Source: Candidatus Heimdallarchaeota archaeon
GTDB taxonomy: Archaea; Asgardarchaeota; Heimdallarchaeia; Heimdallarchaeales; Kariarchaeaceae
Direction: 5' to 3'
DNA length: 21,099 bases
Assembly: GCA_015523565.1 (NCBI GenBank)
Contig: WAKA01000151.1
Location: 1-21,099 of the forward strand
Part shown: positions 1 through 21,099 of the stretch, piece after piece
How positions within the stretch are numbered: position 1 is the first letter of the stretch
Layout of the letters: each line of letters opens with the position of its first letter
Notes under the pieces: model-generated
Databases searched by the model: none
What the model saw: the letters and a program-made list of their open reading frames with translations, nothing else
Told to the model about the DNA's origin: nothing
Made by a program: the position numbers and the translations under genes

Positions 1-12
1 GCCATTGCATTG

Positions 13-498
13 ATGAGTTTACTTGATGAACTTGATAAAAGACTAATTTATGAACTTAGATCAGACTGCACAAAGAGCGTTCGTGAATTGGCAAAGTCAT
101 TGGCTGAATCTCCCAGCACAATCTATAACAGAAAAAAAAGACTTGAAGACAAAGAAATTATCAGAAGATTTTCGATTAACTTGGATTTTAATCAACTCAA
201 TCTTGGGAAATCAGTCTATTTTTTAATAAAAATCAATTGGGGAGATGGAATTACAGCACAGACTGTTGCAAACCAATTGAAAGAAAAAAAGGGAGTTTTC
301 CAAGTTACTCTGATCTCAGGTAAATATGACTTATTAGTCAAAATTCGCCTTCCATCACTGGATGACCTTCCAGCATTGGTTTGGGAAGAAATAAGGACTA
401 TTGAAGGAGTTGCGGAGCTTGAACAAATGCAGGTCTATGAGGAAATACTAAAGGAAGAAGATGTATTAGACCCATTCTTTTTTGGGGAAGAAGATTGA
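13..498 (+). CDS. Lrp/AsnC family transcriptional regulator
   Basis: N-terminal HTH 'LDELDKRLIYELRSDCTKSVRELAKSLAESPSTIYNRKKRLEDKEII' and C-terminal RAM domain 'ISGKYDLLVKI'; ATG at 13 (TTG at 10 is the alternative start). Confidence 0.93.
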   Translation: MSLLDELDKRLIYELRSDCTKSVRELAKSLAESPSTIYNRKKRLEDKEIIRRFSINLDFNQLNLGKSVYFLIKINWGDGITAQTVANQLKEKKGVFQVTLISGKYDLLVKIRLPSLDDLPALVWEEIRTIEGVAELEQMQVYEEILKEEDVLDPFFFGEED

Positions 499-555
499 AC
501 TTTCTCCATATTTCATGAGCCAATATTTTTGTATCAATCTTTCGGACATGGAATA

Positions 556-885
556 ATGACAGATGCAATTGTCAAAATGGATGATTCCAATTTTGAAAAT
601 GTTTTGAAGACGCATGAAAAAGTGATTGTAGACACTTGGGCTGAATGGTGTGCACCATGTAAAGCTATTGCTCCAGTGTTTGAAAAATTGGCAAACACTT
701 ATGGGGATAAACTAACTTTTGCGAAGGTAAATACCGACGAAAACCTAAATTTTGCAAGACAGTTCAAGGTTATGTCGATTCCAACATTTCTTGTATTTGA
801 AAAAGGAAAGCTTGTCAATAGATGGTCTGGAGCAAGACCAGACAAACTGACCCAAGAAGTCAAAAAATTAGCTGGTGACGATTAG
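556..885 (+). CDS. trxA: Thioredoxin
   Basis: 'DTWAEWCAPCK' active site and 'VMSIPT' cis-Pro motif; ATG 556 preferred over TTG 529. Confidence 0.95.
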   Translation: MTDAIVKMDDSNFENVLKTHEKVIVDTWAEWCAPCKAIAPVFEKLANTYGDKLTFAKVNTDENLNFARQFKVMSIPTFLVFEKGKLVNRWSGARPDKLTQEVKKLAGDD

Positions 886-967
886 ATTTAAGGAATTCAC
901 CTATTTCTGAATCATTTAGCATACTCACAAAAATCCAAGTAATTTTTTCCATTTTAAATTTTTTACA

Positions 968-1002
968 GCAAATCCTTTATATAGAGACAATTATATATAT
1001 AA
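968..1002 (+). promoter_or_regulatory. Archaeal BRE/TATA elements upstream of tfb
   Basis: GCAAATCC followed by TTTATATA (976-983), and a second palindromic TTATATATATAA (991-1002) about 30 nt before ATG 1031. Confidence 0.55.
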
Positions 1003-1030
1003 ACATAACAGGCACAAAAAAGTACCACCG

Positions 1031-2032
1031 ATGGTGGTAAATTTTTTGGAGAGGAACATCATGAGAGAAACATGCTCAGACTGTGGTAGCACTAAAATAA
1101 TCGAACGGTATAGGGAAGGAACAATGGTTTGTGGAGATTGCGGACTTGTCATTGACACCATAATTGACACTAGTTCTGAAATAAGAAGTTCCGTAAGCTC
1201 ATCAGGGAACATAATTGAAAGAACAGGAAGTCCAATCTCCAATCTTCGACCTGACATGGGATTTTCAACAGAAATTGGCAATCAGTCAAGGGACGCCTAT
1301 GGGACTAGAATCTCAGCCTTAACAAGGGAACGGATGAGAAGACTTAGGTGGCTTAATTCAAGGACGTCAAAGTCAGAGATAAGAAATTTGAGGGTTGCCT
1401 TAAGGGAATTGAAAAGATTGGCAGCTGCTCTTCAACTTTCCCAAGACACTGCATCAACTGCATCAATGTACTACAGAAAGGCGCTCAAGGCAAAATTAAT
1501 TAGAGGGAGATCAATCAACTCCATGATTGCCGCAGCAGTTTATTTGGCCGCCAGAAAACACAATTTTGCCATAGTCATAAAGGATCTCGAAGAAGTAAGT
1601 ACAGTCCCCAAGAAAATCATTGCAAGATGCATGAGAGTTTATATGCAAGAGCTGAAAATCAAACCAGAACCAACCAATCCCGAAATGATGGTTTCTAGGT
1701 TGGCTAGTAAATTGGAGTTGACACCCGCCACTCAAAAGGAAGCCTTGAAAATTTTGAGACAAACAAGAAATAGGAGATTGGATATGGGCAAATCCCCAAT
1801 GTCAATTGCCGCGGCCGCAATTTATTTGGCCTGCTTGAGAACTGGAGAAAGAAGGACACAACAAATGGTTTCACAAGCAGCCATGACTACACCAGTCACT
1901 TTGAGAAATCGCTACAGAGAAATTTCACAGGCGTTGACAATTGATGTAGAAGTCAAGAGAGGCGCGGCGGCAACACCCGTTTATTTCAAATCACCCTATG
2001 ACCGTGACGTACCCACTCGAAAAGAAAAATAG
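1031..2032 (+). CDS. tfb: Transcription initiation factor IIB (TFB), divergent paralog
   Basis: Zn ribbon CSDC...CGDCG; 'ERTGSP' linker; cyclin repeats 'LIRGRSINSMIAAAVYLAAR' and 'GKSPMSIAAAAIYLA'; HTH 'VTLRNRYREI'. Confidence 0.95.
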   Translation: MVVNFLERNIMRETCSDCGSTKIIERYREGTMVCGDCGLVIDTIIDTSSEIRSSVSSSGNIIERTGSPISNLRPDMGFSTEIGNQSRDAYGTRISALTRERMRRLRWLNSRTSKSEIRNLRVALRELKRLAAALQLSQDTASTASMYYRKALKAKLIRGRSINSMIAAAVYLAARKHNFAIVIKDLEEVSTVPKKIIARCMRVYMQELKIKPEPTNPEMMVSRLASKLELTPATQKEALKILRQTRNRRLDMGKSPMSIAAAAIYLACLRTGERRTQQMVSQAAMTTPVTLRNRYREISQALTIDVEVKRGAAATPVYFKSPYDRDVPTRKEK

Positions 2033-2124
2033 AATGAAATACCTCTCCAATTAATAAAAGTGAAAGAACCTGTCCTAAACGAATTATCTTTATATTAGTC
2101 AAATCAAAAACCGATTAAAGAGGA

Positions 2125-2925
2125 TTGAATATGGACGTTTTTGCAATAGCAACCCAAAAGCCAGTCACATGTAAACCAAACGAGATTCTAGGAAATGCAG
2201 TTTTAATTATGGCCGAAAAAAAATTCAGAAGACTTCCAGTTGTAATTGATGAACAACTAGTAGGGATTATTACAGCCAATGATACCTTGAAGGCATTGGA
2301 AGATGAGGGAATGCAGGCATTAACCAAAGAAGTTTCAGATTTCATGGTACATGACCCGATTGCGGTCAATAGAACAACAAGTTTAGGAGAGGCAACACAA
2401 ATCATGTTTGAACATGAATTTGGAGGATTGCCTATTGTAGATGATGATTTTATACTTGTGGGGATTATAACAGAAAGGGATCTAGTAAAAGAATTTGTTG
2501 AATCAATAATAGATGCAAATCTTTCTGACTTTGTTGCACAACCTGTGACTGCAAGTTTTACAAAGTCAAAAATTAAGACAGTCATCAAGAGAATGACAAA
2601 AAATAAGACTAGTAGAGTATTGCTTACAAGTTCATCAAAGTCAAAGTTGAAGGGGATCATATCATCTTCAGACATTTTGTCATATGTTGCAGACAAGTAC
2701 ATTAGGGAACATATTGATGATCAGGAATTGGAATTGCCTGCAAAGGAGATTGCAGCCACAAATCTGATAACAGTGAACATCAATTCATCTGTCAAGGAGG
2801 TTGCAGACGTATTGTCCAAACATAATTTCGGAGGAGTTCCTGTAGTTGACGATAATGGCGATTTAGTTGGTATCTTTTCAGAAAGGGATTTATTGCACAT
2901 CATTGGAATGTATGGATTGTTCTAG
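2125..2925 (+). CDS. CBS-domain protein (four CBS domains)
   Basis: Repeated motifs 'RRLPVV..LVGIIT..D', 'GGLPIVD..LVGIITERD', 'LKGIISSSD', 'GGVPVVD..LVGIFSERD'; TATA-like CTTTATAT near 2089; start TTG 2125 or ATG 2131. Confidence 0.93.
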   Translation: MNMDVFAIATQKPVTCKPNEILGNAVLIMAEKKFRRLPVVIDEQLVGIITANDTLKALEDEGMQALTKEVSDFMVHDPIAVNRTTSLGEATQIMFEHEFGGLPIVDDDFILVGIITERDLVKEFVESIIDANLSDFVAQPVTASFTKSKIKTVIKRMTKNKTSRVLLTSSSKSKLKGIISSSDILSYVADKYIREHIDDQELELPAKEIAATNLITVNINSSVKEVADVLSKHNFGGVPVVDDNGDLVGIFSERDLLHIIGMYGLF

Positions 2926-2936
2926 GTGGATATTGA

Positions 2937-3602
2937 TTGAATGAGGAATTGATCCAATTCTTTCAAGAAGTTAAATTCACACTTGAAACAAGAAAAGAAA
3001 GACTTGTAGATAGGAAAATACAAAAGATAAAAAGGGAAGGAGCAGTACTTGTTCCTTTGATAGTGATGCCCAGTGTTAAAAAAATTGAGGAGATATATCT
3101 TATATTAGTGAAAAGATCAAATCAAATGCGAAACAACCCAGGAGACATGGCATTTCCTGGTGGAATTGCCGACAAGGGTGAAACACCAAAGGAAACTGCA
3201 CTTCGAGAAGCAACAGAAGAGATTGGAATTAATGGTGATGAAGTTGAAATACTGGGATTAATGGATGAATTTGTTTCGCAAAGTAACACATTGGTTAGAG
3301 CAGTAATAGGGAAACTTGAATTACAAAGGAACATGGACCTGCAAGAATTGTTTGATCCAAAAACTAAAGAGAATACGGTTACGCTAGCAATCCCCTTGGA
3401 ACATTTTTTAAACAAGAACAATTATTATAGTGAACCTTATTTGAAACAATTAAATGGCAAAGTCAAAAAGGGGTACATCAGGTATTTTGACATCAATGAT
3501 TATCTTCCAGGAGAAAAGGTTTGGGGGTTAACTGCAACAATCATACGACGGTTTTTAGATTTGCATTTTAACCATGACCTTCCGGAAGAGCCATTATACT
3601 AA
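2937..3602 (+). CDS. Nudix hydrolase, CoA pyrophosphatase subfamily (NudL/NUDT7-like)
   Basis: Nudix box G-IADKG-E-TPKETAL-REATEEIGI, preceded by the CoA-Nudix motif 'LVKRSNQMRNNPGDMAFPGG'; C-terminal 'VWGLTA'. Confidence 0.9.
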   Translation: MNEELIQFFQEVKFTLETRKERLVDRKIQKIKREGAVLVPLIVMPSVKKIEEIYLILVKRSNQMRNNPGDMAFPGGIADKGETPKETALREATEEIGINGDEVEILGLMDEFVSQSNTLVRAVIGKLELQRNMDLQELFDPKTKENTVTLAIPLEHFLNKNNYYSEPYLKQLNGKVKKGYIRYFDINDYLPGEKVWGLTATIIRRFLDLHFNHDLPEEPLY

Positions 3603-3640
3603 CAAAATGAATTTTTCTTACGGAAAATGTGCTTTTGCTT

Positions 3641-3658
3641 TGCAATGATTTATTATAC
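3641..3658 (+). promoter_or_regulatory. Putative BRE/TATA promoter of the SNARE-like gene
   Basis: GCAATGA then TTTATTAT (3649-3656), about 23 nt before ATG 3679, consistent with a leaderless transcript. Confidence 0.45.
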
Positions 3659-3675
3659 TAAGTAACTAAATTAAT

Positions 3676-4407
3676 GTGATGAGTGTTACCCATAAAAAAA
3701 AGGAAAAGAAATCCATATTGAAGAAAATTGGGGAAAAACTAGGAAAGAAGGAAAGTACAGATGATCTTATTGAAGAAACATTGACTGAACTAAAAGACAT
3801 TGTTAGTTCAATGAAAGATGTTTTTGAGGAATTTGACGAGTCATACACAGAAACACTAAAACAGAAAAGAGGGACATTAGGTAAGCTAAAGTCAACACTT
3901 CCTTCTTTTATGAAACCTGATGAGATAAAGAGGGAGGAGAAAAGACTTCAAAAAATAAGGAGAAACAAATCAACTCTTGCGGCACTTGAGGATTCAATTG
4001 CTAAATTGGATATTGCCTTGAGAACCTCCCGAAAGAATTATGAAGAAATTGGAGATGCCTATCTTAATTTAGTGAAAATGGAAGCTGGGGGGAAGGAGGA
4101 TGAAGCGATCAAAAAGGTTGAAGAACGGATGAATCAATTGGAGGGGAATATTGCAGAGGCAATGAGTCAGTTGACTGCACAGATTGGTTTAATTAAAAAT
4201 TCATTGGATAATATGGCGGGACAGTTGGAAGAGCAGGGCGTAATAATAAAGGGGATCGATGAAAAGGTGGATGTGCTGGATTCGAAACTTGATAAGGCCC
4301 AGCAATTGATAAAAGAGGTTAGCAGAAAGATTACAGGGAACCGTGTAATTATTTTAATTGCAATTACAGCCATTTCAACAGTTATTTTAAGTGGAATGAT
4401 AAAGTGA
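3676..4407 (+). CDS. Tail-anchored SNARE-motif (Q-SNARE/syntaxin-like) protein
   Basis: Helical N-terminal region; heptad motif M163-V215 with central Q187 in 'NMAGQLEEQGVIIKGIDEKV'; short basic linker; single C-terminal TM V224-I242; no signal peptide. Start GTG 3676 or ATG 3679. Confidence 0.8.
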   Translation: MMSVTHKKKEKKSILKKIGEKLGKKESTDDLIEETLTELKDIVSSMKDVFEEFDESYTETLKQKRGTLGKLKSTLPSFMKPDEIKREEKRLQKIRRNKSTLAALEDSIAKLDIALRTSRKNYEEIGDAYLNLVKMEAGGKEDEAIKKVEERMNQLEGNIAEAMSQLTAQIGLIKNSLDNMAGQLEEQGVIIKGIDEKVDVLDSKLDKAQQLIKEVSRKITGNRVIILIAITAISTVILSGMIK

Positions 4408-4456
4408 GCAAAACCTAAAATAATCATAAATAGGATAAAATGATTATTGATACGAG

Positions 4457-5506
4457 GTGAAAAGTATTCCTTTAGACATAGAAAAAACAAAAAATTATCA
4501 AGAAGCAGTAAGAACAAAGAAACTTTTGGAACTATTAAGGTATTATTATCAGACACAAGAAAAATTTGATGAAATGGATCTAGGTGACTTTTCCATTAGG
4601 GACCTCCTTCTTTTCATGAGTGACTATGGATTTCCAAAAAGACAATTCGTTGAAGATGTAAAGCCAATTCTTGATCAGATTAATGAAGAAATAAAAACAT
4701 TGGAGGAGAAACTCAAACTTGCCAGATTAAGGGAAATAGAAGATAAAAACCTCAATTCACTCTTGATAATCCCATCGTGGTCTGAACTTATTGGGCGTAA
4801 AACATTGGGTTTCTATCTTAATAGACCAGTTATAGAAATCAGGAAAGATACAATTATTATGCTTAACAATGAGATAGAGATCGTTTTGGATAAACTTGAG
4901 CAGGAAATTGCCATGATAACTGGACCAGGAATACTATTCACAGAATTTAGTTTGGATAAGGGAAAGTTCATCACAAATGTAAGAGAAATCAATATGCTGA
5001 TTTTGCCGATGGAACTTTTCGAGAAAATGATGAATGCCCCCCCTATTTTTGAAGGGGAAATCCATGGAAGCACAATTAATGAAATGGTGACATTAATTCC
5101 ATTTTCAATTATTGAAGAGGCATATTCCATTCAAGCCATGCTCAGAGGAGTTATTTCAAGAAATATTTTTCTTCCCAACAAACCAGCCATTGATGCATTC
5201 AACAATTTAATTAAAGACACACATTCATTTCATGTAAGTAATGGATACAGTATTTTGTCTGCACATCCAGACTATTTCAACAGATTATTGCTGACAGGAG
5301 ATAAAAACCCCAATGCAATTACAATTGGAGACAGTTCATATTCATTGTCAAGCGCAGGCATAGCGTCAATAGTGGATGGGAGAAAATTATTGAATGAACT
5401 CATTCCAGAAAAATCAAAACAGGAAAATCTTCTTCTGAAAATTCGAGATGTTAAATTCCAATACATCAAAACTGGAGAAAGCCTAATTTACGATTGGATG
5501 CCTTAA
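4457..5506 (+). CDS. Hypothetical soluble protein (349 aa) with an N-terminal coiled coil
   Basis: Long ORF, same strand as the SNARE-like gene and 49 nt downstream; coiled-coil stretch 'ILDQINEEIKTLEEKLKLARLREIE'; no family recognised. Confidence 0.8.
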   Translation: MKSIPLDIEKTKNYQEAVRTKKLLELLRYYYQTQEKFDEMDLGDFSIRDLLLFMSDYGFPKRQFVEDVKPILDQINEEIKTLEEKLKLARLREIEDKNLNSLLIIPSWSELIGRKTLGFYLNRPVIEIRKDTIIMLNNEIEIVLDKLEQEIAMITGPGILFTEFSLDKGKFITNVREINMLILPMELFEKMMNAPPIFEGEIHGSTINEMVTLIPFSIIEEAYSIQAMLRGVISRNIFLPNKPAIDAFNNLIKDTHSFHVSNGYSILSAHPDYFNRLLLTGDKNPNAITIGDSSYSLSSAGIASIVDGRKLLNELIPEKSKQENLLLKIRDVKFQYIKTGESLIYDWMP

Positions 5507-5607
5507 AATATTTTTGTGTAAATTTGGATGCATTTTCCTTAAGAACATATTGAATTTTTATCGAAGGAGTTTTGATATATTGTTTCATTATTCGAATGAC
5601 TAGCATT

Positions 5608-5632
5608 TCCCTTTTTGATTTTCAAAAAAGGA
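5608..5632. terminator. Imperfect hairpin between convergent genes (possible terminator)
   Basis: TCCCTTTTTGA-TTT-TCAAAAAAGGA inverted repeat (one mismatch) with T-tracts on both strands, in the 5507-5728 convergent gap. Confidence 0.3.
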
Positions 5633-5728
5633 TTGATAAGAGATTTTCCATTAAATTGAATCCCTGCTGAAATACCATACCATTTTTTCGAAAGAATAAT
5701 AAGTTAATAAATAGAACTTGTGCATTTA

Positions 5729-6802
5729 TTAATGGAAAGAACCTAAAGACATTGCTTTTTTTGACGAGGCGGAAGATTGCAGGGCAACAAGAACACGTTG
5801 TAGATTATAGCCATCTGTAAAATTAGGGCTTAAAGACCGACCCGTTTTTATCCCTGCTGAAAAATCATGCAAAAGCTTGTAAAATGGACCAACTAAAGGA
5901 TGGACATTTTCAAAATGAGGAATTGAATGGTTTGACGGGATTTTGAGGAGTTTAGGCTTATCATCTTCACTTAATCGTCCTCCCCAAACTCGCCCATGTT
6001 CATCAATCGAAAGACATCCTTCCTCACCATAAAATTCAATGGTAGTTCCCTTACCAAAAGGGGAAACTGAACTTGCCTGCATAATTCCAGAGGTAGTGCC
6101 TGCGATTTCAAAAATAGCACTGAAAGAATCATCTGCCGATACCTGTTTCATTTTGCCTGTCTTTTTGTTTAACCTTTTTTTGACATGGGTTACAGGTTGT
6201 CCATAAACCCGATCGATGCGCCCAAAAACTTGAATTAAAAGGTCAATATAATGAGACCCAATAGAGAAAAGCACACCTCCACCTTCCGATTTTTCACTCC
6301 ACCAATTGTATCCTCTTTTTCTTGGATTGATACGACTTGAGTTTCGAAGTATGATTGTGAAGTCACGTATTTCTCCGATATAACCTGATTTCAACAATTC
6401 AAGAAGATATGAGCGGTTGGGGATATAACGGAATTCCAAATTGACCATCCCAATCAAACCGTGCTCCTCGATGCTATTTCGCATACGTTCCGCATCCTTC
6501 AATGTGACACTTAATGGTTTCTCACAAAGGACATGCTTATTTTCTTCAATTGCACTAAGAACCATTTCAGAATGATATTTCGGAGGGGTAACAATGCTTA
6601 CTACATCAATTTCAGGGTTTGAAACCACTTCTTTCCAATTGGTGGACCATTGAGGGGCATCAATCCGTTTTGCAATTACTTTGGTTTTTTGGGGATCTTG
6701 TCCTGCAATAATAATAGGATCAAAGTCTGGATGCAATTGAAATCCTGGATAATGTACCAAAGAACCAAAACCTGTTCCGATTATACCAACCTTTAGAACC
6801 AT
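5729..6802 (-). CDS. Gfo/Idh/MocA family NAD(P)-dependent oxidoreductase
   Basis: 'VGIIGTGFG' Rossmann motif, 'KHVLCEKP', 'GGGVLFSIGSHYIDL'. Confidence 0.95.
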   Translation of the reverse strand: MVLKVGIIGTGFGSLVHYPGFQLHPDFDPIIIAGQDPQKTKVIAKRIDAPQWSTNWKEVVSNPEIDVVSIVTPPKYHSEMVLSAIEENKHVLCEKPLSVTLKDAERMRNSIEEHGLIGMVNLEFRYIPNRSYLLELLKSGYIGEIRDFTIILRNSSRINPRKRGYNWWSEKSEGGGVLFSIGSHYIDLLIQVFGRIDRVYGQPVTHVKKRLNKKTGKMKQVSADDSFSAIFEIAGTTSGIMQASSVSPFGKGTTIEFYGEEGCLSIDEHGRVWGGRLSEDDKPKLLKIPSNHSIPHFENVHPLVGPFYKLLHDFSAGIKTGRSLSPNFTDGYNLQRVLVALQSSASSKKAMSLGSFH

Positions 6803-6969
6803 ACCTTATGCAAACACGGAATTTATTCTTATTAAACAATATGGAGTAAATAAAATATTAAGCAATGAATTAAAAGGCATTTCTTAAATATATATTTTTC
6901 TGTTTTCCCGATCCTAGTAATCCTACAATCTTTATATTATATATTTTGTTAGACTATAATTGTGATTTC

Positions 6970-8274
6970 ATGGGAGAAAAGAGATTAAAATCAAATCAAG
7001 ATGACGATCTTGTTGCTCAATTGATTGATGAAATTGGCGGCAATAAGCTGACCATTTCGTTTACGAATCCCAAAGCCCCCATATTCCTTAAAAAAAATGG
7101 GAGGGGACGCATTTCATCGATTACTTTCAACAAACCTGCCACAGTTGTTCCATCTTCAATCTTTCATTTCCCTAGTTTAGAAAGGCTTTTCTTGAAAATC
7201 AAACCTAAGGATTCAGTTGAATTGCAGAAATTTGTATCAGGCAATCTGAAAGAGTTTCAACTTGAATTGGTCAATAAAGGTAAGCATGTTAACGGATTGG
7301 AAAATCTAAAATCAGGAAATAATCTGGAATTTGTTAAAATCAAGAACATATTTAAATTGAAATCATCCAACCTTCCACCTGCAAAAAAAACAGTGATACA
7401 GGAATGTACATTGGAACTTAATTCACCAATCATCAGTGAATGGGTGATTCTAGACAATTCGACAATTCAAGGGTCTAAAAATTCTAAGAAGGAACTTGAC
7501 TCAAGAAATTGCAAAGGGTTAAGGATAATCAATACAAGGTTCATGTTGAAACAGCCTCTTTCCAAGTTGTTTTCAGGTGTTAGATCGTTGATTATAGCCA
7601 ATTCAGAATTTTCATACAAAAAACTTGAATTGGAACTTCTTCCATTAAATCAATTGATAATTGAAAATACAGAAATCGATCCACCAAAGTCATTGGCACA
7701 CACAAACCTAGAGAATCTTAGTTTATGCAATTTAAATTGGAAAAGACTCCCCTTGTTACCTCGATCGATTAAATCAATTGTATTAAAAGACCTTCCAGAT
7801 GTTAAGTTGTTCGAATCAATTTCTTCTGATGTCAAGCTTCATTATGAGAACGTGAAAGTCAAAAGCCAAAATGACCTATTGAAAAGATTGAATGGGATAA
7901 TATCAATTAACACATCAAAATTGGTGTGCTATGATGTTATCAAATATTGGCTTAAGTTCATTGATTCATGTCTTTATAGCTCTGCGAATAGAAGTTTAAC
8001 CATAAACAATAAAATGCATTTTTTGCGAAGGGATTTGAGATTCAAAGAAGAAAGAAAACCATCATGGGATGTAAGCCCAATGCCAGGTGAATTTATCATT
8101 ACCCCCATAAAAAACAAACGATATCACTATATAATGTTTGTTTTTTTGGATTTTGACACACAAATTTGGCCAGTGGCAAAGATTGAATTTAAGACACAAG
8201 ATATTAAACCTCTGATCAATGGATTGAAGGCAAAGGATTTTTATGTTGTAGAAGATGAAGAATTCAACATATAA
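6970..8274 (+). CDS. Degenerate leucine-rich-repeat-like protein
   Basis: LxxLxL-type units 'FPSLERLFL', 'NLKEFQLE', 'LNQLIIENTEI', 'NLENLSLCNLNWKRLPLLPRSIKSIVL'; ATG 6970 lies downstream of TATA-like CTTTATAT (TTG 6946 is the alternative start). Confidence 0.55.
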   Translation: MGEKRLKSNQDDDLVAQLIDEIGGNKLTISFTNPKAPIFLKKNGRGRISSITFNKPATVVPSSIFHFPSLERLFLKIKPKDSVELQKFVSGNLKEFQLELVNKGKHVNGLENLKSGNNLEFVKIKNIFKLKSSNLPPAKKTVIQECTLELNSPIISEWVILDNSTIQGSKNSKKELDSRNCKGLRIINTRFMLKQPLSKLFSGVRSLIIANSEFSYKKLELELLPLNQLIIENTEIDPPKSLAHTNLENLSLCNLNWKRLPLLPRSIKSIVLKDLPDVKLFESISSDVKLHYENVKVKSQNDLLKRLNGIISINTSKLVCYDVIKYWLKFIDSCLYSSANRSLTINNKMHFLRRDLRFKEERKPSWDVSPMPGEFIITPIKNKRYHYIMFVFLDFDTQIWPVAKIEFKTQDIKPLINGLKAKDFYVVEDEEFNI

Positions 8275-8370
8275 GTCAGAAGCCTTTTGTAATTTACCAA
8301 AAAAGAAACAATGCATCTAGAATATAAAGGAAAATTATTTAACAAGCAAATCATTTAAGAATTTGGTAAA

Positions 8371-8471
8371 GGGCTTGTGGTGAAGTGGAATCACATTGGC
8401 CTTCGGAGCCAACGTCCCGGGTTCGAAACATTAAATTTTGCGGATTTGATGCGAATGTCCCGGCAAGCCCT
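8371..8471 (+). tRNA. tRNA-Arg(UCG) containing a 30-nt T-loop intron
   Basis: Acceptor GGGCTTG/CAAGCCC; D-arm GTGA-AGTGGAA-TCAC (G15, G18G19, Arg identity element A20); anticodon arm TTGGC-CTTCGGA-GCCAA with anticodon TCG at 8403-8405; T-stem CCGGG/CCCGG; T-loop TTCGAA|intron|T; CCA not encoded. Confidence 0.95.
8428..8457 (+). other. Non-canonical tRNA intron at position 59/60 (BHB motif)
   Basis: Central 4-bp helix TTCG/CGAA, 3-nt bulges AAA and TGT, flanked by the T-stem and the intron stem CATTAAATT/GATTTGATG. Cutting after the 2nd base of each bulge restores TTCGAAT. Confidence 0.92.
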
Positions 8472-8524
8472 TTCATTTTTCTGCAAAAACAGAGAGTTAA
8501 TAACTGATGAAACCGTTTAAAATA

Positions 8525-8590
8525 TGGCGATGAAGAAAAAACCCCAGAAGGAGCTTTTAGCAATGAATTCCACACGACAATTCTGAGCCA
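8525..8590 (+). ncRNA. Candidate box C/D guide sRNA
   Basis: Terminal stem TGGC/GCCA; box C ATGAAGA 8530-8536; 12-nt spacer; D' AGGA 8549-8552; hairpin GCT-TTT-AGC; C' ATGAATT 8563-8569; 13-nt spacer; box D CTGA 8583-8586. Both box pairs fit K-turn geometry. Confidence 0.68.
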
Positions 8591-8594
8591 ATTT

Positions 8595-9209
8595 TCAACC
8601 AACATATTTGATGGACATTAATTCCAAAATCTCACCTGCTGCTTTTATTAGAGCCATTATGACTTGAGCTCGTTTATGCATTCTAGAAAGTGCTTCGAAT
8701 TCTTTCCAATCATTTGAAGTTTTGAAGTAACCTGCCTCCACTTCCATTCCCTTTTCAACAACATTGTCTCGTAATTCTTCAATTCCACGAACTAGTTTCA
8801 ATGCGTCATCAAAACTTGTGTAAACAATTTTGATTGCTTCACCCAAGTTTTGGCTGGAAGTTTTTATTGCATCAGAAACAAATTTTATGTCTGCTGTAAA
8901 ATTACGTGGAAGGCTTTCATTGTATTCTTTGACAGTTCTTGCGGTTCGTGCGAATTCGTCCAAAATATCGTCAATCCGCCTCAGGAGTTTTGCACGGTCG
9001 AGGGCAAGATAGGGAACTGACTGTTGCGTCGCAAAATGCCTGTTAAGTTCATCACGCACCCTATCACCCTTTTCTTCCAAGTCAAGTACAAGCATGATTT
9101 TTTCCATATTAATTTCTGGACTGAAGATTATTTCGCTTATTAGTTTTCCCCCTTCAGAAATGAGATCTGCTAGTTCAAAGAATTTCTCTTTTTCTTCTTT
9201 TTTATTCAT
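8595..9209 (-). CDS. DUF47/PhoU-like phosphate transport regulator
   Basis: All-helical 204 aa with 'LEEKGDRVR' and 'RRIDDILD' motifs; immediately downstream of a PiT transporter, the usual DUF47 context. Confidence 0.85.
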   Translation of the reverse strand: MNKKEEKEKFFELADLISEGGKLISEIIFSPEINMEKIMLVLDLEEKGDRVRDELNRHFATQQSVPYLALDRAKLLRRIDDILDEFARTARTVKEYNESLPRNFTADIKFVSDAIKTSSQNLGEAIKIVYTSFDDALKLVRGIEELRDNVVEKGMEVEAGYFKTSNDWKEFEALSRMHKRAQVIMALIKAAGEILELMSIKYVG

Positions 9210-9221
9210 GATAAAGTCCTC

Positions 9222-10211
9222 CTAAATTATCAAAAGAGCAAGATGCCAGACAAAAAACGTAGTCGCAGCCGCTGCGAACGGCGTTCCAATTGCAGAGACA
9301 GCAATTTTGTATACGGTTCTCATATTGATTTTACTCTTGTTTGCCACTGCAACCCCCAAAAATGACGATACAAGCACATGAGTACCAGAAATCGGAATCC
9401 CAAGACTTGCGGAAGTCGTCGTGACCAAAGCAGTTGCAACCTGAACAGCCACGGCAGTTGTAGGGCTAAGCTCAACAATTTCATTTCCAAGGGTAACAAG
9501 TACCCTTCGACCGATTATGATAAGACCTATTGCCATAAAAGTGCCACCCAGTATCAATGGTAATCGAACAAATAGACTGTCTTCAGTTCCAGCAATGGAT
9601 TGAAAAAGTGGAATTAAAGGAGCAACTGAATTTGAAACATCGTTTGCCCCACGTGAAAATGCAGTAATGCAGACGGCTACAAGCAATCCATTGGCAAACA
9701 TCATCTCTATTCGATCCACATCATCTAACCCTTTGATGTATGCCTTTTTTAGTCGTAAAACAAGCTTCATTATAATAAAGGCGCCAATAAACCCTAACAC
9801 AGGAGAAATTATCCATGAGCTGACGATTTTTATTATCACATCCATTTTAAGCGCGTCACTTTTACCCAGAATTAAAGACATGGCAATTGTGCTTCCCACC
9901 ATAGTGTGGGTTGTTGAGAGGGGGAGTCCTTTTAATGACCCAAGAATAAGCAATAACCCTACAGACAGGAGAATGACAAGGATTTGGAGAGTGGTATATT
10001 CAGCATCCGTTAAATCTGACCCTACTGTTTTTGCAACTTTAAAACCTAGTGTGGATGCCCCAATAATTACAATAATTCCCCCCAATAGAACAGCTTGATT
10101 AACGCTAAGCCTTTTGGATCCGATTGCGGGAGCAAAAGTCTCATCATTGGCGCCAATAGCAATGGCAAGAAACATTGACAAGGAAGTCAGGATAAGAATA
10201 AAATTCTCCAT
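9222..10211 (-). CDS. pit: Inorganic phosphate transporter, PiT family
   Basis: Two signature repeats 'GANDE' and 'GANDVSN', plus 'PLSTTH' and 'PISGTH'; many TM helices. Confidence 0.95.
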   Translation of the reverse strand: MENFILILTSLSMFLAIAIGANDETFAPAIGSKRLSVNQAVLLGGIIVIIGASTLGFKVAKTVGSDLTDAEYTTLQILVILLSVGLLLILGSLKGLPLSTTHTMVGSTIAMSLILGKSDALKMDVIIKIVSSWIISPVLGFIGAFIIMKLVLRLKKAYIKGLDDVDRIEMMFANGLLVAVCITAFSRGANDVSNSVAPLIPLFQSIAGTEDSLFVRLPLILGGTFMAIGLIIIGRRVLVTLGNEIVELSPTTAVAVQVATALVTTTSASLGIPISGTHVLVSSFLGVAVANKSKINMRTVYKIAVSAIGTPFAAAATTFFVWHLALLII

Positions 10212-10238
10212 AAACTTTTTTTATTGTGTAGACAAGTG

Positions 10239-10254
10239 ATTTAAAACCTTTGTT
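10239..10254 (-). promoter_or_regulatory. BRE/TATA promoter of pit-DUF47
   Basis: Minus strand reads ACAAAGG-TTTTAAAT, ending about 27 nt before the pit ATG. Confidence 0.55.
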
Positions 10255-10346
10255 TAAAAAATTGGGATTTGTAAAAAATGAACAAAAAACAAAAAGAACA
10301 AAGAGAGACAATGTATTTTTGGTTGGTCAAAAAATCTTCACGCATC

Positions 10347-12419
10347 TTAGGCAAATGAATTCGAATTCAGATGTTCGTGCAGTTCCTTTTCTGAAGTGAT
10401 AGGGAGCGAACAGACAGAGCCTTCACAAATGAATATGGTTTCCTTGACATATTGTGTCCTTCCTTCAATTGCAGGCCATTTTGGCAAGGGAATTTTAGGG
10501 ACCCAACGGTAAACAAGGCGAATTGGAAGGTAATAACGTAAGCATTTGTCAATTAATGTACCTTCATTGATTTCGACGATTTCTTTATATTGATCGTCAT
10601 AATATGGTCTCGACAAGAAAAATTCCCCAAGAACAATTCCCATTTCGGGAGCTTTTGAGAGGATACGATCGATAATAAGAGCCCCTCTTTCAATGAGTTC
10701 AGGCATTAACATATATTTGCCTAATTTGTAAAGAACTTGAAGCATAACACTTACAGGAGATGGAATGGAAGTATCCGAAAAATCGATGGGGTTATCAAGA
10801 ATGTTTTCCTTTGACAGGAAATAATTTTTGGTCTTGAAATCATAAAACTTGTTGGCAAGTCTGGTGATTTTCAAAGCTTCTGTGACGTATTTGAAATTAC
10901 CAGTTGTTTCATATGCGTCTAGACAAGCCCTGGCAAGAAATGCATAGTCTTCTAAAATTCCTTCAATTTGGCGGGATGCATCAATTGGCACAATTCGGAG
11001 AACGGATGAGCTTGTAAGAGCATTGTCAAGGAGAAAATTTAAGGCAGTCAAAGCCATTTCCTTTGTTTCATCGTCCCCAAATGCCTGTGAAACTGTAAAC
11101 AGTGAAGAAATAAGGAGTGAATTCCATGAGGTTATTATTTTTGTATCAATATCAGGTTTAATCCTTTTTTCTCTTTCTTTAAGCATTATTTCCTTTGCAA
11201 TTGCAATCTCCCCATTAATTTTCTCTGCTGATAAACCTGTGTCCTTAACAAGTTCTTCAATTGTTTTGGTTACTGAAAGCACATTCATCCCATGTTCTTC
11301 AGGATGATGGGGGTCTGTAAAATTGCCCTCTTCCGTTATTCCAAAATAAGTTGAAATAATGGATGCCTGCATTGGCGTCAATTTTTGCTTATTTACAAGT
11401 TGGTCAATTTCATGTTTTTTCCAAACATAGTGTTTACCTTCCCTATGTTCTGATTCAGCATTCATACTTGCATAAAATGCGCCATTTTCATCCATCATAT
11501 CATCTTTCAACCAAGAGATAGTCTGGAAAACGCTTTGACGGATCTCATCATCATGATCCAATTGCCAAAGTTCAGAAGCTAGTTTAATAAGTTCTGCATT
11601 ATCGTAAAGCATTTTCTCAAAATGAGGCACTAGCCAATGTTCATCTACAGAATATCTGGCAAATCCGCCTTTAAGTTGATCATAAATTCCCCCTTTTCGC
11701 ATCTTGAGATAAGTGAACTTGACAAAATTGAAAATTTTCTTGTTGTGTGTTTTTATAGAATAATACAATAAAAATCGAAATAGGGAAACATGGGGAAATT
11801 TAGGATGGTGACCAATCCCCCCATTTTCCCAGTCAAACTTATTTGCAATTTGTTGCACAATAATAGGAAGTAAATCTTCATCCCATTGTCTTTCCCCATC
11901 TTGCAAAATATATTCATTGAGTTTTGTAATTCCAGTGCCTAGTGCTTTTGCTTGCTGGATAACAGTTTCGCGTTGTTCTTTCCATAATTGAGCGATTCTT
12001 TGTGAAACTTGAATAAATGAAGGAAGTCCATGTCTTGGCTTATTTGGGAAATACGTCCCCAAGTAAATGGGATCACCATTTGGGGTAAGCCAAACAGAAA
12101 GTGGCCAACCACCTCCCTTTTGATGCACAAGTTGATAAAGGTCTTGAAAAATTTTGTCTATTCCAGGGTGTTCCTCCCTGTCTATTTTGATGTTGATGAA
12201 ATTTCGGTTCATGAATTTGGCAACATCGGGATCTTCAAAGCTTTCTCTGGCCATGACATGGCACCAATGGCAAGAACTATACCCAATAGAAATAAAAATC
12301 GGCAAGTCTTTTTTTTGGGCAAGATCAAAAGGTTCTGAGCCATAAGGCCACCAATCAATTGGATTGTCCTTATGCTGGCGAAGATATAGGCTCGTTTCTC
12401 GGCTAAGGCGGTTTGCCAT
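10347..12419 (-). CDS. Thioredoxin-domain-containing YyaL/SPATA20 (DUF255) family protein
   Basis: 'NRLSRETSLYLRQHKDNPIDW', 'IGYSSCHWCHVMARESFED', 'IKIDREEHP', 'GGWPL', 'PHFEKMLYDNA'. Confidence 0.95.
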   Translation of the reverse strand: MANRLSRETSLYLRQHKDNPIDWWPYGSEPFDLAQKKDLPIFISIGYSSCHWCHVMARESFEDPDVAKFMNRNFINIKIDREEHPGIDKIFQDLYQLVHQKGGGWPLSVWLTPNGDPIYLGTYFPNKPRHGLPSFIQVSQRIAQLWKEQRETVIQQAKALGTGITKLNEYILQDGERQWDEDLLPIIVQQIANKFDWENGGIGHHPKFPHVSLFRFLLYYSIKTHNKKIFNFVKFTYLKMRKGGIYDQLKGGFARYSVDEHWLVPHFEKMLYDNAELIKLASELWQLDHDDEIRQSVFQTISWLKDDMMDENGAFYASMNAESEHREGKHYVWKKHEIDQLVNKQKLTPMQASIISTYFGITEEGNFTDPHHPEEHGMNVLSVTKTIEELVKDTGLSAEKINGEIAIAKEIMLKEREKRIKPDIDTKIITSWNSLLISSLFTVSQAFGDDETKEMALTALNFLLDNALTSSSVLRIVPIDASRQIEGILEDYAFLARACLDAYETTGNFKYVTEALKITRLANKFYDFKTKNYFLSKENILDNPIDFSDTSIPSPVSVMLQVLYKLGKYMLMPELIERGALIIDRILSKAPEMGIVLGEFFLSRPYYDDQYKEIVEINEGTLIDKCLRYYLPIRLVYRWVPKIPLPKWPAIEGRTQYVKETIFICEGSVCSLPITSEKELHEHLNSNSFA

Positions 12420-12577
12420 GAGATAAAAACAATAATATAGCTTTTAATCTTTTGACAATGGGGAAAGTCTAATAGAAGTCAATAAAACAAAAAACCCTAT
12501 TAAGAAATAATGCCAAATTTATGCCAAGTTGAATAGATTTTTAATATACATGTTTGTTGTTTATCAGGAAGAGGTAC

Positions 12578-12760
12578 ATGAATAAAGTGGATAAAGTAAA
12601 ACGACCAGATCATTATCAGTGTCTGAAATGTGCATCAAGATTTAATGATGCGTTATTGGAAAAGGAGATGATTGACGGATTTTATTATGTAATAGCAAAA
12701 TGCCCAAACTGTAAATCAAGTAAGTTAAAAATCTCTTGGTGGAAAAAAGAGCAAATCTAA
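12578..12760 (+). CDS. Small zinc-finger protein (60 aa, CxxC...CPxC)
   Basis: 'YQCLKCASRF' and 'AKCPNCKSSKL'; ATG 12578 follows SD-like GAGGT and TATA-like TTTTAATA at 12539-12546. Confidence 0.75.
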   Translation: MNKVDKVKRPDHYQCLKCASRFNDALLEKEMIDGFYYVIAKCPNCKSSKLKISWWKKEQI

Positions 12761-12813
12761 GGAGTACTTTTACAAAACGAAAACTTCATTAAAATAAAGT
12801 ATATGATTCTCAC

Positions 12814-13941
12814 ATGTTGGAATTGGAAAGAGATACGGGAGTGAAAAAAGCTACCGACATACTTACTGTTGAAGATTTTGATTCTGTGGAATTTTGGGTT
12901 GGCAATGCTTATCAGGCGGCGTATTATTATCAACACGCATTTGGTTTTCAACCAGTTGCTTGGGCAAGTTTGAAAACAGGAAACAGAAAGTTTGCATCTT
13001 ATGTCATGCAACAGGGGGATGCAAAAATAGTGTTGTCAGCGCCATATTCGCCTACCAGTGAAATGGCAGCACATCAAATGACACATGGGGATGGGGTCAA
13101 AGTAGTGGGATTAACTGTTAGAGACATAGAGGTGGCTTGGGAAAATGCTTTGGAAAGAGGGGCAAAAGGATTACAGGAACCAACAGAAATGAAGGATGAT
13201 TATGGTAGCGTAAGAGTTGCAACCATTGCCACTTATGGAGATGTGGTTCACAGATTTATTGAAAGAGACAACTATGATGGTTTGTTTCTTCCAGGATACC
13301 AAGAATATAAGGCACCTGTAGAAGTTCCTGAAAGAGGAGTCACACGCATTGACCATATTGTAGGTAATGTCAATTGGCACCAAATGGATCCCACAGTCCA
13401 GTTCTACCACAATGTATTTGGATTTGATACTTTTATTGAATTTACTGAAAATGATATCGCCACCCAATATTCTGCATTAAGATCCAAGGTAGTAAGAAAT
13501 TATAACAATAAGGTAAAAATGCCAATCAACGAACCTGCATTTGGCAAGAAGATGTCACAAATTGAAGAATACATCAATTATTATCATGGAGCAGGAGTAC
13601 AACACATTGCATTGAGTACAGACAATATTGTTGAAACTGTCAAATCAATGAGGGAACAAGGTGTTGAATTTATCCGCGTACCTCGAACCTATTATGACAA
13701 TTTAATTGAAAGAGTTGGGGAAATTGAGGAAGATGTCGAAGTTTTAGCTGAAAATGGGATATTAGTGGACAGAGATGATAAAGGATATTTGCTTCAACTG
13801 TTTACCCGCCCAATCCAAGATCGTCCCACATTTTTCTTTGAAATCATTCAAAGGAAAGGAAGCGAAGGATTTGGTAAAGGAAATTTCCAAGCATTATTCG
13901 AGGCAATTGAAAGAGAACAGGCAGAGCGGGGCAACCTATAA
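12814..13941 (+). CDS. hppD: 4-hydroxyphenylpyruvate dioxygenase
   Basis: Fe ligands in 'IDHIVGN', 'GVQHIAL' and 'FFFEIIQRKG'; C-terminal 'GFGKGNFQALFEAIEREQ'; 'HGDGVK'. Confidence 0.97.
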   Translation: MLELERDTGVKKATDILTVEDFDSVEFWVGNAYQAAYYYQHAFGFQPVAWASLKTGNRKFASYVMQQGDAKIVLSAPYSPTSEMAAHQMTHGDGVKVVGLTVRDIEVAWENALERGAKGLQEPTEMKDDYGSVRVATIATYGDVVHRFIERDNYDGLFLPGYQEYKAPVEVPERGVTRIDHIVGNVNWHQMDPTVQFYHNVFGFDTFIEFTENDIATQYSALRSKVVRNYNNKVKMPINEPAFGKKMSQIEEYINYYHGAGVQHIALSTDNIVETVKSMREQGVEFIRVPRTYYDNLIERVGEIEEDVEVLAENGILVDRDDKGYLLQLFTRPIQDRPTFFFEIIQRKGSEGFGKGNFQALFEAIEREQAERGNL

Positions 13942-14015
13942 TTTCTTCTTTTTTCTTAATTTCATTGGAAAAGATAAAAAAGTAAGCAGTCTGATTTGAT
14001 GATTAAGGTGATATA

Positions 14016-15389
14016 ATGCGCCGAATAAAATTAATAACACTACTTTTGGTATTTGGATTGTTTAGCAGTCAAATTCCAATGACTAATGCCGCAACTCTCG
14101 ACACTGCGTTGCTCGAGCCTATGTTGGTCATTGGAGGAACACAAGGATCAGGTCAAGCACAGTTTGATGAACCCGACAGCGTTTATGTGGATGCAAATGG
14201 GAATATCTATGCAGGGGATACAGTAAATCTAAGGGTTCAGGTTTTTGACAAAGATGGAAATTTCCTTAGGGAAATGACTGGATTTACACCAATTGAGGAT
14301 GCTGTAAACAATGAGGTACAAGGAATTGGGGAATTACCAAACGGCACCATTGTTGTAGTTGAAAAGGCAGGAAATCTGTATTTCTTTGACCATGATGGTA
14401 CAACACCGAATGCAAAAATACCCATGCCAGAAAAAGCGGCAGATGAAACAAATAGAGATACACAGGGATTGGCAGTAGATCCAGTCACAGGTTTTATTTA
14501 CATTACAGATCAGCCAAACAACAAAATCCTCTACTTTAGTCCCGATGGTGAATTTATTGGAGAAATTGAATTGCCACAATTCTCTACACCTGAAAACATG
14601 GTTGTCGATAATAGTAAGGGGATAATTTATGTTTCTTTGGAAGGTCAAAGACAAATTGCAGTATATGGACTTGAAAATGGAACACAAATAACCACATTTG
14701 GAAAAGAGTATGCAACAATGAATTATGAAGGATTGGCACTTGATCATATGGGCAACATCATTGCAGTTGATGAGGGTCCAGACACTAAATCAAGTTCTAA
14801 ATATTCAAGAATAATCATCTTCAATGGAACAACATATGAACCCATTGCCGCATTTGGAAGCACAGCAGGAACAAAGAAAGGTCAATTCATTTCACCTGAT
14901 GGAGTGGCATTTGACTATACAAACAAAAGGGTTGTTGTGGCAGACCAAGGAAATTATAGGATACAAGTGTTTGATTATAATAGCCCAGTTAAAATTAACC
15001 CTATTGATGATAAATCAATTCCAATCAACAAGGTAAATGAAGATAAGTTTGGATGGGTAATTGGCGGGGCATTGTTTGGAGGGACATATACCCTTAAAAT
15101 GAATGGAACAGAAGTTGAATCAGGCAGTTTCAAATATGGTCAATTTGTTGGTCCGGATTTGACAAAATTAGCTAAAGGAACATATGAATATGAGATAACA
15201 GCAGAGGACAAGGATGGAAATACAGCCACAGATAGCGCCGTTTTGAAGATTACGGAGGCAGTTGAAGAAACCTCTTCAAACACTTCCTCAGCTGGAGAGA
15301 AAAAGTCAGTACTTCCTGTGTTGCCTATTGTTTTCGCACTTGTTTTCATCCCATTCATTGAAATTATAAGAAGAAGAAAGTTGAATTAG
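14016..15389 (+). CDS. Secreted NHL-repeat beta-propeller surface protein with Ig-like domain and C-terminal membrane anchor
   Basis: Signal peptide 'MRRIKLITLLLVFGLFSS'; NHL blades 'FDEPDSVYVDANGNIYAGDTVNLRVQVFD' and 'FISPDGVAFD..VVVADQGNYRIQVFD'; 'GTYEYEITAEDKDGN' Ig-like strand; S/T-rich linker; TM followed by RRRK. Confidence 0.88.
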   Translation: MRRIKLITLLLVFGLFSSQIPMTNAATLDTALLEPMLVIGGTQGSGQAQFDEPDSVYVDANGNIYAGDTVNLRVQVFDKDGNFLREMTGFTPIEDAVNNEVQGIGELPNGTIVVVEKAGNLYFFDHDGTTPNAKIPMPEKAADETNRDTQGLAVDPVTGFIYITDQPNNKILYFSPDGEFIGEIELPQFSTPENMVVDNSKGIIYVSLEGQRQIAVYGLENGTQITTFGKEYATMNYEGLALDHMGNIIAVDEGPDTKSSSKYSRIIIFNGTTYEPIAAFGSTAGTKKGQFISPDGVAFDYTNKRVVVADQGNYRIQVFDYNSPVKINPIDDKSIPINKVNEDKFGWVIGGALFGGTYTLKMNGTEVESGSFKYGQFVGPDLTKLAKGTYEYEITAEDKDGNTATDSAVLKITEAVEETSSNTSSAGEKKSVLPVLPIVFALVFIPFIEIIRRRKLN

Positions 15390-15410
15390 TTACGGTTCAT
15401 CCTCTCCTAA

Positions 15411-15423
15411 GAAAACTTATTAC
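15411..15423 (+). promoter_or_regulatory. BRE/TATA promoter of hmgA
   Basis: GAAAA-CTTATTAC ends 21 nt before ATG 15445; a similar GAAAACTTCATTA lies before hppD. Confidence 0.5.
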
Positions 15424-15444
15424 TATTCTCATATTCAGTGATTC

Positions 15445-16590
15445 ATGGTTGACAAAAATAGAATTTTACCAGTATTTCCATTAGTCAAAGGAAAAACAGT
15501 CAAACAGGCTCATGCTGGATTTAAGGAAATTGATGGAATCCCAACCTATGAACATGAACATGGTCGCCAAGGATTTTTTGGAAAGGTATCCCATCTATAC
15601 CACAAGAATCCGCCGACAGATTTCATAAAAGTTGATGATGGACCATTTAAACCATACATGATTGACACTACAAAAGTGGAACCAACAGATAAGGATGATG
15701 CGTGGGGAAGCCCGTTAACTATCATGGAAAACAATGACTTGAAGATCAGGATATCAAAAAGAACGGAACCAATGCCATTTTATTACAAATCAACAGATTC
15801 AGATGACATCTGGTTTGTCCATAAAGGAAAAGGAGTAATGGAGACAATTTACGGACCGTTAACATTTGAAAGAGGGGACTATATTGTCATTCCAAGAGGA
15901 ACCATCTACCGTTTAGTTCCAGAAACCAATGACAATCACTTTTTGTTGATTGAAAGCACTGAAGAAGTCAATATACCAGACAGGGGGATGCTCGGTCCAA
16001 CAGCCTTATTTGACCCTGCAGTATTGGAAACACCTGAACCTCAACCTATTGATGATGACCGAGAATGGGTTGTTCGTTTTAAAAGACAGGGGACATATAC
16101 CCACTATACATTCCCACATAACCCAATAGATGTAATCGGATGGAAAGGAGATGTCACCCCTATCAAACTTTCAATCAGGGACTTTAGACCAGTCAATTCG
16201 CACAGATATCATTTACCCCCAAGTGTCCATACAACTTGGATTAGCCAAGGATTTGTGGTTTGCAGTTTTGTCCCAAGACCATATGAATCTTCTGAAGACG
16301 CCTTGAAAATACCATTCTTCCATTCAAATGTGGAATATGACGAGGTCATTTTTTACCATGAGGGTGATTTTATGAGCAGAGACAATGTTGGAGAAGGATT
16401 TGTTAGTTTTCACCCTGCAGGATTTACACATGGACCACACCCAAAGGCATTGAAACGAGCATTTAAGCAAGACAAACCCATGACTGATGAATATGCAGTC
16501 ATGATTGATTCGAGAAGACCATTGGAGGTTTCAAAAGAACTTGGGGAAGCACTAATGGAAGAATATTGGAAATCATGGCAAAGTGAATAA
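15445..16590 (+). CDS. hmgA: Homogentisate 1,2-dioxygenase
   Basis: Cupin motifs 'GDYIVIPRGTIYR', 'HPIDV'-like 'NPIDVIGWKG', 'HLPPSVH'; Fe ligands in 'PFFHSNVEYDEVIFYH' and 'FTHGPHP'; close to hppD. Confidence 0.94.
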   Translation: MVDKNRILPVFPLVKGKTVKQAHAGFKEIDGIPTYEHEHGRQGFFGKVSHLYHKNPPTDFIKVDDGPFKPYMIDTTKVEPTDKDDAWGSPLTIMENNDLKIRISKRTEPMPFYYKSTDSDDIWFVHKGKGVMETIYGPLTFERGDYIVIPRGTIYRLVPETNDNHFLLIESTEEVNIPDRGMLGPTALFDPAVLETPEPQPIDDDREWVVRFKRQGTYTHYTFPHNPIDVIGWKGDVTPIKLSIRDFRPVNSHRYHLPPSVHTTWISQGFVVCSFVPRPYESSEDALKIPFFHSNVEYDEVIFYHEGDFMSRDNVGEGFVSFHPAGFTHGPHPKALKRAFKQDKPMTDEYAVMIDSRRPLEVSKELGEALMEEYWKSWQSE

Positions 16591-16637
16591 GATTAACTTG
16601 AGCAAAGCATTTTAAACAATCAATCAATTCTTTCGAT

Positions 16638-17252
16638 GTGAATTTAGAGGAAGAGTTAAGGACAATAGAGTCAAAAATACATGATACCCCTAAAGAGCCC
16701 TTCATTGAGTTTATTGCTCCTCAAGATGCAGAAGACCCAACTTTGAAAAGAATGTATAAGCGAGTTTCCACTGCAAGGAAATCAGTAGCAAACATACATC
16801 AAAGCCAAAGTCTGATGCCTGCTGTAATTAAAAATCATCTTGATCTATACATGAGCATAATGTATAACAATGAGACGTCACTAGACCGTAGGCAAAGGGA
16901 ACTTATTGCAACAGTTGTCAGTTTTAGCAATGGATGCAAATACTGTATAACACACCATTACGAAGCCTTATTGGAACATTGGAAGGGAGCACCCCTGCCA
17001 AATGACATTGTATTCAAGAAAAATCAATTGAACCAATTGGATCAATGCCTTGTTGATTTTGCGATTAAACTTACGTTGAAGCCATATGAAATTAAAAAAG
17101 AGGATGTGGACAAGTTGAAAAAAAATGGGTTGGATGACAAATCAATATTGAATGTGGTTCTTGTCATTTCTTATTTCAATTTTGTAAACAGGCTTGCATT
17201 AGGTACAGGTTGCCCATTGGAACCAAAAGAAGAAAGGGATTACAATTATTGA
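16638..17252 (+). CDS. AhpD/CMD-like peroxidase-related protein
   Basis: 'RELIATVVSFSNGCKYCITHH' (E...CxxC..H motif) and 'YFNFVNRLA'. Confidence 0.9.
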   Translation: MNLEEELRTIESKIHDTPKEPFIEFIAPQDAEDPTLKRMYKRVSTARKSVANIHQSQSLMPAVIKNHLDLYMSIMYNNETSLDRRQRELIATVVSFSNGCKYCITHHYEALLEHWKGAPLPNDIVFKKNQLNQLDQCLVDFAIKLTLKPYEIKKEDVDKLKKNGLDDKSILNVVLVISYFNFVNRLALGTGCPLEPKEERDYNY

Positions 17253-17311
17253 AAAAATAGCCTGTCCTTCACAATATGCTTTTTATGGAATAAGTACAAT
17301 TTCACATTTGG

Positions 17312-17593
17312 ATGACTAGAGGAGATATCATCAATTATTTGAAGCAGCGACCTGCAACCATAGCAGATTTGGTTAAAGCATTTGACCGACCAGCAGGAGC
17401 AATTGAAGAAGACATTGCACATATCAGAACTTCGCTTAGACATGATCCTGAATGGGAATTGATGGTACAAAGACCACAGTGCGAATTTTGTGGGTTCATT
17501 TTTGATGCCTCCCATATCAAAACACCGACAAAGTGTCCAGAATGCGGAAAAGAAAAGATAAAGCCAGCTGTTTTTAAAATTGAGAAAAAATAA
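17312..17593 (+). CDS. Archaeal HTH + Zn-ribbon predicted transcriptional regulator (COG3357-like)
   Basis: 'IEEDIAHIRTSLR' HTH followed by 'PQCEFCGFIF' and 'PTKCPECGKEKI'. Confidence 0.88.
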   Translation: MTRGDIINYLKQRPATIADLVKAFDRPAGAIEEDIAHIRTSLRHDPEWELMVQRPQCEFCGFIFDASHIKTPTKCPECGKEKIKPAVFKIEKK

Positions 17594-17604
17594 GATGAAT
17601 AATT

Positions 17605-18363
17605 GTGAGCAACATGAATAATGGAATAACAATATTTCCTGTTCAGGACATCCCAATTATTGAAAATGAGCAACATTTGTGGGAGATATTTCAAAATAAA
17701 TTGAAGAATGTCATTAAAGATGGAGACATTCTTGTTTGTGCACATACCCCATTTTCAAGAGTGATGGGATATACAATCGATTTAACAAAAATAGAGCCAA
17801 GCAATAAGGCAATTGAAATTTCAAGGTTTTTGGAAAAGGAACCAAAAAAAATAGAAGCAATTCTTCAAAACAGTAGAGAGATTGTAAAAATAGGAAGAAA
17901 GGTAATTATTGCTGAAAACATGGCGGGAATCACATGTGCAAATGCAGGATTAGATGAATCCAACGCAGGAATAGGTAAGATGATTGCTGTACCTGATAAT
18001 CCAGACAAACTTGCTTCAAAAATCAGATTGTTTGTCAAGGAGAAATTAAACAAAGATATTGCAGTAATTATTTCTGATACTGTTGGACGAGCCCTTAGAC
18101 GCCATGCTGTTAACATCGCAATAGGAGTCAGCGGCTTAGACCCTGTGAAAAGCTATATTGGGAAAAAAGATCTTTTTGGAAGGGTCATGAGGGTCTCAAC
18201 AATAGCTATCGCAGATGAATTAGCGGCTGCGGCAGAACTGATACAAGGTCAAAGCTCAGAAGGAAACCCCTTTGTCATCATTAGAGGATACAAATATGGT
18301 AGAAATAACAATATAGGCGCAAAAGACATAAACAGACCAAAACAAGAGAGGTTATTTAGATGA
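17605..18363 (+). CDS. cofE: Coenzyme F420-0:L-glutamate ligase (CofE family)
   Basis: 'DGDILV', 'CANAGLDESN', 'VIISDTVGRALR', 'DLFGRVM', 'IADELAAAAELIQGQ..EGNPFVIIRG'; start GTG 17605 or ATG 17614. Confidence 0.92.
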   Translation: MSNMNNGITIFPVQDIPIIENEQHLWEIFQNKLKNVIKDGDILVCAHTPFSRVMGYTIDLTKIEPSNKAIEISRFLEKEPKKIEAILQNSREIVKIGRKVIIAENMAGITCANAGLDESNAGIGKMIAVPDNPDKLASKIRLFVKEKLNKDIAVIISDTVGRALRRHAVNIAIGVSGLDPVKSYIGKKDLFGRVMRVSTIAIADELAAAAELIQGQSSEGNPFVIIRGYKYGRNNNIGAKDINRPKQERLFR

Positions 18364-19226
18364 TTGAAAAGATTCCCGCAACATGGATTAATGAGACGGA
18401 CATACCCATTGGAAACTTTCAATCAGAAATAAAAAATGCAGAATGGGTGGTTCTTGGTGTCCCTTTCGATGAGACTGCGTCATTCAGGCAAGGATGTGGT
18501 AATGCACCAGCAAGTATCAGGCAATTTGCAATAAATCTTGAACCAGTAAATCCATTCAATGAAAAAGACATTGCCGAGGTTTTTGTGCATGATTTTGGCG
18601 ATTTAGAATTTTCAGGCAGGGAAGAAATGTTCCATAGGATTCAAAGCATCCTTCGCTTAACTTCCCATGCAAAGCCTATGCTCTTGGGAGGAGAGCACAC
18701 AATCACTGCAAGTGTTGCAGATAGGTTCAAAAATCATTTGTTTTTGATGTTTGATGCCCATGCAGATTTAAGGGATAAATATGATGAAAATGTCTGGTCA
18801 CACGCATGTGTGGCAAGAAGGCTTGTAGAAAAGATAGGAGGGGAAAACCTAATTCAATTCGGGTTAAGGGCAGTTACAAAACAAGAAAGGAGATTTGCCA
18901 AAGAATCAGAAATAATGCAGATCTTTGCGCACGATTGGACAAGGAATAAAGAAGAAAAACTTCTTCAAGAAATCCAAGAGAGACTTCCTTCTTATGAAGG
19001 AATTTATTTGACTTTAGACATGGATGGATTTGATCCTGCCTTTGTCCCAGGTGTTGGAAATCCTGAACCTTTGGGATTGACAACAAGAGAGTTATTCTCC
19101 TTTGTCTCCAAATTGCCAAGAGTTGATGGAGCAGACATCACGGAATTGAATCCAAAATATGACAACACGGGATGTTCACAAGCCGTTGCTGCAAGATTGG
19201 CATTGGTAGTGCTGTCAGGATTCTAA
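18360..19226 (+). CDS. speB: Agmatinase / ureohydrolase family protein
   Basis: 'LGVPFDETASFRQG', 'LGGEH', 'FDAHADLRD', 'SHAC', 'TLDMDGFDP', 'ELNP'; ATGA overlap with the cofE stop codon. Confidence 0.92.
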   Translation: MIEKIPATWINETDIPIGNFQSEIKNAEWVVLGVPFDETASFRQGCGNAPASIRQFAINLEPVNPFNEKDIAEVFVHDFGDLEFSGREEMFHRIQSILRLTSHAKPMLLGGEHTITASVADRFKNHLFLMFDAHADLRDKYDENVWSHACVARRLVEKIGGENLIQFGLRAVTKQERRFAKESEIMQIFAHDWTRNKEEKLLQEIQERLPSYEGIYLTLDMDGFDPAFVPGVGNPEPLGLTTRELFSFVSKLPRVDGADITELNPKYDNTGCSQAVAARLALVVLSGF

Positions 19227-19365
19227 CTAGCAATAAATCGATATGTTTTATAATACCAAAAACGGTAGATGACATGAGACGATGCCATTGGAATGGAAAT
19301 AATCAAAATGAAAAGCTTATTTTCTAAGAGACTTGTTTATGGCATCTCCTTTTTTGGTGGTTTGT

Positions 19366-20499
19366 ATGGTGAATGAAGACTTAGATGATACTATAGTTAC
19401 ACCTTGGGAAGTAAGGGGAAGAATTGATTATGACAAACTCATAAAGAAGTTTGGAACACAACCCTTCACCCCTGAATTAAAGGAGAGAATGGCAAACCTG
19501 ATAGATGGTCCCCTACACCCAATGATCCGAAGAGGGATTGTCTTTTCCCATAGAGATTTTGACTGGTTATTGGATCATATAGAAAAAGGAGGAGATTTTG
19601 TACTTTATACTGGTCGTGGTCCAAGTGGAAACACACACATCGGTCATCTTGTTCCATGGCAATTCACACAATGGCTCCAAGAAAAATTTGATGTAGAATT
19701 GTATTTCCAGTTGACAGATGATGAAAAATTCTTGTTGGATAGGAAAAAATCCTATGAGGAAACTACAAGATATGCTTATCAAAATGCACTGGATATCTTG
19801 GCTGTTGGCTTCAATCCTGAAAAAACTAAGTTCATAATTGATTCAGAAGCGGGCATAAAATTCAGGAGAATTGCTACAGAGATATCACGAAGAATCACCT
19901 TTTCAACAGCAAAGGCCATTTTCGGGTTTACGGAAAGTACAAACATAGGAATGATTTTCCATCCCGCAATGCAGGCGGCGCCTTGTTTTTATCCATCAAT
20001 TCTTCATGGCAGGAAAATCCCCGTATTGATTCCAGCAGGGATTGATCAAGACCCTTATTGGAGAGCAACAAGAGATATTGCAGAAAAGATGGGGTATTAT
20101 AAGCCCGTTGCCCTTCATTCAGAATTTATCCCTGGACTTGAAGAAGGAGGAAAAATGAGTGCCAGTAAACCAGAGACAACAGTGTTCACCACAGATTCTG
20201 CAAAACAGGTAAAGAAAAAAATAAACAGGGCATTTACAGGAGGGAGAGCTACGATTGAAGAACAGAAAAGACTTGGTGGCGAGCCTGAAAAATGCAATGT
20301 ATTCGCTTGGTACAGAACCTCTTTTGAGAATGATGACAAGATGCTCAAAAAACGATGGGATGATTGTAAAAGCGGAAATCTAATGTGTGGTCCTTGTAAA
20401 GGAGAACTTATAGATAGAGTAGTCATATTTTTGGAAGTACATCAACAAAAGGCAGAAGAAGCAAAGGAAGTATTAGAATCTTGCATTATCAGAGAATAA
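19366..20499 (+). CDS. trpS: Tryptophanyl-tRNA synthetase, archaeal/eukaryotic type
   Basis: 'VTPWEV', 'YTGRGPSGNTHIGH', 'GIDQDPY', 'KMSAS'; ATG 19366 follows SD-like GGTGG (preferred over TTG 19333). Confidence 0.97.
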   Translation: MVNEDLDDTIVTPWEVRGRIDYDKLIKKFGTQPFTPELKERMANLIDGPLHPMIRRGIVFSHRDFDWLLDHIEKGGDFVLYTGRGPSGNTHIGHLVPWQFTQWLQEKFDVELYFQLTDDEKFLLDRKKSYEETTRYAYQNALDILAVGFNPEKTKFIIDSEAGIKFRRIATEISRRITFSTAKAIFGFTESTNIGMIFHPAMQAAPCFYPSILHGRKIPVLIPAGIDQDPYWRATRDIAEKMGYYKPVALHSEFIPGLEEGGKMSASKPETTVFTTDSAKQVKKKINRAFTGGRATIEEQKRLGGEPEKCNVFAWYRTSFENDDKMLKKRWDDCKSGNLMCGPCKGELIDRVVIFLEVHQQKAEEAKEVLESCIIRE

Positions 20500-20635
20500 A
20501 AAAATAGGAATAATTCTAACAGTAGTGCAAATAAAAGGGATATTCCTACAAAAAATAACCTTTCCATTCAAAAGAATATAAAGAATATTGCAAGGATTAA
20601 TATTGGTTAATTTTTTTTCAGGGATTAAGAAAAAA

Positions 20636-21099
20636 ATGTGGCAATATATACTGCTAGGACCATTGTCTATTTTGGTTAATGGGTTCTTTTTAAGAAATGC
20701 AATGGGAAGGTTCTTGTCACTGAGAGACAATTTCACAAGCAAATTTCATGAGTCTTTGTTGTTAGGATCTAGCGCAATTGTGATACCAATGGTATTTTTT
20801 GGACTTTTTACTGACAGAAAACTTTTCATTGTGGCATTTTCTTATTTTGCCATTTCTCTTTTAATTATGTCAATTTGGATTGGAAAAACAATCATCAAAT
20901 TCCCAAATTTTCTAAGTAGGGTTGATGAATCCCTAATTGAAATACAAGACGCAGACATATTCATGGAAACCAAGAATTTACAGGAAAGACTTTCTAAAAT
21001 TAACAGGTTCTTTACAGACAACATACCATTCTACAAATTGATTTTGATTGCAAATGTCATAATCATTTTTGACTATGCCTTTCTTGCTTGGATTTCACC
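20636..21099 (+). CDS. Hypothetical membrane protein (3' truncated by the window end)
   Basis: Not in the ORF track because no stop falls inside the window; open from ATG 20636 (MWQYILLGPLSILVNGFFL...) with about 4 hydrophobic segments. Confidence 0.7.
   Translation, partial: MWQYILLGPLSILVNGFFLRNAMGRFLSLRDNFTSKFHESLLLGSSAIVIPMVFFGLFTDRKLFIVAFSYFAISLLIMSIWIGKTIIKFPNFLSRVDESLIEIQDADIFMETKNLQERLSKINRFFTDNIPFYKLILIANVIIIFDYAFLAWIS

Follow-up and report, generated by a model that had tools for sequence, protein, structure and literature searches.

The window analyzed here, the whole 21,099-nucleotide stretch of a Candidatus Heimdallarchaeota contig, carries a gene for a SNARE-like protein that is almost certainly a member of the Heimdallarchaeial prototypic SNARE (HPS) family, which is already described in the literature. 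Overall, the observations are best explained if the protein is an HPS family member that forms a SNARE-type bundle on tail anchors, a reading that we hold with considerable confidence. The family is a known one, published and with one member crystallized, and this gene is a further ortholog of it rather than something new. Thus, the original prediction of an archaeal tail-anchored SNARE-like protein with a Gln zero layer, of a kind reported from Heimdallarchaeota, was sound, the protein being an 88%-identical ortholog of a published member; its presentation as a new candidate proto-syntaxin has been overtaken by the literature.

By translation, the open reading frame at positions 3676 to 4407 and all 16 layer residues named at the outset are correct, with Q187 encoded at nucleotides 4234 to 4236. 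That numbering begins at an in-frame GTG and is used for residue numbers throughout. The start is probably the ATG at 3679, because copies and relatives of the protein in the databases, 241 to 242 amino acids long, begin at that ATG; the zero-layer Gln therefore becomes Q186 in ATG numbering (Q187 from the GTG). The features of the gene are as follows.

3649..3658, forward strand: TATA-like box TTTATTATAC, read directly from the sequence, about 20 to 30 nt before the ATG
3676, forward strand: in-frame GTG, giving 243 amino acids
3679..4407, forward strand: SNARE-like gene (open reading frame and translation), 242 amino acids from the ATG at 3679, stop codon TGA at 4405-4407
3697..3750, forward strand: conserved basic N-terminal motif KKEKKSILKKIGEKLGKK, residues 8-25, aligned in all 21 family members
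3751..4083, forward strand: N-terminal helical domain, residues 26-136 (AF2 helices 26-73, 82-120, and 122-136)
4162..4320, forward strand: 53-residue SNARE motif, layers -7 (M163) to +8 (V215), in register with the syntaxin-6 motif
4234..4236, forward strand: codon of the zero-layer Gln, Q187 (translation; Q in 19 of 21 relatives)
4321..4344, forward strand: 8-residue linker SRKITGNR, residues 216-223 (translation; family form xxKLTxNR)
4345..4401, forward strand: C-terminal transmembrane helix, residues 224-242, then K243 alone (hydropathy)

The position of the TATA-like box suggests that the transcript may be leaderless or have a short leader. At the other end of the gene, residues 224 to 242 form the single segment of the protein above a hydropathy of 1.6; their Kyte-Doolittle mean over 19 residues is 2.61, and windows starting at residues 1 to 200 peak at 0.65. 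One C-terminal hydrophobic segment followed by a lone Lys implies a tail-anchored topology without a signal peptide. Translation and hydropathy thus bear out the 8-residue basic linker (three of its residues are basic), the terminal membrane segment, and the lack of a signal peptide that had been proposed.

The 16-layer pattern is more than chance would give. As a control, the 8,891 stop-to-stop frames of at least 80 amino acids in the 3.57-Mb genome were scanned for 16-layer windows. A perfect window with Q or R at its center turned up in five frames, and a perfect window followed by a C-terminal membrane helix turned up once, in the SNARE-like gene; it is this single occurrence that argues against coincidence. 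Relaxing the scan to two imperfect layers added only polytopic membrane junk. The pattern also holds across an alignment of 21 family members reaching down to 23% identity: the 15 hydrophobic layers are hydrophobic in every member, each protein ends in a transmembrane domain (TMD), and Gly188 and Lys197 are invariant. Conservation of the zero layer, on which the SNARE reading had been staked, is high, with Gln in 19 members and His in the other 2.

Searches at a larger scale show a small and self-contained family. An exhaustive profile search of 1.84 billion representative proteins returned 23 matches at E<=1e-3, with no eukaryotic SNARE among them; the first 16 are full length (233 to 282 amino acids), and the remainder are shorter fragments. 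A word-indexed search of 5.8 billion proteins gave only five clusters, one holding the protein itself and four holding relatives, at 87%, 77%, 77%, and 51% identity. In a maximum-likelihood tree, the family falls into two well-supported clades (100/99 each).

It is through its nearest relative that the protein is tied to published work. RMG36020.1, which falls in the 87%-identity cluster (the 90% cluster of P0003), is 88% identical over 242 amino acids (E=3e-150) and agrees at 51 of 53 positions in the motif. In the maximum-likelihood tree of the family, a phylogeny of the kind that the original prediction had envisaged, the two proteins come out as sisters (support 97/94). Neveu, Khalifeh, Salamin, and Fasshauer named four Heimdallarchaeota prototypic SNAREs, the founding members of the family; RMG36020.1 is one of them and is 48% identical to HPS2 of LC_2 (bioRxiv 10.1101/810531). 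It comes from a MAG labeled Euryarchaeota/Methanobacteriota archaeon and differs from our protein by 28 substitutions, none of which touches the layer residues, the linker (SRKITGNR), or the tail anchor. Its locus (L003) also carries the 349-amino-acid gene that lies next to the SNARE-like gene in the window, but the NUDIX-CBS-TFB-thioredoxin block there is flipped with respect to the pair.

The experimentally studied members of the family are HPS1 (PWI47941.1, from Heimdallarchaeota B3-JM-08) and HPS2 (OLS22354.1, from LC_2) (bioRxiv 10.1101/810531; 10.64898/2026.10.19.760048). Like our protein, both have an N-terminal helical region, a 16-layer motif with a central Gln, a short linker, and a TMD, and each is encoded by a single gene in its genome. 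HPS1 assembles into a thermostable homotetramer (34 kDa by SEC-MALS), and its 2.4-Å crystal structure, from 2026, is a parallel four-helix bundle of 16 layers with four Gln183 residues at layer 0 (10.64898/2026.10.19.760048). That structure was solved by molecular replacement with syntaxin-6 and is closely similar to SNARE complexes. HPS2 elutes at an apparent mass of ~70 kDa, and its oligomeric state is unsettled (10.64898/2026.10.19.760048). Both proteins enter mixed complexes with neuronal SNAREs (bioRxiv 10.1101/810531), and HPS complexes resist murine NSF (HPS preprint); fusion activity has been reported in the literature for no HPS member. The 2026 preprint counts about 50 family members, from Heimdallarchaeia only and usually with one gene per genome (10.64898/2026.10.19.760048). 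HPS2 is the nearer relative of our protein, whereas HPS1 sits in the other major clade. In that clade, the cluster P0017 (labeled Hodarchaeales/Heimdallarchaeota; 26% overall identity to our protein, 23 of 53 in the motif) has Q183 and F155, the residues assigned to HPS1 in the 2026 preprint, and it is likely to be the cluster of the crystallized protein, matched here on these two residues rather than on accession.

The distribution that we find is also confined, in agreement with that preprint. In a survey of 400 genomes from the phylum, 37 carry a family member; these fall in five taxonomic families (f1, 10 of 11 genomes; f2, 1 of 1; f4, 3 of 3; f5, 20 of 22; f6, 2 of 2), and no other family represented in that set has the gene. 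Because not one of the 31 genomes of f3, a family of the same order with several genomes more than 90% complete, carries the gene, its absence there points to loss. In its own genome, which is 90% complete, the gene is single copy (one match). The relatives that carry names belong to Ca. Heimdallarchaeota or Hodarchaeales, except that one cluster also has stray Thorarchaeota and Promethearchaeota labels, and the MAGs that yielded related loci bear the title Candidatus Heimdallarchaeota. Matching DNA was found in four DNA sequencing runs of one hydrothermal-vent study, with no RNA run listed. Upstream of the gene lie genes for thioredoxin, TFB, a four-CBS protein, and a NUDIX protein, and downstream are those for an oxidoreductase, PHO4/PhoU, and a DUF255 thioredoxin-like protein.

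How far sequence comparison by itself reveals a SNARE depends on the breadth of the profile. Against the PDB, the single sequence matched the SNARE motif of syntaxin-6 (2NPS chain D) at E=4.9e-4, and the close-clade profile matched it again at E=2.1e-4, in each case as the only match below E=0.1. The alignment covers 60 ungapped residues at ~27% identity (counted on the alignment) and sets Q187 on the Gln of ELEEQ, which we take to be the zero-layer Gln of syntaxin-6. This eukaryotic Qc-SNARE, the best natural match of our protein, has also been reported as the closest human SNARE to the Heimdall SNAREs, at 20 to 28% identity (bioRxiv 10.1101/810531). Syntaxin-6 acts within a heteromeric QabcR complex in which a partner contributes an Arg to the zero layer, whereas our protein has in its own genome no detectable paralogs with which a heteromer could form. 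When the PDB was searched with the profile of all 21 members, designed coiled coils (E=1.3e-6) and reovirus sigma-1 (3.2e-4) came up alongside Stx7, Stx6, Stx1, and Stx13 (5e-4 to 8e-3). Since designed coiled coils and sigma-1 score as well as syntaxins, sequence statistics alone cannot separate the family from coiled coils.

The Pfam models behave similarly. Of the SNARE superfamily models considered (PF05739, PF12352, and PF00957), none reached its gathering score with our protein; V-SNARE_C scored 13.6 bits versus 27.1 and PF05739 15.4 bits versus a cutoff of 26.8, and at E<=1, PF05739 also matched 11 of 14 control prokaryote genomes. Across the family, the best E values were 7.5e-5 (V-SNARE_C) and 4.8e-5 (SNARE), and the coiled-coil families Baculo_PEP_C, DUF1664, and NPV_P10 matched as many members as the SNARE models did. 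A SNARE score above that of coiled-coil controls, on which the original prediction was to stand or fall, was thus obtained with the single sequence and the clade profile, where syntaxin-6 alone fell below E=0.1, but not with the wide family profile, where coiled coils did equally well. The case for SNARE kinship rests on the length and register of the motif, on topology, on taxonomic position, and above all on the published experiments.

These scores give some room to the idea that the protein is a tail-anchored coiled coil, for example, a membrane tether or scaffold, that became SNARE-like by convergence and shares no common descent with eukaryotic SNAREs. Its HMM scores are no better than those of designed coiled coils, coiled-coil Pfam families find equally many members, and the 23 matches at E<=1e-3 include no SNARE of eukaryotes. 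We nevertheless judge convergence to be quite improbable, given the exact length of 53 residues with all 16 layers, a polar zero layer in the register of syntaxin-6, a linker-plus-TMD layout that is the same as that of SNAREs, and restriction to the archaeal class held nearest to eukaryotes. The mixed complexes that HPS1 and HPS2 form with neuronal SNAREs and the SNARE-complex-like crystal structure of HPS1 argue in the same direction. Common descent might itself be recent, as SNAREs are otherwise eukaryotic and the Legionellales are reported in the literature to have obtained theirs by transfer; the gene could then reflect such an event or eukaryotic contamination of the bin. To this we give practically no credence. 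The gene sits among archaeal TFB, CBS, and NUDIX genes on a 21-kb contig of uniform GC (0.34 to 0.42), syntenic orthologs occur in other Heimdall MAGs, the 37 genomes with the family track their taxonomy, and there is no close eukaryotic match.

If the protein is a SNARE by descent, one may ask of which type, and here the original prediction had favored a Qa-type proto-syntaxin, with a Qa motif, a three-helix Habc domain closing onto it, and an N-terminal peptide that binds membrane or an SM protein. Certainly, the Qa-SNAREs (syntaxins 1, 7, and 13) resemble our protein in being tail anchored, in having a helical domain at the N terminus, and in carrying Q at the zero layer. The family profile matches Stx7 (E=5e-4), Stx1 (1.4e-3), and Stx13 (8e-3), the N-terminal region is helical in the AF2 model, where it packs on the motif in a manner superficially like that of closed syntaxin, and A208 at +6 is small. 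However, the signal is not specific for Qa. The single sequence and the close clade match only a Qc-SNARE, and the family profile scores Qa (Stx7, Stx1, and Stx13) and Qc (Stx6) within 1 to 4 bits. Pfam matches among the 21 members are unselective (V-SNARE_C, a Qb model, in 13; SNARE, a Qa/Qc model, in 11; and Synaptobrevin, an R model, in 4). In published trees, the Heimdall SNAREs fall within none of the four eukaryotic types (bioRxiv 10.1101/810531), and HPS1 is reported in the literature to be able to occupy the R, Qb, or Qc position. The pairing of a large -3 with a small +6 residue, which had been read as a Qa trait, does not carry that weight, since +6 varies across the 21 members (A in 10, T in 4, V in 4, I in 2, and L in 1) and -3 is an ordinary Leu and not the Phe of Qa-SNAREs. 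The Habc models PF00804 (Syntaxin) and PF14523 (Syntaxin_2) were absent from the families listed for our protein at E<=10 and for the 21 members at E<=0.1. A search of the 90%-complete genome for Sec1/Munc18 (PF00995) likewise gave no match, although the control genomes were silent too; SM proteins are reported in the literature as not found in Asgard genomes. Finally, the amphipathic moment of the N terminus does not exceed that of shuffles. Assignment to Qa thus seems to us very improbable, and HPS membership outside the four types remains the preferred reading.

The N-terminal region is helical, as had been proposed, and may yet be Habc-like, although the model gives no decisive sign of it. 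The AF2 monomer has an overall pLDDT of 67.7, with block means over residues 31 to 110 mostly between 74 and 88 and lower values toward 136. Its helices (26-73; 82-136, kinked at 121; 141-186; and 194-221) pack as one long four-helix bundle, and the N-terminal part consists of two long helices with no evident three-helix Habc. The break in the motif at 187 to 193 is probably an artifact that arises when an oligomeric coil is modeled as a single chain. When the monomer model was compared with the PDB by Foldseek and VIA, only designed or generic helical bundles were retrieved (best, Foldseek E=0.03 and VIA Z=10.9), with no syntaxin among the matches listed. Ahead of these helices, the conserved motif at residues 8 to 25 has a net positive charge and hydrophobic residues at a spacing of 3 to 4, with AF2 pLDDT below 50. 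The Lys-rich N-terminal amphipathic helix of the original prediction is therefore half upheld: the basic motif is conserved, but the amphipathic helix was not retained, since the hydrophobic moment of 0.37 is reached by 28% of shuffles. In only 6 of the 21 members does the moment stand out (reached by <=5% of shuffles).

For a member of the HPS family built in this way, we imagine the following course. Membrane insertion of the protein by its tail anchor would take place after translation; the genome has a gene for a Get3/ArsA ATPase (E=7e-87). Zippering of the motif, from its N-terminal toward its C-terminal end, would then give a parallel four-helix bundle whose zero layer is polar and made of Gln alone. 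By analogy with crystallized HPS1, such a bundle would most likely be a homotetramer, and it could draw together the membranes, or the regions of membrane, that bear the anchors. Assembly may be regulated by the N-terminal helical domain, through folding back onto the motif. Judging from its relatives, the protein probably does form a four-helix bundle; a truly fusogenic role is putative, and we propose it only tentatively, as the bundle might instead tether membranes or do no more than organize them.

Whether membrane-fusion machinery was already present in the archaeal ancestor of eukaryotes is a major question, and Heimdall SNARE-like proteins are relevant to it. The case for ancestral fusion is already in print, with biochemistry from 2019/2020 and a crystal structure from 2026, and was made on close relatives, so that the present gene adds only another ortholog, from a hydrothermal-vent MAG. 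What it may contribute beyond that is modest: the absence of the family from f3, the finding that on a broad profile the homology signal does not rise above that of coiled coils, and a conserved neighbor, the 349-amino-acid gene, which could guide a search for archaeal SNARE partners.

This neighbor is the only undescribed element at the locus; gene neighbors are not discussed in either of the two studies (bioRxiv 10.1101/810531; 10.64898/2026.10.19.760048). The SNARE and 349-amino-acid genes are adjacent in 12 of the 13 genomes of f1 and f4, in three arrangements. Their positions in the window and at related loci are as follows.

4457..5506, forward strand: 349-amino-acid gene, candidate partner, 49 nt 3′ of the SNARE stop codon, no Pfam match
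L003 and L004 (SNARE identity 88% and 77%): 349-amino-acid gene in tandem, downstream
L005 (SNARE identity 51%): 349-amino-acid gene 2.7 kb away
L006 (SNARE identity 44%): 349-amino-acid gene divergent, upstream
L007 (SNARE identity 38%): 349-amino-acid gene in tandem, upstream
L008 (SNARE identity 29%): 349-amino-acid gene divergent, upstream

One can envision that, in this order of Heimdallarchaeia, the Asgard-only protein is a dedicated partner of the SNARE, such as a chaperone, regulator, or disassembly adaptor, and a stand-in for the SM or NSF/SNAP factors absent from Asgard genomes; on balance, we think it unlikely. An obligate partnership is weakened because the 349-amino-acid family is found in 30 of 31 genomes of f3, where the SNARE gene is missing, is not linked to that gene in f5, and recurs as a domain of ~380- to 725-amino-acid open frames in other Asgard families. 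Full inspection of five f5 genomes revealed no copy near the SNARE gene; two further f5 genomes have one ~12 kb away. The AF2 model of the protein is good (pLDDT, 85.8; pTM, 0.80), and fold searches with it (PDB Foldseek, VIA wide, and ESM Atlas) returned nothing above background, the best being Z=7.6 on the N-terminal helices only, with TM<=0.27. A complex prediction of SNARE residues 2 to 222 with the 349-amino-acid protein scored 0.00 against a mark of 0.32 and, as it was run without controls, counts neither way.

A different neighborhood is seen in a Hod-like genus. The ~207-amino-acid gene that follows a Roadblock/LC7 gene there was considered as a small GTPase and rejected, as it encodes TFE (TFIIE alpha). 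Roadblock/LC7 and then TFE directly follow the SNARE gene in 8 of 8 genomes, all of that one genus.

The gene downstream of the SNARE gene has no known family and is its conserved neighbor in 12 of 13 genomes drawn from two families, in three arrangements. In the window, this neighbor and the sequences flanking the SNARE gene on its 5′ side are placed as follows:

3649-3658, TATA-like TTTATTATAC, 20-30 nt 5′ of the ATG at 3679
4457-5506, + strand, 349-aa gene of no known family, starting 49 nt past the SNARE gene

The 349-aa family is also found in lineages without the SNARE gene, and it occurs as a domain within larger Asgard proteins. The AF2 model of the 349-aa protein is confident (pLDDT 85.8), and no fold match to it was found in the PDB or the Atlas. 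In our genome survey of families f1-f6, the SNARE family was found in 0 of 31 genomes of f3, a family that shares its order with the genome of the window. Several of the 31 are more than 90% complete or consist of a single contig, and 30 of them retain the 349-aa neighbor family. It looks like the SNARE gene was lost in a lineage-specific manner in f3.

A different neighborhood marks the Hod-like genus (f5/g14), where two genes lie directly 3′ of the SNARE gene in 8/8 genomes examined and in locus L009:

L009:995-1495, and in L011-L018 about 90-150 nt past each SNARE gene, Roadblock/LC7-domain gene, then a gene for TFE (TFIIE alpha)

Because all of these genomes belong to one genus, the shared gene order may reflect nothing more than common descent.

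Visual inspection of the short stretch from the TATA-like TTTATTATAC to the start codon of the window's SNARE gene revealed nothing resembling a Shine-Dalgarno sequence, suggesting that the transcript is possibly leaderless.

Two further genes of the window were noted:

529-885, + strand, thioredoxin gene, also matching the OST3/OST6 Pfam family (E=1.5e-8)
6946-8274, + strand, 442-aa ORF without Pfam matches

The latter has only a weak relative (28%) in L003, the locus with the 88% identical SNARE. In the relative with 51% identity (L002/L005, 5185-5954), two thioredoxin genes of the OST3/OST6-matching kind lie immediately upstream of the SNARE gene. Within the SNARE family alignment (A2), the representatives P0013 and P0018 carry His rather than Gln at the zero layer (GDHGV and EEHGM), with every other layer intact.

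Follow-up and report, generated by a model that had tools for sequence, protein, structure and literature searches.

Can a tRNA gene whose T-loop is interrupted by 30 extra bases be a working gene, and, if so, how unusual is the intron that it contains? This question is raised by a locus in the genome of a Heimdall-group Asgard archaeon, which is located on a stretch of 21,099 nucleotides (contig WAKA01000151.1 of assembly GCA_015523565.1), herein referred to as the window; the genome of the window is named G000. The initial annotation of this DNA had called the genome Asgard-like, which is borne out by its origin. It had further proposed that the locus encodes a hidden tRNA-Arg(UCG) with an intron at tRNA position 59/60. 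To our knowledge, neither this gene with its 59/60 intron nor the genus has been described individually.

Introns outside the canonical position 37/38 are established features of archaeal tRNA genes, and 59/60 is listed among the known non-canonical positions (Yoshihisa 2014, PMC4090602). In three complete Asgard genomes, introns occur in 92-95% of the tRNA genes and often reside at non-canonical sites (Valentin-Alvarado et al. 2024, PMC11291895). A catalogue of Asgard tRNA introns reports two main sites of called introns, 37/38 and the T-arm, with enrichment of the canonical motif being strongest among the T-arm insertions (Goswami et al. 2026 preprint, bioRxiv 10.64898/2026.10.13.758758). 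For Asgard archaea, a splicing endonuclease EndA of the (αβ)2 type with an L1 insert and a broad specificity has been reported (Kaneta et al. 2018, PMC5829648).

Architecture of the tRNA-Arg(UCG) gene

Positions 8371-8471 on the plus strand of the window read directly as a tRNA cloverleaf with 30 additional bases in the T-loop. Exon 1 (8371-8427, plus strand) comprises tRNA positions 1-59, i.e., the 5' strand of the acceptor stem, the D-arm, the anticodon arm, a 4-nt variable loop, the 5' strand of the T-stem, and T-loop positions 54-59; it was delimited by ARAGORN on the spliced sequence, a partial Rfam tRNA match (8371-8425), and direct reading. The anticodon TCG is found at 8403-8405 within the anticodon arm TTGGC-CTTCGGA-GCCAA, the acceptor stem is formed by GGGCTTG and CAAGCCC, and the D-arm carries G18G19. 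The intron of 30 nt at position 59/60 (8428-8457, plus strand) comprises an inner hairpin (8429-8451) and the 3' strand of a central helix (8452-8455) and ends two bases into a 3' bulge; its assignment is based on the restoration of the tRNA upon its deletion, the predicted fold, and same-site introns in two congeners, G001 and G002. Exon 2 (8458-8471, plus strand; direct reading and ARAGORN on the spliced sequence) contains T60, the 3' strands of the T-stem (8459-8463) and of the acceptor stem (8464-8470), and the discriminator T at 8471. On direct reading, the universal tRNA nucleotides U8, A14, G18G19, U33, G53-C61, T54, and A58 are in place, as is G37.

ARAGORN calls no tRNA in the whole window or in the intact precursor. 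Once 8428-8457 is deleted, it calls a 71-nt tRNA-Arg(tcg) with the 7-nt T-loop TTCGAAT, so that the split cloverleaf of the initial annotation is recovered. Rfam at gathering thresholds yields no match in the window; in permissive mode, the tRNA model aligns locally, in a forced manner, to 8371-8425 and scores 28.7 bits, which is below the cut-off of 29. The observation is hence confirmed, and its core reading is supported: 8371-8471 of this Heimdall-group Asgard genome is a tRNA-Arg(UCG) gene with a bulge-helix-bulge (BHB) intron at 59/60. That such a gene is easily missed holds true for ARAGORN and Rfam, but less so for tRNAscan-SE, which is reported to usually call Asgard T-arm introns (bioRxiv 10.64898/2026.10.13.758758).

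The bulge-helix-bulge motif

The precursor had been claimed to fold as a strict BHB on the T-stem, and indeed the MFE structure adopts exactly this form, the hBHBh' splicing motif spanning 8417-8463 on the plus strand. The outer helix h is the 5-bp T-stem (CCGGG 8417-8421 and CCCGG 8459-8463), followed by a central helix of 4 bp (TTCG 8422-8425 and CGAA 8452-8455) that is flanked by two 3-nt bulges, AAA (8426-8428) and TGT (8456-8458). The inner helix h' is formed by CATTAAATT (8429-8437) and GATTTGATG (8443-8451); it comprises 9 bp including two G-U pairs, appears as a hairpin of 9-10 bp in the fold, and is closed by the loop TTGCG. Both h and h' have at least the 2 bp of the flanking helices of a BHB motif, and excision restores a canonical tRNA. 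When 8417-8464 is folded by itself, MFE and centroid structures are both the exact hBHBh' at -15.8 kcal/mol, and 5 of 200 shuffled sequences fold as well. The same local fold is contained in both the MFE and the centroid structure of the whole 104-nt precursor. By our own rough estimate, a chance origin of the 13 further pairs in exact register, with the T-stem given, amounts to 0.375^13 (~3e-6) and is thus unlikely.

The cuts are predicted after 8427 and after 8457, i.e., after the second base of each bulge. This rule was checked by a genome-wide scan for strict BHB motifs followed by excision and ARAGORN, a procedure that is blind to relaxed motifs and to genes with two non-canonical introns. 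The genome contains 88,787 candidate motifs; hence, the motif alone is common by chance. Upon excision and ARAGORN, the rule recovered the canonical 37/38 introns of tRNA-Glu(CUC), tRNA-Glu(UUC), and tRNA-Asn(GUU) in addition to the tRNA-Arg(UCG) gene. In the tRNA-Arg(UCG) gene, cuts by the same rule would yield TTCGAAT, as claimed.

Other 59/60 introns in the same genome

Three more tRNA genes of G000 contain a strict-BHB intron of 29-31 nt at 59/60, as revealed by a scan that allowed for an extra canonical intron: tRNA-Trp(CCA) (contig C50, 7091-7121, minus strand), tRNA-His(GUG) (C140, 19014-19044, plus strand), and tRNA-Gln(CUG) (C232, 3374-3402, plus strand). Each of them carries a 37/38 intron as well. 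ARAGORN mistakes the Gln gene for Glu(ctc) under some settings and for Val under others. Hence, introns at 59/60 are present in four of the approximately 40 detected tRNAs of this genome. The four introns are no more alike than shuffled controls, so that there is no sign of intron copying between tRNAs, and such copying within G000 was rejected. It had been asked whether other tRNAs share the intron: the position is shared by Trp, His, and Gln, but the sequence similarity is at chance level.

Many isoacceptors, among them Ala-UGC, Phe, Lys-UUU, Thr-GGU, Gly-GCC, and Ile, were not detected in G000 by ARAGORN and Rfam. Two partial Rfam tRNA matches that ARAGORN does not call were observed at C142:5850-5903 (minus strand, model positions 10-63) and at C218:10648-10710 (minus strand, model positions 5-66).

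Same-site introns in related genomes

In a search of 60 related genomes, an insert of 30 nt at the same site was found in G001 and G002, which belong to the same genus as G000 and G003. The exons of G001 are nearly identical to those of G000, and their two differences form a compensatory 27:43 pair. G002 contains an 18-nt intron at 37/38 in addition to the 59/60 insert. In both species, the exons are nearly identical and the introns have an identity of 30-60% (60% for G001 and 33% for G002 relative to G000). The central helix (TTCG with CGAA or CGGA), both 3-nt bulges, and the inner hairpin are kept in all three species. In G001, the inner helix is imperfect at the 5' bulge, where 2 bp are followed by a 1-nt bulge and 6 bp, and the BHB fold lies 2 kcal/mol above the unconstrained MFE. 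Covariation was counted on these three species, which are all the carriers of the tRNA-Arg(UCG) intron in the comparison, and thus rests on very few sequences. An insert that drifts fast in sequence while its length and fold are kept between conserved exons bears the signature of a spliced spacer and not of a pseudogene.

The remaining relatives differ in their intron content. G003 contains the tRNA-Arg(UCG) gene with a 37/38 intron only, and in G007 and G009, which represent other genera of the family, the gene is intronless. Flanking DNA matches G000 in G001 alone, downstream of the tRNA; G002, G003, G007, and G009 have no match within ±1.5 kb and, therefore, their orthology rests on isoacceptor identity. 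In a tree of the RtcB ligase from G000-G003, G007, and G009, all inner forks are below the support thresholds, which leaves gain versus loss unpolarized. Judged by pairwise identities, each taken to G000 only (92, 87, 82, 78, and 77%), G003 would be the congener farthest from G000. That the intron is present in some members of one genus and absent from another is of modest but practical use for tracing how introns are gained and lost.

Necessity of the gene and alternative explanations

A second tRNA-Arg(UCG) gene was not found in G000 by ARAGORN with introns allowed, Rfam, or blastn, the assembly being approximately 90% complete in 233 contigs. Within this scope, the question of the initial annotation, whether this is the only UCG tRNA of the genome, is answered in the affirmative. 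Neither did blastn detect another UCG gene in G001 and G002. CGA makes up 12% of the Arg codons, or 5.1 per 1000 codons, in 1385 long open reading frames of G000. The gene is most probably functional and is apparently the sole UCG arginine tRNA gene of the genome. For annotation, it supplies an otherwise missing decoder of CGA codons; in a genome report omitting it, the organism would seem to lack an essential tRNA.

Three other explanations of the insert have to be weighed. It might have killed the gene, leaving a decaying pseudogene while a working copy resides in the unassembled 10% of the genome. This would agree with the incompleteness of the assembly (~90%) and with the failure of generic scanners to call the gene. 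Against it stand the exons, in which ARAGORN finds no defect once they are spliced, the exact BHB register of the insert, and its length of 30 nt, held with compensatory changes in three species whose exons are conserved. Moreover, no other UCG gene is found in G000, nor by blastn in G001 and G002, and the genome has three further tRNAs of the same construction. Decay is hence very unlikely. Practically negligible is a chimeric join, by which the insert would be an artefact of assembly or binning that is absent from the DNA of the organism. The genome is admittedly a fragmented metagenome-assembled genome, and the best-matching DNA sample is probably the source sample itself, which comes from a hydrothermal vent; nevertheless, the same study provides a contig from another sample that extends over 8308-8455, and thus over the 5' junction and almost all of the intron, with strain-level differences only, and the independent assemblies of two other species contain an insert of equal length at the same site. 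An assembly artefact, which the initial annotation had named as a way in which its reading could fail, is therefore contradicted by this second contig and by the agreement of three independent assemblies.

The third explanation accepts the insert as real but retains it in the mature RNA, which would then be an unusual tRNA or tRNA-like RNA with an extended T-arm. Its removal is, after all, so far deduced from sequence. In a retained form, T54-G57 would stay paired, abolishing the contacts between T-loop and D-loop that all elongator tRNAs need. In addition, the motif is an exact EndA substrate in a genome that encodes both EndA and RtcB, and the intron sequence drifts freely save for its pairing, as expected of a discarded spacer. 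Retention is thus considered extremely unlikely. Gene anatomy and motif are directly established, as are their conservation with compensatory changes and the genes for both enzymes; the best explanation of the locus, at a probability of roughly 0.9, is a tRNA-Arg(UCG) gene whose 59/60 BHB intron would be cut out by EndA and whose exons would be ligated by RtcB.

Splicing machinery and proposed pathway

A profile search of G000 with PF01974 (tRNA_int_endo) yielded two EndA paralogues, scoring 88.7 bits on contig C222 and 50.6 bits on C219. The C222 protein has 197 aa and matches best the catalytic α subunit of Aeropyrum pernix (3P1Z_B, E 1e-26). The alignment preserves the three catalytic columns (Tyr, His, and Lys), runs gap-free through the crenarchaeal-specific loop (residues 13-60), and places K51 on A. 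pernix K44. The C219 protein has 209 aa, matches the EndA of Methanopyrus and Methanocaldococcus, and contains a Lys at the catalytic His column; it would fit a structural β subunit. The two paralogues are thus predicted to form an (αβ)2 splicing endonuclease with an L1/CSL loop, its heterotetrameric state and substrate range being read from the protein alignments. The RtcB ligase is encoded on C95. A further PF01974 match of 23 bits, which is below the cut-off, was observed at C18:2199-2390 (plus strand) inside a 719-aa open frame.

With these enzymes, splicing is proposed to proceed as follows. In the precursor, the T-loop bases 54-57 would pair with the intron CGAA to form the 4-bp central helix, with the T-stem serving as the outer helix. 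EndA, as (αβ)2 composed of catalytic α and structural β subunits, would then cut both 3-nt bulges between their second and third bases, i.e., after 8427 and 8457, and RtcB would ligate the exons to give the predicted junction GGTTCGAA|TCCCGG. Joining would restore the T54-A58 and G53-C61 elements and the T-loop TTCGAAT. As the gene does not encode a CCA end, this would be added last.

Genomic surroundings

The gene resides in an intergenic gap of 320 bp. One neighbor is a 442-aa open reading frame without a Pfam family; the other side is occupied by a divergent pair of a PhoU-like and a PHO4 phosphate-transporter gene. Sequence reading reveals an A/T-rich, TATA-like element, ATTATTTAA, at 8335-8343 (plus strand), approximately 32 nt ahead of the first base of the tRNA, which is possibly a putative archaeal promoter; G001 contains CTTAAAG at a similar distance upstream of its tRNA. 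A run of five T at 8476-8480 (plus strand), 5 nt past the discriminator, is likely a putative archaeal oligo-T transcription stop. An 84-aa open reading frame on the minus strand (8351-8605) runs across the tRNA, has no Pfam family, and was taken as spurious.

A box C/D-like small RNA was observed at 8519-8595 of the window (plus strand), at a distance of approximately 50 nt from the 3' side of the tRNA; it contains GATGAAGA, CTGA, and a terminal stem TGGC/GCCA. Its 5' part, TGGCGATGA[A/C]GAAAAAACCCCAGA, is conserved in G001, again downstream of the tRNA (locus L002, about 1690-1730); hence, it may be co-transcribed with the tRNA. A guide-target search for this RNA gave low-complexity or chance matches only.

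Distribution of 59/60 introns in archaea

Species genomes were scanned with the pattern CCGGGTTCGAA-N(9-39)-YGRRNN-TCCCGG, which matched at least 120 loci, at least 88 of which turn into valid tRNAs once the insert is removed. Among the matches listed, nearly all reside in records titled archaea, including Thermoplasmata, Nitrososphaerales, Woesearchaeota, Aenigmatarchaeota, Methanosarcinales, Hadarchaeota, and Thermoproteota, and the Asgard groups among them are Hermod-, Hod-, Heimdall-, Jord-, and Prometheoarchaeota. Two recurrent isoacceptors were observed among the matches listed. tRNA-Gly(UCC) with a GC-rich 59/60 intron of 29-34 nt is found in approximately 27 species genomes, mostly titled Thermoplasmata, and tRNA-Asp(GUC) with a 59/60 intron of often only 15-16 nt in approximately 14 genomes, several of which are titled Nitrososphaerales, Nitrososphaera, or Woesearchaeota. 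The loci of these two types comprise L014, L019-L021, L031, L036-L038, L049, L053, L060, L068, L074, L083, L086, L099, L107, L109, L110, and L113, among others.

A narrower pattern applied to metagenomes retrieved 11 high-GC contigs from soil or peat (L133-L143), in which tRNA-Arg(UCG) itself contains a 59/60 intron of 25-32 nt. The intron helix covaries between these contigs, the acceptor stem is the same as that of the gene in the window, and one of the introns matches the intron of a Thermoplasmata MAG (L116). They probably represent an independent case of the same isoacceptor with an intron at the same position.

A recent gain of the tRNA-Arg(UCG) 59/60 intron at the level of the genus is a tentative and rather doubtful reading. 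It is based on the presence of the intron in G000-G002 and its absence from G003 and two other genera of the family, and further on the same isoacceptor with a 59/60 intron in the high-GC contigs resembling Thermoplasmata. If such a gain had occurred, the T-loop, whose arm mimics the anticodon arm, could for that reason be a recurrent landing site, and G003 versus G000-G002 would provide a natural before-and-after case for the arrival of archaeal tRNA introns.

Comparison with known systems

Measured against known systems, the intron of tRNA-Arg(UCG) is well formed but ordinary, a standard BHB intron of the EndA/RtcB type, since introns of its kind have been described before, in Asgard as well as in many other archaea. 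It resembles the non-canonical BHB introns of other Asgard archaea (PMC11291895; bioRxiv 10.64898/2026.10.13.758758), which are likewise short, BHB-bounded, situated outside 37/38 and often in the T-arm, and presumably served by the same machinery. Those studies center on two groups with an interruption in nearly every tRNA, Atabeyarchaeia and Freyarchaeia, whereas in G000 the 59/60 position is occupied in the four tRNAs described above. The gene thus contributes one clean cross-species example to what has been published on Asgard archaea, namely their tolerance of BHB introns outside 37/38 and their EndA of the crenarchaeal type.

The initial annotation had gone further in stating that the intron bears on how the eukaryotic 37/38-focused splicing endonuclease arose. 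It does add one example, but the statement was overstated, with Asgard non-canonical introns and (αβ)2 EndA already published (PMC11291895, PMC5829648) and 59/60 already listed (PMC4090602); by itself, the gene provides no new way of testing how the restriction of the eukaryotic endonuclease to 37/38 came about. As for the enzyme, the (αβ)2 EndA of A. pernix (3P1Z/3AJV; PMC5829648) has the same set of two paralogues and, in α, the catalytic Tyr/His/Lys together with the loop Lys of the K44 column, the difference being that the heterotetramer state and substrate range of the G000 enzyme are predictions from sequence.

The 59/60 introns of Thermoproteales and other Crenarchaeota (Marck & Grosjean 2003; Sugahara et al. 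2008; in PMC4090602) follow the same hBHBh' logic and also occur in genes that have a 37/38 intron, as is the case for tRNA-Trp, tRNA-His, and tRNA-Gln of G000. In Thermoproteales, however, many introns form sequence families that are common to several tRNAs, which has been read as transposition (PMC4090602), in contrast to the four introns of G000 with their chance-level similarity.

The closest architectural counterpart is the canonical 37/38 intron, which exhibits the same geometry: a 5-bp stem forms the outer helix, and the first four loop bases pair with the intron to form the central helix. It is cut after loop base 6 and before base 7, which in T-loop numbering corresponds to 59/60; herein, the T-arm mimics the anticodon arm. 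Unlike the canonical intron, that of the G000 tRNA-Arg(UCG) is situated in the T-loop, and splicing must therefore precede formation of the T-loop/D-loop tertiary core. Both positions are used within one genus for this isoacceptor, the orthologous gene of G003 being interrupted at 37/38 instead of 59/60 and that of G002 at both.

What the first reader, a model, noticed from the sequence alone, without database searches (positions are those of the whole stretch)
8519..8595. Unannotated double-K-turn box C/D sRNA immediately downstream of the intron-containing tRNA
Seen: terminal stem TGGC/GCCA (extendable by AAAAT/ATTTT with one bulge), 3-nt bulge GAT, then GA-AGAA opposite TTCT-GA (tandem G.A pairs followed by Watson-Crick pairs). 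A second internal K-turn has D' AGGA, stem-loop GCT-TTT-AGC, bulge AAT and GA-ATTC opposite GAAG-GA. Box C to box D spans 57 nt with spacers of 12 nt (AAAAACCCCAGA) and 13 nt (CCACACGACAATT), matching archaeal C/D guide architecture. The +5 rule predicts 2'-O-methylation of a G for both guides (targets like CUG[G]GGUUU and UU[G]UCGUGUGG). Inference: it lies about 53 nt after the tRNA on the same strand, so it is either a dicistronic tRNA-sRNA released by RNase Z or driven by its own TATA-like TTAATAA (8497-8503).
Basis: partly seen in the sequence, partly recalled or inferred. Interest (0 to 1): 0.7.

Follow-up and report, generated by a model that had tools for sequence, protein, structure and literature searches.

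The report
Conserved Asgard box C/D methylation guide RNA
This is a genuine but ordinary archaeal box C/D guide RNA gene, present once per genome across a Heimdall-group Asgard lineage, whose two guides aim at the catalytic centre of the large ribosomal RNA.

Summary
Window 8525-8590 (+) has a terminal stem, box C AUGAAGA, a 12-nt guide, D' AGGA, a 3-bp hairpin, C' AUGAAUU, a 13-nt guide, box D CUGA and the closing stem.

It is a real gene. Covariance models found one copy in each of 48 of 83 genomes of the class. Both guides are invariant in the genus while the flanks diverge. All four helices covary (89.7% of cells paired against 59% in shuffles, 0 of 500 shuffles as high).

The genome encodes L7Ae, Nop5 and fibrillarin.

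Targets:
- The D guide pairs 10 bp with the 5' strand of LSU helix 89 and predicts Gm at own G2564 (E. coli 2459). Guide and rRNA change together between genera.
- The D' guide faces the P-loop CUGGGG in one fixed register in 42 of 45 orthologs and predicts Gm at the G2251 equivalent. In this genus only 6 bp remain, so activity of this half is doubtful here.

Transcription from its own promoter is favoured. The TATA-like block sits at -34 to -22 in the orthologs, and the tRNA neighbour occurs in only 2 genomes.

No Rfam family reaches threshold and no RNA data exist. It is a new member of a known kind. The canonical internal K-turn, where orthologs have a K-loop, is the only mildly unusual trait.

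The parts
8497..8503 (+). TATA-like promoter element TTAATAA, preceded by CAGAGAG; 22-28 nt upstream of the terminal stem
   Evidence: the A/T block lies at -34 to -22 in 23 orthologs (100% A/T at -27 to -24). g11 copies carry CAGAG-TAATAAATAAAA at the same place. Function is inferred.
8525..8528 (+). 5' strand of the terminal (canonical) stem, UGGC
   Evidence: Pairs with 8587-8590. All 4 pairs show compensatory changes in 45 distinct orthologs; 98.3% of cells paired.
8530..8536 (+). Box C, AUGAAGA (consensus RUGAUGA, U5 to A)
   Evidence: UGA is near-invariant in orthologs (one ACGAUGU variant, G005). Position 5 varies with box D position 2: U.U, A-U, C.C, C-G.
8537..8548 (+). D' guide AAAAACCCCAGA; N+5 is C8544
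   Evidence: CCCCAG pairs with LSU P-loop C2350-G2355 (E. coli 2248-2253). N+5 faces own G2353, which is E. coli G2251. Only 6 bp pair in this genus.
8549..8552 (+). Box D', AGGA
   Evidence: The GA is conserved in 44 of 45 orthologs (one CUAA); variants include AGGA, AAGA, CUGA, CGGA, CAGA, AUGA.
8553..8561 (+). Internal hairpin GCU-UUU-AGC, the canonical stem of the C'/D' K-turn
   Evidence: Compensatory changes within the genus and across the 14-15 orthologs that have a stem (92.7% paired). The U.G pair in G002 fits only the + strand.
8563..8569 (+). Box C', AUGAAUU
   Evidence: UGA is conserved. UUC 8568-8570 pairs with GAA 8547-8549 (helix 3).
8570..8582 (+). D guide CCACACGACAAUU; N+5 is C8578
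   Evidence: 10 contiguous bp with own LSU 2560-2569 (E. coli 2455-2464, 5' strand of H89). The same site is the best hit in all 9 guide/LSU comparisons (8 distinct guides; G042 was tested against the LSU of same-genus G036), and guide and target change together.
8583..8586 (+). Box D, CUGA
   Evidence: Variants in orthologs: CCGA, CGGA, UUGA, AUGA, AGGA, with matching changes in box C position 6.
8587..8590 (+). 3' strand of the terminal stem, GCCA
8591..8595 (+). AUUUU: likely oligo-T termination signal (or non-conserved stem extension)
   Evidence: T-runs follow many orthologs. Inferred.
8371..8471 (+). Neighbouring tRNA-Arg(UCG) with a T-loop intron, followed by a T5 run at 8476-8480; not part of the sRNA
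Evidence: Rfam tRNA 28.7 bits. ARAGORN misses it. The neighbourhood is shared only with G001.

Best explanation
Window 8525-8590 (+) encodes a roughly 66-nt archaeal box C/D sRNA, probably transcribed from its own TATA-type promoter. Inferred mechanism: L7Ae binds the terminal C/D K-turn and the internal C'/D' K-turn, and Nop5 and fibrillarin complete the RNP. The D guide pairs with the 5' strand of LSU helix 89 and directs 2'-O-methylation of own G2564 (E. coli position 2459; the neighbouring U in genera with a 12-nt spacer). The D' guide is the family's guide for the universally important P-loop G (E. coli G2251, own G2353). In this genus it keeps only the 6-bp CCCCAG core, so its efficiency is uncertain. 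Both targets lie in domain V at the peptidyl-transferase centre, so a folding-chaperone role during LSU assembly is also plausible. Shown here: the sequence architecture, conservation, covariation, guide-target complementarity and co-variation, and presence of the protein genes. Inferred: transcription, RNP assembly and the methylations themselves.
For: - Architecture: exact at the stated coordinates, with C/D-box Rfam hits on the + strand only, below threshold.
- Conservation: three genus relatives keep both guides 100% while the flanks diverge. Model R1 found orthologs in other genera. Model R2 found one copy in 48 of 83 class genomes (f1 7/11, f2 29/31, f3 1/1, f4 3/3, f7 7/12).
- Covariation: in 10 sequences, 93.3% of cells paired against 64.5% shuffled, 0 of 500 shuffles as high. 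In 45 distinct sequences, 89.7% against 59.0%, 0 of 500, with 12 of 13 pairs changed on both sides, and slid controls reaching at most 52%.
- D guide: 10 bp with own LSU 2560-2569. The same site was the best LSU hit in all 9 guide/LSU comparisons (8 distinct guides), at 9-12 bp. LSU GUCGUG goes with guide CACGAC in g1; GUCGCG goes with CGCGAC elsewhere.
- D' guide: at one fixed register against the invariant P-loop, 42 of 45 orthologs pair from N+2 for at least 6 bp, and 33 pair for 8-9 bp. N+5 is C in 45 of 45. N+6 and N+7 vary only between C and U, both of which pair with G.
- Proteins: fibrillarin and Nop5 are adjacent on C56; L7Ae is on C95.
- Precedent: G2251-equivalent methylation by C/D sRNAs is predicted in three other archaea (PMC4644070).
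- Promoter-like block at a conserved distance.
Against: - There is no transcript evidence; no RNA run is listed.
- Within this genome alone the complementarities are not significant. 213 of 2000 shuffled D guides reach 10 bp in the LSU, and 1927 of 2000 shuffled D' guides reach 6 bp.
- The D' duplex of 6 bp is below the 8-10 bp reported for efficient methylation (Yang et al. 2016, as cited in PMC7089733).
- The predicted D-guide site shifts by one nucleotide between genera (G with a 13-nt spacer, U with a 12-nt spacer).
- Box C, C' and D' deviate from consensus.
- The SSU rRNA is missing from this MAG; SSUs of two genus relatives were used instead.
- Alignments A4 and A5 were fitted to the model's structure, which inflates pair counts somewhat.
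Confidence: 0.87

Rival explanations
1. It is a single-guide sRNA in this genus. The D guide is active, while the D' half is a vestige that now serves only as the second L7Ae/Nop5 platform. P-loop methylation is then lost, inefficient, or done by something else.
For: Only 6 bp pair (CUGGGG) because N+8 to N+12 are all A. Efficient methylation needs 8-10 bp (PMC7089733 citing Yang 2016). A 6-bp match is not above chance.
Against: AAAAACCCCAG is invariant across four species and in genus g6 while the flanks diverge. The CCCCAG core keeps the exact N+5 register. A neutral vestige should drift.
Confidence: 0.35
2. The conserved A-rich D' guide of genera g1 and g6 has been retargeted to another RNA containing CUGGGGUUUUU that is not in the material available, such as a missing part of the MAG or a pre-rRNA spacer.
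For: The full 11-nt block AAAAACCCCAG is conserved in two genera. The MAG is only 90% complete and lacks an SSU gene.
Against: There is no match of 7 bp or more in the own LSU, in the SSUs of G002 and G003, or in 37 tRNA loci. Most of the 16 near-full-length genomic matches (11-12 nt, G.U allowed) lie inside long ORFs, and only two lie outside one. The register on the P-loop is that of the whole family.
Confidence: 0.1
3. The sRNA is the 3' part of a dicistronic tRNA-Arg/sRNA transcript, released by tRNA 3' processing, rather than an independent gene.
For: It is on the same strand, 53 nt downstream of the tRNA. The arrangement is shared with G001. tRNA-sRNA dicistrons are known in I. hospitalis, T. 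tenax and N. equitans (PMC7994747).
Against: A T5 run follows the tRNA directly (8476-8480). A TATA-like block sits at the conserved distance. No tRNA was detected by ARAGORN or Rfam within 1.5 kb of the sRNA in the other 12 ortholog loci checked. These two routes are not mutually exclusive.
Confidence: 0.12
4. The conservation belongs to the minus strand: a hairpin plus U-run that terminates or stabilises the convergent DUF47 (PhoU_div) gene ending at 8595.
For: The minus strand folds to -16.8 kcal/mol with a 9-bp hairpin followed by U6. The DUF47 stop codon is 5 nt from the element.
Against: The fold is not unusual (z -1.27, 20 of 200 shuffles as good). The element recurs in dozens of genomes whose flanking sequence differs outside the genus. 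The U.G pair in G002 would be A.C on the minus strand. Box motifs and Rfam hits are on the + strand only.
Confidence: 0.02

Closest known systems
Archaeal dual-guide box C/D sRNAs (for example the Pyrococcus sR families, Sulfolobus and Pyrobaculum sRNAs; review PMC7994747)
   Same: About 60-70 nt long. C/D and C'/D' motifs with tandem G.A pairs, guides of about 12 nt, the N+5 rule, rRNA targets clustered at the peptidyl-transferase centre, and L7Ae/Nop5/fibrillarin genes present.
   Different: No Rfam family reaches its threshold (best archaeal hits sR49 14 bits and sR39 12 bits, against 50 needed). The C'/D' motif is closed by a base-paired stem (a true K-turn) rather than the K-loop described as typical. 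Box C is AUGAAGA. The D' duplex is reduced to 6 bp.
C/D sRNAs predicted to methylate the P-loop G (E. coli G2251 equivalent) in three archaea (Dennis et al. 2015, PMC4644070)
   Same: The same target nucleotide and the same guide mechanism.
   Different: Homology to those sRNAs was not tested. Here the P-loop guide is combined with a helix 89 guide. I could not find the helix 89 site among the conserved hotspots listed there (H35, H61, H68-71, H90-93).
Protein-only or snoRNA routes to the same P-loop methylation (E. coli RlmB; yeast snR67 for 25S Gm2619), cited from my own knowledge and not tested here
   Same: The same universally conserved ribose methylation in the P-loop.
   Different: RlmB is a stand-alone enzyme. 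snR67 is a eukaryotic snoRNA with different partner guides, and no sequence relationship was shown.
Dicistronic tRNA-C/D sRNA genes (I. hospitalis tRNA-Ser, T. tenax tRNA-Pro, N. equitans tRNA-Val, plant tRNA-snoRNA genes; PMC7994747)
   Same: An sRNA on the same strand just downstream of a tRNA gene.
   Different: There is a 53-nt gap containing a T5 run and a TATA-like box. The linkage is not conserved beyond two species.

Membership tests
Archaeal box C/D sRNA | Terminal box C (RUGAUGA) and box D (CUGA) able to form a K-turn with tandem sheared G.A pairs | tested here: met
   AUGAAGA 8530-8536 and CUGA 8583-8586. The box C UGA and box D GA are near-invariant in 45 orthologs (one ACGAUGU box C variant). 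Box C position 6 and box D position 1 covary: U-A 24, G-C 15, A-U 5.
Archaeal box C/D sRNA | Terminal stem juxtaposing boxes C and D | tested here: met
   UGGC/GCCA. All 4 pairs have compensatory changes; 98.3% of cells paired.
Archaeal box C/D sRNA | Internal C' and D' boxes forming a second L7Ae site | tested here: met
   AUGAAUU and AGGA, with conserved G.A pairs. Here the motif is closed by a covarying 3-bp stem. Orthologs in f2 have 2-5-nt K-loop linkers.
Archaeal box C/D sRNA | Two guide spacers of about 10-12 nt | tested here: met
   12 nt and 13 nt. Orthologs mostly have 12.
Archaeal box C/D sRNA | Guide complementarity to rRNA or tRNA with the target at N+5 | tested here: met
   D guide: 10 bp on LSU H89, with guide and target changing together in all 9 guide/LSU comparisons. 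D' guide: fixed P-loop register, 8-9 bp in 33 of 45 orthologs but 6 bp here. The single-genome matches are not significant on their own.
Archaeal box C/D sRNA | Genome encodes L7Ae, Nop5 and fibrillarin | tested here: met
   PF01269 at 265.7 bits and PF01798 at 187.5 bits, adjacent on C56. PF01248 at 98.2 bits on C95.
Archaeal box C/D sRNA | Stable small transcript, L7Ae binding, and 2'-O-methylation at the predicted sites | not testable with these tools
   No RNA run holds the locus. Wet-lab assays are needed.
Any curated Rfam C/D family (snoU54, sR49, sR39, snoR113, snoU2-30) | Score at or above the family's gathering threshold | tested here: not met
   Best hit snoU54 at 25 bits against 35; the others score 12-15 bits against 47-60. 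No hits at gathering level in the window or in 13 ortholog loci.

The most novel reading that the evidence does not exclude
In this Heimdall-group lineage the C'/D' motif has been converted from the archaeal K-loop to a stem-closed K-turn, as in many eukaryotic snoRNAs. Orthologs of one gene show both states, and two other candidate sRNAs in this genome share the 3-bp stem geometry. This could mark a shift of L7Ae towards Snu13-like K-turn-only recognition. Alternatively or in addition, the sRNA may act mainly as an assembly chaperone holding the P-loop and the 5' strand of helix 89, which in this lineage carries a 225-nt insertion at its tip, with methylation secondary.
Probability: 0.12. Interest if true: 0.55.

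Novelty: new member of a known kind. Interest (0 to 1): 0.3.

Why it matters
It adds a well-supported, single-copy C/D sRNA family to Asgard (Heimdall-group) genomes. I found no published C/D sRNA catalogue for these genomes, and Rfam finds nothing at threshold. The family predicts two ribose methylations at the peptidyl-transferase centre, one of them the universally conserved P-loop G. It also offers a natural series of orthologs in which the internal motif switches between K-loop and K-turn, the 3b.3n pair of the K-turn varies (U.U, A-U, C.C, C-G), and the guide length drops from 10 to 6 bp. That series is useful material for testing sRNP assembly and minimal guide length. None of this changes the known picture of archaeal rRNA modification.

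Tried and rejected
- ARAGORN found no tRNA in the window. It finds only 18 tRNAs genome-wide, against 35 above threshold by Rfam.
- Rfam at gathering thresholds gave nothing.
- The own SSU rRNA is absent from the MAG. SSUs of G002 and G003 gave no guide match of 8 bp or more.
- No D' target was found in the LSU, the SSUs, 37 tRNA loci with flanks, or an extended-guide scan. Most near-full-length genomic matches lie in long ORFs.
- A scan for another P-loop guide with G.U allowed was too permissive (190 hits) and uninformative.
- The first crude C/D scan returned mostly coding GAUGA repeats. It also showed that G.U-tolerant runs of 9-12 bp are common by chance. This led to the shuffle test, which shows single-genome complementarity is not significant.
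- Sequencing-run search: no RNA holder is listed; only DNA runs labelled as hydrothermal-vent metagenomes, one of which may be the source sample.
- Literature searches for C/D sRNAs in Asgard archaea returned nothing specific. Searches failed on term syntax.
- The genome contigs protein scan gave only a 37%-identical Heimdallarchaeota relative, so I did not establish the lineage name independently.
- Folding the LSU H89 insertion gave a stable structure (z -3.7), but I saw no clear bulge-helix-bulge motif.

Full report
**1. Observation**

- UGGC 8525-8528 and GCCA 8587-8590 form the terminal stem.
- G8529-A-U is the 3-nt bulge.
- Box C is AUGAAGA, 8530-8536.
- A 12-nt spacer, AAAAACCCCAGA, spans 8537-8548.
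- D' is AGGA, 8549-8552.
- The hairpin GCU-UUU-AGC spans 8553-8561, followed by A8562.
- C' is AUGAAUU, 8563-8569.
- A 13-nt spacer, CCACACGACAAUU, spans 8570-8582.
- Box D is CUGA, 8583-8586.

The tRNA-Arg(UCG) gene ends at 8471. ARAGORN misses it. Rfam scores it 28.7 bits against a threshold of 29.

Rfam at gathering thresholds finds nothing in the window. A permissive scan places five C/D-box families exactly at 8525-8593 on the + strand, the best being snoU54 at 25 bits, E 0.0055.

The + strand is almost unstructured (-7.7 kcal/mol, z +0.6), as expected for guide RNAs.

A strict pattern scan for this architecture outside long ORFs returns 2 loci in the whole 3.57-Mb genome, this one included.

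**2. It is a conserved gene**

The window is contig C151 of a 90%-complete MAG (3.57 Mb, 38.6% GC). Earlier notes call it a Heimdall-group Asgard archaeon. My only independent hint is a 37%-identical Heimdallarchaeota protein.

BLAST in 40 relatives found the element in all three same-genus genomes. In the alignment, both guides and all boxes are identical while the flanks are unalignable. Two of the three genus relatives (G002, G003) lack the tRNA neighbour.

A covariance model from these four copies (R1) found orthologs in other genera and families of the order. A second model from ten orthologs (R2) found one copy in 48 of 83 genomes of the class: f1 7/11, f2 29/31, f3 1/1, f4 3/3, f7 7/12, f5 0/22, f6 0/2. 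One genome had a second, weaker hit with different guides.

None of 13 ortholog loci matches an Rfam family at threshold, apart from the G001 tRNA.

**3. Structure**

The named structure has four helices: the terminal stem, the C/D non-canonical stem, the C'/D' non-canonical stem, and the internal stem.
- On the ten-sequence alignment, 93.3% of cells pair against 64.5% in shuffles (0 of 500 as high), and 10 of 13 pairs change on both sides.
- On 45 distinct sequences, 89.7% pair against 59.0% (0 of 500). 12 of 13 pairs change on both sides, and slid controls reach at most 52%.
- Examples of terminal stems: UGGC/GCCA, GAAGA/UCUUC, GAAGGU/ACCUUC, UGAGC/GCUCA, AUCGA/UCGAU, GGAG/CUCC.

These alignments were fitted to the model, which favours the structure somewhat. 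The MAFFT alignment of the genus alone already shows compensatory changes in the internal stem: GCU/AGC, GCC/GGC, GUC/GGC, GUC/GAC. The U.G pair in G002 is compatible only with the + strand.

The tandem G.A positions are near-invariant in both motifs (exceptions: D' CUAA in G022 and box C ACGAUGU in G005). The pair next to them in the C/D motif (box C position 5, box D position 2) is U.U in most copies, A-U here and in G007, C.C in G001 and G002, and C-G in G004.

The stem that closes the C'/D' motif is present in f1, in part of f4, and in G022. f7 copies have a hairpin set 5 nt away from C'. Most f2 orthologs have the usual 2-5-nt K-loop linker. The review PMC7994747 describes the K-loop as the normal archaeal state.

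**4. Targets**

The own LSU gene is on C157 (3278 nt). I numbered it by aligning to E. coli rrlH.

D guide:
- It pairs 10 contiguous bp (one G.U) with own 2560-2569, AGUUGUCGUG. This is E. coli 2455-2464, the 5' strand of helix 89.
- N+5 (C8578) faces own G2564, which is E. coli 2459.
- On its own this is not significant: 213 of 2000 shuffled guides do as well.
- The decisive evidence is comparative. In all 9 guide/LSU comparisons (8 distinct guides; G042 was paired with the LSU of same-genus G036), the best hit is this same site, at 9-12 bp.
- The sequences change together. Genus g1 has LSU GUCGUG with guide CACGAC. The other f1 genera checked, and f4 g9, have LSU GUCGCG with guide CGCGAC, or CGUGAC using a wobble.
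- With the 12-nt spacers of the other genera, N+5 falls on the next nucleotide, a U (E. coli 2460). The exact site is therefore G2564 here by the strict rule, with a one-nucleotide uncertainty.

D' guide:
- Its core CCCCAG is complementary to the P-loop CUGGGG (own 2350-2355; E. coli 2248-2253).
- At one fixed register, N+5 faces the second G, E. coli G2251.
- 42 of 45 distinct orthologs pair continuously from N+2 for at least 6 bp, and 33 for 8-9 bp.
- N+5 is C in all 45. N+6 and N+7 vary only between C and U, both of which pair with G.
- C/D-guided methylation of this nucleotide is predicted in three other archaea (PMC4644070).
- In this genus and in g6, g5 and g9, positions N+8 and beyond no longer pair (here all A), leaving 6 bp. 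That is below the 8-10 bp reported for efficient methylation (PMC7089733 citing Yang et al. 2016) and is not above chance by itself.

I found no alternative target in the LSU, the SSUs of two genus relatives, or tRNAs. Most near-full-length genomic matches lie in long ORFs.

**5. Machinery**

Nop5 and fibrillarin are adjacent on C56. An L7Ae-family gene of 127 aa is on C95.

**6. Transcription**

The tRNA is followed by a T5 run (8476-8480). TTAATAA (8497-8503), preceded by CAGAGAG, lies 22-28 nt before the stem.

In 23 orthologs aligned on the stem start, positions -34 to -22 are A/T-rich, and 100% A/T at -27 to -24. The g11 copies share CAGAG-TAATAAATAAAA at that place.

In the other 12 ortholog loci checked, neither ARAGORN nor Rfam detects a tRNA within 1.5 kb. 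Read-through from the tRNA is not excluded and has precedents (PMC7994747).

The 3' end abuts the stop codon (8595-8597, minus strand) of a convergent DUF47/PhoU_div gene, which is followed by a PiT phosphate transporter gene.

**7. Rivals**

A minus-strand terminator hairpin exists. Its fold is not unusual, and it cannot explain the strand-specific boxes, the U.G pair, or conservation in unrelated contexts.

The substantive open question is whether the D' half still guides methylation in this genus.

**8. Verdict**

This is a real, unannotated box C/D sRNA: a new family by Rfam standards, but an ordinary kind of archaeal gene. The mildly unusual features are the stem-closed internal K-turn, the variable 3b.3n pair, and the shortened P-loop guide.

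No expression data could be obtained.

Noticed in passing
L001 (G000:C157) LSU positions 2580-2804, i.e. C157:2962-3186: The own 23S gene carries an insertion of about 225 nt at the tip of helix 89 (between E. coli 2474 and 2475), about 15 nt downstream of the D-guide target. It folds stably (z -3.7). Relatives in f1, f3 and f4 have different sequence at the same place. Whether it is an intron or an expansion segment is undecided.
   Followed up: partly
L049, L050, L054, L061, L064, L065 (LSU genes of family f2): In f2 genomes the LSU is interrupted right after GGGGUAAC (E. coli about 2452, the core of the peptidyl-transferase ring). The exon resumes later with AACAGAGUUGUCGUGGG. This looks like an rRNA intron in the catalytic centre.
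   Followed up: no
G000:C9:11610-11682 (+), G000:C179:141-213 (-), G000:C143:7146-7210 (-): Three further convincing box C/D sRNA candidates in the same genome (terminal stems of 5-7 bp, canonical boxes). Two of them have a 3-bp stem between D' and C' with the same geometry as here, so the internal K-turn may be a lineage habit.
   Followed up: partly
L036:1501-1570 (-) (G033:C21:11091-11160): A second, weaker model hit in one f2 genome is a different C/D sRNA with the same UGGC/GCCA stem. Its D' guide pairs 10 bp with the LSU of same-genus G036 at CAAGGGUUAG (around position 647 of L050). It may be a paralog with new guides.
   Followed up: no
whole genome G000: ARAGORN with intron mode finds 18 tRNAs, while the Rfam tRNA model finds 35 above threshold plus 2 below. 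Many tRNA genes here evidently carry non-canonical introns.
   Followed up: no
window 8519-8597 (-): On the minus strand the same DNA forms a 9-bp hairpin followed by U6, just after the stop of the DUF47 gene. It could double as that gene's 3' end signal.
   Followed up: partly
window 6946-8274 (+): A 442-aa ORF upstream of the tRNA has no Pfam match at E 0.001.
   Followed up: no
G000:C84:22785-22835 (+): The sequence AUGAUGA ... CUGA, with C/D-like spacing, lies about 50 nt upstream of one of the two non-coding matches to the D' guide (CUCUGGGGUUUUC at 22879). It was not examined further.
   Followed up: no
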